A stretch of 64,000 bases of DNA from Promethearchaeota archaeon (GTDB taxonomy: Archaea; Asgardarchaeota; Lokiarchaeia; Sigyniarchaeales; SOKP01), in contig JAUVNS010000004.1 in the NCBI GenBank assembly GCA_030599585.1, forward strand, positions 128,001 through 192,000, given 5' to 3'. Position numbers and translations under genes: made by a program. How positions within the stretch are numbered: the first letter of the stretch is position 1; every line of letters starts with the position of its first letter. The notes under the pieces were generated by a model, which worked only from the letters and a program-made list of their open reading frames with translations, did no database searches and had not been told where the DNA came from. Shown here in pieces: positions 1-64,000 of this stretch.

Positions 1-1470
1 AGTTGACTTGTCTATAAATTTCTTTAAATTCTCTGGTTTATCTGGTAATGATAATTTTCCATTAAGAAATTGTCCTGTATAGGAATTACTAACATTTTTT
101 AGCTCATCTATTGTTCCTTGGAAAACTAATTCTCCACCATTTTTTCCTGCACCTGGACCAATGTCAATAATCTCATCAGCTATTTCAATAAAGCGTTTAT
201 CATGTTCTACAATTATAATCGTATTCCCTAAATCTTTCAATTTCTTCAACAATTCTATTAATGAGTCTTTTTCTCGTTCATGCAAACTCATACTTGGCTC
301 GTCCAGGATATATATTAGAGAATCAATACCTGCATCTAAATGAGTCATTAACGACAATCTTTGGAGTTCACCACCACTTAGTGTGGGTAATGGTCGATTT
401 AAATTAATATACGATAAACCTACACCTCTCATACTTCTTAGTCCTTTGATTACAAGCTCGCTCATATTCTTTCCTTGAATCGTTTTTATATTATTTTTTT
501 TCAATTCTTTTAGAAAAGAGATCAATTGGTCGATAGGCATCTTTGCTAACTCGCCAATATGTTTATCTCCAATTTTTACACTTCTAGCTTGTTCGTTTAT
601 TTTATATCCCTCACATTCAGCACATTTTTTTAAAGACATGAAATTTTTATGAATCTTATCTCGTCGATATACACTCTTTGATTCTGTAAGAGCACGTTTT
701 ATATGAGGGATAATTCCTTCAAATACTCTTTCTAAAATCCCCGTAAAGGTTTTCGAGTCCCAATCAAAAGGTAGTATTTTCCCACTCCCATACAAAAATA
801 TTTGTTTAATATTTTCAGGTAAATCTTTATATGGCGTATTTATGTCAAAATCATAAAACTTTGGAAGTTGCTCTACAAATCTGATTTGATCACCAAATAC
901 TGGTGAACCGGCTTTAGTAATTTGAATAAGATTTCTATTATAATCTTGAACAATTAAATCTTCAGTCAGATGCATTTGATAACCCCGTCCTTTACAGGCT
1001 AAGCACATCCCACTTGGTTCGTTGAAACTGAAGTGCTTAATCTCCAAGCGATCTACTACCATACCACAAATATCGCACTCAAGATTTTGATTTACTGGTT
1101 CTTTACAAATAGGACAAATTAATTTCCCTTCTGTCGCATATAACATCCTCAGAAGATTATATAACCTGGTTTTTGTTCCGACTGTAGAACGAGGATTAAA
1201 TACGCGAGTTGTTCTTTGTTCCACTGCTACAGTAGGACTTAATCCTTCAATTAAATCAAACGGTTTTTCATCTTCAAACTTTGGAGGAAACCCAATAGAT
1301 TGTAAATATCGATTCATTCCTTCGTCAAAAATAATGTCAAAAGCTAAACTTGATTTACCTGAACCTGATACGCCTGTAATTAGGATCATTTTTTTTTTAG
1401 GGATTTCTACATTCAAATCCTTTAAATTATGGAGTCTTGCTCCTACTACTCTTATTTTATCCATTCTCAT
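1..1470 (-). CDS. uvrA: UvrA-family ABC ATPase lacking the UvrB-binding domain (UvrA2/DrrC-like); 3' end runs off the window
   Basis: Not in ORF track. Manual translation from ATG at 1470 (or 1464): MDKIRVVGARLHNLKDLNVEIPKKKMILITGVSGSGKSSLAFD...NPRSTVGT...CPICKEPVNQNLECDICG...FSFNEPSGMCLACKGRG...LSGGELQR...ILDEPS...VEHD...DIGPGAGKNGG. These are the UvrA NBD1 motifs; the frame is open to position 1. Confidence 0.93.
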   Translation of the reverse strand, partial: MRMDKIRVVGARLHNLKDLNVEIPKKKMILITGVSGSGKSSLAFDIIFDEGMNRYLQSIGFPPKFEDEKPFDLIEGLSPTVAVEQRTTRVFNPRSTVGTKTRLYNLLRMLYATEGKLICPICKEPVNQNLECDICGMVVDRLEIKHFSFNEPSGMCLACKGRGYQMHLTEDLIVQDYNRNLIQITKAGSPVFGDQIRFVEQLPKFYDFDINTPYKDLPENIKQIFLYGSGKILPFDWDSKTFTGILERVFEGIIPHIKRALTESKSVYRRDKIHKNFMSLKKCAECEGYKINEQARSVKIGDKHIGELAKMPIDQLISFLKELKKNNIKTIQGKNMSELVIKGLRSMRGVGLSYINLNRPLPTLSGGELQRLSLMTHLDAGIDSLIYILDEPSMSLHEREKDSLIELLKKLKDLGNTIIIVEHDKRFIEIADEIIDIGPGAGKNGGELVFQGTIDELKNVSNSYTGQFLNGKLSLPDKPENLKKFIDKST

Positions 1471-1482
1471 TCATTACCCATT

Positions 1483-1926
1483 TTATTTTAAATTTGGATT
1501 TAATTTATTGCCACAATCAAAACATTCAGCATCGTGGACGCAGATTTCTCCACCACAGTCCGGACATTGATATAACTTTTCTTTTTCTTGAATCCATTGT
1601 TCAAATCCAACCTCTTGAAGTCTCTTCAGATTCTTAACCAGGCTCACACCATACCTTTTAGAATATAGCTCATCAATTCTTTTCAGGTTTGAACATGGAA
1701 AAGTGTCGCATTCGTAACAGAACTCAATTTCATTTTTTCTTATTAACGCACATTCTTTTTTTATGAAGGCACAATTTTTATTTCGAATCCTACAGCCTTT
1801 GCAACCCTGTTTATACCCTCTTTCTTCTAAGATATCTTTTTTCAATAACAAATATGATCTACATGCTCCGCAATAAATTCCGCATGGAGCTGCTAAATTT
1901 TTTTCATACATTTTTTTTCTCTTCAA
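1483..1926 (-). CDS. DUF3795-type Cys-rich protein with C-terminal zinc ribbon
   Basis: APCGIYCGAC...CKGCR...CYECDTFPC pattern plus CPDCG...CFDCG. Confidence 0.8.
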   Translation of the reverse strand: MKRKKMYEKNLAAPCGIYCGACRSYLLLKKDILEERGYKQGCKGCRIRNKNCAFIKKECALIRKNEIEFCYECDTFPCSNLKRIDELYSKRYGVSLVKNLKRLQEVGFEQWIQEKEKLYQCPDCGGEICVHDAECFDCGNKLNPNLK

Positions 1927-1939
1927 ATTTTGAGTTTAT

Positions 1940-2965
1940 TTAATTTATTAAACTGTAATATCTTTTTAACACTTTTAAAGCGTTCAATGTGATCCACTTG
2001 CTTTCTTTACCTATTTGCTCGACTCTTACTTGCATCCGCCCATTAAATGATTTTTCTAACTTCCAACGGCCACTCTTATCTTGTTTAGATATAACTAAAT
2101 CGAAAGCATCGCGCATACGATCGTCTTTATATCCTAATCTTGTTAATATATCTAAAACTTCCAAGGCATCAATTTTCCACATTAATGGAAAACCAAATTG
2201 AGTCCACTCTTGCTTAGCTATAACATCCTGATCATGACTTTTTTTGTATATGCGGTGTTTTAGCAGATAATCTACTGCTCTATTAATTATCTCTACAACT
2301 TTTTTTGATCTAATATTAGGAGGAATTTCTGAAAGTGCTTTCAAATTTTTTACAATTCCCATATGACATGTGTGTTTTCCCCAACATTTTTCCTTTTTCT
2401 CGTAAGGCCAACCACTTGGAGACTTGTCTATTCCATCATCGTATCGTTGAAAATTCAAAATACATTCAATTCCATTTTGAACCCTTGAATCCTCCAAATA
2501 TCCAAACTTTATAAGAGCCCATATCATATTACCTGTTAAACATGGGATTACTAAATCAGCAGTACCTCCATTATCATCACTGCCACGAGCAGAAAACCCG
2601 CCACTTGCTCGATGTTGGGAAATATTAAGAATAAATTCGCAAGTTTGTCTGATTCGTTCATCGTTTGCATCCGCATTGAGTTCTGCTAAGAGTATAAAAC
2701 TCCATATTGTTCCTTTATATTTAGCTTTAATGTAAAAATTATTACGGTTTAACCAATATTCACCATCTATTTGTTTGCTAAGAATTTTAGGGACAAGTCC
2801 AGATTTCATGATCTCTTTTTTTGCTGAGATTACCTCTGCATTATCTTCAGGTTTATTTAGTATTTCAGTTAAAGTAAAAAATCGAACTGAAGGATTACTT
2901 TCTTCTAAAAGCCAATCTATAGGGTCCTCATTTAACAAAGATTTCCAAGCATTCATTTTTTTCAC
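1940..2965 (-). CDS. Prenyltransferase/squalene-cyclase-like alpha/alpha-barrel protein, function unknown
   Basis: QW-like repeats (QIDGEYW, QHRASGGF, QRYDDG, QDKSGRW); family motifs PCLTGNM, FGFPLMW, SKWITL. Confidence 0.7.
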   Translation of the reverse strand: MKKMNAWKSLLNEDPIDWLLEESNPSVRFFTLTEILNKPEDNAEVISAKKEIMKSGLVPKILSKQIDGEYWLNRNNFYIKAKYKGTIWSFILLAELNADANDERIRQTCEFILNISQHRASGGFSARGSDDNGGTADLVIPCLTGNMIWALIKFGYLEDSRVQNGIECILNFQRYDDGIDKSPSGWPYEKKEKCWGKHTCHMGIVKNLKALSEIPPNIRSKKVVEIINRAVDYLLKHRIYKKSHDQDVIAKQEWTQFGFPLMWKIDALEVLDILTRLGYKDDRMRDAFDLVISKQDKSGRWKLEKSFNGRMQVRVEQIGKESKWITLNALKVLKRYYSLIN

Positions 2966-2982
2966 TTTTGGTTAAAAACGGT

Positions 2983-4122
2983 TTAGATTTTTAGTTTGTT
3001 TAATTTATTAAACAAAATTTCTTCCTGGTTAAGAATATCATAAGCAATATGCTGTAGTTCTTCTAAATTGATAAAATTTAGGCACTCATCCTTGTATTCT
3101 TCTGCTGATTCCTTCAAAGTGTCTGCGATCGCAGTCCAATTATGTGCAGACTTACTAATAATGGGAATGCACTCTTCAATAATTCTGAAATCTTCGCTTT
3201 TCCATGCTTTAGGACCTTCTTTAATCTCGGGATGATCTAGTAATTCTTCTAGGAAATTTCTATATAGATTACGAAAACTTGACCCTCCAGTGCCCCAAGT
3301 TTCAATATATCCATGCAATAGTTCAAACATTAATCTCGCACGGGAAATCGGTTTACCTAGCGGATCTTTTGCTAATCCCTGCAATTTTTTATCCCACTGA
3401 GGAATAGATGCTGCGAATTGTTTTAACCCTTGAACCCCGTTATTGTTTACGGATGGACGCAACATGTTGTCTACCACTTTTTTAATAGCAACTTTTACTC
3501 CCGCTGCTAAAGGTGGATGTTTTCCGTCAGGTCTTCTTACCATGGAAAATTGGGCATTGCTCGGATGCATGAATTTCGGACCGTGCTCAGAACTTCTTGC
3601 TTGTTTTAATTTTTCTATCGGGACTTCTTGGAAGCCTTCAAATTCTGAATCACCTACAAATGCCATACCATTCTCATCATTATAACCTGCTAAAGTTATT
3701 GCATGTCCTCCAAAATGAATTTCTCCCTCCCTTTCAAAATAGGGCAAATATCCCAGATCGGCTTTGAGGATTAAAGGTATATTTTGGGTTAACATCTTTT
3801 TTGACTCTTCCCATGCTTTATTAGCGCTAGAAAAAGACTGCTTCCTTAATGTGATTCCTAATAATCGACAAGCTAGAGAATTTGGTTCAATTGTTCCCTG
3901 CTTTCCTCCAAGAAAAAAAGGAATATCTGATTCAGGTATAAATGAAACACTATTGGTGGTATCGAAAAATCCGAATCCCATCGTAGCATCTAAACCAAAT
4001 GCCATAGGCTCCGACATAGGAAAACCATGAAATTCAAACATATCTCTCATTGAGGATGATTCACAATGATAACCAATTCTGTGAATAAAATCATTTACTA
4101 GGCATTTTTGAGCTAATTTCAT
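2983..4122 (-). CDS. BtrH-like papain-fold (C39-like) hydrolase with DUF4872-type C-terminus
   Basis: HCESS (Cys), FGGHAITLAGYN (His), VGDS (Asp) triad pattern; GTGGSSFRNLY in the C-terminal part. Confidence 0.8.
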   Translation of the reverse strand: MKLAQKCLVNDFIHRIGYHCESSSMRDMFEFHGFPMSEPMAFGLDATMGFGFFDTTNSVSFIPESDIPFFLGGKQGTIEPNSLACRLLGITLRKQSFSSANKAWEESKKMLTQNIPLILKADLGYLPYFEREGEIHFGGHAITLAGYNDENGMAFVGDSEFEGFQEVPIEKLKQARSSEHGPKFMHPSNAQFSMVRRPDGKHPPLAAGVKVAIKKVVDNMLRPSVNNNGVQGLKQFAASIPQWDKKLQGLAKDPLGKPISRARLMFELLHGYIETWGTGGSSFRNLYRNFLEELLDHPEIKEGPKAWKSEDFRIIEECIPIISKSAHNWTAIADTLKESAEEYKDECLNFINLEELQHIAYDILNQEEILFNKLNKLKI

Positions 4123-4663
4123 CTCCCCCGTCGATTTTTTCTATAACCCATTCCATAAATAAAATATCAGTTTCAAGTATTTTTATTGGATGAATAAATA
4201 ACCCTGAAACATTTATCGGAAAATTAGGATTGACCTTGAGCATATTTTCCAACTCAAGCTTATGTTTTTTCATTGTCTCTATTGAATAAGAAAAAGCTTC
4301 AATCATTTGCTCCGTGCTCAAGAGTGGAAGCATAGAAAAAGCGACATAAAAATCCTCATCATTTTTACCAATAAATCCCTTAATTACGTTATAAACCTTC
4401 TCCTTTAGTATTTTTGCACCATAATCTGTAATTGTGTATACTTTTCGCTTCCGATGATCCACTTCTTCTTCATAATGTTCTACTAATTTTATATCCTCAA
4501 GTTCTAGAATTACTCTATATATTGAAGATTTACCTATTGCTGTCCATTCTCTCATTCCTCTTTCATCTATTCGTTGATTGATACTATATGCATGACTAGG
4601 TGTTTCTGCTACCAATCCTAGAATAACAAATTGCTTATGACTTATTTCTTCCATCATTCTCAT
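4091..4663 (-). CDS. PadR-family transcriptional regulator
   Basis: ILGLVAETPSHAYSI...SSIYRVILELE...RKVYTITDYG winged helix with helical C-terminus. Confidence 0.9.
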   Translation of the reverse strand: MRMMEEISHKQFVILGLVAETPSHAYSINQRIDERGMREWTAIGKSSIYRVILELEDIKLVEHYEEEVDHRKRKVYTITDYGAKILKEKVYNVIKGFIGKNDEDFYVAFSMLPLLSTEQMIEAFSYSIETMKKHKLELENMLKVNPNFPINVSGLFIHPIKILETDILFMEWVIEKIDGGDEISSKMPSK

Positions 4664-4672
4664 TTTTCCTAA

Positions 4673-4710
4673 TATTCTTAAATGAGAGTATATATTCTCA
4701 TATGAGAATA
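4673..4710. promoter_or_regulatory. Two tandem 18-bp palindromes, putative PadR operators
   Basis: Perfect palindrome TATTCTCATATGAGAATA (4693-4710) and imperfect copy TATTCTTAAATGAGAGTA (4673-4690), 20-bp period, just upstream of padR. Confidence 0.7.
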
Positions 4711-4778
4711 ATCAACATAATTATATATATGTTTTCCCGTTCAATAATTTTTAATTCAGCTATTCATACATTAAAACC

Positions 4779-5516
4779 ATGTCAAAAGAAATACCACAAA
4801 ATGAAAATGATAAGAGTGATAAACCACTTCCTCTTTGGACAATAGCACTCATCCCAGTTTACATTTCTGTTTTATTTATACTCATGTTTTTCCCCCTCGC
4901 TCAAGATTGGTTATGGATTGAAGCTTGGTTATTCATCGTATCATTTGTTATTAATATGACAATCAGTTTCTTTATCATAAACAAGAAGAATCCGCGAGTT
5001 CTTCGGAACCGGATGAAGGTGAAGAAAGTCGGTGTCACAGAGAAAACAAAAAGTTCAGCAGGATCAGATAAATTTTTATTGCCGATTCTTGCTATCGGAT
5101 TTATTGGAGCATTTATACTGCCTGTATTCGATTACCGTTATCAATGGTCTTCAATTCATTTCATAGTGGAGATTATAAGTCTTGTGGTTGCGAATATTGG
5201 ACTAATAATAATGGATATCGCAATGGTACAAAATGCATACGCCTCAAAAGTACTTGATATAAACAAAGACCAAAAACTCATTGATACAGGATTATATAGT
5301 CATGTTCGCCATCCTCTCTACTCGGGGGCATTTTTAATGATGCTTGGACTGCCCATTGCGCTAGGATCGTGGATATCATTAATTCCTGCTACAATCGGAG
5401 TAATATCCTTAATAATCCGAATAAAATTCGAGGAGGAAATGCTCATTAAGGGAATGGAAGGCTATGATGAATATCGAATTCGAGTAAAATACAAAATAAT
5501 CCCTAAAATCTACTGA
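4779..5516 (+). CDS. Isoprenylcysteine carboxyl methyltransferase (ICMT/PEMT) family membrane protein
   Basis: Several TM segments; LIDTGLYSHVRHPLYSG and RIKFEEEML...Y..Y motifs. Confidence 0.88.
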   Translation: MSKEIPQNENDKSDKPLPLWTIALIPVYISVLFILMFFPLAQDWLWIEAWLFIVSFVINMTISFFIINKKNPRVLRNRMKVKKVGVTEKTKSSAGSDKFLLPILAIGFIGAFILPVFDYRYQWSSIHFIVEIISLVVANIGLIIMDIAMVQNAYASKVLDINKDQKLIDTGLYSHVRHPLYSGAFLMMLGLPIALGSWISLIPATIGVISLIIRIKFEEEMLIKGMEGYDEYRIRVKYKIIPKIY

Positions 5517-5628
5517 TTTAACGTTATATACCTTTCAATTTTAATACAAAATGTTATTTATGATTTTTTACTAAGTTTTTTTTCCATATTGAGTAAGATA
5601 TTTCTTATTTAAATCATAGAGTTACATT

Positions 5629-7062
5629 ATGAATGAAGAAACGGAAGAAATTTTAACAATTATAGCTGAAAAAGCACAGCTAGCAGAAGGCGTTGAAGGA
5701 GTTAGATCAATCCTCCTTACTATGTTTCGCTTTCCTTCATTAAAAAACAAAAAAGTTTCCCAAAAAACTGGAATCGCTATCCCTGCCCTAGCAGCAGCTC
5801 GGGGTGAGTTAGTAAAAGCAGGAATCGTAGAAAAGAAAAATTATCTTGGCGAAAAAGGCAGAACTTGGATTCGTAAAAATTTGAACTTAAAATTTGAGTA
5901 TGATCCTCTTCCAAATAATTTTGACTTGTCTTTAGCTGAAATTCCAGAAGAATATGCTTCTATTAATAAAATAAAAGAAATTTTAAATAATCGTCCTGAA
6001 CCAGATTTTGCATTAGACCAATCACATGCCATTTCTACTACAGTAATAAATCGTGCTCTTTATCTCTTAAAAAAAGGAGATATAGAGGGAAGGAAAATAG
6101 TATTCCTTGGGGATGACGACGCTACTTCTTTAGCCGTTGGCTTATTGAACTTAACTGAAGAAATAACGGTCATAGATATCGATCCTAACGTCTTAAAATT
6201 TCTTTCAGAGAGTGCAAATACCCTTTCTTTAAAAAATTTCACTGTTATTTCGCACGATCTCAGAGATCCCTGCCCTACTAATATTCTTAATAATTATGAT
6301 ATTGTTTTGATGGATCCTCCTTATACTAATGAAGGGTTACGTTTATTTCTAAAAAGAGCTAAACAAGTTTTAAAAACTAGCATAGTTATCGAAGGAAATA
6401 TGCATAAAGTTTTAGGTAAAAAATGTCTCTTATCCTTTGGAAACAAACCACCCAAAGAAATGCTACATATTCAACTATCTATTTTAGATCATGGATTCAT
6501 AATAAAAGAAATGATTCCATATTTCAATCTTTATAAGGGAGCAAGTATATTGGGCCAGTTTAGTCACCTCTATTATATAGAATTAGCTGAAATTCAAAAC
6601 ATAGAGGATACATTAAGTTTAAATGCGCTCCCAATATACACTTCCGAACTAAAAAAAAGAAAAACTAATCCTTACCGTCCTATTGGATATCATTTTGTTG
6701 GAGAAATGCGTTTTACAGACCAAAACTTCCTTTTAGAAAATGAAAAAATTCAAAAAATCTTTCTAGACTCGCTAACTTACGCAGATTTAATAATTTACGA
6801 CATATTTCACCACAATTACCAACCATTTGGATATAGTGCTGTTGCCATACTTAAAACAAGTCATGCAGCAATTCATACCTGGCCAGAACACGGATATATT
6901 AGCGTTGATATATTTATATGTGACGAGTTCTCTAAAGGATTAGAAGTCCTAAAATTCTTGAAAAATCATTTTAAACCCGAAAAATATGAGTTTCTTTATA
7001 TGGAGCGAGGGAAGGGTTCTATGATTAAATATGAACCACTCGATTTAGAAAACAAGAGATAG
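5629..7062 (+). CDS. Branched-chain polyamine synthase (BpsA/DUF43) fused to C-terminal pyruvoyl-dependent S-adenosylmethionine decarboxylase (SpeD/SpeH class)
   Basis: BpsA motifs RPEPDFALDQ, GDIEGRKIVFLGDDD (GDDD at 6109-6120), IDIDP, HDLRDP, MDPPYT. From about 6685: GYHFVGE...QPFGYSAVAILKTSHAAIHTWPEHGYISVDIFIC...ERG, the AdoMetDC proenzyme pattern. Confidence 0.88.
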   Translation: MNEETEEILTIIAEKAQLAEGVEGVRSILLTMFRFPSLKNKKVSQKTGIAIPALAAARGELVKAGIVEKKNYLGEKGRTWIRKNLNLKFEYDPLPNNFDLSLAEIPEEYASINKIKEILNNRPEPDFALDQSHAISTTVINRALYLLKKGDIEGRKIVFLGDDDATSLAVGLLNLTEEITVIDIDPNVLKFLSESANTLSLKNFTVISHDLRDPCPTNILNNYDIVLMDPPYTNEGLRLFLKRAKQVLKTSIVIEGNMHKVLGKKCLLSFGNKPPKEMLHIQLSILDHGFIIKEMIPYFNLYKGASILGQFSHLYYIELAEIQNIEDTLSLNALPIYTSELKKRKTNPYRPIGYHFVGEMRFTDQNFLLENEKIQKIFLDSLTYADLIIYDIFHHNYQPFGYSAVAILKTSHAAIHTWPEHGYISVDIFICDEFSKGLEVLKFLKNHFKPEKYEFLYMERGKGSMIKYEPLDLENKR

Positions 7063-7190
7063 AGTTAATAAAATAAAAAGACACTATCCTAATAGTTAAA
7101 AATTTGTATAAAAAAGTTGAGAAAATATTATAAATAATTATATAAATATTTTTTAATACTGATTGTTATCTTCTACAAGAGTTATGCGAG

Positions 7191-7844
7191 GTGCCAACCA
7201 TGGAAGAAAAAAAATTAACAGAATTAAATGATCTTAAAGAAATTGCAATAGGAAAAATAAAGTCTGCATACAATCGCTCGATTGATGCTGAAGCAACCCA
7301 TTCAGTTCTCTGGGATATCACTGAAAGAAAGAGGAATACGCTACTAAAGCTTGCTCTATTAATTAGTATTTTTATCATAGTCTTTGCTTATTTACCGTTT
7401 CTTTTTGGCGAAGTTGTAATAATATGGGTTTTTAGTTTAATTGCTGAAATTTTAGCTTTTGTAATAGCTGGATTAGTAATTTATGGAATTTTCCTTGCCA
7501 ATTATTCGAAAGCTCATAAACAACTTATTCACGCCTCTATTCTCTTGCGAAGACAGAGTCTGGATTTCCTCCAATATAAATTAGATAATTTAGATAAAAA
7601 ATCTTATATCGAAGAATTGAAGTCTTTAGAAGTAAATGATAAGGACCTAAAAGAAAAAACTCAGCTGCATACTGAAAAAATATCAACTCAATTAATAATG
7701 AGAATTACATACAATATCGAAGAACTTGAAAAAGCGGGGTTTAAAAAGCATATTATTACTCAACAAGCAATAGATTCTGCCAACGAAAAATTACAGAAAT
7801 TCACCGCGTTGAGAACTTGCGAAGCGTGGCTTAAATTTGATTAA
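7191..7844 (+). CDS. Two-TM membrane protein, SLATT-like architecture
   Basis: N-terminal helix with ATH, two adjacent hydrophobic helices, then HKQL...LLRR and a helical C-terminus. Confidence 0.5.
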   Translation: MPTMEEKKLTELNDLKEIAIGKIKSAYNRSIDAEATHSVLWDITERKRNTLLKLALLISIFIIVFAYLPFLFGEVVIIWVFSLIAEILAFVIAGLVIYGIFLANYSKAHKQLIHASILLRRQSLDFLQYKLDNLDKKSYIEELKSLEVNDKDLKEKTQLHTEKISTQLIMRITYNIEELEKAGFKKHIITQQAIDSANEKLQKFTALRTCEAWLKFD

Positions 7845-8354
7845 AAACCTTTTTTTGTGTTTGTGAAGTCTACTTTGTTAACAAAATTGTCAAATAACTT
7901 CATTTTTATATGTTCTATCAACACAAATTATAATCCTTAACACTCGCTTTTATATAATTTGAAAACAAATATGTTATTGAAGGATTGCAAGAAATTCGCA
8001 GCTAACATTGGATTTCAGAGAATATGGTTTCTATATTTTCGATTAAGCCCTCTATTAAACTCAAATATGAGTTTAATTCTCTCTTAACCTAAAATACTTC
8101 GGCTCGAATTGACGCTCCTTTTCCTACTTTTTCATAGATTCTATTTTTTGATTGAAGATTTGCCCTTAAAATTAAAGATCGGTTTGCTTAATCCCCCAAT
8201 CACCATAAAATGTTTAAATTTTGTTTGAACTCTACGAAAGAATTTAATAAATTATAACAAAAATTTTTATAGAAATTATATGGTAATTATATTGTTAGTT
8301 TTCTACTTAAAAGTAGATAATGATCAAAAATAAAACTGAATCCGGAAAGACAAA

Positions 8355-9794
8355 ATGAAAAATTCAACTGTTAGACTTACTTTTTTGGGGGGTGTGAATG
8401 AAGTAGGAGGAAATAAAATCCTATTAGAAGATTTCAATTATAATGTGAAAATTTTTTTAGACTTTGGAATTAACATAAAAGATTATAATGATCAATACGA
8501 TAGAAATGAAGCACCAAATTCAATCAAAGAATTAGTTAGGTTAGGATTATTACCTGAAGCGGAAAAATTATCAATCAATAATTTATATACCGACTTTAAA
8601 GCGAATGAGGACCAAGATTGTAATGATTTGGAAACCAATCTCGATGGAATTTTTGTCAGTCATCCCCATAAAGATCATTTTTTTGGATTGTCATTTGTTA
8701 ATAAAAACATACCAATATATACGGGAGTTTTTACCAAAAAAATTATTTCTGCTTATTATAAATGTTCTAAAAATTCAATCACTAATAATTATGGAGGTTT
8801 GAACTGGAGGCTGTTTCGTACGGGCGATATTCTTGATATTAAAGGATTAGAAATAATACCGGTGCATGTAGATCACTCAATCCCCGCCGCTTATGGTTTC
8901 ATCATTAAAACTTCTAACGGTATTGTTGTTTACACCGGAGATTTTCGTATGCACGGCCCTTTAGCTGCTATGACTCAAGATTTTTTAAAAGAAATAACAA
9001 ATAAAGATATTGATAAAATTGATATCTTAATCTGTGAAGGGACACATATTCATAGGGGTGCAATCGAGTCTGAAGACAATGTAGAGAAAAATATTGAACA
9101 ACTCTTCCTTGAAAACCCTTTTGATTTTTTTTTAGTAAAGTATGGACGTTTAGATTGGGATCGTTTCAGGACCTTTTCTTTAATTGCGAAGAAGTACGGT
9201 TGGAAATTTATCATCACCGAAAAAGACGCTTATTTCTATTATCTCATGAATAAAGATAAAATCTACGAAAGTATGAAAAATCCAAATATAATTGATGATG
9301 ATCACATTTTAATCCTCTCTAGAGGCAATGCAAGATATCGATGGCAAGAAAAAATAAGACAAGCGCTACATAAGGAAAAGAAGGGTTTCCGTTTTATAAA
9401 ATATGATGAAATTAAAGAGTTAAAAAGTCAATTTTTCTTCTACATTACTTCTGTTCCAAAAGATATTATTCAAAGATTAAATCCGAATCTTAGGGGGGCT
9501 TTTATATCATCTAGCATAGATCCCTACACGGAAGAATACATTGATAATCATAGAACATTAACCCATTATTTCCGTCAACATGGCATTCCTTCTTACAGAG
9601 TACATGCGTCTGGACACGCGATGCCACATCATTTAATAAACTTTATCCAGATAATCAGACCTGATTATTTAATCCCCGTTCACTCAGATCAACCGCATTT
9701 TTTTAAAACTTTTTTCAAAAATTCTGAAATTAATGTAATACTTCCTAATAAAAACGATCGATTTGAATTGCAATCAGATATAGGTGTTTCTTAA
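8355..9794 (+). CDS. Metallo-beta-lactamase/beta-CASP nuclease (RNase J-like)
   Basis: GGVNEVGGN, LDFG, SHPHKDH, VDHS, YTGDFR, CEGT, HASGHA, PVH motifs. Confidence 0.88.
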   Translation: MKNSTVRLTFLGGVNEVGGNKILLEDFNYNVKIFLDFGINIKDYNDQYDRNEAPNSIKELVRLGLLPEAEKLSINNLYTDFKANEDQDCNDLETNLDGIFVSHPHKDHFFGLSFVNKNIPIYTGVFTKKIISAYYKCSKNSITNNYGGLNWRLFRTGDILDIKGLEIIPVHVDHSIPAAYGFIIKTSNGIVVYTGDFRMHGPLAAMTQDFLKEITNKDIDKIDILICEGTHIHRGAIESEDNVEKNIEQLFLENPFDFFLVKYGRLDWDRFRTFSLIAKKYGWKFIITEKDAYFYYLMNKDKIYESMKNPNIIDDDHILILSRGNARYRWQEKIRQALHKEKKGFRFIKYDEIKELKSQFFFYITSVPKDIIQRLNPNLRGAFISSSIDPYTEEYIDNHRTLTHYFRQHGIPSYRVHASGHAMPHHLINFIQIIRPDYLIPVHSDQPHFFKTFFKNSEINVILPNKNDRFELQSDIGVS

Positions 9795-9795
9795 G

Positions 9796-9930
9796 TTGAA
9801 AAAAAAATGTTCGGAATGCGGTATGATCCGTTCAAGTAAAGATCTCGTAAAATTAGGGGGGGGAGATATCATTTGCTTTTCTTGTTGGAATAAAAAGTTA
9901 AGAGAAAAGAAAAATTCACAACAAAACTAA
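9796..9930 (+). CDS. 44-aa zinc-finger microprotein
   Basis: Not in ORF track. TTG start, MKKKCSECGMIRSSKDLVKLGGGDIICFSCWNKKLREKKNSQQN*; AGGTG RBS at 9782-9786; starts right after the upstream stop. Confidence 0.65.
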   Translation: MKKKCSECGMIRSSKDLVKLGGGDIICFSCWNKKLREKKNSQQN

Positions 9931-9965
9931 CTTGATTAATGGTATGAAACATTAAGCAAACATCG

Positions 9966-10181
9966 TTAATACGAGAGGAGATATGTGTATTTCGTCAAAT
10001 TAAATTTTTTGAGTTTAATCTCATTTTGAGTTTCTGAGCCTTGAGGTATTATTGGCATTTTAATTACCCAATCGTAATCTTCTAAATACAAATTATTATA
10101 GAAGATATTCGTGTACTTGCACCAATCGATGAACATACTTATTGATACACTCTCGTTTTTAAGAGATGGGACTACCGACAT
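9966..10181 (-). CDS. Hypothetical small protein
   Basis: 71-aa ORF with GAGGT RBS-like sequence before the ATG; no recognisable motif. Confidence 0.45.
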   Translation of the reverse strand: MSVVPSLKNESVSISMFIDWCKYTNIFYNNLYLEDYDWVIKMPIIPQGSETQNEIKLKKFNLTKYTYLLSY

Positions 10182-10453
10182 AAAAAACCTCGTTATATTT
10201 ATAATTAATTGAATAACCTTACGCAGTGAAACTTGTTTCGCCTAGTTTATATAAGAAATACCCTTAATCAACTTTACCTATTAAAGGCAATAGCGTAATT
10301 GGAAATACTTGATATTTACAGCAACCATCATAATATTAAAAAATGACATATTTATATGTTTCGAAGTTTTGTTCAAATGAATAACTAATCAAAATATTAA
10401 TATGACTTGCCTTCTCTTTATTAAAACAAACATTCGAGAATCTGATGGTATAA

Positions 10454-12418
10454 ATGGAATATGGTTTTTTTGGAAAAGTATTATGGGTTGACTTAACAAA
10501 TGATACTTTTAGGGAGGAGGAAGTGCCTGAAAAGATATATCGTCAATTCATGGGTGGATACGGTTTAGGATGTAGATTATTATATGAAAGAATGCCCTCG
10601 CATATAAAACCCTTGAGTCCTGATTCCATAATTGGATTTTTCCCAGGGTTATTAACGAGTACTGTAGCTCCTTATTCAGGCAGATATATGGTTGTAGGTA
10701 AGTCACCACTTACAGGAACTTGGGGTGACGCAAATAGTGGAGGAACTTTTGGACCTGCGCTTAAAACTTGTGGCTACGATGGAATTATAGTCGTAGGCAA
10801 ATCTAAAAAACCAACATATCTCTCTATTATAGACAATGCAATTAAGATTTTAGACGCTTCAGATATTTGGGGAAAAGATATTATAGAAACCGAGAAAATT
10901 CTAAAAAAAAGGCACGGTAACTCAATCAAAACCGCTGGCATTGGACAAGCAGGAGAAAAATTATCAAAAATCTCTGGAATCGCAAATGACAAAGGAAGAA
11001 TTGCTGCCCGTTCGGGTTTAGGAGCTATAATGGGTTCTAAAAATCTAAAAACGATAGTTCTTAATGGCAATAAAAAAGTTGAGATTTTTAATCGCGAAAA
11101 ATTTTATGAATTGATAAAAGAGTATAATAGAGCAACCAAGATTAAACCTTTAAACTTAATGAAAAAGTCGTTTTTAGGTAAAATGTTTGGAATGGTAAAA
11201 TCTATGCGCAGACTTAAAATTGGAATGATAAATGCGCCAGATCTTATGCGAACAATTTATCGTAATTATGGGACTAGTATTGGAAATACAATTAGTGCGG
11301 AGACTGGGGACTCTCCTATTAAAAATTGGTCAGGAATAGGGATGTACGATTTCCCTTACGAAAAATCAGTCAATTTATCATCAATTGAGATTTCCAAATA
11401 TAAAGTGAAAGAATATGGATGTTTTAGTTGTCCTGTTCAATGTGGAGCAATTCTGAAAATCCCTGAGTTAAATATCGAAGAAATGCACATTCCTGAATAC
11501 GAAACTTGTTGTGCCTTCGGTTCTCTTTTGCTTAACAATGATTTATTCTCGATATTCCAAATTAATGACATTTGCAATCGAGCCGCAATTGATACAATTT
11601 CAGTTGGAGCTACCGTTGCTTATGCAATTGAGTGTTTCGAAAAAGGACTTCTAAGTTTGGAAGATACAGGTGGTTTAGAATTAGCATGGGGCGATACTAA
11701 GGTTATTTTGAGTCTAGTCAACATGATAATAATGAGAGAGGGTATTGGTGATTTATTAGCTGACGGAGTAAAAATAGCAGTCGGCAAAATTGGAAAAGAG
11801 AGCGAACCATATGCGATTAATTCGTTAGGTTCAGAAATTCCTATGCACGATCCACGATATTTTGAGTCTTTAGCATTTTCATATGCCTTTGATCCGACAC
11901 CAGGAAGGCATACAACGGCAAGTATTGATTTTGCTGAAATTGGATCTTATGATAAATTCGAAAAAAAGGTAACTTTACCAAAAAACCGAACAAAAAACAT
12001 TAATAATAAAATAGAAGCACAAGTTATTACTACGGGTTTTCATCAAATACTTAACTGTGCTGGGATGTGCATGTTCTCAACTTCTTTTGGACCTTATCCT
12101 TTTATTGATCTTTTAAATGCTTTAACAGGGTGGAAAGGTAATATTGATGAGTATATCGAAACCGGTCTAAGAATCCAGACATTGCGTCAAGCATTCACTT
12201 TAAGAGAGGGGATTAAAATATCACAGAATGAACTTCCGGATAGAGTTATAGGAATACCCCCCGCAAAAAAAGGACCCCTAAAAGGTAAAACTATAGAATA
12301 TAAAGACTTTTATAAAAAATACTGCGTCAGAATGGGCTGGAATCCCGAAAATGGATATCCGTTAAAAAGAACGCTAGAAAAACTAGACCTTGAATTTGTG
12401 ATTAAAGATTTGTATTAG
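10454..12418 (+). CDS. Tungsten-containing aldehyde:ferredoxin oxidoreductase (AOR) family enzyme
   Basis: KSPLTG, AARSGLGAIMGSKNLK, CFSCPVQCG, PEYET, DTIS, PMHDPR motifs. Confidence 0.93.
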   Translation: MEYGFFGKVLWVDLTNDTFREEEVPEKIYRQFMGGYGLGCRLLYERMPSHIKPLSPDSIIGFFPGLLTSTVAPYSGRYMVVGKSPLTGTWGDANSGGTFGPALKTCGYDGIIVVGKSKKPTYLSIIDNAIKILDASDIWGKDIIETEKILKKRHGNSIKTAGIGQAGEKLSKISGIANDKGRIAARSGLGAIMGSKNLKTIVLNGNKKVEIFNREKFYELIKEYNRATKIKPLNLMKKSFLGKMFGMVKSMRRLKIGMINAPDLMRTIYRNYGTSIGNTISAETGDSPIKNWSGIGMYDFPYEKSVNLSSIEISKYKVKEYGCFSCPVQCGAILKIPELNIEEMHIPEYETCCAFGSLLLNNDLFSIFQINDICNRAAIDTISVGATVAYAIECFEKGLLSLEDTGGLELAWGDTKVILSLVNMIIMREGIGDLLADGVKIAVGKIGKESEPYAINSLGSEIPMHDPRYFESLAFSYAFDPTPGRHTTASIDFAEIGSYDKFEKKVTLPKNRTKNINNKIEAQVITTGFHQILNCAGMCMFSTSFGPYPFIDLLNALTGWKGNIDEYIETGLRIQTLRQAFTLREGIKISQNELPDRVIGIPPAKKGPLKGKTIEYKDFYKKYCVRMGWNPENGYPLKRTLEKLDLEFVIKDLY

Positions 12419-12471
12419 AAATTCACTTTTAAAAACCTAACAATCTAATTTAAGAGAATATTCATACTCTT

Positions 12472-12948
12472 ATGACTACTGATAATGATACTATGGAAAA
12501 CCTACAAAGCTATCTGAAAAAAGAGATTTTAAAAGATGCTATAATATTAAAAAATAAATATCCTCCTATTTCAGAAAAGGTAAACGGAATCTCTAAATCC
12601 TTAAGGATTAAGAACATTTACAAGTTAAAAGGAAATTTGAATAATTTCATTTTCATAACAACAAAAAACTACACTAAAAATCCTCGATACAGATATTTTT
12701 TGGCCATATTATTAGCTACTCAAAGCTCTGATCTTTTAGTTAGTCTAGCAAAAGAATTTAGCAAAAAAAATAGATTAAAACTGATCCAATTTTCACTATA
12801 TCCTCAACACTTCAGAGTTGGTTTATTTTCTTTGAAAGAAATACATAATAAGAATAATTTTTCAGAAGTAATCGATTTACTAAAAGGTTTTAGAATTATT
12901 TATCGAAAAGATTTAGAAAAACTCGGAAAATTAATTGAACGTGTATAA
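12472..12948 (+). CDS. Hypothetical protein
   Basis: 158-aa ORF in operon-like position between AOR and pyk. Confidence 0.7.
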   Translation: MTTDNDTMENLQSYLKKEILKDAIILKNKYPPISEKVNGISKSLRIKNIYKLKGNLNNFIFITTKNYTKNPRYRYFLAILLATQSSDLLVSLAKEFSKKNRLKLIQFSLYPQHFRVGLFSLKEIHNKNNFSEVIDLLKGFRIIYRKDLEKLGKLIERV

Positions 12949-13025
12949 TATTTATAGCTAGTTATAATAGTAATAATAATAATTTTATAGTAGAATTTGA
13001 ATTAAATACCTAACTTTGTTATAAA

Positions 13026-14489
13026 ATGTCATTTAGAGAGAATACCGTTAAAATTGTTAGCACTATTGGTCCTGCTTCGAGTTCAAAACAGATGATTAAG
13101 AGTCTAATCGATGCTGGTGTTGATGTTTTTCGATTAAATTTTTCTCATGGAACACATAAGGAAAAGGGCGAATTAGTTGAAAGAATCAGAAGCGTAGACG
13201 ATAAAATTGGAATTATGGCCGATATTCAAGGTCCAAAAATTAGAGTTGGTAAATTTAAGAACGATGAGGCCTACATACTAAATGTTGGACAAGAAGTAAA
13301 GGTATACGAAAGTGAAATTCCTGGGGGTGGAGATCAAACTCAATTTTCCATTCCGTTAGTAGGATTTCTAAAGTCAATGAAAAAGGGGAATGTGTTTTTT
13401 GTTAACGATGGGATTATTAAAATTGAAATTAAAAGTAAAGAAAAAGATCATTTGATTGGAGAAGTAATCGCGGGTGGAATAATTAGTAACAACAAAGGAG
13501 TAAATATTCCAGCTGTAGAACTAAATCAATCTGTGCCTACTGAAAAAGATATTAAAGACCTTGAGTTTATAGCAGATATTAATCCCGAGTTTGTCGCAAT
13601 TTCATTCGTATCTAGAGGGGACGATGTTCTCACTGTCAAAAAACTCCTTGAAAATTACGGGAATAACGAAATAAAATTAATTTCTAAGATCGAACGCCCT
13701 ATCGCACTCGATAATTTTGATCAAATATTAGAAGTATCAGATGGGATAATGATTGCGAGAGGAGATTTGGGCGTTGAGATATCTCCAGATCAAGTACCAA
13801 TTAAACAAAAAGAATTGATTATTAAATGTAACCGAGAAGGAAAACCCGTAATTGTAGCAACCCAAATGTTGGAATCAATGATAAACACACCTGTTCCCAC
13901 TAGAGCTGAAGCTAACGATATATTTAACGCTGTTATCGATGGGACCGACGCTGTAATGCTTTCTGCCGAAACTGCAGTAGGAAAATATCCAATAAATGCT
14001 GTCGAATATATGAACAAGATTGCGACAACAGCTAGCGAAAATACACCAAAACGAGCTCCTGACGATTACGATTCAGATCGTTTAACACACACGCAAACGC
14101 TTGGTCATGCAATATATGCTCTTGCTCACGAAATGGAAGAATTAAATTTTAGAGGCAAAATTTTAGTAATTACCAGAAAAGGTTATGGTGCTAAGATGAT
14201 TTCTAAATTCCGGCCTCCGTTGCCAATAATTGCAATGACTCCTTCAAAAAAAACTGCACGAGAATTAAACCTTATTTGGGGAGTACAACCCATATATATC
14301 GAGAATATCGACTTTTTTAATTTGGATGTTGAAAGTTTAATCGAGCAATCCGTAAGATTTGGTGTTGAAACTGGTCATATCGACGAAAATGAGCACGTTA
14401 TTATTTTGCTAGTTTCGAGAAAGTTTCAAAAAAGAGGAAATCTTGTTGGACTTTACTATGTTGGTGAAATCCTTAACCCAGAGACCTAA
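13026..14489 (+). CDS. pyk: Pyruvate kinase
   Basis: KIVSTIGPAS, RLNFSHG, DIQGPKIR, ISKIE, MIARGDLGVE, ATQMLESM, DGTDAVMLSAETAVGKYP. Confidence 0.98.
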   Translation: MSFRENTVKIVSTIGPASSSKQMIKSLIDAGVDVFRLNFSHGTHKEKGELVERIRSVDDKIGIMADIQGPKIRVGKFKNDEAYILNVGQEVKVYESEIPGGGDQTQFSIPLVGFLKSMKKGNVFFVNDGIIKIEIKSKEKDHLIGEVIAGGIISNNKGVNIPAVELNQSVPTEKDIKDLEFIADINPEFVAISFVSRGDDVLTVKKLLENYGNNEIKLISKIERPIALDNFDQILEVSDGIMIARGDLGVEISPDQVPIKQKELIIKCNREGKPVIVATQMLESMINTPVPTRAEANDIFNAVIDGTDAVMLSAETAVGKYPINAVEYMNKIATTASENTPKRAPDDYDSDRLTHTQTLGHAIYALAHEMEELNFRGKILVITRKGYGAKMISKFRPPLPIIAMTPSKKTARELNLIWGVQPIYIENIDFFNLDVESLIEQSVRFGVETGHIDENEHVIILLVSRKFQKRGNLVGLYYVGEILNPET

Positions 14490-14697
14490 TTTTTTTCCTC
14501 ATCGTTAATTTAATTAACATTCTTTTCTCATTTTTCTGTATCTTGTTAAATTACATGAAGATTGCTTTAAAATTTATTAATTTATTATGATCAATTTTAA
14601 ATTCAAGGAATATGAATATAATCATAATTTTAAATTAAATTTCAAAACTATAAGGAATTCAATACTAAACAATATTAAGTAATGAGGTAGAAAAAAT

Positions 14698-15156
14698 ATG
14701 GGAGAAAGTGAATGGCAACACGCCTCTTGGGTATCTACATTAGGAAAATGGGCTTGGATTATCATTATTCTTATTGATATAATCGGATTATTGTTGTCTC
14801 TTTTTGCAATTATCCCACTGGTTATTTTATTGGGGGTTTTAGGGTTTGCGGCATTAGGAGCATCAACATGGAATATATTTGCAAGCATTATTGGCATTAT
14901 AATTGCTCTACTTGTTATTAAACCTAAATTCTCAAAGCCATGTGGAGAAAAAGACTGGGATGCATTGTATGGTTGGGTTTTAAAATTAGGTGGTTTTAAT
15001 GTTCCATGGATGTTTGTATGGGGCCTTATTTTGCTTCTGTTCGGATGGTATGGCTGGGGGACATTATCAGTTTTTGTTCCGGCCTTTATGTTAATTTTTG
15101 CTGGTCCTAAAGAATACAAATGGTCTGAAGAAAAAGCACCAAAAGAGAATCTATAA
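14698..15156 (+). CDS. Hypothetical Trp/Gly-rich membrane protein (3-4 TM)
   Basis: Hydrophobic segments; GAGGT RBS; T-rich terminator after the stop. Confidence 0.75.
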   Translation: MGESEWQHASWVSTLGKWAWIIIILIDIIGLLLSLFAIIPLVILLGVLGFAALGASTWNIFASIIGIIIALLVIKPKFSKPCGEKDWDALYGWVLKLGGFNVPWMFVWGLILLLFGWYGWGTLSVFVPAFMLIFAGPKEYKWSEEKAPKENL

Positions 15157-15197
15157 AAATTCTTTTTATTTTCTTTTTATTTTTAAATGTAAAAAAA

Positions 15198-16085
15198 TTA
15201 AACTTTTATTTTGAGTTTTGTTGAGAGTTCTTTATATCTGGAGCGTAAGGTAACTTCAGTGACTCCTACAATCTCGGCAATATCCTTTTGCGTTAGTTCT
15301 AATCCCTTCATTCTACACGCTAAATATATAGCTCCAGCTACTATTCCTTTGGGATCTTTACCGCTGGTGGAAAACCTCTCAGAATAAGCGTTTACAATTT
15401 TAGTAGAATTAATTTCAATGTCGGGACCGAGTTTTAAAGTAGCTATATAAGTTGGTATTAAATCGCTTGGGTTGGTATTTGGAGCTTTAATGTTAAATTC
15501 TCTAATTAAAACGCGATAACACCTTCTAATATCTTTCTCGCTCTCGGATGATTCATCCAAAATCTCTTGCAAAGTACGTGGTATCCTTTTTAATCTAATC
15601 GCCAAATATATCGAAGCTGCAATCATGGAATTAATCGATCTACCCCTTAACAACTTCTTTTTAAAAGCGTCCTTATACAACTTTATAGCTTCGAACTTTA
15701 TATGATTTGGTAAGTTTAAGTTGCTGCATATCCTTTTAAGCTCAGTTGTAGCGATGAGAATATTTCTTTTTTCCCATGTAATTCGAGTATTCCATTTTAC
15801 TGCTCTCTTCAAATCAGGATCTTTAATATTTTTTCTATCGATTACAGTCGTTAATCCCATGTCAGGTAGTAAACTAGAAATCGGAGCCCCTGTATGCTCC
15901 CTTTGATTTTTCTCTTGAGATGTGTAAGCTCTTTTATCGCTGTGGGACAAATCTACACTCCTTTCTTTAATAACTAGTCCACAATCAGAACACACAATCT
16001 CTCCAATCTGATTTAGAGAAATAACATTGCCATTGCATTCAGGGCATAAATCTGATATAATATTTAAGTCTGTTACAGCATTCAT
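15198..16085 (-). CDS. tfb: Transcription initiation factor IIB (TFB paralog)
   Basis: Zn ribbon CPEC...CSDCG; two cyclin repeats (LRGRSINSMIAASIYLA, GKDPKGIVAGAIY); HTH TQKDIAEIVGVTEVTLRSRYKEL; GGTGA RBS. Confidence 0.95.
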   Translation of the reverse strand: MNAVTDLNIISDLCPECNGNVISLNQIGEIVCSDCGLVIKERSVDLSHSDKRAYTSQEKNQREHTGAPISSLLPDMGLTTVIDRKNIKDPDLKRAVKWNTRITWEKRNILIATTELKRICSNLNLPNHIKFEAIKLYKDAFKKKLLRGRSINSMIAASIYLAIRLKRIPRTLQEILDESSESEKDIRRCYRVLIREFNIKAPNTNPSDLIPTYIATLKLGPDIEINSTKIVNAYSERFSTSGKDPKGIVAGAIYLACRMKGLELTQKDIAEIVGVTEVTLRSRYKELSTKLKIKV

Positions 16086-16097
16086 TTAATCACCTTT

Positions 16098-17129
16098 TTA
16101 TATTCCTGTTGCTTTTAATTGTTCTAATAATTCTTTTTGTTTCTTACTAATTCTCTTAGGAACCTTAATCTTTACTCTTACTAATTGGTTTCCTCTTTCT
16201 TCTGAATTAATTTTATAAAATCCCTTATTCTTTAATCTTAATATTGTTGAATCTTTAGTTCCTTCGGGAACTGATACGTTTATATCTTTTTCTATCCCTG
16301 GAACTTGAGTTTTACCGCCTAATGCTGCTGTAGTAAAAGGGATTTCTTGATCAATATATATATCGTCTCCATCTCTTTCAAAGAGTTTATGATTTTTCAC
16401 ATGGATGGCAATATACAGATCACCGGGGGAACCTCCATTTTCACCTGGCATCCCTTTTCCTTTTAGGCGTAATTTCTGGTCATCTCTAACCCCTCGTGGA
16501 ATTGTTACTGATAAAGTTTGATTCGACCCTGTAGCGGGGTCCTTATATTGAACTTGTCTCTTCCCTCCAAGAAATGCGTCCATAAAACTTATTTCCATGT
16601 CGTATCTTAAATCTTCACCTTCTCTTGGATAATTTTGTTGTCTAGTGGATCTCGCTCTCGTACTTCCACCTCTATTAGAAAAGACATCAAATATGTCTCC
16701 TAAATCGTTAAAAAAGTCATTCCCTCCTGAAGATTGCCCTCTACGAGAGTTTCTTGAATTTCCAAAAATTTCGCTAAAATCAAAATTCCCAGGCGTTTCA
16801 GAAGTTGAATAATAATATGTATTTCCATCTGGACCTCGTTGCACTCTTGCACCTCCTGGTGCACGGCCCCCTCGTTGGTAGGTAGAGGAGTCTCCTTCAA
16901 CAACCCCAAATTTGTCATACATTTCTCTTTTTTTATCATCACTCAATAAACTATACGCTTCATTTATTTCCTTAAATTTTTCGCCAGACTTAGCTTCATT
17001 AGCGTTTACATCAGGGTGATATTTTCTGGCTAATTTTCGAAATGCTCTTTTAATTTCCTCTTTTGAAGCGCTTTTTTTTAACCCTAATGTTTTATAATAA
17101 TCTTTTGCCATAATTTTTAACCTCTTCAA
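16098..17129 (-). CDS. dnaJ: DnaJ class B (CbpA-like, no zinc finger); likely start is MAKDYY at about 17111
   Basis: J domain with HPD, G/F-rich linker, C-terminal beta domains (GDLYI, GNQLV); no CxxCxGxG repeats. Confidence 0.93.
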
Positions 17130-17178
17130 TAAAAAAAATAAAAAATAAAAAAACTAAACAAAAAAACTATATATATAC

Positions 17179-19068
17179 TTATTCGTATTCAGCATCAACT
17201 ACGCCATCGTCTTGACCTGTAGCTCTACGGAATTGTTCCTGCTCGATTTCGTCTTGAGTTTGTGGAGCGCCACCCATTCCTCCAGGTGGAGCACCTTGAT
17301 AAGTGCCTTCTTGTGCATCTTGCTGTTGACCGTACATTCGAGATGAAACCTCGTGAAGAGAATTCTGTAAAGTTTCCATTGAACTTTTTATTCGAACAAC
17401 ATCCTCAGATTCCATTGCACTCCTGAGATCTGAAACTTTTTCAAGAATGTTCGATTTTAAATCTCCTATTACTGACTCGTTTTCCTTCAACAACTTCTCA
17501 GTTTGATAGATTAAAGCCTCGGCGTGATTTTTTGCTTCAGTTAATTCTTTAAACTTTTGATCTTCTTCAGCATAACTCTCCGCTTCTCTTACTTTTTGGT
17601 TGATTTCATCTTCTGACATCTTAGTTGATGCCGTAATCGTTATCGATTGACTTTTACCAGTTCCTTTATCTTTCGCTGAAACATTGATAATACCGTTCTG
17701 ATCGATGTCAAATGTCACTTCTATTTGAGGTATCCCTCGTGGAGCAGGTGGTATCCCCGTCAAATGAAACTTTCCTAATGTTATGTTATCAGCAGCTTTT
17801 GGTCGTTCTCCTTGTAATACATGAATTTCTACTGCAGGTTGATTATCAGCAGCCGTGGAAAAAGTTTCTGCCTTTTTTGTTGGAATCGTAGTGTTTCGGT
17901 TAATCAATTTGGTAAATACGCCACCTAAAGTCTCAACTCCTAACGATAATGGAGTGACATCTAATAGCAATAAATCTTCCACTTCTCCAGTTAAAATACC
18001 CCCTTGAACAGCAGCACCCATAGCAACACATTCCATCGGATCTATACTCCTTTCAGGCTTTTTCCCTAAGAAATCTTCGAAGATCTTTTGAACGCTAGGC
18101 ATTCTCGTTGGTCCACCAACTAAAATTACTTTATCAACTTCTCCTTTGTTTAATTTCGCGTCTTTCAAAGCATTAATTATAGGTGCTTCTAATCTCTTTA
18201 AAATGGGGCCAATTAGTTGTTCTAATTTTGCTCTTGTAATGTTCAAAGTAAGATGTTTTGGACCTGAATCCGTTGCTGTTATGTATGGTAAATTTATATC
18301 AGTCGAAATTGAAGTAGATAATTCAATTTTAGCCTTTTCAACTGCTTCTTTGACTCTTTGTATTGCCATAGAATCTTTGTTTAAATCAACGCCTTCCTGA
18401 TTCTTAAATTCATCAACAACATATTTAACAAGAATCCTATCCATATCTGTTCCACCTAATTGAGTATCTCCCGCTGTCGAGATTACTTCAAAGACTTGAC
18501 TGTCCAATTCCATTACTGTAACATCAAATGTACCACCACCTAGATCTAAAACTGCGATTTTTAATTGCGCATCTTTTTTATCTAATCCATATGCTACGGC
18601 CGCTGCAGTAGGTTCGTTAATTAAACGTTTAACGTTCAATCCCGCGATCTTACCAGCGTCTTTGGTGGCTTGTCTTTGATTATCGTTAAAGTAGGCAGGT
18701 ACTGTAATAATAACGTCTGTTACTTCTTCACCTAAGTAAGCGCTTGCGTCTTCTTTGATTTTTCTCAAAATCATTGCCGAAATTTCTTGCGGCTTGTATT
18801 CTTTATTTTCGATTTTCACTTTATAGGATGTTCCCATCTTTCGCTTTATAGCTGTAATTGTTCGATCAGGGTTCGAAATTGCTTGCCTTCTCGCAGGCTC
18901 CCCTACTAACCTTTGCCCATCCTTTGTAAAAGCTACAACGGAAGGAAAAGCCTTTCCACCTAATGTATTACCTTCAGCACTAGGTATAATTGTAGGCTTG
19001 CCACCTACTAATACAGCAGCAGCGCTATTCGATGTTCCGAGATCTATCCCAATGATTTTTTTTCCCAT
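17179..19068 (-). CDS. dnaK: Hsp70 chaperone DnaK
   Basis: [58 protein letters not shown]. Confidence 0.99.
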
Positions 19069-19116
19069 ATTTTATCACTTCTTTTTTTTAATTTTTATTA
19101 TCATTTTTGTTTAAAT

Positions 19117-19785
19117 TTATAATTTTGATTTGATTTTTGATATCTTAACCCCAGCGGGTTTCAATATCTTGTTATTTAAATAATAACCTTTATTTAATTC
19201 TTCAATTATAGTATTTTCAGGGAATTCTTCATTCGCTTCAACCATTAATGCTTCGTGTTTGTAAGGATCAAACTTCTCACCCTCTGAATGCATAGGTTTT
19301 ACTCCCTCGTCTTCTAAGAATTTTTCAAAATTTTCGACAATCATTTTAAAACCCTTTTTTACTGACTCTCCCTTTTTTATTAAATCCAATACATTTAAAG
19401 CTCTCAGTAAATCCTCGTAATGTTTAATTAATTTCTTCATTATATCTTCTTTTACTCGCGCTCTATATCTCTCGTTCTCCCGTTGATTTGCCTTCTTGTA
19501 GTTATCGAAATCCGCTTGCGTTCTCACTAAAGAATTTAAGTATTTCTCATTTTTCTCTTCTAACTCCTTTAACTTTCTGCCGTCATCCTTTAAATATTCA
19601 ATTTGTCTTTCTAACTCTGATTTTTTCGACTCAACTTGATCTAATTTTTTTAGTAGCATCTGATATTTTTCCGCGGTCTCCACGAGGTTTTTATATTTTT
19701 CTTTTGAAACCGTTACTTTACGGTAAGGGTCTTCCAACGACCTACGAGCGTTGAAAAATTCGTCGTAATAATCTTCAAATACCAT
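19117..19785 (-). CDS. grpE: Nucleotide exchange factor GrpE
   Basis: RTQADFDNYKK, GEKFDPYKHEAL, KGYYLNNKILKPAGVKI; directly upstream of dnaK. Confidence 0.95.
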   Translation of the reverse strand: MVFEDYYDEFFNARRSLEDPYRKVTVSKEKYKNLVETAEKYQMLLKKLDQVESKKSELERQIEYLKDDGRKLKELEEKNEKYLNSLVRTQADFDNYKKANQRENERYRARVKEDIMKKLIKHYEDLLRALNVLDLIKKGESVKKGFKMIVENFEKFLEDEGVKPMHSEGEKFDPYKHEALMVEANEEFPENTIIEELNKGYYLNNKILKPAGVKISKIKSKL

Positions 19786-19818
19786 ATTTTTATCTCTTTT
19801 TTTGTAAACAATTCTTTT

Positions 19819-19839
19819 TTGTCAATTGATTGTTGACAA
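19819..19839. promoter_or_regulatory. Inverted repeat TTGTCAA-N7-TTGACAA upstream of grpE, candidate heat-shock operator
   Basis: Perfect 7-7-7 palindrome about 35 bp upstream of the grpE start, next to a TATA-like element (about 19846-19853) and a further TTGAC half-site at 19861. Confidence 0.5.
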
Positions 19840-19989
19840 TCATTAATATATAAGTATTAATTGACCTATTTAAAGGTATCGATTATTAAATATAGATAGC
19901 TCAAGCCTTCTACTAACGAGATTTTAGGTTTTTCAAACATTTTGTATAAAAAAAAATTAAAAAAAAAAAGAAAAAAAAAATTACTTTCT

Positions 19990-20142
19990 TTACTTCTCAC
20001 GTTCAAATATTACATACGTTCCGGTTACGAATCTAAATTCCCAACCTTCAGCTGCTAGCGCATTTAAAAGGCTTTCAAACTGTTCTACTCCTATTTTAGG
20101 ATTCATGTTCCCTTTTTCATATATTACTTTATACTCTTTCAT
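19990..20142 (-). CDS. DUF4177-like 50-aa protein
   Basis: Not in ORF track. MKEYKVIYEKGNMNPKIGVEQFESLLNALAAEGWEFRFVTGTYVIFEREK* (EYKV...LN..A.EGWE...FER signature), followed by long T-runs on its strand. Confidence 0.8.
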   Translation of the reverse strand: MKEYKVIYEKGNMNPKIGVEQFESLLNALAAEGWEFRFVTGTYVIFEREK

Positions 20143-20224
20143 ATACTCATCTCTTTGATTTTTACGAATAATAAAGAGAGCATTTATAGATAAATGTTAT
20201 ATATTGTGAGAAGATTAAGAATTA

Positions 20225-20290
20225 TATGATTACATGGATTTTAGGTATAGCCCTAAAGTCTTTGTTCTAATCAAAAGATTTTGAAATGAT
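20225..20290 (+). pseudogene. Degenerate duplicate of the 5' end of the 21214 membrane-protein gene
   Basis: 32 nt identical to 21213-21244, a 1-nt indel, 19 more identical nt, then decay; encodes only MITWILGIALKSLF*. Confidence 0.85.
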
Positions 20291-20326
20291 TTTATTATCT
20301 TTGTTTATTTTTAATGGTAGAAAAAA

Positions 20327-21091
20327 ATGGCAACTTCTATTGTAATTGAGGGTAAAATCTCTGTAGATGCAGTTTTACGATCAAAATATCGTAAGATTCT
20401 GACTATATATTATGATGTTGCCAAGCTCCAGAGAAAAAAGAATAAAAAACGAGTAAGATATCTCAAGCAGACACTTGAATCAGCAAAATCCAAGGAAGTT
20501 AAGATTGAAGCGGTGGATCAAAAATGGTTTGAAAAACATGCAATTGGAAAGACACACGGAGGACTTGCTGCTATTGTAAGTAAAAGAACCTATCAAAAAA
20601 TACCTGAACTCTTGAAATCAATACCAGGCATATTTTTTTTTTTAGATGGAATTGAAGATCCTTATAATCTTGGTTATACGATACGGTCATTATATGCCGC
20701 AGGAATTGATGGAATCGTGATGAAACAGAGAAACTGGCTTGATGTGGATGGAATTATTATCAAATCTTCTGCAGGCACCTCAGAATTAATGCCAATTGCG
20801 TTAGTTGAAGATATCGACACAACGGTAAACTTCTTCAAAACTAAAAATTACACCATTGCTTGCACTGGTAAAGATGATGGTCAGTCAATATATCAAAGTA
20901 ATCTGAAACCCCCGTTATTTATAGCAATCGGGGGTGAAAAAAGAGGCATTAATCGCAATTTTTTAGAGAAGGCAGATTTACGGCTTACGATTCCATATGA
21001 GCGAGAATTTTCGGGATCGCTACCGCTTAATTCGGTAGCAGTTATAATTGGATTTGAAATTCTTAGACAACGAAGTTATTCCAACAACTAA
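20327..21091 (+). CDS. SPOUT TrmH/RlmB-family 2'-O-ribose RNA methyltransferase
   Basis: LDGIEDPYNLGYTIRS, KSSAG, IGGEKRGI, TIP...SLPLNSVA motifs. Confidence 0.92.
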   Translation: MATSIVIEGKISVDAVLRSKYRKILTIYYDVAKLQRKKNKKRVRYLKQTLESAKSKEVKIEAVDQKWFEKHAIGKTHGGLAAIVSKRTYQKIPELLKSIPGIFFFLDGIEDPYNLGYTIRSLYAAGIDGIVMKQRNWLDVDGIIIKSSAGTSELMPIALVEDIDTTVNFFKTKNYTIACTGKDDGQSIYQSNLKPPLFIAIGGEKRGINRNFLEKADLRLTIPYEREFSGSLPLNSVAVIIGFEILRQRSYSNN

Positions 21092-21213
21092 GTCATCTTC
21101 AAATTCAAGAAATCTTCAAAATACTATTATGTTGCCAGAGAATAGATAATTTTATTATGGTACCAGAAGGCAGATAGAAACAATTATATTTATAAAAATT
21201 CATATAAAATATT

Positions 21214-21981
21214 ATGATTACATGGATTTTAGGTATAGCCCTAATTATCTTTGTTCTAATCAAAAGGTTTGGAAAGGATGGGAGAGTCGAGGGATATCCG
21301 CTTGGAATGCCTCGTGGGACAATTAGAGCGATAATTACCATAATGGTCGTATCTTTTCCCTTTACATATATCCTTTATAACACTCAAATTCCTTCTGAAG
21401 TTGTCAATACGATTTTTATTTTAGTAGCGTTTTATTTTGAAGCTCGAAAGGGTCAGGATAATAGATTAAAAATTATTGAGGAGATCAAAAACCCGGAAAA
21501 GGTGTCTGAAGAGAAAAGAAAGACAAAAAAGCCACTTTATCTTCCGAGATACACAGTAAGAATATCTTTGATGATTTTCCTAATTGTCTTCTATCTAATT
21601 GATCTTTTTATTCAAAATATTTCCTTAGAGTTAACTAACACGCTTATAGATATACTCGTCATTGCAATACTTTACTTTATAGGTACTTTTTTTCGAGCAA
21701 TAGGGCAAATATTTTCTAAGAAAAAATTGAAAGAACGAATTGAAGAAATACCTAGCTACCAAGAGTTATCAAAATACGACATCCTTGAGAAACTTGACGA
21801 ACAAAAACGTGGCAGTATCAGTAGTATTGGAAGAAACCTATTTTCTATTATAGTCTTCATTGCAGTAACTTCAGCTCTATTCTTATTCACCATAGATATC
21901 GATTTCGCCTTGATTTTTAACGTATCGTTACGAAGATCATTGTTACTACTAATTAACTTGTATTATGGTTTCAGAGATTAA
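21214..21981 (+). CDS. Hypothetical membrane protein with internally duplicated TM hairpin module
   Basis: PLGMPRGTIRAII...FYF and PLYLPRYTVRISL...LYF repeats. Confidence 0.8.
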   Translation: MITWILGIALIIFVLIKRFGKDGRVEGYPLGMPRGTIRAIITIMVVSFPFTYILYNTQIPSEVVNTIFILVAFYFEARKGQDNRLKIIEEIKNPEKVSEEKRKTKKPLYLPRYTVRISLMIFLIVFYLIDLFIQNISLELTNTLIDILVIAILYFIGTFFRAIGQIFSKKKLKERIEEIPSYQELSKYDILEKLDEQKRGSISSIGRNLFSIIVFIAVTSALFLFTIDIDFALIFNVSLRRSLLLLINLYYGFRD

Positions 21982-22106
21982 ATTTAAATTAAAATAATTT
22001 CTTTTTTTTTAATTCTCTTAAGTTCTTAACGTTTTTACAGTAAAAAGGCATAGATTTATTTTTATTCATTAAATCAACTATCTTAAAAACACGAATAGTA
22101 ACGATC

Positions 22107-23351
22107 ATGAAATACCGAAAAATGGGTTCATTAGGCTGGGATGTTTCTGCTTTAGGTTTTGGGGCAATGAGGTTGCCAGTAGAAAAGGTGAAAGACGAAA
22201 AAACGGGAGAAATGAAGTTAGATATTAAAGAAAACGAAGCTATTGAAATGATTCGCTATGCTATTGATAACGGTGTAAATTATATTGATACAGCATACCC
22301 TTACCACGGTGGAAAAAGCGAAGTGCTCGTTGGAAAAGCATTACAAGACGGGTATCGTGAGAAGGTTCACCTTACTACGAAATTACCGATGTGGATGGTT
22401 AAAAACACAGAAGATTTTGATACTTTTCTCAACCAACAGATCGAACGACTACAAACAAATCCTGATATTTACTTGTTCCACGGGTTAAACAAAGCAAGAG
22501 CTGAAAAAATCAAAAATTTAAACTTGTTCGAGAAGATGGAGCAAGCGAAGGCTAAAGGGATAATTAAATATATTGGATTCTCCTTTCACGACACCTTTGA
22601 AGCGTTTAAAGAGATAATAGATATGTATAATTGGGATTGCTGCCAGATACAATACAACTATCTTGATATAGAATTTCAAGCGGGAATTGAAGGGTTAAAA
22701 TATGCAAGGAGCAAAGATATAGCAGTAATAATTATGGAACCAATAAGAGGTGGAAAACTAGCGATTCCAGAAGATAAATTAGATTTATATCCTGAAATTA
22801 AAAAGACTCTTGAAAAATCAAAAATTAAAAGGAGTACGCCAGATTGGGCATTACAATTTATCTGGAATCACCCCGAAGTTTCTGTTGTTTTAAGTGGGAT
22901 GAGTACGATGCAACATGTTGTAGAAAATATCGACTCTGCAAATAATTCAGAGATGGATTCCTTAACTGAAGCTGAATTGGCGACAATATCAGAATTACGT
23001 GAAGCTTATGGAAAGTATAACGTCGCTCCTTGCACGAGCTGTGGTTACTGCATACCCTGTCCTAATGGCGTTTCAATTCCATTTATTCTTAGATTGCTGA
23101 ATGATCTCGCATATTGGGGTGAATCTGGTAAAGAACGAATCTCTTTTTTCTATAATTATATGGCAAAAACTCAAGAAGGTATCGAAGAAAGGAAATCTAA
23201 AGGGGAAGAATTCGATGGGGCTGCTACATTATGTATTCAATGCGGAGAATGTTTGGAAAAGTGCCCACAACAGATTGAAATTCCTGATTTCATGGAGAAA
23301 GCAAATGAGATATTTGAAAATGGCAAAAGTATTTCGGAAATATTATTTTAA
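22107..23351 (+). CDS. Aldo/keto reductase with C-terminal 2x[4Fe-4S] domain
   Basis: SALGFGAMRLP, NYIDTAYPYH, TTKLP, GFSFHD, IMEPIRGG; CTSCGYCIPCP and CIQCGECLEKCP. Confidence 0.93.
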   Translation: MKYRKMGSLGWDVSALGFGAMRLPVEKVKDEKTGEMKLDIKENEAIEMIRYAIDNGVNYIDTAYPYHGGKSEVLVGKALQDGYREKVHLTTKLPMWMVKNTEDFDTFLNQQIERLQTNPDIYLFHGLNKARAEKIKNLNLFEKMEQAKAKGIIKYIGFSFHDTFEAFKEIIDMYNWDCCQIQYNYLDIEFQAGIEGLKYARSKDIAVIIMEPIRGGKLAIPEDKLDLYPEIKKTLEKSKIKRSTPDWALQFIWNHPEVSVVLSGMSTMQHVVENIDSANNSEMDSLTEAELATISELREAYGKYNVAPCTSCGYCIPCPNGVSIPFILRLLNDLAYWGESGKERISFFYNYMAKTQEGIEERKSKGEEFDGAATLCIQCGECLEKCPQQIEIPDFMEKANEIFENGKSISEILF

Positions 23352-23488
23352 CAATAAAATTAGAATTTTAGCTAAAACAATAGAACTTAACTATAAATAA
23401 ACAATTTAAAGTATCGAATTTTAATTTTAATATTAATTTCAGAATTCATTTTCCTAAATGAAAAAAAAAAAATTGAATGAGATAAAAT

Positions 23489-23650
23489 ATGGCGATTAAA
23501 TGGAAACTTTTCAGAATGTCTTTCCCAAAAGTTTGTGGTAAATGCGGAGCTTTAGCTAATATGGAAAGAGAGTATTGCGAATCTTGCGGAGCCCAGAACA
23601 GCCTTAGAGAGGTTACAAAAGAGGATTACCGTAAATATCTGAATAAGTAA
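23489..23650 (+). CDS. 53-aa zinc-ribbon microprotein
   Basis: Not in ORF track. MAIKWKLFRMSFPKVCGKCGALANMEREYCESCGAQNSLREVTKEDYRKYLNK*. Confidence 0.75.
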   Translation: MAIKWKLFRMSFPKVCGKCGALANMEREYCESCGAQNSLREVTKEDYRKYLNK

Positions 23651-23700
23651 AATAAATTAGATATTGTAGAGAGATCAATAAATAAGGCATTTAAGGTTTT

Positions 23701-23889
23701 TTATTCTTTTAAACTTTTTTTAATCTTTTGATACAAATCTTTAAGTCCGGTTTCGTTAAGAAATTGGTCTATTTTTGATGTTGGTCTTAATGCTTGGGGT
23801 TCACTGTCTTTTACTAATTCGCTACCACAATACTCACAGATATTTTGATTAGGATCAGCGTAATCAGTATCACAATTTGAACATTTCAT
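23701..23889 (-). CDS. 62-aa zinc-ribbon protein
   Basis: CSNCD...ICEYCGSEL plus amphipathic C-terminal helix. Confidence 0.75.
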   Translation of the reverse strand: MKCSNCDTDYADPNQNICEYCGSELVKDSEPQALRPTSKIDQFLNETGLKDLYQKIKKSLKE

Positions 23890-24062
23890 TTTAGTATCGA
23901 AATCTTTTAGGCTTAATTCTTATAATAAAATACTCAAATTATAATATTAAATTTTACTGAATTGACTTTTCTCTGTAATTTCTTATACAATTAAAATTAG
24001 TTATTTCAACAGTAATCTTTAAAATTAAAAAAAAAAAAAATAAAAAAATAAGATTTATTTGA

Positions 24063-24806
24063 CTAAACTTTTCCATATTTCTTAAATAGAAAAATGCCAA
24101 TGAATACTATTATAATGCTAATCAACGCAATCATACCGAGTTGCATCAATATTTCTACTGCAAATGGAGAACCTCCACCGAATATTGTTGTAATGGCATT
24201 GGTGACGTAATAACTTGGGAGAAAAGCACCAATAATTCTAGTAGTTTCTGTCAATGGGATAAATGTTCCAAAGAACATTTGTGGGAGAATAAATATAAAT
24301 GATATTCCCGTGGCAGCACCAGCCGATTTAGCTATTGTAGCAGTAATTAGGCCTAGTCCAACAGAGCATAATGATAAAAATAACATAAAAATAAATGCCA
24401 TTATAACCCCAAAGACATCCACATTTGGTCGAAAGCCCATTAAAAGAGACAATAGAAACACTATTGCAAGCTGAATAACTGCGATAAACAGATTTGTAAT
24501 GATATGACTCCCTATAAATTGGCTTGAAGGTGTAGGTGTTACATTTATCCTTTTTAATAGCCCATTTTCTCGATCATCGGTAAAAGACATCGACACAGTC
24601 ATTATTATAAAGATACACGCATAAGCAAATAATCCAGGCGCCATTGTATCAAATAATGGCGGGTCTGCACCACCTAAACTTCCAAATGCTAATCCAAATA
24701 CTAATGTAAGTATGGCAGGAAAAAGTAAATTAAGAAATAAATTAGCTGGTTCCCTTAATACTTTCAATAGTTCCATTTTTACGAGCGCTAAAACTCTTTG
24801 TATCAT
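24063..24806 (-). CDS. ABC-2 type exporter permease
   Basis: 6 TM; DRENGLLKRINVTP; adjacent to ABC ATPase. Confidence 0.92.
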   Translation of the reverse strand: MIQRVLALVKMELLKVLREPANLFLNLLFPAILTLVFGLAFGSLGGADPPLFDTMAPGLFAYACIFIIMTVSMSFTDDRENGLLKRINVTPTPSSQFIGSHIITNLFIAVIQLAIVFLLSLLMGFRPNVDVFGVIMAFIFMLFLSLCSVGLGLITATIAKSAGAATGISFIFILPQMFFGTFIPLTETTRIIGAFLPSYYVTNAITTIFGGGSPFAVEILMQLGMIALISIIIVFIGIFLFKKYGKV

Positions 24807-24810
24807 TTTT

Positions 24811-25779
24811 CTAAACCCCCTCCATAATTCTTCTTCCAGTTATTTTCATAAACACTTCCTCTAAATTTTTTGCATCGTGTTTTTTCATGAGTTCTTTTGG
24901 AGAACCAAGGGCAATAAGCTCGCCGTAATCTACGATGCCTACTCTATCGCATAGAGCCTCTGCTTCTTCAATATAATGAGTCGTTAAAACTATTGTCTTA
25001 TCTTGTTGTTTTAGATCCCCAATGAAGGTCCAAGTTTTCCGTCTAACGCGAGCATCCATTCCTACTGTGGGTTCGTCCAGAAATACAATTTGAGGATCAT
25101 TAATTAAAGCAATAATTAGATTTAACTGCCGAACCATTCCGCCACTATAACCTTTTGCTTTCCTATTACTTGCCTCTTCTAACCCCGATGCTTTAAAAAA
25201 TTTATCAGCTCGTTCTTTTAACACATTTTTATCCATTTCAAATAAATTTCCAAAGAGTTCTACATTCTCTCGCCCTTTTAGAAATTTAAAAACCGAAGGT
25301 TCCTGAGGACAAACTCCAATAATTTCCTTTATTTTGTTTATATCTCTTTTAACATCGTATCCTCCTACAGTTGCAGTTCCTTCCGTGGGATTTAACAACC
25401 CTACAAGCATGTTAATTGTCGTAGTTTTGCCTGCTCCATTTGGACCTAAAAGACCAAAAAGCTCACCTTTTTTTATTTCAAGGTTTATTCCGTTTACAGC
25501 CGTAACATCGTCGAATTTTTTTACGAGATCTTTAACGACTATCGCACTTTCTCCATCAGGATCAAATATATCTTCAGGTTTTTCCCTTTTAATTTTTATT
25601 TTCGAAGCTTCTCCGGGTATAAGGTTTTGTAACCTCATAATTTCTTGCTCAAGAGCTTCGATTTTATCAAGGTGTCTTACGATTTCATTATCTTTTGTTT
25701 TTATATCCTTTTTAAGATCATCTATTAACTCTTCCATTTTTTCTTCATCATCCATTTTAACAATAATTTTATTTTTCAT
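24811..25779 (-). CDS. ABC exporter ATP-binding subunit (DrrA/CcmA-like) with extra N-terminal coiled coil
   Basis: GPNGAGKT, YSGGM, FLDEPTVGMD, LTTHYIEEAE; about 75-aa charged N-terminal extension. Confidence 0.93.
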   Translation of the reverse strand: MKNKIIVKMDDEEKMEELIDDLKKDIKTKDNEIVRHLDKIEALEQEIMRLQNLIPGEASKIKIKREKPEDIFDPDGESAIVVKDLVKKFDDVTAVNGINLEIKKGELFGLLGPNGAGKTTTINMLVGLLNPTEGTATVGGYDVKRDINKIKEIIGVCPQEPSVFKFLKGRENVELFGNLFEMDKNVLKERADKFFKASGLEEASNRKAKGYSGGMVRQLNLIIALINDPQIVFLDEPTVGMDARVRRKTWTFIGDLKQQDKTIVLTTHYIEEAEALCDRVGIVDYGELIALGSPKELMKKHDAKNLEEVFMKITGRRIMEGV

Positions 25780-25843
25780 TAGAGATTAATTAATAATTTG
25801 TAGTCCGATGTTTGTGATAAAGCTATTTCAATAGTATATATTT

Positions 25844-25860
25844 TTGATGGTAGGCATCAA
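25844..25860. promoter_or_regulatory. Palindrome TTGATG-N5-CATCAA upstream of the ABC operon
   Basis: 6-5-6 inverted repeat next to a TATA-like element, between the Lrp-like gene and the ABC genes. Confidence 0.35.
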
Positions 25861-26094
25861 GTGGTAAAATAGGAACATTAAAAAGTAAAAATGGGCGTTT
25901 CTTAACCCGTTTAGGTGATAAATTATCCCCCCAAAATGGCACCTTTCTGAGAAAAATTTTATCTAATTACCACCTAATGGATTTTTTCCAAATTTTTGAT
26001 TTTTGGTATTTAAATAAATTTCGTAAAAGATCTTCCTATTTTTAATCCAAAAAGGTTTGAAATTGCATGTTAGGAAAATTAAAATTACATAAAA

Positions 26095-27039
26095 CTAAGC
26101 TGTATTTCCACTTATTTCTTTTACTTTATCTTCTAGATACTTATTCCTCCATGTTGGAAAGATTTTTCCTCCAATTCCAATATTTATTGAAATTGATTCG
26201 AAATCGTCTGAATTGAGTGAAGTTTGAATATCCTGTAATTCTTTCATTGAGTCAACCCAAATACAAATGATAATAGTATTCGGTAGGGTACTAAATGTCC
26301 ACGTGAATAATATTTTTTGACCATACTTACTGCGCAAAGTTTCAATAATTTTCGTTTTATCAACCTTAATACTTGGTTTAATAGTTAATATTACCATCAC
26401 CGTGACCTCTGAGCATTTATCGGGATACCAATGTATTGAGAAATCAATAAGATGATTTTCAATTAGCCTATCTAAATGACGTCTAACAGTTTTAGTTGAA
26501 ACCCCAACTTCTTCTGCAATTTCTACTATCGTTTTTCTTGAATTGTCTTTTAGCGCATTTACAATTAAAAAATCGGTAGTTGAGAGATTAATTTTTCTTG
26601 TCATATCTACTTCTGTTCCCAGCGGCATAGGGGAGCTATCTAATCCCACTTTAAGTTCAGGAATCTCAGCCGTTTGTTTAACAAATGAAACTAGGGGTTC
26701 CAAATCGCTTAAATTTCGTAAATATGCATGGATAATAAATAAATTACCACTATGTTGAGAAACTGTGTAAATATTTTCATTTACCCCTAATTTTTCAATC
26801 AAGTCTTCAACATGTTTTGCCTTAGAGGTTCCAAACATAACTACGTTTGAAGGAATTGGCTTGAAAACCCTAAAACTTAGAGTAGTTACGAATTTATCAA
26901 GTATTCCTAAATTTACCATTGTTTTAACTCGTTTATGGATAGAATTAACGCTCATTTTGAAGGATTCAGCAAGTTCTCGATATGGAGTCCTAGAATTCCA
27001 GACAAGCATCAAACATATGGTAAAATCAATTTCATCCAT
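26095..27039 (-). CDS. Tandem (double) Lrp/AsnC-family transcriptional regulator
   Basis: Two HTH units (NSRTPYRELAESFKMSVNSIHKRV; NSRKTIVEIAEEVGVSTKTVRRHL), each followed by a RAM-like domain. Confidence 0.88.
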   Translation of the reverse strand: MDEIDFTICLMLVWNSRTPYRELAESFKMSVNSIHKRVKTMVNLGILDKFVTTLSFRVFKPIPSNVVMFGTSKAKHVEDLIEKLGVNENIYTVSQHSGNLFIIHAYLRNLSDLEPLVSFVKQTAEIPELKVGLDSSPMPLGTEVDMTRKINLSTTDFLIVNALKDNSRKTIVEIAEEVGVSTKTVRRHLDRLIENHLIDFSIHWYPDKCSEVTVMVILTIKPSIKVDKTKIIETLRSKYGQKILFTWTFSTLPNTIIICIWVDSMKELQDIQTSLNSDDFESISINIGIGGKIFPTWRNKYLEDKVKEISGNTA

Positions 27040-27281
27040 AGTATTATATTTCTCTAATTTCTTACCGTTAAATAAAAATTCGATTATACTTCACATTATA
27101 CAAAATTAGAAGTATTTCAAATATGATTAAACGAGATAATTAATTATGCCTCTAATAAGAATATTTATGCAAATTTAGCGTGATTTATTGAGGGTTTAAC
27201 TTCTATTTTATAATCACTTAAATGTGGTAATTATAAGGATTAAATACAAAAAGAGCACATTATTTAGTATGAGGATACATT

Positions 27282-28256
27282 ATGGGAAAAAAAAATCACC
27301 CTGAAGCCTTTCAAGGAAATTTGAAGAAGAATTATTATTATGAAGGTTGGTATAATAAAATCATAGATAAAAATCAAGACTTCATTTATGCTTTTATTCC
27401 AACTATCGCCATTAATAAGAAAAAAAACAATTCTCACGCATTTATACAGATTTTAGATGGAAAAACAGGAAATACTAATTATGTCAAATACGAATTAGCT
27501 CAATTTGAAAACTTCGCACTGGATGACTATGATATTAGAATTGGAAACAATTTCTTTTCATCTAAAGGTTTCAAATTAAATATCAATCAAGACCAAACTA
27601 AAATTAAAGGGTTTGTTGAGTATATTAAGCCTGTACTATGGCCTAAAACATTTTTTCAACCAGGAATAATGGGTATTTTAACATTTTTTCCCTTTCTCGA
27701 GACATATCACTCCATTGTAAGCATGAATCATAGCCTTAAAGGCTCTATTGATTTTAATGGTGAAATTATTGACTTTAACGGCGGTAAAGGGTATTTAGAA
27801 AAAGATTGGGGGACTTCGTTCCCAAAAGCATATATTTGGGCTCAAACTAACCATTTTTTAAGTCCTGAATTATCTTTTATATTATCAATAGCGCTAGTTC
27901 CCCTTTTTAAGATAAGAGTTAAAGGTTTTTTTTGTGTAATTTGGTACAAAGGAACTTTTTATAAATTTGCCACTTACACAGGTGCGAAAATTAGCCTACT
28001 TGAAACAACTTCTGAAAGGATTAAAATTAAGATAGAGGATAGAAAATTATCGTTACTTATCTTAATTAATAAGAAAAATATAAGATTTAGTAAGCTTAAA
28101 GCGCCTTTTTCAGGAGCAATGTCAACTGAAATATCTGAAACTATGAATTCTAAAATTAGAATAAAACTTCACGATAAAAAAAATAATGAATTGATATTGA
28201 AAGATACGGGAAAATACGCTGGATTAGATCTTAGCAACATCGAATTACTTCTTTAG
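27282..28256 (+). CDS. Tocopherol cyclase-like protein
   Basis: YYEGWY, PGIMG, GKGYLEKDWGTSFPKAYIWAQTNHF. Confidence 0.85.
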   Translation: MGKKNHPEAFQGNLKKNYYYEGWYNKIIDKNQDFIYAFIPTIAINKKKNNSHAFIQILDGKTGNTNYVKYELAQFENFALDDYDIRIGNNFFSSKGFKLNINQDQTKIKGFVEYIKPVLWPKTFFQPGIMGILTFFPFLETYHSIVSMNHSLKGSIDFNGEIIDFNGGKGYLEKDWGTSFPKAYIWAQTNHFLSPELSFILSIALVPLFKIRVKGFFCVIWYKGTFYKFATYTGAKISLLETTSERIKIKIEDRKLSLLILINKKNIRFSKLKAPFSGAMSTEISETMNSKIRIKLHDKKNNELILKDTGKYAGLDLSNIELLL

Positions 28257-28268
28257 TTAATGTGACTT

Positions 28269-28994
28269 CTATTTATCCATTTTTTCTGACAAAGTTTTTT
28301 TTGAAAATAACCTCTTCTTTAAGGTTACCATTGATGTATCTTCATCATATTCTAAGACATCGATCTTTGCTAATTCGTGGACTGCTCTTAAAACCATAGC
28401 TCCTGCAATACCCGTCGTGTTCTTGATTTCTTCTCTGGACATTTTTTCTTTTTCTCCATGAAGACTAAGCAGTATGCGATAATGCGGTTGTCCTTGCCAA
28501 ATCTCCGAAATTAAAAGTTGTGTAATTGATAATAATGCTTTAATCCTCTCAAAATCAAATTCTGAATCTTGACTCTCTTCTGCTACTTTTGCTAACTTTT
28601 TCAATTCCACCTTTAAACTTGAGTATTCCTTTAATAACCGCTTTTGTTCTTCTGTCAATGAGCCGATTTTCTGGTCTCTCTCTAGTTTTTCTTGTTCAAG
28701 TTTCTTAGTTTCTTCTTCTAGTTTTTTCTTATCGCTTTCTAAACTAGCTTTTTCAAGTTCAAGTTGTGATTTATCGGCTTCCAGCGTCTTAGTGGCTTGC
28801 TCAAGCTGCAGTTTTTCACCTTCAAGTAACTTTTTGTCCATGCTGAGTTGTTCCCTATCTTTTTCAAGCACAAGTAATTCCGTTTTAGCTGTTTCTAAAA
28901 CGTCTATAAATTGTTTAAAATTATCTTCAACAGATCGTAAGGAGCTTTCAATTATTTCTGTAGCACTTTTTTTTTCCGACATTAGATTACACAA
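28269..28994 (-). CDS. Long heptad coiled coil plus C-terminal winged-helix protein
   Basis: LEKDREQ/LSMDKKL/LEGEKLQ/LEQATKT/LEADKSQ/LELEKAS/LESDKKK heptads; MSREEIKNTTGIAGAMVLRAVHELAKIDVLEY. Confidence 0.75.
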   Translation of the reverse strand: MCNLMSEKKSATEIIESSLRSVEDNFKQFIDVLETAKTELLVLEKDREQLSMDKKLLEGEKLQLEQATKTLEADKSQLELEKASLESDKKKLEEETKKLEQEKLERDQKIGSLTEEQKRLLKEYSSLKVELKKLAKVAEESQDSEFDFERIKALLSITQLLISEIWQGQPHYRILLSLHGEKEKMSREEIKNTTGIAGAMVLRAVHELAKIDVLEYDEDTSMVTLKKRLFSKKTLSEKMDK

Positions 28995-29138
28995 TAATGA
29001 TTTTAATTAATAATTATAAGTCAAATTAAAATATATAAGTTAGATCTAGTATAAAATAATATAGAAAAATATTAAACTCCTAATTATCCTCAAAAAAGTT
29101 CAATTTCACGATAATTAAAACAAGAAATGTAATTAGTC

Positions 29139-30875
29139 ATGGAGAGTCTAGTAGACAAGAAAGATTTGCGGTTCTATAAAAGAATGATAATATTTATCAT
29201 TCTGTTAGTAATTTCTCTTTCCTATTTAGCTTATGATAGATCCGTAAGTTATACTAAATATGAAAGGATCGACTTTCAATCTTCAGACGCGATTTTGTAT
29301 GCCAATTTATATTTTCCATCCAAGAGTTTGGAATTTCAAGAAAAAAGACCTTTATTAATTTATTGCCACGGAATTGGTAGTCAAAGAGATTTTGATTTAA
29401 GGATTCCAATCGAGTTTTCTAAAAGGGGTTTTTATGTAGCGGCTTTGGATTACCAAGGCCACGGAGAGAGCGGTGGAAATATCTTAGATGTTGATCCAAT
29501 CACTGATAAACCTGCTCTTGCTCAAGACTGTTCAAACCTTTTAGATAAACTTGAGACATTATCTTTTTATTCAAATGTAAATACTTCTCAGATTGGCTTG
29601 ATTGGACATTCTTTAGGAGGATTTGTGGTTCTTATGAATCAAGCGTTAGATCCTCGATTCAATATTACAGTTGCTTGGGCTCCTTTAGTCAATTTTGATC
29701 CCAACCATATCCGTGTCATTCAACCAGGATACGAACAATACATCCCTGCTAATCTTCTTAATAAAACTAACACTAATAATTTGTTGGTTATAATGCATGT
29801 TGACGACGAGGTATTAGATTACGCAGACCAAGCATTAGTTGCTCAAAATTTAACTGATTGTGCAGTAATTCCTATAACGGGACCACTGTTTGGAGGTGGT
29901 CACCAATTATTCTCGGATGTTGTTATTGTCGAATCAATCAAATGGTTTGAATTAAATTTTTTTAAATCAATTTCAATTAACGGACCTATTAACATAACCT
30001 TTATTGTAAATTACATTGTGCTATTTATCACTCTAATTTTACTAGTGTTCATCGTACTTTCTTTAATTTCTTACACCTCCCAATTTATTCCATATAAAAA
30101 GGAAAGCCCTCCTATCGAAATCGTTAGAAAGGTAACGACATTATCAAAGATTAAAGACAAAGCGATAACAACTAAACAAATCTTAAAAATTGTGCTCTAT
30201 ACAACTATTTTTCTTCTTAATTGGGAGATTTTTGAAAGAGTTTTTGGCTTAGTAGGTATTTTTTTAGCTTCGCTTAATATTACAGTAATATATTTTACTG
30301 TGAAGATAATACTCTACTTGCGAAAATTAAAGGAAGATGAAGTGAAATTTGATCTAAACCAGATTAAAATTTTACTCAAATCAGAGTTCCAGTTAAAATA
30401 TGTATTATACGTAATTCTGTGTAATTTCTATTTTATTGTAATATATCTAATCTTCAGCTATTTCTATCCATTTGCATTTATGTGGCCTTCCAATTTTTTT
30501 AACACAGTTCTAGCTGCTGGTGTCTCCTTTCCTGTATATTTCTCTCTTGAACTTTTGTATAGAAAAGCTATATATCCACAACTTAGATTCTTAAAAGAGG
30601 AACGCAAAAAAACAAGGTGGATGGTAATTATAGTTGTGCTCGTAAATATCAATTTGATGACACTAACATGGACTTGGGCATTCTTCCCCTCTGTTTTATT
30701 TATGTACTTAATATTCCTATATGCAACTATTCAGAATACATTAATTTATGAAAATACTCAACGATTTAGCACTGTAATAATAAGCTCCTTTGCTTTAATT
30801 CAGATTTTCTTCGCTGCCGTAGTCTCTAACGCGTTAGGTATTGGTTCTGCATTACAGTTATTTGTTCAACTATAA
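29139..30875 (+). CDS. Membrane-anchored alpha/beta hydrolase with C-terminal multi-TM domain
   Basis: HGIG, DYQGHGESGG, GHSLGG nucleophile elbow, DDEV, GGHQ; hydrophobic C-terminal half. Confidence 0.85.
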   Translation: MESLVDKKDLRFYKRMIIFIILLVISLSYLAYDRSVSYTKYERIDFQSSDAILYANLYFPSKSLEFQEKRPLLIYCHGIGSQRDFDLRIPIEFSKRGFYVAALDYQGHGESGGNILDVDPITDKPALAQDCSNLLDKLETLSFYSNVNTSQIGLIGHSLGGFVVLMNQALDPRFNITVAWAPLVNFDPNHIRVIQPGYEQYIPANLLNKTNTNNLLVIMHVDDEVLDYADQALVAQNLTDCAVIPITGPLFGGGHQLFSDVVIVESIKWFELNFFKSISINGPINITFIVNYIVLFITLILLVFIVLSLISYTSQFIPYKKESPPIEIVRKVTTLSKIKDKAITTKQILKIVLYTTIFLLNWEIFERVFGLVGIFLASLNITVIYFTVKIILYLRKLKEDEVKFDLNQIKILLKSEFQLKYVLYVILCNFYFIVIYLIFSYFYPFAFMWPSNFFNTVLAAGVSFPVYFSLELLYRKAIYPQLRFLKEERKKTRWMVIIVVLVNINLMTLTWTWAFFPSVLFMYLIFLYATIQNTLIYENTQRFSTVIISSFALIQIFFAAVVSNALGIGSALQLFVQL

Positions 30876-31018
30876 AGAAGTAAAAATTAAATTTATGTTT
30901 TTTTTTCATTTGGGTTTCATTACCAAATCCTTAATTAAGTATTAGTAATTACTATAAAACAATTTTTATACAATTTTAAAATAAATATTCTATAAACCTT
31001 TTTACAACGGATTTCAAA

Positions 31019-32263
31019 ATGTCTGTGAAAGAACAATCCAATGGTTTATCTACAAAAAAGAGAAGACTTATATTCGGGGTTTCAATTCCTGTTTTCTTAA
31101 TGGGATTAGTATCCTTATTTACCGATATTTCTAGCGAAAGTATTCAAAGTATTTTACCATTGTTCATACTTGACATTGGGGGAAGCGTTCTGGCACTCGG
31201 AATAATCTCCGGAATTACCAATGCTATAGCAAATATCCTCAAAGGGATAACTGGATGGATGAGCGATAAAATTAACAAAAGAAAACCCTTTATAGTAGCA
31301 GGATATACATTGTCAAATCTTTCAAAACCAATAATTGGCTTGAGCCCCTCATGGGAAATGGTATTAGGTCTTAAAACAACAGATCGTATAGGTAAAGGTC
31401 TAAGAACTTCTTCGCGAGATGCTTTGATTTCTTATTACGCTGAGAAAAAAGGAAGAGCATTTGGCTTACATCGTGCTATGGATACTTTAGGTGCGGTTTT
31501 CGGATCTCTACTAGCTTTTATCCTTTTGTATTTTGCATGGACTTACTCGCAAATAATATTTTTCTCGATAATTCCTGGATTAATTGCTATTGCTCTTATT
31601 CTTCCCGTTAAGGATATTTCTTCCCGTGAATTAGTTAAAAAGTCAGAAAAGAAAAGCAAAAAAGAAAAAATGGAAAAGATAGATAAAAATTTTATAAAGC
31701 TAATTGTTATTCTAGGAGTAATTGAATTCGCAAGTTTAGATGTTGTGTTTTTAATACTTAGGGCGGCAGATTATATTCCCATAGACTTAATTTTTCTTAT
31801 ACCCATCTTTTATTTAATCCTAAACTTGGTCTATACCATTTTTTCCCCTATAAACGGTTCTCTCTCTGATAAGATTGGAAGAAAACCTATAATTGTTGTG
31901 GGATTGTCGATATTGCTAATATCATGTGTAATATTAGCGTTCCCCATTCAAGTTTCGCCATTTTCAATAGTGTTAATTATTATAATTTATATCATGCACG
32001 GTTTTTATCTTGCTTCAGTAGATCCGATTTCAAGAGCATATATCGCAGATTTAGCAGGTAAAGAAAAAAGGGGACGTGCCTATGGATACTATTATTTTTC
32101 GGTCGGATTTATAAGCATGGTGGAAGCCTTAGTTTTTGGATATATCTATAGTGTGTTTTCGTATACTTGGGCGTTTATTTATATATCAATCTTATTGGCT
32201 GTATGTATTATTATTTTTGCGATTACTGACTTTTCTAAAATAATAAAAAAAGCTGAAAAATAA
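31019..32263 (+). CDS. MFS transporter
   Basis: 12 TM; GWMSDKINKRK and GSLSDKIGRKP motif A; GRAFGLHRAMDTLGA. Confidence 0.93.
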   Translation: MSVKEQSNGLSTKKRRLIFGVSIPVFLMGLVSLFTDISSESIQSILPLFILDIGGSVLALGIISGITNAIANILKGITGWMSDKINKRKPFIVAGYTLSNLSKPIIGLSPSWEMVLGLKTTDRIGKGLRTSSRDALISYYAEKKGRAFGLHRAMDTLGAVFGSLLAFILLYFAWTYSQIIFFSIIPGLIAIALILPVKDISSRELVKKSEKKSKKEKMEKIDKNFIKLIVILGVIEFASLDVVFLILRAADYIPIDLIFLIPIFYLILNLVYTIFSPINGSLSDKIGRKPIIVVGLSILLISCVILAFPIQVSPFSIVLIIIIYIMHGFYLASVDPISRAYIADLAGKEKRGRAYGYYYFSVGFISMVEALVFGYIYSVFSYTWAFIYISILLAVCIIIFAITDFSKIIKKAEK

Positions 32264-32288
32264 ACTTAATTTTTCTCTTAAATTGTAT

Positions 32289-33545
32289 TTAGGCAGATAT
32301 CCATAATTCTGCTAAATAGATTAAAACTTCTGAAGCTTTCTGCAATGCAAGCGTTGGAATATGTTCTTTCCTTGAGTGAAAAAGTAATCCTCCAGAGAAA
32401 ATATTAGGGGTGGGTATCCCCATTTCGCTTAATTTAGAACCATCTGTCCCTCCCCGAATCGCATGAATTTTAATATCCAGTCCAGCCATCTCTATCGCCT
32501 TCTTTCCCAAATCCACAACTTGTTGTTTATTTTCAATAAAACGAAGCATGTTCTTGTATTGATGTAGAAATTCTATGTTAACCTTTAAACCAGAATATCG
32601 ATGTTCGTACAGCTCTCCTAATTTTCTTAGGTATTCCATTCTCTTTTGATTATTTTTTTCCTTGTAATCCCTAATTATTAGTATCGCATTTGCTTCTTCT
32701 ACATTCCCTTTTAATTCAGATAAATAATAAAAACCTTCTCTTTCTTCTGTGTGTTCTGGTGACTCATAATCAGGTATGTCACTGAGATATCGACTTGCTA
32801 TGTGAATTGCATTAATTAGAAGGTTTTTGGCGTAGCCAGGATGTACACTAAGTCCCGTAAATTTTATTTTTGCTTTCCACGCATCAAAGCATTCAAATTC
32901 TAATTCTCCCATTTCTGAGCCATCTAATGTATAACAGAAATCAGGTAACCTTTCTTTGTTTATTTTCAAAGTTCCTCTCCCAATTTCTTCATCAGGCGTA
33001 AAACATATTATAATAGGACCGTGTTTTAATTCCGAAAATTTATTCCAAGCCGCACAAGTAGCCATAATTTCTGCGATTCCAGCTTTATCATCCGCGCCTA
33101 GCAAAGTATCTCCTTCAGATGTAACTATATCCAACCCAATATACCCCGTTAATTTTGGAGAATCTTCCGTTGTGAGCTTAATATCTGGATTACTTGCAAA
33201 TTCTATTGCACTACCGTCATAATTTTTGTGAATGACAGGTTTTACATTTTTCCCGCTAACTGCTGGTGATGTATCCATATGAGCTATATAACCAATTGGT
33301 TTAACCTCTTCCAAGCCAACACTTGCATGTAAATTACCGTACACATAACCATACTCATCGTGTACTACATTTTTTAAGTTCAAATCCACTAATTCTGATG
33401 CTAAAATTTTTCCTAATGCTAATTGATTTTGCGTTGATGGGTTTGAGTTTGAATGCTCATCTGATGTAGTCCATACTTGAACATACCTAAGAAACCTATT
33501 TAATGCTTCTTTGTGTAAAAATTCTTTTATTTCTTCAGATAACAT
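32289..33545 (-). CDS. pepT: Peptidase T (M20 tripeptidase)
   Basis: AHMDTSP, LLGADDKAG, FTPDEEIGRG, SVHPGYAK, IRGGTDG, FHSRKE. Confidence 0.96.
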   Translation of the reverse strand: MLSEEIKEFLHKEALNRFLRYVQVWTTSDEHSNSNPSTQNQLALGKILASELVDLNLKNVVHDEYGYVYGNLHASVGLEEVKPIGYIAHMDTSPAVSGKNVKPVIHKNYDGSAIEFASNPDIKLTTEDSPKLTGYIGLDIVTSEGDTLLGADDKAGIAEIMATCAAWNKFSELKHGPIIICFTPDEEIGRGTLKINKERLPDFCYTLDGSEMGELEFECFDAWKAKIKFTGLSVHPGYAKNLLINAIHIASRYLSDIPDYESPEHTEEREGFYYLSELKGNVEEANAILIIRDYKEKNNQKRMEYLRKLGELYEHRYSGLKVNIEFLHQYKNMLRFIENKQQVVDLGKKAIEMAGLDIKIHAIRGGTDGSKLSEMGIPTPNIFSGGLLFHSRKEHIPTLALQKASEVLIYLAELWISA

Positions 33546-33610
33546 ATTAATCCCGTCTTATATAGTAATAATACCTTTTAGAATTATTTTTAATATTATA
33601 ACTTATTTAT

Positions 33611-34408
33611 TCATTTTCCCTTAAATTTCGGCTCTCTTTTCTGTTTAAATGACTTCATACCTTCACCAAAATCGTACGAAGCAATGTTTTTACAATACAA
33701 CCTAAACTCGTGGTTCAAAGAAGAAGGTAGTTCGTTATACTGAGAAAAATTCAGCATATTTTTATTGTAACCTAAACATTTAGTAGGCAGGCTTGTTATT
33801 GATTGTATAAATTCTCTAGATTTTGCCCTAAATTCTGAAAAGGGATAAACTCTGTTGACTAAGCCAATTTTTTCTGCTTCAAATGCATCGAGTTGGCGTC
33901 CGGTTAAAATTATTTCTGTTGCTCGAGCGAAACCTATTAACCTAGGGAGTAACCAACTTGCTCCGCTCATTACGCAATGAGCCCGTTTAACTCTTTGATC
34001 TCCAATTTTCAAATTATCTGCCGCTATGCGGAAATCACAAGATAAAGCCAATTCAAACCCTGCCCCAAGACAATAACCTTTTAATAGTGCGATAACTGGT
34101 TTTTGAACTTCTCTAATTAATTGAATTACTCTGTGATGTGGGAGTTTTGAACCGTCATCTAAAGGTTTAAACTTCACCCCTTCAGGACCCATACTCTTCA
34201 AATCGTCCCCAGAACTAAAAGATTGATTATTACCCTCAATAACAAAAGCACGAATCAATTTATTCTTAAAATTTGCTTCCAATATATCTATAACTTCCAT
34301 CATTAACGGATAATTTAAAGCATTTAGTCGTTTTGGGCGATTTAAAGTTATAGTACCAATTCCTTCCTCGATTTTAAAAATGACATTTTCAAATTCTTGT
34401 TGTCCCAT
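33611..34408 (-). CDS. Enoyl-CoA hydratase/isomerase (crotonase) family protein
   Basis: ITLNRPKRLNAL, FSSGDDL, GYCLGAGFELALSCDFRIA, KREPKFKG. Confidence 0.92.
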   Translation of the reverse strand: MGQQEFENVIFKIEEGIGTITLNRPKRLNALNYPLMMEVIDILEANFKNKLIRAFVIEGNNQSFSSGDDLKSMGPEGVKFKPLDDGSKLPHHRVIQLIREVQKPVIALLKGYCLGAGFELALSCDFRIAADNLKIGDQRVKRAHCVMSGASWLLPRLIGFARATEIILTGRQLDAFEAEKIGLVNRVYPFSEFRAKSREFIQSITSLPTKCLGYNKNMLNFSQYNELPSSLNHEFRLYCKNIASYDFGEGMKSFKQKREPKFKGK

Positions 34409-34553
34409 AATTACTACATCTTTGAAAACAGTTTCAAACTAATTTATGTTTAAAATAATTTGTATTTTATAACTATAAATATCATTCCATCTGCTTAAAA
34501 ATCTTAAAACCTCAATAATCTTAAAAAAAAAAGAAGGAACTTAGTATAATTGG

Positions 34554-35156
34554 TTACCAAATTTCAAATACAGCGTCTAACTTAGTCACAAAAACGATTA
34601 AATAAGGAATTAATAGGTCCCAAACGCTAGTTAGAGCATTTAGGAGGATTACCATTACTATCCAGTATTCTAAACCCGAAGCACCATAAAAACTTAGGAA
34701 GACCCATATATTGAGAATAAGCATTACGCCTATCCTAAAACCTGTACCAAACAAACCATAAATGACGTAATTCTTAACTTTTTTCAATGATTGGCTTTTT
34801 CGAATGCCCTCTTTACGTTTAGTTAAACTAAGTAGTAAAATGGGAATTATTATTAACGAAAATGTAGCTGAAAATTTCATTAATGGTCCAATTGGAGCAA
34901 ATGGATCAAAGGGCATTAGAATTACTGACCCTATTCCGCAACATAATACTCCAGCTAAGGGGCCAAATATTAGGAAACATGTTACCCAGACGATTGATAC
35001 GGGGTCAAAGTAAGCAAATCCTTCTGGAGTTCGTGGTAAGTATGGAACGACAAAAAGCGACAATATTAGGGAAAGAGCGCTGAATAATGCTGCTCCTGAA
35101 ATTTGTAAAACGAATTGAGACGATTTTGACATATGAGATTCTTTTTCTTCTGACAT
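34554..35156 (-). CDS. ECF transporter S-component-like membrane protein
   Basis: AALFSALSLIL...YFDPVSI...FGPLAG...PIGPLMKF pattern, about 6 TM. Confidence 0.7.
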   Translation of the reverse strand: MSEEKESHMSKSSQFVLQISGAALFSALSLILSLFVVPYLPRTPEGFAYFDPVSIVWVTCFLIFGPLAGVLCCGIGSVILMPFDPFAPIGPLMKFSATFSLIIIPILLLSLTKRKEGIRKSQSLKKVKNYVIYGLFGTGFRIGVMLILNIWVFLSFYGASGLEYWIVMVILLNALTSVWDLLIPYLIVFVTKLDAVFEIW

Positions 35157-35421
35157 CTGCTTGCTTGTTTATTATTAATTCAAATAGTTATTATTGAAAA
35201 AGTAAATATAAAATTAAATTTAAACAAATGGTTAAATGTCTTTCTTCTTATCGTGAGATTCACTTCCAAATTGGAATAAAACTAACTCGTTCTCCAAGAA
35301 ATATGAATTTTAATTCTTGGAATTATATGATTACTTTAGTATCCTTAATATAATGAGTTAATAATTCCATTTACTTATAGTATAGATCTACTCACAAATG
35401 GAGAGTACCCAATTATCAATT

Positions 35422-36792
35422 TTATTTCAATAGTTTTTTCTCGTTCGCATCAAATTCAAACCAATCGCTTAATTCCTTCAGTTGTTTTCTTGAAGTTCCG
35501 CTTAATGTTTTTAGAAAAGGAATAAAATCTTGAACAGCTTCAATATCTGATACTTTGTACTTTTTTTGAATTTTTTCTACTACTAACCTTTCGGTTGCTG
35601 ATAATGAAAAAAAACCAGTTGAAGTGAATCTTGGAAACGAAATTCTATGGAAGTATTCATCTTGAGTTTTATGTTTTCTAGATAGAACAACACCTCCAGC
35701 AAAAAGATCGTAGAAATATGGTAATAACGACCAATATTGATTCTTGCGGATTCTTCCAAAAATCTCGTCAGCCAACGATAAATTTTCATAAGCGTTTGCG
35801 ATTTCACTGTTTATTCTTATATAAGAAGTTAGGTTTTCGTTAACCCACTTATACAAAAAATTGTAATCTACATCTGATTTATTGGTTACATTTCGAGCTT
35901 CCTTTAATGTATTTACATTTTGAAACAAGTTCTTGATCAGAGAAAAGATTTCTTCCGTACTATCTCTGTTCAAATTTAAAATTAGCTCTTTATTGTTTTT
36001 ATTTAAGGAGCCTTGGCTAATTCCTTGTAAATCGTTAATAACCCCTCGTAAGTCTCCTCTGTTTTTTTTGATAATTAATTCTAATTCTTTTTCGCTTATA
36101 CCCGAAATATGTTCTTTGACGATTATCTTTCGGGTAATCTTCATTACTTCCTCATCCGATAATAAATTTACTTCATATCTTCTTATTTTTTTGTAAAGCG
36201 ATTGAAGATTTTGTTTGTATTTATTGGAACACATTATAATTGGAAATTGAGTGTTTTCAATTAGGTTTAATATCGTAGGGACGGCTCCTCTATCAGTAAC
36301 TCCATATAATCCATCAATTTCGTCAATTAAAATTAATTTCTTCTTGCTTTGAACCACAAAATCCATAATTCCACGAGATTTAGTGGTTTCTCTCAATTTA
36401 GCCTCTAAAGCTCCTTTAGTTCGAGTATCTGAAGCGTTCGTTTCTATTACATCCATATTTAAATCGTTAGCCAAAGCATACGCTATAGTTGTTTTACCAA
36501 TTCCTGGAGGCCCCTCAAGTAAAACTGCGGCTTTATCAAGAGGCAGCTTCTTCTCGTCTTTATGCTCTTTCTCTTCGTGGGTTCGATTGTGTGTTCTAAT
36601 TTGTCGGTTTATCTCATTAATTTTTTCTTTTTCTTTAAAAAATGAGATCACAAATTTTCTTAAATCCTCAATTAGATCGACTTTCTGACGACCCACTTTT
36701 GCCGTTGGAAATGCCATATCTTTGGTGAATTTGGGCCTGTATTTTTCTACCCATGGTATTTTCTCTGTATTTTTTGTATCCATATAACTCAC
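35422..36792 (-). CDS. rfcL: Replication factor C large subunit
   Basis: PWVEKYRP, GPPGIGKT, ETNASDTR, LIDEIDG, GDLRGVINDLQ, WVNEN, LSLADEIFGRI. Confidence 0.93.
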   Translation of the reverse strand: MSYMDTKNTEKIPWVEKYRPKFTKDMAFPTAKVGRQKVDLIEDLRKFVISFFKEKEKINEINRQIRTHNRTHEEKEHKDEKKLPLDKAAVLLEGPPGIGKTTIAYALANDLNMDVIETNASDTRTKGALEAKLRETTKSRGIMDFVVQSKKKLILIDEIDGLYGVTDRGAVPTILNLIENTQFPIIMCSNKYKQNLQSLYKKIRRYEVNLLSDEEVMKITRKIIVKEHISGISEKELELIIKKNRGDLRGVINDLQGISQGSLNKNNKELILNLNRDSTEEIFSLIKNLFQNVNTLKEARNVTNKSDVDYNFLYKWVNENLTSYIRINSEIANAYENLSLADEIFGRIRKNQYWSLLPYFYDLFAGGVVLSRKHKTQDEYFHRISFPRFTSTGFFSLSATERLVVEKIQKKYKVSDIEAVQDFIPFLKTLSGTSRKQLKELSDWFEFDANEKKLLK

Positions 36793-37839
36793 CTATATTA
36801 CTTCTGAAAATTGACAGATTTTTGCCAACAAATGTGAAATCTGAATGTCAGTATCCCTCCCGTCAATAGCTCTAAAATCTGCCTCAGCTATAAAATTTAT
36901 CAATTTGATTCTTGAGTACGTGCTAAATGGTAGTTTCGCTACCTCAGTTAACATTATTTGAAACATTTCCTGTGAAGAAAATTTATAACTGGATTGAATT
37001 TTACGCGATAATTCTCTAGCTTTGCGAAAATCTCCTTTAAAACACATTATTAGAAGACTTTTTATCATATCATTTTTAGGATTTGACAAATTCTCATACA
37101 ATTTGTCAGCATTAATATCATTTCCACTGATGGAACAAATTTGTAATAAATCTATAGCATTTGATAATTTGCCTGCTGTTATTTTATAAAGAGTTCTAAT
37201 TGTTTCTTTATCGATTTTTAACATTTCTTTCTCGGCTATAGTTGATATTAGTTCCTCAAACGAATGGAAGTCAACTTGAGATATAAAGAAAATTTGACAT
37301 CTACTCATTATAGGATCTATTATCTTTGACACCCTCGTTGTGGTCAAAATCATTCTACAATTCGTTCCATAAATTTCCATTAATCTACGAAATGCTTGCT
37401 GATTCGAACCTAATGAGTCGAAATCTTTTACGATTAAAATTTTGAAGGGGACATCACCTAAAACTTTTAACTGTATGAAAGGTTTAATCTTAATCCGAAT
37501 TAAAGCTGGAGTCGTAATTTTTTTCCCTGCAATGCTTCCTATTTTGCTTTTGGACACATATGCTTCAGATCGAGCCCGTTTCGTCTCTTCGCTTGTTAAA
37601 GGAACATTAGCGTATACTATTTTTGAATTAGCGTCGTAAAATCTCCCCAAGAATTCTTTCGAAAACAAATCTGCTATAATGGTCTTACCAATACCCTTTG
37701 AACCTACAAATAGTAAGTGAGGAAAATTCCTATCGTTAGCAAACTCCTTTAACCTTTCCTTGACGTCTTTTTGTCCACAAATCTCGTTTAAGGTTTTAGG
37801 TAGATATTTTATACGCCAGACAGGACTTTCTGAAAGCAA
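36793..37839 (-). CDS. rfcS: Replication factor C small subunit paralog 2 (degenerate Walker B)
   Basis: WRIKYLP, GSKGIGKT, IVKDFD in place of DEAD, QQAFRRLME, SRC arginine finger, AEADFR. Confidence 0.85.
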   Translation of the reverse strand: MLSESPVWRIKYLPKTLNEICGQKDVKERLKEFANDRNFPHLLFVGSKGIGKTIIADLFSKEFLGRFYDANSKIVYANVPLTSEETKRARSEAYVSKSKIGSIAGKKITTPALIRIKIKPFIQLKVLGDVPFKILIVKDFDSLGSNQQAFRRLMEIYGTNCRMILTTTRVSKIIDPIMSRCQIFFISQVDFHSFEELISTIAEKEMLKIDKETIRTLYKITAGKLSNAIDLLQICSISGNDINADKLYENLSNPKNDMIKSLLIMCFKGDFRKARELSRKIQSSYKFSSQEMFQIMLTEVAKLPFSTYSRIKLINFIAEADFRAIDGRDTDIQISHLLAKICQFSEVI

Positions 37840-37861
37840 ACTCTTCTCATCCTCGTTTAAA

Positions 37862-38860
37862 CTATTTTTTTTTTTTGATACTACTTTTTATCAGATGACC
37901 TATCAACGACATTAATTGGATTCTTTCATCTGCTCCCTGACTTATTCTATAGTCAACATCTCCAAAGTACGATAATGTCTTATTTAGATGTCCTGGTTTA
38001 ATATCAAGTTCATTTAATCTTCCAACTATTTGTCTTAAAAAATTCCTCGCATCCAAGTTTTCAACTGTTTCTAGCGTGTCTCTCGAACTAATCAGGTTTT
38101 TAGATTTAATGTTTTTCAATAATTCGTTTAAAGTTGAATTGTCTAAAAACCCCGAAACTTTTAATATTTCGTTAGTATCTAGATTTTTTAATAATTTTAA
38201 AGCAACTGACATCTGCAAAGTGTTAATTGCTTTTCGTAAATCGCCACCTGATATAAAAAATAGAGTCTCATAAAAAGCGTTTTCCTGTGTTTGAGGGATG
38301 TTAAGATTCTCTTTTTTTGAGATAAATCTTAAACGTTCTATAACTTTATCCTTAGATAGGTTGGTAAATCTAAATACTGCGCATCTCGATATAATAGGAT
38401 CAATAATTCTATTAATATAATTGCACATTAATATAAATTTAACATTTAAAGATGCTTTCTCAATAATTCGTCGTAATGCTTGCTGAACTTGATTCGGGAT
38501 ATTATCCGCTTCGTCTAAAATAATCAATTTCAATGCGCTTTTCTCAAGGTTCAAATTCTGTGAGACAAAATTTTTTATAACGCTTCGAACATAGTCCATT
38601 CTCACTGTATCTGAAGCATTTAATTCTAAAACATTTGAGAAATAACTTTCCTTTTTGATTACATGTTTTGCAATTATTAAGGCTGTGCTCGTTTTGCCTG
38701 TACCGGCGGGACCTGCAAAAATCATATGGGGCATATTCCCCTTTGACACTAACTCCTTTAAGTTTTCGATAGCAAGATTTTGACTAACAATTTCATCAAA
38801 CGAATTAGGTCTGTATTTTTCAACCCAAGGAATTTCTAAATCGATCAAAACACTACTCAA
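37862..38860 (-). CDS. rfcS: Replication factor C small subunit paralog 1 (canonical)
   Basis: PWVEKYRP, GPAGTGKT, ELNASD, ILDEAD, QALRRIIE, SRC, GDLRKAIN. Confidence 0.95.
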   Translation of the reverse strand: MSSVLIDLEIPWVEKYRPNSFDEIVSQNLAIENLKELVSKGNMPHMIFAGPAGTGKTSTALIIAKHVIKKESYFSNVLELNASDTVRMDYVRSVIKNFVSQNLNLEKSALKLIILDEADNIPNQVQQALRRIIEKASLNVKFILMCNYINRIIDPIISRCAVFRFTNLSKDKVIERLRFISKKENLNIPQTQENAFYETLFFISGGDLRKAINTLQMSVALKLLKNLDTNEILKVSGFLDNSTLNELLKNIKSKNLISSRDTLETVENLDARNFLRQIVGRLNELDIKPGHLNKTLSYFGDVDYRISQGADERIQLMSLIGHLIKSSIKKKK

Positions 38861-38876
38861 TCTTCAATTTATGTTT

Positions 38877-39353
38877 TTAATCATCAAGGTTTTCTTTAGA
38901 TATATCGAGTTCTAACACTTCATAGACTCTCTTAAAATTCATCTTTGCGTAAAGATTGGCCGCTTCTTTTGCTTTTTCTTTGATATTTACTTTAATTTTT
39001 TCCACTTTTATCTTTTGTAAGTGTTCAATAGCTTTTTTAACCAGCAATTCACCTATGCCCTGCCCTCGATATTCTTCCATTAGAAATACTTGCTTAATGT
39101 ATCCCTCAGATGTGCCAAATGGGTCAATTCTCAACTCTGCGATTATCATACCGACGACTTCATTGTCTTTATCCTCATCTATCGCTATTAATATCCCGTG
39201 TCGCTGTAACGGGTCATAAATACGTCTTCGAATTCCCCAATCAAATCTTTTCATATCGAACGCATCGCCAAATCTCGATATTAATAATTTCATCAATTTT
39301 TCTAGCGAATCAATCTGATCTGGTGTAGCATTTTCAATTCTGATATTATTCAT
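38877..39353 (-). CDS. GNAT-family N-acetyltransferase
   Basis: GYIKQVFLMEEYRGQGIGELL motif A; AANLYAKMNF motif B. Confidence 0.92.
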   Translation of the reverse strand: MNNIRIENATPDQIDSLEKLMKLLISRFGDAFDMKRFDWGIRRRIYDPLQRHGILIAIDEDKDNEVVGMIIAELRIDPFGTSEGYIKQVFLMEEYRGQGIGELLVKKAIEHLQKIKVEKIKVNIKEKAKEAANLYAKMNFKRVYEVLELDISKENLDD

Positions 39354-39452
39354 ATAAAATCAACTAAAAAAAGTCTAATAATAAATTATAAATTAATTTC
39401 TCAAAATTTATATTTTCTTGATTAACAAATAACAAATTAACTAGTTAAAAAT

Positions 39453-39734
39453 TTAACGAGCTGAGACTCCATCCCATGCTTTGACTTCTGGGTCTTCATA
39501 GCCGCAGACGGCGCATTTCTGATTTACTTCCCACGCTTCTAAAGCGGGATGTACCCGCGTAAAAAGTGATCCACACTGACTACATACAAGATATTTAGCT
39601 CCACAACCATCGCACATTTTTAACTGACCTTTTTCAACGAATCGAAATGTCCTCGACATCCAGTCGTCGTTAACTAATCGAAAAGTCTCTCCACCACATT
39701 GGATACAATGTTTACCATCAAATTCTTCTCCCAT
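39453..39734 (-). CDS. Small double zinc-ribbon protein (four CxxC)
   Basis: CIQC, CDGC, CSQC, CAVC; GTGA RBS. Confidence 0.8.
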   Translation of the reverse strand: MGEEFDGKHCIQCGGETFRLVNDDWMSRTFRFVEKGQLKMCDGCGAKYLVCSQCGSLFTRVHPALEAWEVNQKCAVCGYEDPEVKAWDGVSAR

Positions 39735-39875
39735 ATAATCACTTCAAATGTTTTTTAAGAATTTTAACTTCAAATATTTTAAATAATAAATAGACTGAAT
39801 ATTTAAAAAAATAAAGTATTCCACATTTAAAATTGCTTCGAAAATGATTTAAAAAAAAGAAAGGAACCAACAAAT

Positions 39876-40205
39876 TTACATTTCTAATTTTTTAACTGTT
39901 CCCGTTGTAGCCCCTTTGGGATTAATATTTTCTAATTCAACGATTAATTGATAAACTTTATCGTCCTGCAGTGCTTCTCCAAATTTTATCAGCATTTCTT
40001 TTGAACCAACAAATAAACCTTTTCTTTTCATTGGTTTGCCGTCATCTTTTAACGGATTAATTTCAAGAAATAATAATGATGGTCTAGTTTTAGTCGCAGG
40101 GACCTTTACTATAAAAACTCCCGGTATAGGAGCTTCCATTTTTTCCCAATCGTTTGCGTTTTTTAGATGGGCTCTTAGTTGAGCTTCAATATCAGCCATA
40201 TTCAA
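39876..40205 (-). CDS. Conserved-looking archaeal hypothetical protein
   Basis: DWEKM..PIPGVFIVKVP..K.RP...LEINP...GKP.KRKGL motif; BRE/TATA-like element at about 40280. Confidence 0.75.
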   Translation of the reverse strand: MNMADIEAQLRAHLKNANDWEKMEAPIPGVFIVKVPATKTRPSLLFLEINPLKDDGKPMKRKGLFVGSKEMLIKFGEALQDDKVYQLIVELENINPKGATTGTVKKLEM

Positions 40206-40236
40206 TCACACTTCTAATTTATATTTTTATTAATTA

Positions 40237-40260
40237 TTATGTGTTACATATAAGACATAA
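40237..40260. promoter_or_regulatory. Imperfect 24-bp palindrome in a divergent promoter region, candidate RHH operator
   Basis: TTATGTGTTACATATAAGACATAA (20/24 self-complementary); more AGACA/TGTCT motifs at about 40310, 40330 and 40368. Confidence 0.45.
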
Positions 40261-40442
40261 CATATATACTATATGGCATATATAAAGTTTTTGGTAGTGA
40301 AATATTGTAAGACAATCTTAAAAGCAAGCAGACAAAAATCTAAAATGGTATTAAAGTCGTGAATTGATGTCTAATTTTAATTCGTCGGATTACTTGGGGT
40401 TGATTTCCACTAAATGTTTATATATACGGACGTGATACTTAA

Positions 40443-40700
40443 TTGTATAGAAAAAGCAAGAGTTTTTCTAAAATACTCAGATATGTGGTGATTAAAATAA
40501 AATTAATTTCAGTAAATTTACCAGAATCTTATCTTAAGGTCCTTGAGATCCTTGTTGTCGAAGGTAAGTTCCCAAATCGTAGTGAAGCTATTCGAGTCGG
40601 AATTAGGGATTTAATTCGCACAGAATATCTCATAGAAGAATCAGTTAAGCGAAATATGAGTCATAATTTAATTCAACCTGAAATTCAGGAAATAATTTAA
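40443..40700 (+). CDS. Ribbon-helix-helix (CopG/CdrS-like) regulator; true start probably 40485-40497
   Basis: KLISVNLPESYLKVLEILVVEGKFPNRSEAIRVGIRDLI; G.FPNRSEAIR is typical of archaeal CdrS-type RHH proteins. Confidence 0.85.
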   Translation: MYRKSKSFSKILRYVVIKIKLISVNLPESYLKVLEILVVEGKFPNRSEAIRVGIRDLIRTEYLIEESVKRNMSHNLIQPEIQEII

Positions 40701-40729
40701 TCTTCATCTTCTTTTTTTTTATTTTTTAT

Positions 40730-43700
40730 CTACAAATCTTTAATTCTTTTTCGTCTCTCTTCTCGTCTTTTAGCAATTTTATCTCTAAGATCCTCTTCGT
40801 CTAATTTTGGAGAAACTTTTATCACTTCTAGTTCTTTTTTGATGCCTAATTCTTTTTTATAAATATTTATTTTGTCTTCAATTTCAAGGATGTATCTTTT
40901 TCCTATCTTCGTTTCAGTCAAGTTAAATATAGCTTCGTTTAATTCTGTAATAGCTTTCATAAATAAATTATTTGATAATGAGATTTGAGCTTTATCTAAA
41001 ACCAGATATGCTAACCTAAATTTATCGAAGTTTTCATCTCTATCGACATCACCATTAGTGATAATTGGAACCTGACTAGCGTTTTCCAACACTTCAATTT
41101 GTTTTTTCATCTCTTTGATCATTTTATCTTGATCTGTGTTTTCTATTTTCTTGATGACTTTCCTTAGAGCTAGTATTCCCTCGTTGTATTTAAGGTTCTT
41201 AATAATTTCATGGGCTTTGTCGCGCTCCTTTTGGATTAATTTTTCCCGCTGTTTCTTCTTTTCCTCTTTTCTTATTTGATCGAGTTCTTTTTGTTTTTCT
41301 TCGGCTTCCTTTAACAACTCTTCAAGCTCTTCCTTCTCTTCTACTTTCTTCTTCTGGTATGCTTTTAATTTTTCTGTTTGTTTCATTTCTTTTTTGAGCG
41401 TAATCATAAGGTCATTATTTATCCGGCTAACCTCGTGTTCCCATCCAATTTTTTTGAACAAGTCTCGTCCCATTATGTATTTCTCATAGGCATCTTCGAA
41501 CTTCTTACCGTCTTTCAATTTCGTTCCTGCTTCTAACAGTAGATAAGCTTTATCAGAAATTTCTCTCTCTCTTTCTTTACCCTCTTGAATTGCAGATAGT
41601 TCTCGTCTTCTCTGTTCTTGTTGCAAATCATGTAAATCTTTAGCTTTAGTGATCTGCTCTTCAAGCTGAGCTTCAATTCTAATTTTTTCAATTTTCTTCT
41701 GGGCTAATAATTTTTCCTCTCGCTCAAGTCTTTGCTTTTTCAGCTTAATGGCGTTAATAGACTCTTTAGTCATTTTACTGCCTTCAGGCCAATTTATTTC
41801 ATCAAATATTTGTTGACTTTCCTTGTAAAACTTAATAGCTTTGTCAAAATTGTTTTGCTTCAACTCTCTTTTAGCAAGATCCATAAATTTAAAAGCTTGT
41901 TCTTTTCTAGCTTCGTATTTCACTGCTCTTTTTCTTTTTTCTTCAAGTTCCTTTATTCTTACCTGTGAGAGTTCTTCTTTAGCCTTTTTTGCCTCAAGTA
42001 CTTCTTTTTCAAATCGTTTTATTTCTTCTTCTTGTTTAGCGGTCCGTTCTAGTTCTAAAGCTTTTAATCGCTTAAATTCTTCAAATTTTTTTTGATAGTA
42101 ATTAATTGAGTTTACTAATTGATCTGCTTGTTCAACCCAACCAATTTTTTCAAAATCGAGTTTTGCAGTTTTGTATATCTGAATAATGTCATTAAATGGG
42201 GATACTGCTAACGAAATTCCTTCCTTCTTCTTAATATCGTAATCTTTAGCCATCTTCTCAGCTTTAGATAATTTGCTAAAAATTTCTTCAGATTCTTTAG
42301 ATTTTGCTTCTCTTGATTTCTTTAATTCATCAATTCGTATTTCTTGAATAAGGTGGTCGTCTTTAGTAACCAAAACGGGTCTAATTTTAGATTCTTCTAT
42401 TTTTTGTAATTCAAAAGCTCGTAGGTTCTCATCTTTTTGTTTTTTGCTTTCGTAAAAACTTATTGTATTATTCAATTTTTGTGCTTCTTCATTCCATCCA
42501 ATTTTCTGTAGCATTTTACTTGCCGTTACATATGTATTGATTACTTCTTCGTATGGGCTCTTGTAGGAAAGAATATCTCTTTTAAGACTTACTTCATAAT
42601 TTCTAACTGCTTTTTCGGCTTCGTCAATTAGGTTTAATGCTTGTGTCATAATTTCGTCATTTTCTCTATTTTTACTACTAAGAGCGTCTAACTCTTCTAG
42701 TCTCAGTGGCTTAATTTCAGTGGGTGCTTTGAGAGATTCTTCAAATTCTTGCTGTTTTTTAGCTTTTTGAATCTCTAATTTACGCAATCGTTCATCCTTC
42801 TGAAATTTCTCTTGGTACAAAATAATTTGGTTTGCATATATCTCCGCCTCTTCTTTCCAACCTCTAGCATACACTTTTTTCCTCAAATTTTGATAAATCT
42901 CAGCAATTTTTAAAAACGGACATGTTTTATCAAATTGTCCTTTCATAATCGCCAGTTCGTACTCTCGAGCTTCTCTTTCAGCATCATCTATTATCTTATC
43001 TATTTCTTGCTCGAATATTTCTTCTTCCTGTTCTTTCTTAGTTAATTCTTCAATTTGTCTTAATTTTTTTCCATCATACACCGTTGGTGCTTTTTGAGCT
43101 TCAATAAATTGTTGTTGTTTTTTGACTTTCTCAGATTCAATCTTCCTCAGTTTTTTATCTTTTTCTAGTTTATCTTGATATATTTTTATTTGATTTGTAT
43201 AGATGAGTCCTTGGTCAGTCCAACCTTTTTCCACGATTTTTTTTCTTAAATGAGTATATATTTCGATTATTTCGAGATAAGGTGAATTTTCGATCAGTTT
43301 TCCTTCCTTTAACGCTTTTTTCATCTCTATATCGTAATTTCTTGCCTTTTTCTCTGCCTTTTCGACAAGCTCAGTTATTTTTTTTTGAAACTCTTGCTCT
43401 TCACCATTCAGTTTTCTTTTAAACTCTAAATCTTTTAGTCTTTGTGGTGTTATTACACTATCCGCTTTAATCTTTAAAGAATCTTCGAATTCTTTTTGCT
43501 TTTTAATCTTCTGAAGCTCAAGCTCACGCAATTTTTTATCTTTTTCCCATTTTTCTTGATATACCTTAACTTGATTAGTGTAAATTGCGACTTGGTCTTT
43601 CCATCCTTTCGAAATAACGCTATCTCGTATTTTATTGTACATTTCAATAATTTTACTAAAAGGTGATTCCTCTATTAACTTGCCCTTCTTAAGTTCCTTT

Positions 43701-45580
43701 TTTAGGGCTATTTCGTAATCTCTTGCCATTTTTTCTGCCCTTTCGACAAGTTCGATAAGTTCCAATTGAAATTTCTTATCATCAGCACCTTCTATCCTTC
43801 GTTTTTCTAAATGGGTTAAATTCTCAATGTCAATGCTTTCTTTCTGAACTTTGCGATATTCTTCAAATGTTTTTTGATCTTGATTTTTCTTAGCTTCGAT
43901 TTCTCTTATTTTGATATCTCTTTCATCTAATTCATTATATTTCCTAATCTGGCTTGAATAAATGGCTGCATCATCGTTCCATCCTTTTTCTAACGCTTTA
44001 TCTTTTGCTACAGTATATATTTTTAGGATTTCAGGATATTTTGAAGCGATATTCAAATTACCACTTTTAGCAGCTTTTTTAAATGCTACCTCATACTCCC
44101 TCGCCATTTTATCTGCCAATTTTATAGAGTCATTAAGAGTTTCTTTAAGTTTTTCAATTTCAATCTCTTTTCTCTTCTGTTCTTTTAGAGTTTTTAGTTT
44201 TTCGGGATCAATTTCGGCAACCAAAGTATCTTTTTTGATTTTTTGGCTTTCATCGAATAATTTTTGTTTTTGAATCTTCTGAGCTTCCATGTGGCGTAAT
44301 TTTTTATCTTTCTCTAAAAGAATCTGATAGTGTTGTATTTGATCTTCGTATAATTTTACTTGATCCTTCCATCCTTTTTCCTTTGTTTTATCCCTAACTT
44401 CCTGATAGATTTTTATTACGCTAGGATAAGCGCATTCTTTAACTATATTTCCTTTATTGATGGATTTTTTTAAGTTTAGTTCATATTCTCTCACTAACTT
44501 TTCTGCGTAATCTATCATATCGGTGAGATTGTTTTGAAAAATTTCCTCTTCCTGTTTTGTCTCAATCTGTTTCCTTATTTTAACTGCTTGAGCTTTTTGT
44601 TTCAAATTTTCTTCGATGGTTGAGCGTTCAATTAATTGAGCTTCTTGCTTTTTTTTTTCTTCGAGTTCTTGTTCTTCCCGTACTCGGATTTGTTGAAGTT
44701 CCAGTTTATAGTTTTCTTTATCTCTCTCTACTTGCTCCTTCATATTTTCGATTTTTTTAACTTCATTTAACCAATTTATTTCTTTAAATAACAAAATACT
44801 TTTTTCAAATAAGCCTATCGCTTGATCAAATTGGCGTATCTTTCTCAATTCTGTGGCTTTTCCAATAAGTTCATAGGCTTGGTTAGACAATTCATTTTCT
44901 TTCTTTTTCGTATCTTCATATACTTTTAATTTTTTTGCTTTTAACTCTAATTCAGATGTGTCATTTCCCGTAGCTTCTATGCCCTGATTATCTTCTTCAA
45001 TAGGCGAAGATTTTTGCTTTCTTAAGTAATCTGCTTTCCTATTGTAGCAATCTTCAATCAATTCATTTATTTTTTCTATTTCTAACCTTTTATTTAATTT
45101 TTTAAGTATGCTAATGGCATCGTCATAAGTATCAAGGGCTTGATCAAAGTTTCGGTTGTTAACAAACTCTATTGCTTCAACTATTAGCGTATCTGCTTGG
45201 TCATACAAATTATCCTCGTCTTGCTCCGATATTTCTTCTCCTTGAATGCTTTCATATTCGTCTTTAGTCTCTAATTCGCGTTTTTTAAAGTTTTCTTCTC
45301 TTAGTATGTAAATCTCTGAAATTTTCCCTTTTATAGCCTCGACTTCTGCTTCCCTATTAATTTGAGAATATAACCCAATAGCTTGACGAAAAATTTCGAT
45401 ACTATCGTCATAGAATTGTGACTCTACTAACGATAACGCGTGTTTAACTAGTTCTAACGCTTCAGAAGCTATTTCCTTCTCAATATCTCCCATATCTGAG
45501 AAGAATGCTTCTTTTGTTGGATCTGGATCGTTTTCATTAAAATCTAGCTTACCTCCCTTTTCTCCATCACGATTTACCAT
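40730..45580 (-). CDS. 1616-aa all-helical repeat protein (TPR/MIT-like three-helix modules joined by charged helices)
   Basis: Seven central ~120-125-aa repeats (AEK.AR.YE...SP(Y/F)..I..IY......KGW..Q...Y..QI..YQEK.EKD.KLR) flanked by seven TPR/MIT-like units. Confidence 0.85.
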   Translation of the reverse strand: MVNRDGEKGGKLDFNENDPDPTKEAFFSDMGDIEKEIASEALELVKHALSLVESQFYDDSIEIFRQAIGLYSQINREAEVEAIKGKISEIYILREENFKKRELETKDEYESIQGEEISEQDEDNLYDQADTLIVEAIEFVNNRNFDQALDTYDDAISILKKLNKRLEIEKINELIEDCYNRKADYLRKQKSSPIEEDNQGIEATGNDTSELELKAKKLKVYEDTKKKENELSNQAYELIGKATELRKIRQFDQAIGLFEKSILLFKEINWLNEVKKIENMKEQVERDKENYKLELQQIRVREEQELEEKKKQEAQLIERSTIEENLKQKAQAVKIRKQIETKQEEEIFQNNLTDMIDYAEKLVREYELNLKKSINKGNIVKECAYPSVIKIYQEVRDKTKEKGWKDQVKLYEDQIQHYQILLEKDKKLRHMEAQKIQKQKLFDESQKIKKDTLVAEIDPEKLKTLKEQKRKEIEIEKLKETLNDSIKLADKMAREYEVAFKKAAKSGNLNIASKYPEILKIYTVAKDKALEKGWNDDAAIYSSQIRKYNELDERDIKIREIEAKKNQDQKTFEEYRKVQKESIDIENLTHLEKRRIEGADDKKFQLELIELVERAEKMARDYEIALKKELKKGKLIEESPFSKIIEMYNKIRDSVISKGWKDQVAIYTNQVKVYQEKWEKDKKLRELELQKIKKQKEFEDSLKIKADSVITPQRLKDLEFKRKLNGEEQEFQKKITELVEKAEKKARNYDIEMKKALKEGKLIENSPYLEIIEIYTHLRKKIVEKGWTDQGLIYTNQIKIYQDKLEKDKKLRKIESEKVKKQQQFIEAQKAPTVYDGKKLRQIEELTKKEQEEEIFEQEIDKIIDDAEREAREYELAIMKGQFDKTCPFLKIAEIYQNLRKKVYARGWKEEAEIYANQIILYQEKFQKDERLRKLEIQKAKKQQEFEESLKAPTEIKPLRLEELDALSSKNRENDEIMTQALNLIDEAEKAVRNYEVSLKRDILSYKSPYEEVINTYVTASKMLQKIGWNEEAQKLNNTISFYESKKQKDENLRAFELQKIEESKIRPVLVTKDDHLIQEIRIDELKKSREAKSKESEEIFSKLSKAEKMAKDYDIKKKEGISLAVSPFNDIIQIYKTAKLDFEKIGWVEQADQLVNSINYYQKKFEEFKRLKALELERTAKQEEEIKRFEKEVLEAKKAKEELSQVRIKELEEKRKRAVKYEARKEQAFKFMDLAKRELKQNNFDKAIKFYKESQQIFDEINWPEGSKMTKESINAIKLKKQRLEREEKLLAQKKIEKIRIEAQLEEQITKAKDLHDLQQEQRRRELSAIQEGKEREREISDKAYLLLEAGTKLKDGKKFEDAYEKYIMGRDLFKKIGWEHEVSRINNDLMITLKKEMKQTEKLKAYQKKKVEEKEELEELLKEAEEKQKELDQIRKEEKKKQREKLIQKERDKAHEIIKNLKYNEGILALRKVIKKIENTDQDKMIKEMKKQIEVLENASQVPIITNGDVDRDENFDKFRLAYLVLDKAQISLSNNLFMKAITELNEAIFNLTETKIGKRYILEIEDKINIYKKELGIKKELEVIKVSPKLDEEDLRDKIAKRREERRKRIKDL

Positions 45581-45725
45581 TTTCCATCATCCTTAAAAAA
45601 ATCCTTTTTCTTCTAATTCAAATAATAAAATTGTAAAATTAAATATAATATTTAGCGATAAATTTTAATATCATTTATAAACAAAAACAACTCTATAAAG
45701 CCATACTTGGATTGACTAAAGCTTT

Positions 45726-46130
45726 TCAAAGTTCAATCTTACCAAGAGTCTTGTTTAAATAATCGTCGCAGACTTTTTCCCCCTCAACCGTTAAAGTCCA
45801 CCCGTTTGAATCTTTTTTAACCAGACGCAGATCTTCTGAACTTCTCAAAATCTCGTGAACTTCTTCTTCAATTTTACGTATATTGAAATCAATTCTTAAA
45901 CTAAATAGAATTTCATCCAAAGGAACTGGACGCCCTAGTTCATCTTCCATTACTCCCAGAGCTGCAATTATTTGTTGTTGTTCTCCTATAGCACCCTCCA
46001 TTTTCATCGATTGCTCGTCAAGTAACCAAGGAAACTTATCCAGCATCTTTTTAATTCCTTTTTCATTACCGCTTGCGAACATTTCGTTAAATTGTTCCCG
46101 AATTTTTTTCTTGTTAACCATAGAGAGCAC
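45726..46130 (-). CDS. Hypothetical winged-helix protein
   Basis: PVPLDEILFSL...VHEILRSSEDLRLVKKDSNGWTLTVEG wing motif. Confidence 0.7.
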   Translation of the reverse strand: MLSMVNKKKIREQFNEMFASGNEKGIKKMLDKFPWLLDEQSMKMEGAIGEQQQIIAALGVMEDELGRPVPLDEILFSLRIDFNIRKIEEEVHEILRSSEDLRLVKKDSNGWTLTVEGEKVCDDYLNKTLGKIEL

Positions 46131-46252
46131 CTATATTTCTAAAAAGAAAATCCTATATATTAGTGATTATCATTTATATTAGATATATTATTTAAAAAAA
46201 AATTAATCTTTTTAATCTTAAGCATAAAAAAGCAAACTGATGATTTTAAAAT

Positions 46253-49200
46253 ATGGCAAAAAAATCTAAAAAATCTTGCAATAGACATAAGACTTTCAAT
46301 TATTATTGCGAAGATTGTCAAAGAATAAATCAATTTACTGAGGAGAGATTCCAATACAGCCGTTTTAAAGGTAAAGTTAGCTACCGTAGATACATTCTCA
46401 TTGCAATTGTAGTTGTTGCGATAATTGCTGCGTTAGGAGTGTTCTGGTTGTGGCCTGCATGGTATGGGGATATGAGTCTTAACGCACAATTGTATAACGA
46501 TAAAGCAGGTGGATTAGATTACTTTAATTTCTTTTTCTTAAACGGGTGGTCTACAAAATTCATATTTAACTGGACTGCCTTAATCGGAGCTATTATAGGA
46601 AGCATAATAATGAGCATACCTCCAGAGAGAAACCTATTAACTCTAATAGGGACAAAACTACGATTTGGAAAACCAACTAGGGGAAAATCCTTACTATTTT
46701 GGTGGACAATTGGATTTGTAATGTTCTACTTTTTAGGTTTACTCTTAAATGTTAATAGTGGTGGTTTTTCTTGGACACTTTATTTAATTGACAATGGAGA
46801 AATAGTTTTATCGCCCAATCTAATCCTTGACGCATTCAACGTAATTTTCAACCAAAACAGCATAGATTTCGTTACTATTTACATCTACTCTAACCTACTT
46901 GTTCCAATAATAAGCTTTATAATGGGAGTTATCATATTTCGATTAATTCTTAATGTTGCCAAGTATGTGTATCTACGGAGAAACGATTATTTAGTAATGG
47001 GAAATGTTTTAGTTATTATCGGCCTAGTGTGTGGATTAGTATTCGTTTATATTCCTACGCTTTCTTTGGACGGTATAAATGTGATTCAAATCCTTGCGCT
47101 CATTTTCGGATTTTTCTCGATTACCGCTTTAGGCACCATTATATGTATATTTGGAAAAAGAAAATATAAAAAAGACTCTAAGAACTATATATTTGCGCCG
47201 TACTCCCAAAAAAAACTGATTTTTGTAATAGTAGTCATAGTCGTCTTTACAATCTCACCATTGATATTCAGTATTGGACCGTTGTTAAACTTAAATAACA
47301 CGGCGGTGTGGACAGAACAACAATGGACAAAAAAATACAAAAGAGAAGTCGAGTGGACGAGACTTGCTGCGGGATTAGATATGTTTGAGGAACGACCAAT
47401 TCAAAACTTTACAGAATCATCCACAACTTTAGATGCGGAAATGGTCTCAAAAGTTAGGCAATTCGATCAAAATTTTGCTGTCCAATACCTTGCTGCTTCA
47501 ATAGGTTCCACTTTTGAAGGACTCGCTGACTCTGACATCATCTATATTAATAACAAAGAATACTGGGTTGCACCAAAAACGGTTAGATTTTCTGAAATTA
47601 CTGGCGATGCTGTCCAGACTAATACAGAATTGTATGATCATGTGGAAGGATTTCTCGCTATGGATACCTTTACTGGCGATTTAGTGAATGTAACAGAAAC
47701 TTTTAATATCACTGAGAATTACCCGATCTTTTTTGGGGAAAGTGAAAGTCAAAGGTATCTTGAACAGACATTAGGATTCTTCGAAGAAGGATCGCTGGGA
47801 GCATACGATTCTGACATAATACTTGGTACAGAATGGTCACTTGGTATTCCTAATAACGAATTTCGATATGAAGGAGATCCAGACGGGACCTTAACTGGCC
47901 TAGAAGGCTTTTGGAAAACATTAAATATAGGATTATTCGCATACGCATTTCAAACTGATCATCAATACTTAATTAATAGAAATGTAAGAAATAGAGTAAG
48001 TGAAATACTTCTTCCTCAATTAAGAATTGATAACGATCCATACTTAGTTTTCAACATGATCCAAGGCAAAATGTATTACGCTGTTTCGATATATACTTAC
48101 ATAAATGTTGGTTCTTATGCCCAATTTCCAATATTAAGGTTCTTAGGTATCAGCTTGGTTGATGTGATAAGTGGAGAAATGACTTTTTATCAAAATCCAA
48201 CTTTAGAAACATCAAACGATCCAACATATCCTCTCTGGAAAATTTATGTAGATCAATATAATTGGCAAGCAACTCCAACATGGTTAGAAGAACAATTACG
48301 ATATCCTGAAGACTTGTTTGAATTACAATTAGAAGCAAATTATATCTACCATGTGCAAAATTCAGTATCTTGGAGAAGAGCAGACGATTTCCACGAAAGA
48401 CCTGAAGACGGTGATTTATTCTACATAGAATCTGATTTAGGAGATGGAATTGAGTATATTGGTTTAGATTTAGTGGAATACAAAGGTCTAACAGCAACCC
48501 TTCTAGCTGGAATGTACGTGATACGACATGGCACTCATTTTGGTGAAGCTATTTTTTACTATACCAGAGACTCAGGGGAAAATCTTATTGGCCCGAAAAC
48601 TGCCAGAGAAACATATGGATCCGAAGCAACTCAAGAAATTTCCTTGATTTCAGGTGCTCGTAATGGAAATACATTGCTCTATCCAATTGGTGGTTCTATC
48701 TACTATTATATTCCAACATATAGCACCGCAGGTAGTCTACAGCAATTGAAACTCGCTGGATTCGTTGAGGCTTTTAGTCGCGACGTCGGATATGGAGATA
48801 GCGCTCTAGAGGCTTATGTTAACTTGAATTTGACAGGTGATGAGGCTCCATCTAATCTAACTATATCCTATAATTTTGAGATGGAATCCTCAATGAATTA
48901 CCCCGAAGATCCAGCTAATTTCGTAATAAATATACAGAATCTAGATACTAATTTTTCTGCCCCAATTGTGAATGTAAAAGTTAACCTTTCTATCTATAGT
49001 TCAACAACCAACAATGTAGATTACAATCTAATTCTACCAGATTATCTCAATCCAATCCAAAATACAACTTACATAGACGGAATTTATACCCGAGTTAATT
49101 TCACTGTCGTCGACACAACCCTCTATTTTGGAGAGGGCTTAGTTCTCAATGGATTTCTGAATACCACAAAAGGAAATGTGATAGTCTTCTATAAATGGAA

Positions 49201-49264
49201 TTTAATTGTAGATGGTATAATGATCTACGAATCTCCTGTTAACTTTTTATCCGTATTTGAATAA
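46253..49264 (+). CDS. UPF0182-family membrane protein with N-terminal Zn-binding motif and C-terminal beta-rich (Ig-like) domain
   Basis: EVEWTRLAAGLD, YDHVEGF, PIFFGE, DNDPYLV, QLRYPEDLFELQ...YHV, GNTLLYPIGGSIYYYIPTY; many N-x-S/T sequons in the C-terminal domain. Confidence 0.85.
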   Translation: MAKKSKKSCNRHKTFNYYCEDCQRINQFTEERFQYSRFKGKVSYRRYILIAIVVVAIIAALGVFWLWPAWYGDMSLNAQLYNDKAGGLDYFNFFFLNGWSTKFIFNWTALIGAIIGSIIMSIPPERNLLTLIGTKLRFGKPTRGKSLLFWWTIGFVMFYFLGLLLNVNSGGFSWTLYLIDNGEIVLSPNLILDAFNVIFNQNSIDFVTIYIYSNLLVPIISFIMGVIIFRLILNVAKYVYLRRNDYLVMGNVLVIIGLVCGLVFVYIPTLSLDGINVIQILALIFGFFSITALGTIICIFGKRKYKKDSKNYIFAPYSQKKLIFVIVVIVVFTISPLIFSIGPLLNLNNTAVWTEQQWTKKYKREVEWTRLAAGLDMFEERPIQNFTESSTTLDAEMVSKVRQFDQNFAVQYLAASIGSTFEGLADSDIIYINNKEYWVAPKTVRFSEITGDAVQTNTELYDHVEGFLAMDTFTGDLVNVTETFNITENYPIFFGESESQRYLEQTLGFFEEGSLGAYDSDIILGTEWSLGIPNNEFRYEGDPDGTLTGLEGFWKTLNIGLFAYAFQTDHQYLINRNVRNRVSEILLPQLRIDNDPYLVFNMIQGKMYYAVSIYTYINVGSYAQFPILRFLGISLVDVISGEMTFYQNPTLETSNDPTYPLWKIYVDQYNWQATPTWLEEQLRYPEDLFELQLEANYIYHVQNSVSWRRADDFHERPEDGDLFYIESDLGDGIEYIGLDLVEYKGLTATLLAGMYVIRHGTHFGEAIFYYTRDSGENLIGPKTARETYGSEATQEISLISGARNGNTLLYPIGGSIYYYIPTYSTAGSLQQLKLAGFVEAFSRDVGYGDSALEAYVNLNLTGDEAPSNLTISYNFEMESSMNYPEDPANFVINIQNLDTNFSAPIVNVKVNLSIYSSTTNNVDYNLILPDYLNPIQNTTYIDGIYTRVNFTVVDTTLYFGEGLVLNGFLNTTKGNVIVFYKWNLIVDGIMIYESPVNFLSVFE

Positions 49265-49279
49265 CTAATTTTTTTTTTT
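49262..49279 (+). terminator. Oligo-T terminator (duplicated at 49649-49667)
   Basis: TAACTAATTTTTTTTTTT follows both the UPF0182 stop and the orphan fragment stop. Confidence 0.7.
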
Positions 49280-49325
49280 ATTAAAAATAAGAAAAATCCA
49301 ATAAAATAAATTATAAAGAGAAAAC

Positions 49326-49374
49326 TTATTCTTGGATTTTCGTTAAAAATTGTTCTATTTCGTCTTTTGAGCAC
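49326..49374 (-). pseudogene. Orphan 3' fragment of a second psmA allele (CSKDEIEQFLTKIQE*)
   Basis: 49348-49374 matches psmA 49921-49947 at 26/27 nt, then continues in frame to a TAA at 49328-49326 with no KEEP tail. Confidence 0.85.
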
Positions 49375-49651
49375 CTCTACTGAGATCACTACTAATCTTA
49401 ATGTAAGTTACGACTTAATTTTACCACCATACTTGTATCCAATTGAAAATTCTACTTATGTAGATTTTCCTAACACGGTTACAAACTTCACAGTAGTCGA
49501 TACTACTCTATATTTTGGTGAAGGATTAGTATTAAATGGATTCGTGAATACAACAATAGAAGGCATAATCATTTTCTATAAATGGACCTTAATTGTAAAT
49601 GGTGCGATTATCTACACTTCTCCAGATAACCTGATATATGTATATGCATAA
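49375..49651 (+). pseudogene. Orphan 3' fragment of a diverged UPF0182 allele
   Basis: 49400-49651 is gaplessly colinear with 49013-49264 (54/83 aa identical by manual alignment); the TTG start in the ORF track lies inside the psmA fragment. Confidence 0.85.
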
Positions 49652-49790
49652 CTAATTTTTTTTTTTTAATATTTCTTTTAAATTTATCAAATATCGATTC
49701 ATAAAAAAAGATTTTAAATCAAGTAATGCCAGTTTTATGAAGGAGAAATTAAAAATTTCGAAATAGAATCCTCTTATATAAAGTTTTAAT

Positions 49791-50633
49791 TTAAGTTTTA
49801 GGTTCTTCTTTAGGTTCTTCTTTAGGTTCTTCTTTAGGTTCTTCTTTAGGTTCTTCTTTAGGTTCTTCTTTAGGTTCTTCTTTAGGTTCTTCTTTAGGTT
49901 CTTCCTTTATAAGATTCAAGAATTGCTCTATTTCGTCTTTTGAGCACATGTGGAATTTCTTATCTTCAGATTTTATGTAAGCTAACCGTGTGTTTTCTTT
50001 GGTTGGGGTCTCATTAATGGACTCTTTAAGCGTTTTCAAAGTAAATGTTACTGTCTCATCAAATGTCATGTTCTCTTTGTAATTTTCTTTCAAGTAATCT
50101 CTCGCTGTAGCTTCTCCTCTACCCAACGCGTAAGCTTTAAACGATCGATAAATTCCGCTTGGAGATGTTGTGTAAATTTGAGGTCCTGAGGGATCAATGG
50201 CAATAAAGAACAGAGCACATCCAAAAGGTCTAATACCTCCAAACTGGGTGTATTGCTGCTTAATATCTGCTAAGGTTTTAACCAGCATATTTAATCTGAC
50301 CGGTTCATCGTAAGTTAAACGGAAAGATTGGGCTTGAACTCGCGCTAAATTAATTAAAGTTCTTGAGTCTGCGTGCAATCCAGAAATAGCTACACCAACA
50401 TGTTCATCCACCTGAAACAATTTATCAATTGAGTCTGCATCAATTAACTTCGAAGGGATTTTAATTTGAGCAGCTAAGCAAACTGAATCTTTTGATTTTG
50501 CTGCTACTGCTAAAGTACCCCGTCTTACAGCTTCTAAGGCATATTCTACTTGAAATAAACGCCCCTCAGGGCTGAAAACCGTTAAAGCTCGATCGTAAGT
50601 GCGACCTCCTCCACCAAACATAATTTTAGCCAA
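49791..50633 (-). CDS. psmA: 20S proteasome alpha subunit with (KEEP)9 C-terminal tail; ATG at 50621 is an alternative start
   Basis: YDRALTVFSPEGRLFQVEYA, SGLHADSR, YTQFGGIRPFG, SPSGIY. Confidence 0.96.
   Translation of the reverse strand: MAKIMFGGGGRTYDRALTVFSPEGRLFQVEYALEAVRRGTLAVAAKSKDSVCLAAQIKIPSKLIDADSIDKLFQVDEHVGVAISGLHADSRTLINLARVQAQSFRLTYDEPVRLNMLVKTLADIKQQYTQFGGIRPFGCALFFIAIDPSGPQIYTTSPSGIYRSFKAYALGRGEATARDYLKENYKENMTFDETVTFTLKTLKESINETPTKENTRLAYIKSEDKKFHMCSKDEIEQFLNLIKEEPKEEPKEEPKEEPKEEPKEEPKEEPKEEPKEEPKT
49797..49907. repeat. 12-bp coding tandem repeat (AGGTTCTTCTTT)x9
   Basis: Eight identical units plus one with a single synonymous change; encodes KEEP x9. Confidence 0.97.
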
Positions 50634-50701
50634 ATATTATTTGATATTTGTATTTAAAAAATTAAATAAACAATTTTAATTTATTGTTTATACCTTAAAA
50701 A

Positions 50702-51373
50702 TTAAATTTTTCCGGAAGCTTTAAGGATTTCAAGCGTCAACATCTCAAAAATTTCGCCTACGGAATTGCCTTCTTTAGCACTTGTTTCGAAATATTTCAT
50801 AGCATGCATTTCATATTTTACAGCTTCTCCATCCTGTTCTGCTACTTCTCGTTGACCTTGTTGTGCTAAATCAAGCTTATTACCAACGACTAAACACGGT
50901 TTCTGTCCAATAACTTTTTCAACTTCTTCTCGCCATTCTAGTAAATCTGCGAACGAAGAACGTCTAGTTAGATCAAACACATAAATTATACCCGTTGCTC
51001 CCCTATAAAATGGTGGTCTAACAAAGGAAAAATGCTTTTGACCAGCAAGATCCCACAACTGCAGTTTAACTTGTAATTCAGGGTGGTTAGGTAATTCCAC
51101 AGTTTTTGTGCTGAAATTCGACCCTATTGTCATTAAATAACTTTCTTTAAAGGAGTTTTCGCAATATCTGAGGACCATAGATGTCTTGCCTACACCTCCA
51201 TTTCCTACAACACAGATTTTATATATAAACGATTTCGCGTAAATTTGCCTCTGGATAGCTGGACTCGGGCGATCTGGTTTTTGGTAATATGATTTCGGGC
51301 GATCTGGTTTCGGGTAATATGATTTCGGGCGATCTGGTTTCGGGTAATTTGATTTTGGATAATCTGACGACAT
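50702..51373 (-). CDS. Rab-like small GTPase (eukaryotic signature protein) with N-terminal Pro/Tyr repeat extension
   Basis: G1 GNGGVGKT, G2 TIGSNF, KLQLWDLAGQ, FYRGA, GNKLDL, ETSAK; no C-terminal CAAX/CC. Confidence 0.93.
   Translation of the reverse strand: MSSDYPKSNYPKPDRPKSYYPKPDRPKSYYQKPDRPSPAIQRQIYAKSFIYKICVVGNGGVGKTSMVLRYCENSFKESYLMTIGSNFSTKTVELPNHPELQVKLQLWDLAGQKHFSFVRPPFYRGATGIIYVFDLTRRSSFADLLEWREEVEKVIGQKPCLVVGNKLDLAQQGQREVAEQDGEAVKYEMHAMKYFETSAKEGNSVGEIFEMLTLEILKASGKI
51265..51362. repeat. 30-bp coding tandem repeat, about 3 copies
   Basis: Unit GATTTCGGGCGATCTGGTTTCGGGTAATAT encoding PKSYYPKPDR on the minus strand. Confidence 0.93.
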
Positions 51374-51580
51374 AGTGCTTCAATTATTTGGATTTAAAAA
51401 GCAAACTAAAATATAATTATATAATTACAACTAACTGAATTATAAAATTATTCATATTAAATATTATTTCTTTTACAATTAGTTATAATAATATATTATA
51501 TTCAAATAATAAAAATAATCATATTAAATATTTTAGCTATTTTCATTGTGATTTTGAAATAAATTAGGAGAATTTACAAC

Positions 51581-52360
51581 ATGAACGAGTTGAATACTAA
51601 AATTAAAAATTTTGCTAAATTAATCTTAGATGCTCAAAACATTGTAGCCTTAACTGGGGCAGGCATGGGGACTGAGAGCGGAATTGCTGATTTTAGAAGT
51701 CCGGGTACGGGTTTATGGGAAAAAGTTAATCCCGACGAGTTTGCTAGCATTCATTCTTATGTATCAGACCCTAAGAAAAACTTGAACTTTATGCTCGAAT
51801 TGGGTATGGCCATATTCAAAGCTAAACCTAATAAAGGTCATAAAGCAATGACTAAATTACAAAAGCTCGATAAATTAGATGGAATTCTCACTCAAAATAT
51901 TGATGGTTTGCATCAAAAAGCACACAGCAAGAATGTTGTAGAGCTACATGGAACTGCATATGAAGCGATATGTATGAGTTGTGGTAACATTTACCCAATT
52001 ACAATTATGATCGATCAGGTTAGAAACGGAAAATTTAGTCCATCATGTAAAACATGCGCCGGTTTATTAAAACCAAATGCCATCTTCTTCGGAGAACCTT
52101 TACGTTCAGAAACTCTAAGCCAAGCAGACAGATTAATAGAAGAATGCGATTTGCTGATTGTATTAGGTAGTTCATTGTTAGTATATCCAGTCGCGTTTTA
52201 TCCTAGAAAAGCACTTTCTTTAGGTGCGAAATTAGCGATTATTAACATTCAAGAAACTGATATAGATGCTTCAGCGGATGTGGTGATTCACGATAAGATT
52301 GGAGATGTTTTCCCTCTTATCGTTAATATTGTAAAAAATGAAATTGAAGAAGGATATTAA
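51581..52360 (+). CDS. cobB: Sir2/CobB NAD-dependent protein deacylase
   Basis: TGAGMGTESGIADFR, TQNIDGLHQ, ELHG, CMSC/CKTC, FFGE, GSSLLVYP, IIN. Confidence 0.95.
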   Translation: MNELNTKIKNFAKLILDAQNIVALTGAGMGTESGIADFRSPGTGLWEKVNPDEFASIHSYVSDPKKNLNFMLELGMAIFKAKPNKGHKAMTKLQKLDKLDGILTQNIDGLHQKAHSKNVVELHGTAYEAICMSCGNIYPITIMIDQVRNGKFSPSCKTCAGLLKPNAIFFGEPLRSETLSQADRLIEECDLLIVLGSSLLVYPVAFYPRKALSLGAKLAIINIQETDIDASADVVIHDKIGDVFPLIVNIVKNEIEEGY

Positions 52361-52456
52361 TTGTATATAATTCTACTTTTATCTCTTCAAGAATAATATA
52401 AAAAAGGAATAATAAATAAAAAAAAATTAGTTATTAAGCTCTGGGTATAATCCAGA

Positions 52457-54163
52457 TTATTTTCTCAGGCTTTTCTTATCAACTTTACCTACAGCAGTAA
52501 GAGGTAATTCTTCTGTTATTTCGATCAACTTGGGAACTTCATACGGAGAACAGTTCTCTTTAGCAAAAGCAGTAATATCTTTTTTTAAAGCTTCCTCATT
52601 TCCATCGTAATCATAGTCAGCATCTAATTGTATAACTGCTTTAACGATTTCAGAACCAGGTCTTTCAGGGTTATCAACGCCTATGGTAGCAACCATTCCG
52701 ATAGCTGGATGTTTAACTAAAGTATCTTCTAATTTTGCGGAAAATACCTTAAATCCTCCAACGATTATCATATCTTTCGTTCTATCGACGATCTTAACGT
52801 ATCCCTCTTCGTCCATTACTCCTACATCTCCAGTGTGCATAAAACCATCCTTATCTATTGCTTTTTTAGTTTCTTCGGGTTTATTGAAGTATCCTTTCAT
52901 AACTTGTGGGCCTTTTACGCAAATCTCACCAGCTTCTCCTAATGGCACGTCCTTACCTGTATTAGGATCTACTAACTTAAATTCCATGTTGTTAAGTGGT
53001 AAACCGATACTACCAAGTTTTTTAACCCCTATAGATGGATTGCTTGCTGTAAGCGGAGAGGTTTCAGTCATTCCATACGCTTCGATTAATTTACCTTTAC
53101 CTACAATAGCTTCGAATTCTCTTTGAGATTCCGCGGGAAAAGGCGCAGCGGCAGAAACGGCGAATAATAGTTTCGAATGGTCCAGTTCTTTAAATTTTGG
53201 ATTTTTCATCAAAATCTGGTAAAGAGAAGGGACATTTGCTAAAACTGAAGGTTCATACTTGGCCATTTCTTTAATAATGTGGTCTGAATCTCTTGGATTT
53301 GGTATTAAAACTTGGGTCCAGCCCAGAAAAATTACGTTTAAAGTCGTAAACGTTCCTGCGATGTGGAAGAATGGAAATCCTGAAAGAGCAACTCCTTTCC
53401 CTGCTTCCCAATTAAGCCATTTCTGAAATATAACAATATCAGAAACTATGTTTTTATGGGTTAGCATTGCTCCTTTTGGAGGTCCTGTGGTTCCACCAGT
53501 ATATTGAATGAATGCCAAATCACCTGGTTTTGTAGTTGTTTTTGGCAACTCTTTAGAATAGGTAGCAATAAGATCCTTATGAAAGTCCATTATTGTAACC
53601 CCTTCTAAAGGAGTAACCTTTCCTTTTGGAATTTTACCAATTAATTTTCCTAACACCTGCTTTATTTTTGGAAGGTAACCTCCTACGCTAGTAGTTATTA
53701 CTAATTTCAACTGCGGTATTTTTGAAGCGATTTTTGTTAATCTACCCGCAAAAATTGCATCTAAAGTCATTAGTGCGACTTTGTTCCCTCCAGTTCCTAA
53801 ATCGTTTAGTTGATATTGCATTTGAATATCTGAAAGTAGAGGTGAGACACCTGAAACAATGCAGCCTGCTTTTAGAGTACCAATAATTCCCATTAAATAT
53901 TCTGGCATATTTGGTAAATTTATACCTACGACATCACCAGTTTTAAACCCGTTTTCAATTAACATGTTGGCAAATTGATTTGAAGCCTCATCTAATTCTT
54001 TGTATGTAAAAGTTACTCCTAAATAATCAAAAGCCATTTTCTCCGGAAATTCCTTCATGGTTTGTCGAATAGCTTGGGGATAGGTCATATCAAACTCCTT
54101 AGGGTCCAGATCTTTGACGTGACTATCCCAAGATTTCGTCCATATTTTATCTTTATACGACAT
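52457..54163 (-). CDS. fadD: Long-chain fatty acid-CoA ligase (paralog 1)
   Basis: QYTGGTTGPPKGA, YGMTE, HTGDVG, IVDRTKDMI, LPLTAVGKVDK. Confidence 0.9.
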   Translation of the reverse strand: MSYKDKIWTKSWDSHVKDLDPKEFDMTYPQAIRQTMKEFPEKMAFDYLGVTFTYKELDEASNQFANMLIENGFKTGDVVGINLPNMPEYLMGIIGTLKAGCIVSGVSPLLSDIQMQYQLNDLGTGGNKVALMTLDAIFAGRLTKIASKIPQLKLVITTSVGGYLPKIKQVLGKLIGKIPKGKVTPLEGVTIMDFHKDLIATYSKELPKTTTKPGDLAFIQYTGGTTGPPKGAMLTHKNIVSDIVIFQKWLNWEAGKGVALSGFPFFHIAGTFTTLNVIFLGWTQVLIPNPRDSDHIIKEMAKYEPSVLANVPSLYQILMKNPKFKELDHSKLLFAVSAAAPFPAESQREFEAIVGKGKLIEAYGMTETSPLTASNPSIGVKKLGSIGLPLNNMEFKLVDPNTGKDVPLGEAGEICVKGPQVMKGYFNKPEETKKAIDKDGFMHTGDVGVMDEEGYVKIVDRTKDMIIVGGFKVFSAKLEDTLVKHPAIGMVATIGVDNPERPGSEIVKAVIQLDADYDYDGNEEALKKDITAFAKENCSPYEVPKLIEITEELPLTAVGKVDKKSLRK

Positions 54164-54371
54164 TTTTTACATCGATTTCTTTTTATTTGAATTGTATATT
54201 AGAAAAAAGTGTTAAAAAATAGGAATGATTCTTTTCGATATAAAGTTTTAAGTTACGCTTTGAGTTTACAAGAATATTAGGGAATAAGATTTTGGAAGAT
54301 AAAAAAAATCTATAAATAGGAGAATGGGTATTCAAAATATAAAAAACAGAAAATAAAAAAAAATTTGAATT

Positions 54372-56087
54372 TTAACTCTTTCTTAAAGATTTCTTATCGA
54401 TTTTTCCTATAACCGTAAGTGGGAGTTCTTCAGCAATTTCAATAATTTTGGGAACTTCATATGGTGCACAATTCTCTTTCGCAAATTTGATAATATCCTC
54501 CCTAAGTGCTTCCTCGTTTCCATCGTATTCAAAATCAGGATTTAATTGGATGTGTGCCTTGACAATTTCCGAACCCGGTCTATCAGGGTTAGGCAATCCA
54601 ATTAAGGCAATCATTCCAATTGCAGGATGCTTAGCTAATACATCTTCTATTTTTGCTGAGAATACTTTAAATCCTCCAACAATGATCATATCTTTTGTAC
54701 GATCGACAATTCGGATATAACCATCTTCGTCCATTATTCCTACATCGCCGCTGTGCATATACCCGTCTGAATCTATTGCTTTTTTGGTTTCTTCAGGTTT
54801 ATTGTAATAACCCTGCATGACAAGTGGTCCTTTTACGCAAATTTCACCAGGTTCCCCTAATGGAACTTCCTTACCGGTTTCAGGATCGACAAGCTTTAAT
54901 TCAACATTTAAGAAAGGCATTCCTACAGTACCCAATTTTTTCTTCCCTATCGAGGGATTCATACTCGCGACGGGACTTAGCTCAGTCATACCGTAAAGTT
55001 CTAATAATTTTCCTTCACCTACTATGCTTTCCAATGCTTCTTGAGATTCTTTTGGAAATGGAGCTGCTGCAGAGATGCACGATACTAAATTAGAATGATC
55101 TAACCTTTTGAACTTTCGAAAATTAATCAGAATCTGGTATAAAGAAGGCACATTCACCATAACTGTTGGTTTATATTTTTTCATCTCGTTACAAATACCT
55201 AAAGCATCTCTTGGGTTAGCTATAAGTATTTGGCCCCAACCAAATAATAGAGCGCTTTCGCTCACAGTTAAACCGGCTATATGAAACATTGGAAACCCTG
55301 AACATAACATCCCTTTAGCTTCTTCCCATTGAAGCCAAGCTTTGTTACTTAACATATTTGAAGCACAGTTTCTATGACTCAACATTGCACCTTTAGGAGG
55401 ACCTGTTGTACCGCCAGTATATTGAATCCAACCAATATCGTCCGGAGATATATCAACTTTAGGCAGATCAGTAGGATATTTTGCCAAAACATCATCTTGA
55501 TAATGAAGGACGGTTTTTCCCTCTAATGGTGTGATTTCACCCGAGGGGATTTCCCTAACGGCTTTAATTTTTGCTTGATCCTCTTTTGAAAACGATCCTA
55601 TTACTGACGTTCCTATTACAAGCTTAAGCTGAGGTAATTTATCAGCAATTTTCTTCAACCTATGTTCAAAAATTGCATCAAGAGTGACTAACGCAACATT
55701 CTTTCCTCCCGCTCCAAGGTCTTCTATCTGATAGTGCATTTGGACATCAGACATTAGAGGGCTAACACCAGAAACAATACAACCTGCTTTAAGCGTACCA
55801 ACAACGGAGTACATGTATTCTGGAGTATTTGGTAAATTAATTCCCACTACGTCGCCTTTTTTAAATCCATTATCAATCAACATGTTAGCAAATTGATTGG
55901 AATACTGATCCACTTCTCTAAAAGTAATTTCTAAACCCTGAAAAGCAAGTGCCATATTATCAGGATATTTTTCGAATATAGGTCTTAACATTTCGGGATA
56001 TGTAGTTTCAAACTCTTTCGGATCGAGATCTGTGAGACCTGGGTCCCAATTCTTTCGCCAAAATCTACTTTCGTACGGACTCGACAT
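54372..56087 (-). CDS. fadD: Long-chain fatty acid-CoA ligase (paralog 2, tandem duplicate)
   Basis: Same ANL motifs, colinear with paralog 1; both preceded by an AAAACTTTATA BRE/TATA-like element (about 54240 and 56160). Confidence 0.9.
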   Translation of the reverse strand: MSSPYESRFWRKNWDPGLTDLDPKEFETTYPEMLRPIFEKYPDNMALAFQGLEITFREVDQYSNQFANMLIDNGFKKGDVVGINLPNTPEYMYSVVGTLKAGCIVSGVSPLMSDVQMHYQIEDLGAGGKNVALVTLDAIFEHRLKKIADKLPQLKLVIGTSVIGSFSKEDQAKIKAVREIPSGEITPLEGKTVLHYQDDVLAKYPTDLPKVDISPDDIGWIQYTGGTTGPPKGAMLSHRNCASNMLSNKAWLQWEEAKGMLCSGFPMFHIAGLTVSESALLFGWGQILIANPRDALGICNEMKKYKPTVMVNVPSLYQILINFRKFKRLDHSNLVSCISAAAPFPKESQEALESIVGEGKLLELYGMTELSPVASMNPSIGKKKLGTVGMPFLNVELKLVDPETGKEVPLGEPGEICVKGPLVMQGYYNKPEETKKAIDSDGYMHSGDVGIMDEDGYIRIVDRTKDMIIVGGFKVFSAKIEDVLAKHPAIGMIALIGLPNPDRPGSEIVKAHIQLNPDFEYDGNEEALREDIIKFAKENCAPYEVPKIIEIAEELPLTVIGKIDKKSLRKS

Positions 56088-56445
56088 TTTTTATATTCAC
56101 ATTTTTTCCGTTTTTGATTAAATAAAATTTGTTAATAATTAATACTGACGATATTGGTTATAAAGTTTTGAATTTTAGATCATTTATTAAAAATTTTTGT
56201 TTGAAAAAGTAGAACTTCGATAATTTTAAATTCTACTAAAATACCGTAATGATTTTTGTCGGCCCATTAAAAGCTCGAAATTACAAACCTTATTTCATTT
56301 TTACTTCTACTTTCCTCCCTCGGTCTCTATGGAATGGTAATATTTTTAAAGGGAATTACCCTTCTAGCTTGAGTAATATTCTTACGAAATTTATATGTGC
56401 TTCCAGCAAATTTTAGAAAATTGTCGGAGTTACACGATTTTAGTT

Positions 56446-56459
56446 TGAAGTATACTTCA
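56446..56459. promoter_or_regulatory. Perfect 14-bp palindrome TGAAGTATACTTCA immediately upstream of the PolB2 operon
   Basis: Self-complementary; ends 8 nt before the ATG at 56468. Confidence 0.5.
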
Positions 56460-56467
56460 CTTAGATA

Positions 56468-57223
56468 ATGTCTTTCAGATCGGGGTTAAAAGTGTATCGG
56501 AAAAACAAGAGCGTTCCTTTAGTTTCGAGCGGTGATTCAACACTGGACGAGTTATTGGGCGGAGGTGGTTTTCATAAAGACTTGGTTTATCTTCTTTATG
56601 GAGATAAAAAAAAAACTTCGAACATTTTATTGACCACTTCTGTTATTGCTCAGAAATCTTTCGCTAATGGCGGTCTTGGAGAGAAAATTAAGGTTGCGTA
56701 TATCGACGCAAATAATTGCTTCAATCCATATAGCGCAAGTAAATTTGCTGTTTCCCAAAATTTATCACCTCGAAAAGTGTTAGAAAACATTGTTATTGCT
56801 CGTGCGTTTACTTGGGATCAAATGGTAGAGCTTCTAGAGAATAAACTCTCCAAGCTTGAAGACACAAAAGTTGTTTTAATTTCTGGTATTACTACATTGT
56901 TTCAGAGTTACGAAAAGCAGACATATGAGGATTTACTAAGAGCGATTAATGGAATTAAAACGATTCTCTCTAAAACAAGACCATTAATCATTTTAACTGC
57001 GCCCTTACACGAATTTTCTCTTTATAGGCCTAATGGCGGGAAAATACTCTCCCACTTCGGAAGTGTATTAGTAATGATAAACGAAGATGAGCGGTATACA
57101 GAATATGTTCTTGTTCAACACCCTTACTTGCCGGAAAATGGCCTTCGAAAGTGGAAGCCGCGCCTTCCTAAAAGAAATTTGGCAAATACTACGAAAAACA
57201 TGACTTTAGATTGCTGGTTTTAG
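56468..57223 (+). CDS. Inactivated RadA/Rad51-like ATPase (PolB2-associated, ImuA-analogous)
   Basis: SSGDSTLDELLGGGG, degenerate P-loop YGDKKKTS, VAYIDANNCFNP, LENIVIARAFT; PIP-like tail NMTLDCWF. Confidence 0.85.
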   Translation: MSFRSGLKVYRKNKSVPLVSSGDSTLDELLGGGGFHKDLVYLLYGDKKKTSNILLTTSVIAQKSFANGGLGEKIKVAYIDANNCFNPYSASKFAVSQNLSPRKVLENIVIARAFTWDQMVELLENKLSKLEDTKVVLISGITTLFQSYEKQTYEDLLRAINGIKTILSKTRPLIILTAPLHEFSLYRPNGGKILSHFGSVLVMINEDERYTEYVLVQHPYLPENGLRKWKPRLPKRNLANTTKNMTLDCWF

Positions 57224-57335
57224 TTAATTAGAAACGATTATTGAGTTAAACAAAAAAAATTAGTAAATTTCAAAGGTACTTTTCTTTAAATTTCCTTAAA
57301 AACTTACTAACGAGATACTTGAAATAATACCGAAC

Positions 57336-57617
57336 GTGTATAATATGGGAAGAACAGTACCTGCTTTTAGACCTGCTTTAGAGCATGAAATAGAGAGTTG
57401 GAAAGACTTCAAAAGAGCACTTAGGCCAGAGGATCGAACAATTTTTAATAAATTGATGAATTACGCGAGAATCCATGCTGATGCTGGTAGCTTAGGAGCT
57501 CGCCCAATGCTCTCCGAAATTCTTTTTATTTCGTTTGCAATTGAACAAGAAAGGAAGATTGGGCGATTGGAGAAGAAAATCGAAGAATTTCAGGAATTAA
57601 TAAAAGGAAAAGAATGA
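57336..57617 (+). CDS. Small helical PolB2-associated protein (arCOG07300-like); likely start ATG at 57345
   Basis: MGRTVPAFR...W.DFKRALRPEDR.IFNKLMNYAR.HADA signature; ATGA overlap with the polymerase gene. Confidence 0.8.
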   Translation: MYNMGRTVPAFRPALEHEIESWKDFKRALRPEDRTIFNKLMNYARIHADAGSLGARPMLSEILFISFAIEQERKIGRLEKKIEEFQELIKGKE

Positions 57618-60025
57618 CGTTGGATTCGCAAACGACTTTTAATGGGTGGCTTCTCGATGTATCCACGTATAGCGAAGGAGTTATCCTCTGGGTAAAAACC
57701 GCAAAAGAACAGAAAGTAATAAGAATATACCATCAGTTCAATCCCGAATTTTTCGCTGCTACTAAAGATGACGTTGGTAATGACTTAAAGAGAATGCAAT
57801 ATATTCTTACTCAAAATGAGAATGTAAAGAAAGTCCGTATTTGCGAAAAATATGTGAAGCTAGAAGACCACGAAAAAACGAAAGTTCTTGGCGTCGCTGT
57901 TGAAAAACCGTCAGTGTTCAAGAAAACTATTAAAGAAATCGATAAAATAGGGCTATTTACACTGTATAATACAGACCTCCCAATTGCTCAGATGTATTTC
58001 TATGTCAACGACCTTTTCCCTATGTCTTTTTGCCAATTCAAAATCAAAGTTGAAAAGGGTAATAGTAAGAAGACAAACATTTTGCGTCTCGTTTCTATAG
58101 ATTTACAAGACGATAATGAAAAACTTTTTTACGATTTACCCCCACTAAGAGCCGTCTGGTTAGACGTAAAAATTGATTACCAAGGAATTAAACCGTATTA
58201 TAACGATCCTATTTCTTATGCTGAAATCAGTATCGTTCAAAACAAGGACGGAGTTCCTCGTGCAGATGGGTATAAAAAACGGAAAATAGTAATTGACAAG
58301 GGAAGTGAAGCTGAAATCATAGGAACCATCAGTAAAGTGATTGAACGCCTTAATCCCGATATTATCCTTACTTATAATGGAGACGAGTTCCTCTTCCCTT
58401 ACTTGGTTGCCCGAGCTTCAGAGAATCGAATGTCAAATGATCTCTATTTATCCCGAGATAAAAAACCTCTAGCAAAGTGTATCTTCGATCTTTCTGGAGG
58501 TTCAGATCATTACATGTCTTATGGGGTTATCCGGAGGCGTTCTAGCACGCAAGTTTACCTAAGTGGCAGGTTTCACTTAGATACAACTACTTACGCCAGC
58601 CTTCACTTTTCTGAAGGTAATATTCCCGGAGTTATTGAAGTTGCGCGTATATCGAGAATTACGCTCCAGAGGTTAAGTCGTATAACCATCGGTGGAGCGC
58701 TCCAATCAATACAGTATTATTTCGCTTACAAACTTGACCATCTGATTCCTCCATTCAAAAAAAATCCTGAAGGCTTCAACAGCGGAATGGATTTAATAAG
58801 AAGCGATCGTGGTGGCCATATCTTCGAACCAATCATAGGAGTGTTTGACCAAGTAGTAGAACTAGATTTTTCCTCGATGTATCCTTCTTTAATGGCTACC
58901 TTTAACATCTCATCAGAGACTATAAATTGTAAATGTTGCGAAGCCGACGGTACGGGTACAAAAGTACCAGGGTTAGACTTCCATATTTGTTCAAAAAGGG
59001 AAGGCATTATATCCAAATCTATTAGCTTACCACTAAAAAAAAGATTAAAATACAAAGCGTACGTGCGCAAAACTGGAAGCGTTCGCTATAACTTCGTTGA
59101 TATCGCTCTTAAATGGGTGCTTGTAGTAAGTTTTGGATATTTAGGCTTCAAAAATGCTCGATTTGGAAAGATAGAAGCACATCAGACAGTTTGTGCTTTT
59201 GCTCGCGAGTTTCTCATGCGTTCTGCTGAGATTGCTGAAGAACATGGGTGTAAAATCATACATGGAATTGTCGATTCAATATGGTTGAAAGACACAAAAA
59301 ATCGGAGCCCTGAAGAATTCGAAGAAGTAACAAAGGAAGTTGCGAATGAAATAACTAGAAGCGTAGGTATTCCAATGAGTTGGGATGGACGTTATAATGT
59401 AATTGTTTTTCTTCCCTCGAAAGCAGAACCCGATATCCCGGCGCTAAGTCATTATTGGGGTATTAAGAGCGATGGAGAAATAAAAGTACGAGGAATTGAA
59501 GTTAGACGTAGAGATATTCCTAAAATCGTTAAAGACGCTCAATATGCATTTATAGATGTGTTTCAAGGCGCAAAAACCGCCGAAGAATTTAAGCAAAGGA
59601 TACAAAAAGCCAAGAGCGTGCTCTACCGTTATATAGATAAGATAGAGACTGGTAAAGTTTCGCGTGATGAGCTTACAATACGCCAAAGAATCTCAAAAAA
59701 ACCTTCACAATACAAGGTAAATTCTTATCAAGCTGTTGCTGCAAGACAATTAGAAAGATCGGGCGTTGTGGTGACCCCTGGTAAAAATGTTCGCTATATT
59801 ATACTCAATGCCGATGCTGATCCAGAATTCCCCGAAAAAAAAGTTATTCTATCAGATATTTATGATGATAAAAAGCATAAATACGATAGAAGGAAGTATA
59901 CCGAACTCCTTAAAAGAGCTTTTGAGAGCATTTTTCCTTTCGAATTTCCTGAGCTTGAAGAATTAGTAAAGTCAGATCTCATGAGGAAATCTAATCAAAA
60001 GGATTTATATAGCTTTACGGAATAA
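57614..60025 (+). CDS. polB2: Family B DNA polymerase, PolB2 clade
   Basis: Motif A ELDFSSMYPS, motif B KWVLVVSFGY, motif C HGIVDS (versus YGDTDS), KVRGIEVRRRD; degenerate exonuclease motifs; C-terminal PIP box QKDLYSF. Confidence 0.92.
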   Translation: MTLDSQTTFNGWLLDVSTYSEGVILWVKTAKEQKVIRIYHQFNPEFFAATKDDVGNDLKRMQYILTQNENVKKVRICEKYVKLEDHEKTKVLGVAVEKPSVFKKTIKEIDKIGLFTLYNTDLPIAQMYFYVNDLFPMSFCQFKIKVEKGNSKKTNILRLVSIDLQDDNEKLFYDLPPLRAVWLDVKIDYQGIKPYYNDPISYAEISIVQNKDGVPRADGYKKRKIVIDKGSEAEIIGTISKVIERLNPDIILTYNGDEFLFPYLVARASENRMSNDLYLSRDKKPLAKCIFDLSGGSDHYMSYGVIRRRSSTQVYLSGRFHLDTTTYASLHFSEGNIPGVIEVARISRITLQRLSRITIGGALQSIQYYFAYKLDHLIPPFKKNPEGFNSGMDLIRSDRGGHIFEPIIGVFDQVVELDFSSMYPSLMATFNISSETINCKCCEADGTGTKVPGLDFHICSKREGIISKSISLPLKKRLKYKAYVRKTGSVRYNFVDIALKWVLVVSFGYLGFKNARFGKIEAHQTVCAFAREFLMRSAEIAEEHGCKIIHGIVDSIWLKDTKNRSPEEFEEVTKEVANEITRSVGIPMSWDGRYNVIVFLPSKAEPDIPALSHYWGIKSDGEIKVRGIEVRRRDIPKIVKDAQYAFIDVFQGAKTAEEFKQRIQKAKSVLYRYIDKIETGKVSRDELTIRQRISKKPSQYKVNSYQAVAARQLERSGVVVTPGKNVRYIILNADADPEFPEKKVILSDIYDDKKHKYDRRKYTELLKRAFESIFPFEFPELEELVKSDLMRKSNQKDLYSFTE

Positions 60026-60034
60026 AAAAAAAAG

Positions 60035-60658
60035 TTATTTAAAGGGTTGTCTTATAACAGTTTTCATAGTTACTGGATTAGCCTTCCGTGGATCGCTCAG
60101 ATAAATCTCATGGTGTTTTTGATTTTTGCCATCGAATTTACCTCCTTTTTTCTGAATGAAATCATGCACTTTTTGAACAGTTGGTCCTTCTTCCGAATAA
60201 GGCCCTATATGCATAATTTGAGCTGCCTTACCTTCTTTATACTTTTCTAATCTGAGTTTAGGAAGTAATTCTGAAAGTTCAGGTTTCTTCTTTTTGGTTA
60301 TCGATATTGCTTCATTTATCATATCTTGAGTAACCCAACCAGGTTGCATAATCATCATAGTCCATTTCCACCTATCGCGATTTCCTTCAGTAAAATCATT
60401 CATGTTATCAGCCCACCATAATCCTTCTAAGGGAGGAACGACATAATCTTTCCCTTTTGCTTTACTAAGGAATTTAGTTTTAAAAGCAATAGGATATAAA
60501 ACGGCAAGAGCATCTTGATACTCTTTCGAATCGCCTGGTGATCCCATTCCATCAATCATTAAGAACTGTATTTCTGGTACATCTACTAAGACAACTTCTT
60601 TTGGTTTTGGTTGATAAAATTCTTTCATAGTTTTCTTGAAATCTATTTTCACCGGCAT
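60035..60658 (-). CDS. GyrI-like small-molecule-binding protein (cyclopropanoid hydrolase-like subfamily)
   Basis: FLMIDGMGSP, VVPPLEGLWW, WKWTMMIMQP, HIGPYSEE, HHEIYLSDP, TVIRQP. Confidence 0.88.
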   Translation of the reverse strand: MPVKIDFKKTMKEFYQPKPKEVVLVDVPEIQFLMIDGMGSPGDSKEYQDALAVLYPIAFKTKFLSKAKGKDYVVPPLEGLWWADNMNDFTEGNRDRWKWTMMIMQPGWVTQDMINEAISITKKKKPELSELLPKLRLEKYKEGKAAQIMHIGPYSEEGPTVQKVHDFIQKKGGKFDGKNQKHHEIYLSDPRKANPVTMKTVIRQPFK

Positions 60659-60714
60659 GATGTTTTCACTTTCTTATTTAAAATTAAAAAAAAGAAATTA
60701 GTTTTTCGATAAAA

Positions 60715-61269
60715 TCAGATAATAAAAGGCATCATAAAGAAGTCAATAAAGATCGCGACTAAACATATAAATTCCATTATAACCCATAAGTTTCTTTTTA
60801 TGCTCCTTAAACCTTTGAAGGATTTCCCTGAATAACTAATTGTATTGTAGATTATAATCAATATCCATGTAACTACCAAAAAGACGCTAGGGACTAATAG
60901 AGCGTATAATACCTGTCCAATAAAGTCTAATAAGTACACATATGTTAAAATTGAGAAACCGATTATAACTAAAGTAAAACCCATACCAAAAGTATATTCT
61001 GCAAAGCTAACGAATCGATTCACTTTTACTTCATCAAAATCTTCTAATTTTAGCTCAAATGATGCCCTAGAATTTGAAGAAACAGAATTTACAAACAGTA
61101 TGAAAGCTACCATCAACAAAAAAGTAGCTGTAACGATTCCTCTTGTTGGGGGTACCTGCCAAATTAAAGCAAGAATCGTTAAAACTGCTGCAATCATGGT
61201 AGTGCTAAGAATAATCCAATCTCTGACATTCAAAATTTTGTTTTGGCTATTTTCTTCCATCTTACTCAC
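60715..61269 (-). CDS. Hypothetical membrane protein (about 5 TM)
   Basis: Hydrophobic helices; no recognisable family. Confidence 0.75.
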   Translation of the reverse strand: MSKMEENSQNKILNVRDWIILSTTMIAAVLTILALIWQVPPTRGIVTATFLLMVAFILFVNSVSSNSRASFELKLEDFDEVKVNRFVSFAEYTFGMGFTLVIIGFSILTYVYLLDFIGQVLYALLVPSVFLVVTWILIIIYNTISYSGKSFKGLRSIKRNLWVIMEFICLVAIFIDFFMMPFII

Positions 61270-61536
61270 AATAAAAGTTGTTTATGTCTAATTTATTTTT
61301 TGAAATAATTATTATAAAATATCTCATTTTACATCAAAAATTATTAATCAATTATAGGTTTTGTTCAATTAATTAGTTATGATTTAATTAAATTTAGAGA
61401 ATAAATCCTCTTTTTTTCTCACTATCGTCAAAAGCTAAATTATGATTTCACGCTTTCTACTATCATTTTTAGGATTATCTTTTAGAAAACTCACAGCCCG
61501 TATTACTTTATTATTGTTTAATGGTAAAATTAAATT

Positions 61537-61707
61537 ATGTCATCAAAAGTAGTTTCTTATTTCGATTGGGAGATGGGGTTTAAGAGTAACTCAAATGAAA
61601 ACACTTTAAAAATAAACGGTACGAAAAAAACCAACTTGAATGCAATTGGAATGAGTGATGATGACTTTAAACAATATCTAAAGAAATGGAAGAATAGAAA
61701 CTTTTAA
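61537..61707 (+). CDS. 56-aa microprotein, paralog A
   Basis: Not in ORF track. MSSKVVSYFDWEMGFKSNSNENTLKINGTKKTNLNAIGMSDDDFKQYLKKWKNRNF*; homologous to 61867-62043. Confidence 0.8.
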   Translation: MSSKVVSYFDWEMGFKSNSNENTLKINGTKKTNLNAIGMSDDDFKQYLKKWKNRNF

Positions 61708-61866
61708 AAATTCTTTTAAATTAGCGATTTTTGTAATTTTACTTTTAATTTCGACTTTTTTAAGCAAATTCGTTCTATAGGTACGAATTATTCTTAACAA
61801 TCTAAAGGGATTTAAATATATTTTTTTATTTACTTTACAAATAAGTACAATTTTAATCTATATAAA

Positions 61867-62043
61867 ATGTCAAGAGCAAGTTCTTATTTTGATTGGGAAA
61901 AACAATTTAAATCTTCTAATAAATCCACCAATAAATCGAATTTGATGGACTTAAATCATATAATTCCATTAAATTCTATTGGAATATCATATGAAGAATT
62001 TAAAAAATACCTAAACAAATGGAAAGAGAAAAATTTATCCTGA
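61867..62043 (+). CDS. 58-aa microprotein, paralog B
   Basis: Not in ORF track. MSRASSYFDWEKQFKSSNKSTNKSNLMDLNHIIPLNSIGISYEEFKKYLNKWKEKNLS*. Confidence 0.8.
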   Translation: MSRASSYFDWEKQFKSSNKSTNKSNLMDLNHIIPLNSIGISYEEFKKYLNKWKEKNLS

Positions 62044-62050
62044 TATAGTC

Positions 62051-64000
62051 TTAAATAATAATCTCAGTGAAGTATAAAACAAGAACTAATAGTACCCAAG
62101 TAATCGCGAGGATTATTAACAATATTGTAGTATAAAACCTCCATTTTATTGAAATCTTCTGTTTCTTTTCAATTCTGTAAATATATACTGCAAGTATTGC
62201 TCCTAATATAATTATTGAGGACAATATCAAAATTATTCCAAAAATGATTGAGGTTATGTACGGTAATATCAAAGCAAATACGAATACCGTAAAACTTATC
62301 CAAAGCGTGATGAAGCGCTGCATTCTTTGTTTAAATATTTGATCTGCATCATCTGTTTTCTTAACAGGGAGGAAGGAAATTAAAATTCCTGCAGTAGCGC
62401 CACCTAAGAGGGAAGCGTGATCCCATCTTAACAAATCTAAAACAATGTTGGAGAAAAGCACTCCTACTATTATCCCTGCAAACAAGCACAAAATAATTGC
62501 TATCACTTTAAAATGCGTTTTTAAGAAATTGAGCATGGAATAATAAATGCTAAGAATGTAGTTTTTAACCTTAATAAGGGCAAATCGTAAATTATCTATA
62601 ATATTATCTAAGAATCTTTTCAATTCTTCCAACATAAAAATAAACAAGTATAGCATCATCCCTATTAACATCCAAGAGAAACTCCATCCATTTGAAGTTA
62701 GATTAAGAGTAATTAAGCTTAATAGCAAGAACATTATTACGGAATATAAGAAGGAAAGGGATTTGCTGCGTTTAAAAGGTTTGAATAGAACTAAATTTAT
62801 TATCATAAAAATGAACAGAGATATACACAAGTTTAAAACTAGATTCGGAAGCATAATAAATTCTAAGGTAATAAAAATATCTAACGATAGAAGAGTTTCA
62901 ATAAAGATAAAACTGGAAATCTTGAGTATATTCCTTGTTTTATCACTTACAATCTTAATATATTTGTCAACAAAGGTTAAAAATAGTAAGATAATAAACG
63001 ATAATATCGATAAATTAAACGAAATATAATAATCTGGATTAATATAATATAGAGGCCACGTGATTAAATCTAAGTAGACGATTAGAATAAGACCTTTATT
63101 AATTTTTGATATGTTGGAACTGATAAAATCCCATTCTGATATTAACCGAGATAAGTAGGCGATTTGTATTATGAATAGTAGTATAGTAATAGGGATAAGG
63201 TGTGGGAAAAACAATGAAATCCAATCAATGTAGAATAAGATCGAGAAACCAATCATAACGATCCACGAAGTGACGATAAAACCTTTCGAGGTTTTCTTTA
63301 AAAACTTTAACAAAAACTTATCTAACAAACCAATCAAATGTGTTAGAATACTTAAAATGAAGATAGTTATATGAAATTCTATACTAAATGCAGTCAACAA
63401 ATTATAGATGCTGATTATTAGAAAAACGTATAAACCTATTCCTAAGAAGTTCTGTCTATTAGTTTTCCATTTTTCAAATATTTCTAGCTTTTCAGGATTA
63501 AATTTACTCCTAATTTTGAAATACGAGATGTTAGTGTAAAATTGCAATGCTAAAAATAGCAATAATATATAGAAAAGCGAAGTTATTGAAAAACCATATA
63601 AATAAATTAAAATCAGAGAAAGAACCCAAGAGCTATTAAAGAAACTTAAACAGTGGACAATATCCATATACCCTGCTTTTAAACGCTTTATAGCGTAAAT
63701 TTCTAGTATGCTGATTATGAATAGAATAATCTGAGAAAATAGCAGACTTTCGAAAAATCCAAAATATAATCCAAAGAGTCCGAGAAACACGATTGAAGTC
63801 TCTAAGTAAACGACAAATACTAAGCCTGAATAAAATTTCTTTGTCTTTATAACCCATTCCTCACCTTTTATAACACCTTTCGATAGGTGTAATGTGTAAG
63901 CGGTTAGTATAGTTTCAGACAGAATAACTAAAGAAATTCTTAAAAAGTCGAGTGTTGCGAATGTTGTAAAGAAAGCGAGCCAGAAAATACCAAAAAACAT
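62051..64000 (-). CDS. Large polytopic membrane protein, C-terminal part (5' end outside the window)
   Basis: Frame open to the window edge; more than 15 predicted TM helices in 649 aa. Confidence 0.8.
   Translation of the reverse strand: MFFGIFWLAFFTTFATLDFLRISLVILSETILTAYTLHLSKGVIKGEEWVIKTKKFYSGLVFVVYLETSIVFLGLFGLYFGFFESLLFSQIILFIISILEIYAIKRLKAGYMDIVHCLSFFNSSWVLSLILIYLYGFSITSLFYILLLFLALQFYTNISYFKIRSKFNPEKLEIFEKWKTNRQNFLGIGLYVFLIISIYNLLTAFSIEFHITIFILSILTHLIGLLDKFLLKFLKKTSKGFIVTSWIVMIGFSILFYIDWISLFFPHLIPITILLFIIQIAYLSRLISEWDFISSNISKINKGLILIVYLDLITWPLYYINPDYYISFNLSILSFIILLFLTFVDKYIKIVSDKTRNILKISSFIFIETLLSLDIFITLEFIMLPNLVLNLCISLFIFMIINLVLFKPFKRSKSLSFLYSVIMFLLLSLITLNLTSNGWSFSWMLIGMMLYLFIFMLEELKRFLDNIIDNLRFALIKVKNYILSIYYSMLNFLKTHFKVIAIILCLFAGIIVGVLFSNIVLDLLRWDHASLLGGATAGILISFLPVKKTDDADQIFKQRMQRFITLWISFTVFVFALILPYITSIIFGIILILSSIIILGAILAVYIYRIEKKQKISIKWRFYTTILLIILAITWVLLVLVLYFTEIII

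Follow-up and report, generated by a model that had tools for sequence, protein, structure and literature searches.

A BpsA-like aminopropyltransferase fused to an S-adenosylmethionine decarboxylase domain in a Lokiarchaeial genome

Introduction

The aminopropyltransferase BpsA (EC 2.5.1.128; PF01861), for which structures exist from Thermococcus kodakarensis (Tk; TK1691; 5xnc, 5xnf and 5xnh), P. furiosus (Pf; 2qm3) and Thermus thermophilus (Tt; 6j27), converts spermidine to N4-aminopropylspermidine and N4-bis(aminopropyl)spermidine. Work with Tk-BpsA showed that a GDDD motif positions the aminopropyl group of decarboxylated S-adenosylmethionine (dcSAM) and that Asp225, Glu259, Tyr290 and Tyr316 (Tk numbering) belong to the acceptor site, while reports of branched polyamines are limited to thermophiles (PMC12979288). 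A flexible C-terminal acidic cluster of Tk-BpsA (E339, D342-E345) acts as an aminopropyl carrier, and a 2026 review describes bpsA orthologues as restricted to thermophiles.

Fusions between an AdoMet decarboxylase (AdoMetDC, SpeD) and an aminopropyltransferase have been described from bacteria, including Ca. Pelagibacter, a delta-proteobacterium and Ca. Krumholzibacteria, and animal spermine synthase is a derived form. Complementation of E. coli delta-speD/delta-speE established that these bacterial SpeD-SpeE-type fusions are bifunctional, and they make spermidine or spermine out of putrescine (PMC11107197, PMC12803844). In these fusions, SpeD is N-terminal and its alpha chain carries a PF01564 transferase. 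A second kind of fusion, the double-pyruvoyl SpeD-SpeDC, occurs in Desulfotignum and Ca. Omnitrophica, and the study that described it reports no archaeal SpeD-SpeD-type fusion (PMC10407285).

The gene described here lies in a 64,000-nucleotide stretch of a Promethearchaeota archaeon genome (GCA_030599585.1), referred to below as the window and used for all coordinates. As in the SpeD-SpeE-type fusions, its sequence would place the making and spending of dcSAM on one polypeptide; here, however, SpeD comes second and the transferase belongs to PF01861. Comparison with the published fusions (PMC11107197, PMC12803844) thus upholds the preliminary description, which had claimed a different domain order and a different transferase. 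Like the SpeD-SpeDC fusions, the gene embeds a class 1b SpeD in a larger polyamine enzyme predicted to process itself, but its partner is a transferase rather than a second SpeD homologue serving as ornithine decarboxylase. The arrangement is apparently a convergent second solution for joining donor synthesis to donor use. The literature searched, of which coverage was incomplete, contained no description of a BpsA-AdoMetDC fusion.

The fused reading frame

The frame contains no internal stop and encodes three modules: a winged-helix-turn-helix (wHTH) N-domain, a BpsA-like aminopropyltransferase and a class 1b AdoMetDC (Table 1). Pfam BpsA_C (PF01861) matches aa 112-311 with 141 bits (cut-off 27), although the match extends over no more than profile positions 3-192 of 243, and AdoMet_dc (PF02675) matches aa 355-461 with 90.7 bits against a cut-off of 25, over profile positions 1-107 of 107. 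The equivalog model TIGR03330 (SAM_DCase_Bsu) also scores 90.7, against a cut-off of 75.65, while a profile search with E up to 1 found no PF01564 match in the fused protein. An uninterrupted ORF joining both domains, as first noticed from the letters of the window, is therefore borne out by the 477-aa frame and by both profile libraries. In the AF2 model (mean pLDDT 88.2) the N-domain has helices at 3-84, and profile alignment pairs it with Tk- and Pf-BpsA from their residue 3 on. The linker lacks the zinc ribbon that bacterial forms have. A complex prediction of residues 1-345 against 346-477, each with its alignment, gave 0.01, a value that speaks neither for nor against an interface or channelling.

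Table 1. Features of the fused gene, with coordinates in the window
Feature	Coordinates	Strand	Remarks
Whole ORF, 477 aa (P0001)	5629..7062	+	stop codon included
N-terminal winged-helix-like domain, about aa 1-104	5629..5940	+	weak Pfam HTH_24 and wHTH matches
BpsA-family catalytic (Rossmann) module, about aa 107-342	5947..6654	+	PF01861; Foldseek 5xnc_B
D130-Q131	6016..6021	+	invariant in 28 fusions; Tk-BpsA D126-Q127
GDDD, aa 161-164	6109..6120	+	invariant in 28 fusions; Tk G157-D160
DPPY, aa 229-232	6313..6324	+	D229, P231 and Y232 invariant in 28 fusions; D229 = Tk D225
K273	6445..6447	+	nearly invariant in fused family; at most one residue from Tk Glu259 position, loop alignment uncertain
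F-N-L-Y, aa 299-302	6523..6534	+	Y302 invariant; = Tk Y290
I-Y-T-S-E, aa 336-340	6634..6648	+	(I/L)YT-x-(E/D); last motif of BpsA module in relatives with and without the fusion
Short basic linker LKKRKTNPYR, aa 341-350	6649..6678	+	low model confidence
Class 1b pyruvoyl AdoMetDC (SpeD), aa 351-477	6679..7059	+	PF02675, TIGR03330, 1tlu_A
Predicted self-cleavage site T410/S411	6856..6861	+	Ser411 = pyruvoyl precursor
H416-T-W-P-E420	6874..6888	+	T. maritima His68...Glu72; H416, W418 and E420 invariant
C431	6919..6921	+	T. maritima Cys83; invariant

A fusion read from a single assembly might conceivably be an artefact, and the preliminary description had named a stop or frameshift between the domains as one observation that would undo it. 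Such a break was looked for and is absent, both from the ORF and from independent contigs. Among the matches listed, all 120 protein clusters of other assemblies retain the fusion in frame, with identities of 65-96%. Moreover, the gene is covered from end to end by contigs from three independent DNA studies, with no indel at the domain junction; the junction itself is spanned without gaps by two of these contigs (X6 record 25, 6489-7243; X3 record 6, 6612-6799). Indels occur in just one of the covering contigs, where a -1 at 5715 and a +1 at 5721 compensate each other. The conserved frame elsewhere and the contigs of three studies, free of indels at the junction, rule out an assembly artefact or junction frameshift, and the BpsA-like–SpeD fusion is real. 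One run (X20), labelled RNA-Seq but probably DNA, covers only 6476-6695. Upstream of the ATG the spacer is AT-rich, and TATA-like matches are numerous in it.

The SpeD domain and its predicted self-cleavage

The C-terminal domain corresponds over its full length to class 1b AdoMetDC, as known from T. maritima (TM0655; 1tlu, 1vr7), Aquifex aeolicus (2iii) and the B. subtilis type, and the model superposes on 1tlu_A with an rmsd of 1.7 A and a TM of 0.88. The residues S411, H416, E420 and C431 are the counterparts of T. maritima S63, H68, E72 and C83, so that the Ser precursor, the His and Glu of HTWPE and the Cys are all kept. At the processing site, which reads K-T410/S411-H-AAIHTWPE, both Ser411 and His412 are present and the Ser is invariant. 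The fused SpeD is divergent, with 85-102 bits to Pfam vs 110-134 for stand-alone Asgard SpeDs. It also differs at residue -1 of the cleavage site, which is Thr in the Loki clade, whereas stand-alone Asgard SpeDs and the majority of fusions have Glu there; the difference may affect how efficiently the chain is processed. The class 1a enzyme of E. coli is cleaved at Lys-Ser; Glu at -1 is therefore perhaps not obligatory.

By homology to these enzymes, the SpeD domain should cleave itself between Thr410 and Ser411, with Ser411 turned into the pyruvoyl cofactor. The unprocessed chain of 54.6 kDa would give a 46.6-kDa chain (residues 1-410), comprising the wHTH domain, the BpsA module and the SpeD beta chain, associated with an alpha chain of 67 aa and 8.0 kDa (residues 411-477). 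In contrast to free-standing class 1b SpeD/SpeH, the beta chain would thus stay on a transferase of 350 aa. This is the arrangement that had been proposed from the DNA itself, and the retention of every catalytic residue supports it; the Ser that had been placed at 6859 is indeed the Ser411 codon, and the earlier estimate of 7.5-8 kDa for the released product fits the predicted fragment.

The BpsA-like module

The transferase has the overall plan of BpsA, namely a wHTH-like N-domain and a Rossmann fold matched over the full chain. Its best PDB matches, by sequence and by fold, are Tk-, Pf- and Tt-BpsA, with Foldseek E values of 1e-19 for Tk-BpsA 5xnc_B (346 of 354 columns) and 3e-16 for 6j27; the global rmsd to solved BpsA is high because the domain orientation differs. 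When invariance was scored over 28 fusions, 25-88% identical to the query, the invariant residues mapped to Tk D126-Q127, D159/D160, D225 and Y290, and Y337/T338 were also invariant. With its D-Q, GDDD, DPP and FNxY residues in place, the transferase module would be expected to carry out dcSAM-dependent chemistry.

Other features set the module apart from characterised BpsA. Its identity is 24% to Tk-BpsA and 20% to Tt-BpsA, and it groups instead with relatives having the (I/L)YT-x-(E/D) motif, often with a zinc ribbon (CxxC...CxxC) and linkage to speD. These closest relatives score 150-200 bits vs 93 bits for Tk-BpsA, and they are uncharacterised, NCBI naming them no further than 'family protein'. 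Tk E259 aligns inside an insertion adjoining K273, and the profile alignment stops short of Tk Y316, for which Y315 and Y337 are candidate counterparts. The IYT sequence is followed by S-E-L-K-K-R-K, with one acidic and four basic residues, unlike the acidic cluster described for the Tk-BpsA tail. The loop at 318-327 is loosely acidic and unconserved, and the acidic residue two positions past YT is kept in most fusions. The domain had at first been called a complete BpsA domain; this stands for the fold and for the GDDD, DPP and FNxY motifs, shared with the Tk and Tt enzymes, but not for sequence identity, nor clearly for Glu259 and the acidic carrier cluster. Given the 20-24% identity and the uncharacterised nearest relatives, a branched product should not be assumed.

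Distribution and evolution of the fusion

Carriers of the fusion are Loki-, Hermod-, Odin-, Heimdall- and Hodarchaeal MAGs on the archaeal side and, among bacteria, the mesophiles Xenorhabdus, Vagococcus, Enterococcus, Bacteroides, Phocaeicola and Lysinibacillus. In some Firmicutes, namely Clostridium, Tissierella, Anaerocolumna and Virgibacillus, speD and the BpsA-like gene are separate but adjacent, and one closed genome (G038) has a speD-speE-bpsA-like operon. The architecture is therefore no Asgard peculiarity; it is already common, but it is not characterised, so that of the two-part condition which the preliminary description had set against itself, common and characterised, the first part alone holds. 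In the BpsA tree, which covers sequences other than the thermophile Tk and Tt enzymes, there are at least five changes of fused state and three separate fused clades, and the SpeD tree mirrors this pattern, with the Loki-clade SpeD on a long branch. The fusion arose several times. About half of the genus of the present archaeon lacks the fused gene, which makes the gene dispensable.

In the genome studied (4.85 Mb, 100% complete, contamination 8.9%), the fused gene is the sole PF02675 match. Genes for PdaD (a pyruvoyl ArgDC) and agmatinase are present, and one contig (C20) has SpeE and a second BpsA-like gene in a rare bpsA2-speE operon. Judged from this genomic role, as the sole PF02675 gene beside SpeE in a genome with a separate PdaD, the SpeD domain probably acts on SAM. 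As the only source of dcSAM, it would have to supply SpeE and the BpsA2 paralog too. Unlike most relatives, this genome has SpeE, and spermidine could therefore serve as an acceptor.

Function and candidate products

Both domains score far above curated cut-offs, and the gene most probably (at roughly 0.8) encodes a self-processing bifunctional enzyme in which SpeD makes dcSAM and the BpsA module spends it. The processed SpeD domain would decarboxylate SAM to dcSAM, and the BpsA-family module would pass the aminopropyl group to a polyamine acceptor with release of MTA. This would be a self-contained module for making and spending the donor, and Asgard archaea and mesophilic bacteria have it repeatedly, either fused or as neighbouring genes. 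Candidate products are branched, N4-aminopropylated spermidine, as with Tk-BpsA, or linear amines from putrescine or agmatine.

One possibility, which is entertained tentatively, is that the polypeptide takes the place of SpeE, turning putrescine or agmatine into spermidine, N1-aminopropylagmatine or longer linear amines with no spermidine synthase. In most carriers the module is the sole aminopropyltransferase and the sole AdoMetDC. Four complete genomes (G071, G083, G104, G113) and one closed genome (G239) carry the fusion but no bona fide SpeE anywhere, and another closed genome (G213), likewise SpeE-less, encodes SpeD and the BpsA-like protein separately. Such SpeE-less carriers have agmatinase and no carboxyspermidine decarboxylase (CASDC), and the characterised SpeD-SpeE-type fusions provide a precedent in their use of putrescine. 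Of course, Tk-BpsA is only weakly active on short diamines, spermidine could be imported, and SpeE is retained in the present genome, where no replacement would be needed. Xenorhabdus and Bacteroides have their own spermidine routes, and there the module looks more like an add-on.

It is rather unlikely, if conceivable, that the module is a true BpsA and that branched polyamines occur in a cold-sediment Asgard archaeon. The PDB matches and the conserved equivalents of GDDD, D225 and Y290 point that way, as does the placement of a BpsA-like gene directly after speD-speE in G038; with PdaD, agmatinase and SpeE, spermidine can be made in this genome. Against this stand the low identity to characterised enzymes, the uncharacterised nearest relatives, the lack of a clear counterpart to Glu259 or to the acidic tail, and the habitat of the archaeon, which is cold seep and marine sediment, whereas branched polyamines are known from thermophiles only. 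Furthermore, when 17 genomes of the family that carry the fusion were sampled, 14 proved to be without SpeE, so that spermidine is usually not available by known routes. The preliminary description had taken the gene to imply branched polyamines in an Asgard lineage; with Glu259 and the acidic carrier cluster lacking clear counterparts and identity so low, no such implication follows.

A third reading, and an improbable one, is that the transferase aminopropylates nucleic acid, protein or another small amine, with the wHTH domain, and in relatives the zinc ribbon, binding the target. Conservation extends to the N-terminal wHTH, the ribbon is present in many relatives, and a conserved Lys occurs at or near the position of an acceptor-binding Glu in Tk-BpsA. 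In 80 bacterial loci, gathered with a 6-sequence alignment, tblastn with the proteins of this genome found no SpeE, agmatinase, PdaD or DHS within 8 kb, and clustering of the neighbours in bacterial loci found no conserved neighbour beyond the pair. However, the N-domain is shared with Tk-BpsA, whose crystals show free spermidine bound (5xnh), and BpsA-like genes adjoin speE in G038 and on C20. Finally, a SpeD neofunctionalised to arginine or ornithine decarboxylase (SpeDA/SpeDC), with no dcSAM production, is very hard to credit: such change has taken place widely among both bacteria and archaea (PMC10407285) and the Loki clade has a long branch and an unusual T-S cleavage site, but the domain passes the AdoMetDC equivalog cut-off with H416, E420 and C431 invariant, has no possible rival as supplier of dcSAM in a SpeE-bearing genome that already has PdaD, and is fused or adjacent to a dcSAM-using enzyme in many lineages.

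Significance

Both enzyme families were already known, and what appears to be new is their arrangement, with a BpsA-type transferase N-terminal and SpeD C-terminal. The transferase half has been hidden by the name that NCBI gives the fused proteins, which is 'adenosylmethionine decarboxylase' only. The fusion extends the range of the BpsA family to mesophiles and to cold-sediment Asgard archaea, and cultured carriers are available in Xenorhabdus, Vagococcus fluvialis, Phocaeicola coprocola and Lysinibacillus.

Somewhat short of an even chance, the fused and speD-adjacent BpsA-like family may be an unrecognised, SpeE-independent polyamine synthase of mesophiles, providing the spermidine route in most Lokiarchaeia or else making branched or unusual polyamines. 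If it is the main route there, it would convert putrescine or agmatine into spermidine and longer amines. If branched or unusual polyamines are made in cold sediments, gut Bacteroidales and insect-pathogen symbionts, the view of BpsA chemistry as exclusive to thermophiles would be overturned. As the only recognisable aminopropyltransferase in most Lokiarchaeia that carry it, the fused enzyme bears on the polyamines of the closest archaeal relatives of eukaryotes.

The fusion as a single two-domain gene

The window carries one gene that joins a BpsA-like aminopropyltransferase module to a C-terminal S-adenosylmethionine decarboxylase (AdoMetDC, SpeD), and on its sequence the product is most likely a self-processing bifunctional enzyme. 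The fused SpeD domain would make decarboxylated SAM (dcSAM), and the BpsA-like module would pass the aminopropyl group from dcSAM to a polyamine acceptor. When the frame was re-read, all coordinates of the preliminary description proved correct, including that of the Ser codon at the predicted processing site (table below). The protein also passes the NCBIfam equivalog for Bacillus subtilis-type AdoMetDC (TIGR03330; 90.7 against a cut-off of 75.65), and cleavage at T410/S411 would leave chains calculated at 46.6 and 8.0 kDa.

A stop or frameshift between the domains was looked for in independent contigs and other assemblies and none was seen, in keeping with the single frame first described. 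Contigs from three independent DNA studies of marine sediment and cold seep cover every part of the gene, and several cross the domain junction without a gap. Moreover, each of the 120 clusters listed for proteins of other assemblies (65–96% identity to the fusion; full-length members 441–480 aa) has both Pfam domains, the sources named being Lokiarchaeota, Promethearchaeota and Hermodarchaeota MAGs. The covering contigs show indels at only one place, where a related-strain contig of run X5 has lost 1 nt and gained another six bases away (window 5715/5721); as a compensating −1/+1 pair, these keep the frame.

Coordinates of the fusion, its parts and related loci (window, fusion residues, or contigs and extracted loci of sampled genomes)
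Feature	Location	Strand	Remarks
Fusion ORF	window 5629-7062	+	single uninterrupted frame, 477 aa
BpsA_C (PF01861)	fusion aa 112-311		Pfam, 141 bits; cut-off 27
AdoMet_dc (PF02675), full-length	fusion aa 355-461		Pfam, 90.7 bits
GDDD motif	fusion aa 161-164
Predicted processing site	K-T410/S411-H-AAIHTWPE		Ser411 codon at nt 6859
ICMT/PEMT-family membrane methyltransferase	window 4779-5516	+	40 bits; immediately upstream of fusion, 112-nt AT-rich spacer
Deoxyhypusine synthase and agmatinase	source genome C9:171585-173373 (L006, L007)		adjacent, co-oriented; pairing also in G083:C13, G113:C20
bpsA2-speE operon	L004:1243-3269 = source genome C20:11488-13514	-	bpsA2 directly upstream of bona fide speE (305 aa)
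speD-speE-bpsA-like operon	G038 C1:931082-933328 (also L092)		contiguous; closed genome, another Asgard family
Fusion with flanking membrane proteins, family f24	L088:156-3227; L089:345-3423
Multi-copy deoxyhypusine-synthase family, examples	G141:C197:11455-13390; G057:C27:3799-5731; G121:C81:1793-3728
Zinc ribbon between modules	about 9000-9200 in L008, L018, L032, L033, L039
Zinc-ribbon locus	L091:1198-2472

Predicted fold and conserved residues

An AlphaFold2 model built from an alignment of 28 diverse fusions has a mean pLDDT of 88.2, with low confidence only in the linker (343–347) and two loops. In Foldseek, its first 345 residues match the BpsA enzymes of Thermococcus kodakarensis (Tk), Pyrococcus furiosus and Thermus thermophilus over nearly whole chains (E 1e-19 to 1e-16), at 24% identity to the Tk and 20% to the T. 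thermophilus enzyme, and its last 125 residues match Thermotoga maritima AdoMetDC at 1.7 Å rmsd. Across fusions 25–88% identical to the query, D130-Q131, G161-D164, D229/P231/Y232, Y302 and Y337-T338 are invariant in the BpsA-like module, as are S411, H416, W418, E420 and C431 in the SpeD part. Profile-to-PDB alignment equates invariant residues with Tk D126-Q127, D159/D160, D225 and Y290, and with T. maritima S63, H68, E72 and C83. The residue before the cleavage site is Thr in Loki-clade fusions, and Glu in eight stand-alone Asgard SpeDs and most other fusions.

The match to Tk-BpsA is less clear at Glu259 and at a C-terminal acidic carrier cluster, both mechanistically important in that enzyme (PMC12979288). 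Glu259 falls within an insertion beside the nearly invariant Lys273 and has no clear counterpart in the fusion, and the stretch that would correspond to the acidic cluster is basic (IYT-SELKKRK), continuing into the linker.

A recurrent architecture

Characterised AdoMetDC-aminopropyltransferase fusions, from Pelagibacter, a delta-proteobacterium, Krumholzibacteria and the ancestor of animal spermine synthase, have an N-terminal SpeD and a SpeE-type transferase (PMC11107197, PMC12803844), whereas here SpeD is C-terminal and the transferase BpsA-type; SpeD-SpeDC fusions (PMC10407285) instead join two decarboxylases. None of these three papers, nor the 2026 branched-polyamine review (PMC12979288), mentions a BpsA-SpeD fusion. 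At NCBI, fused proteins are named only "adenosylmethionine decarboxylase", and unfused relatives "bis-aminopropyl spermidine synthase family protein". The preliminary description had allowed that the architecture might already be common and characterised; it is indeed common in databases, in Asgard archaea and bacteria, but lacks characterisation in the literature searched.

Searched exhaustively, 1.84 billion representatives yielded 4977 matches, and about 33 of the best 150 are two-domain proteins (417–564 aa, 30–41% identity). Those named are archaeal (Odin-, Heimdall- and Hodarchaeales MAGs) and bacterial (Xenorhabdus spp., Vagococcus fluvialis, Erysipelothrix and a Lachnospiraceae MAG). 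When species-representative genomes were scanned, further examples came from Enterococcus, Lysinibacillus, Cytobacillus, Siminovitchia, Bacteroides, Phocaeicola, Prevotella and Dysgonomonas. Clostridium, Tissierella, Anaerocolumna and Virgibacillus encode the two modules in neighbouring genes rather than in one.

An (I/L)YT-x-(E/D) motif terminates the BpsA module whether or not the protein is fused. In the longer bacterial fusions, a CxxC...CxxC zinc ribbon sits between the modules; it also ends many unfused relatives, including a protein of the Asgard genome G213, and is absent from Asgard fusions and the 436–445-aa Vagococcus and Erysipelothrix forms. In a BpsA-module tree, Asgard fusions form a single clade (SH-aLRT 99) and bacterial fused and adjacent forms a second (98), with the unfused G213 protein in its sister group; a third deep fusion clade, marked by an S-N cleavage motif, is separate from both (100). 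The tree requires at least five changes of fused state, and the short SpeD tree gives the same partitions. Such recurrent fusion and adjacency is strong comparative evidence that the SpeD and BpsA-like activities would work together.

Members of the third clade (metagenomic P0171, P0182, P0206 and P0208) have (T/N)-S-N in place of E-S-H at the cleavage site, and one has HTWEE for HTWPE; counterparts of the Ser, His, Glu and Cys residues are retained.

Distribution in Asgard archaea and possible acceptors

SpeD is present in 113 of 301 genomes of the phylum. About 47 matches lie in fused-length open frames (459–507 aa), with a few more cut by contig ends, and are concentrated in the family of the source genome (genera g1 and g2), family f24 (SpeD in 20 of 21 genomes, nearly all fused-length) and one f9 genome; the remainder are stand-alone genes in 123–190-aa frames.

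The same two membrane proteins (316 and 235–236 aa) flank the f24 fusion on both sides, with gaps of 8–38 nt or a short overlap, and the three may form a conserved operon. A 478-aa protein of another Promethearchaeota MAG, P0128, is a degenerate fusion paralog in which GDDD has become GDAD and DPPY has become DPPF; its SpeD site, DQGLISLQAWPE, lacks the Ser and His, and the catalytic Cys is also lost. Both of its halves are probably pseudoenzymes.

Only 4 of 71 genomes of the source family have a bona fide SpeE, and 14 of the family's 17 fusion-bearing genomes lack it, some of them 98–100% complete. In five such SpeE-less genomes agmatinase is present, and carboxyspermidine decarboxylase was not found (best match 44 bits; cut-off 409). 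Among closed genomes, G239 has the fusion without SpeE; G259 has it with two SpeE genes; G213 has separate SpeD and BpsA-like genes and no SpeE; and G038 has a long-branched BpsA-like protein (387 aa, no zinc ribbon).

A SpeE-like or linear-elongating role, from putrescine or agmatine, is a tentative reading of the BpsA-like module. A branched product seems slightly less likely: SpeE in the source genome makes the spermidine-to-branched-polyamine reaction chemically possible there, but the lack of SpeE across the family, the differing acceptor site and tail, and a distribution in cold sediments and mesophiles all weigh against taking canonical BpsA activity for granted. The two-domain fusion of the preliminary description is borne out by Pfam, folds and contigs, and its interpretation is supported in part. 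A non-polyamine acceptor seems improbable, and a neofunctionalised decarboxylase very improbable.

Probable place in polyamine metabolism

The source genome (4.85 Mb, 100% complete, contamination 8.9%) also encodes PdaD and a bpsA2-speE operon, which within the family occurs only in G000, G153 and G201. The bpsA2 product (362 aa; PF01861 50 bits) is very divergent, keeping GDDD and lacking the D-Q motif, and is much more distant from Tk-BpsA than is the fusion (26 vs 93 bits). Genes flanking the fusion are unrelated to polyamines (the ICMT/PEMT-type methyltransferase, an unknown membrane protein, an MBL/beta-CASP nuclease and PadR), and no functional link with the upstream methyltransferase is evident.

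No SpeD match was found in 15 of the 27 genomes of the genus in the phylum-wide sample, several of them 100% complete, while each of 31 genomes sampled from the genus has deoxyhypusine synthase; this marks the fusion module as accessory, and hypusination as independent of it. Fusion-less genomes of the genus often carry three or four deoxyhypusine-synthase family copies, including a tandem pair, and fusion carriers one or two. Copy number thus looks anticorrelated with the fusion, and the extra copies could represent a homospermidine-synthase-like alternative polyamine route.

In the source genome, the fusion stands alongside SpeE and a second BpsA-like gene, yet its SpeD is still the only AdoMetDC domain encoded, so the dcSAM for three transferases would have to come from it. 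The adjacency of deoxyhypusine synthase and agmatinase resembles an agmatine-based deoxyhypusine route reportedly proposed for Haloferax, and such a route would account for aIF5A modification in the SpeD-less relatives.
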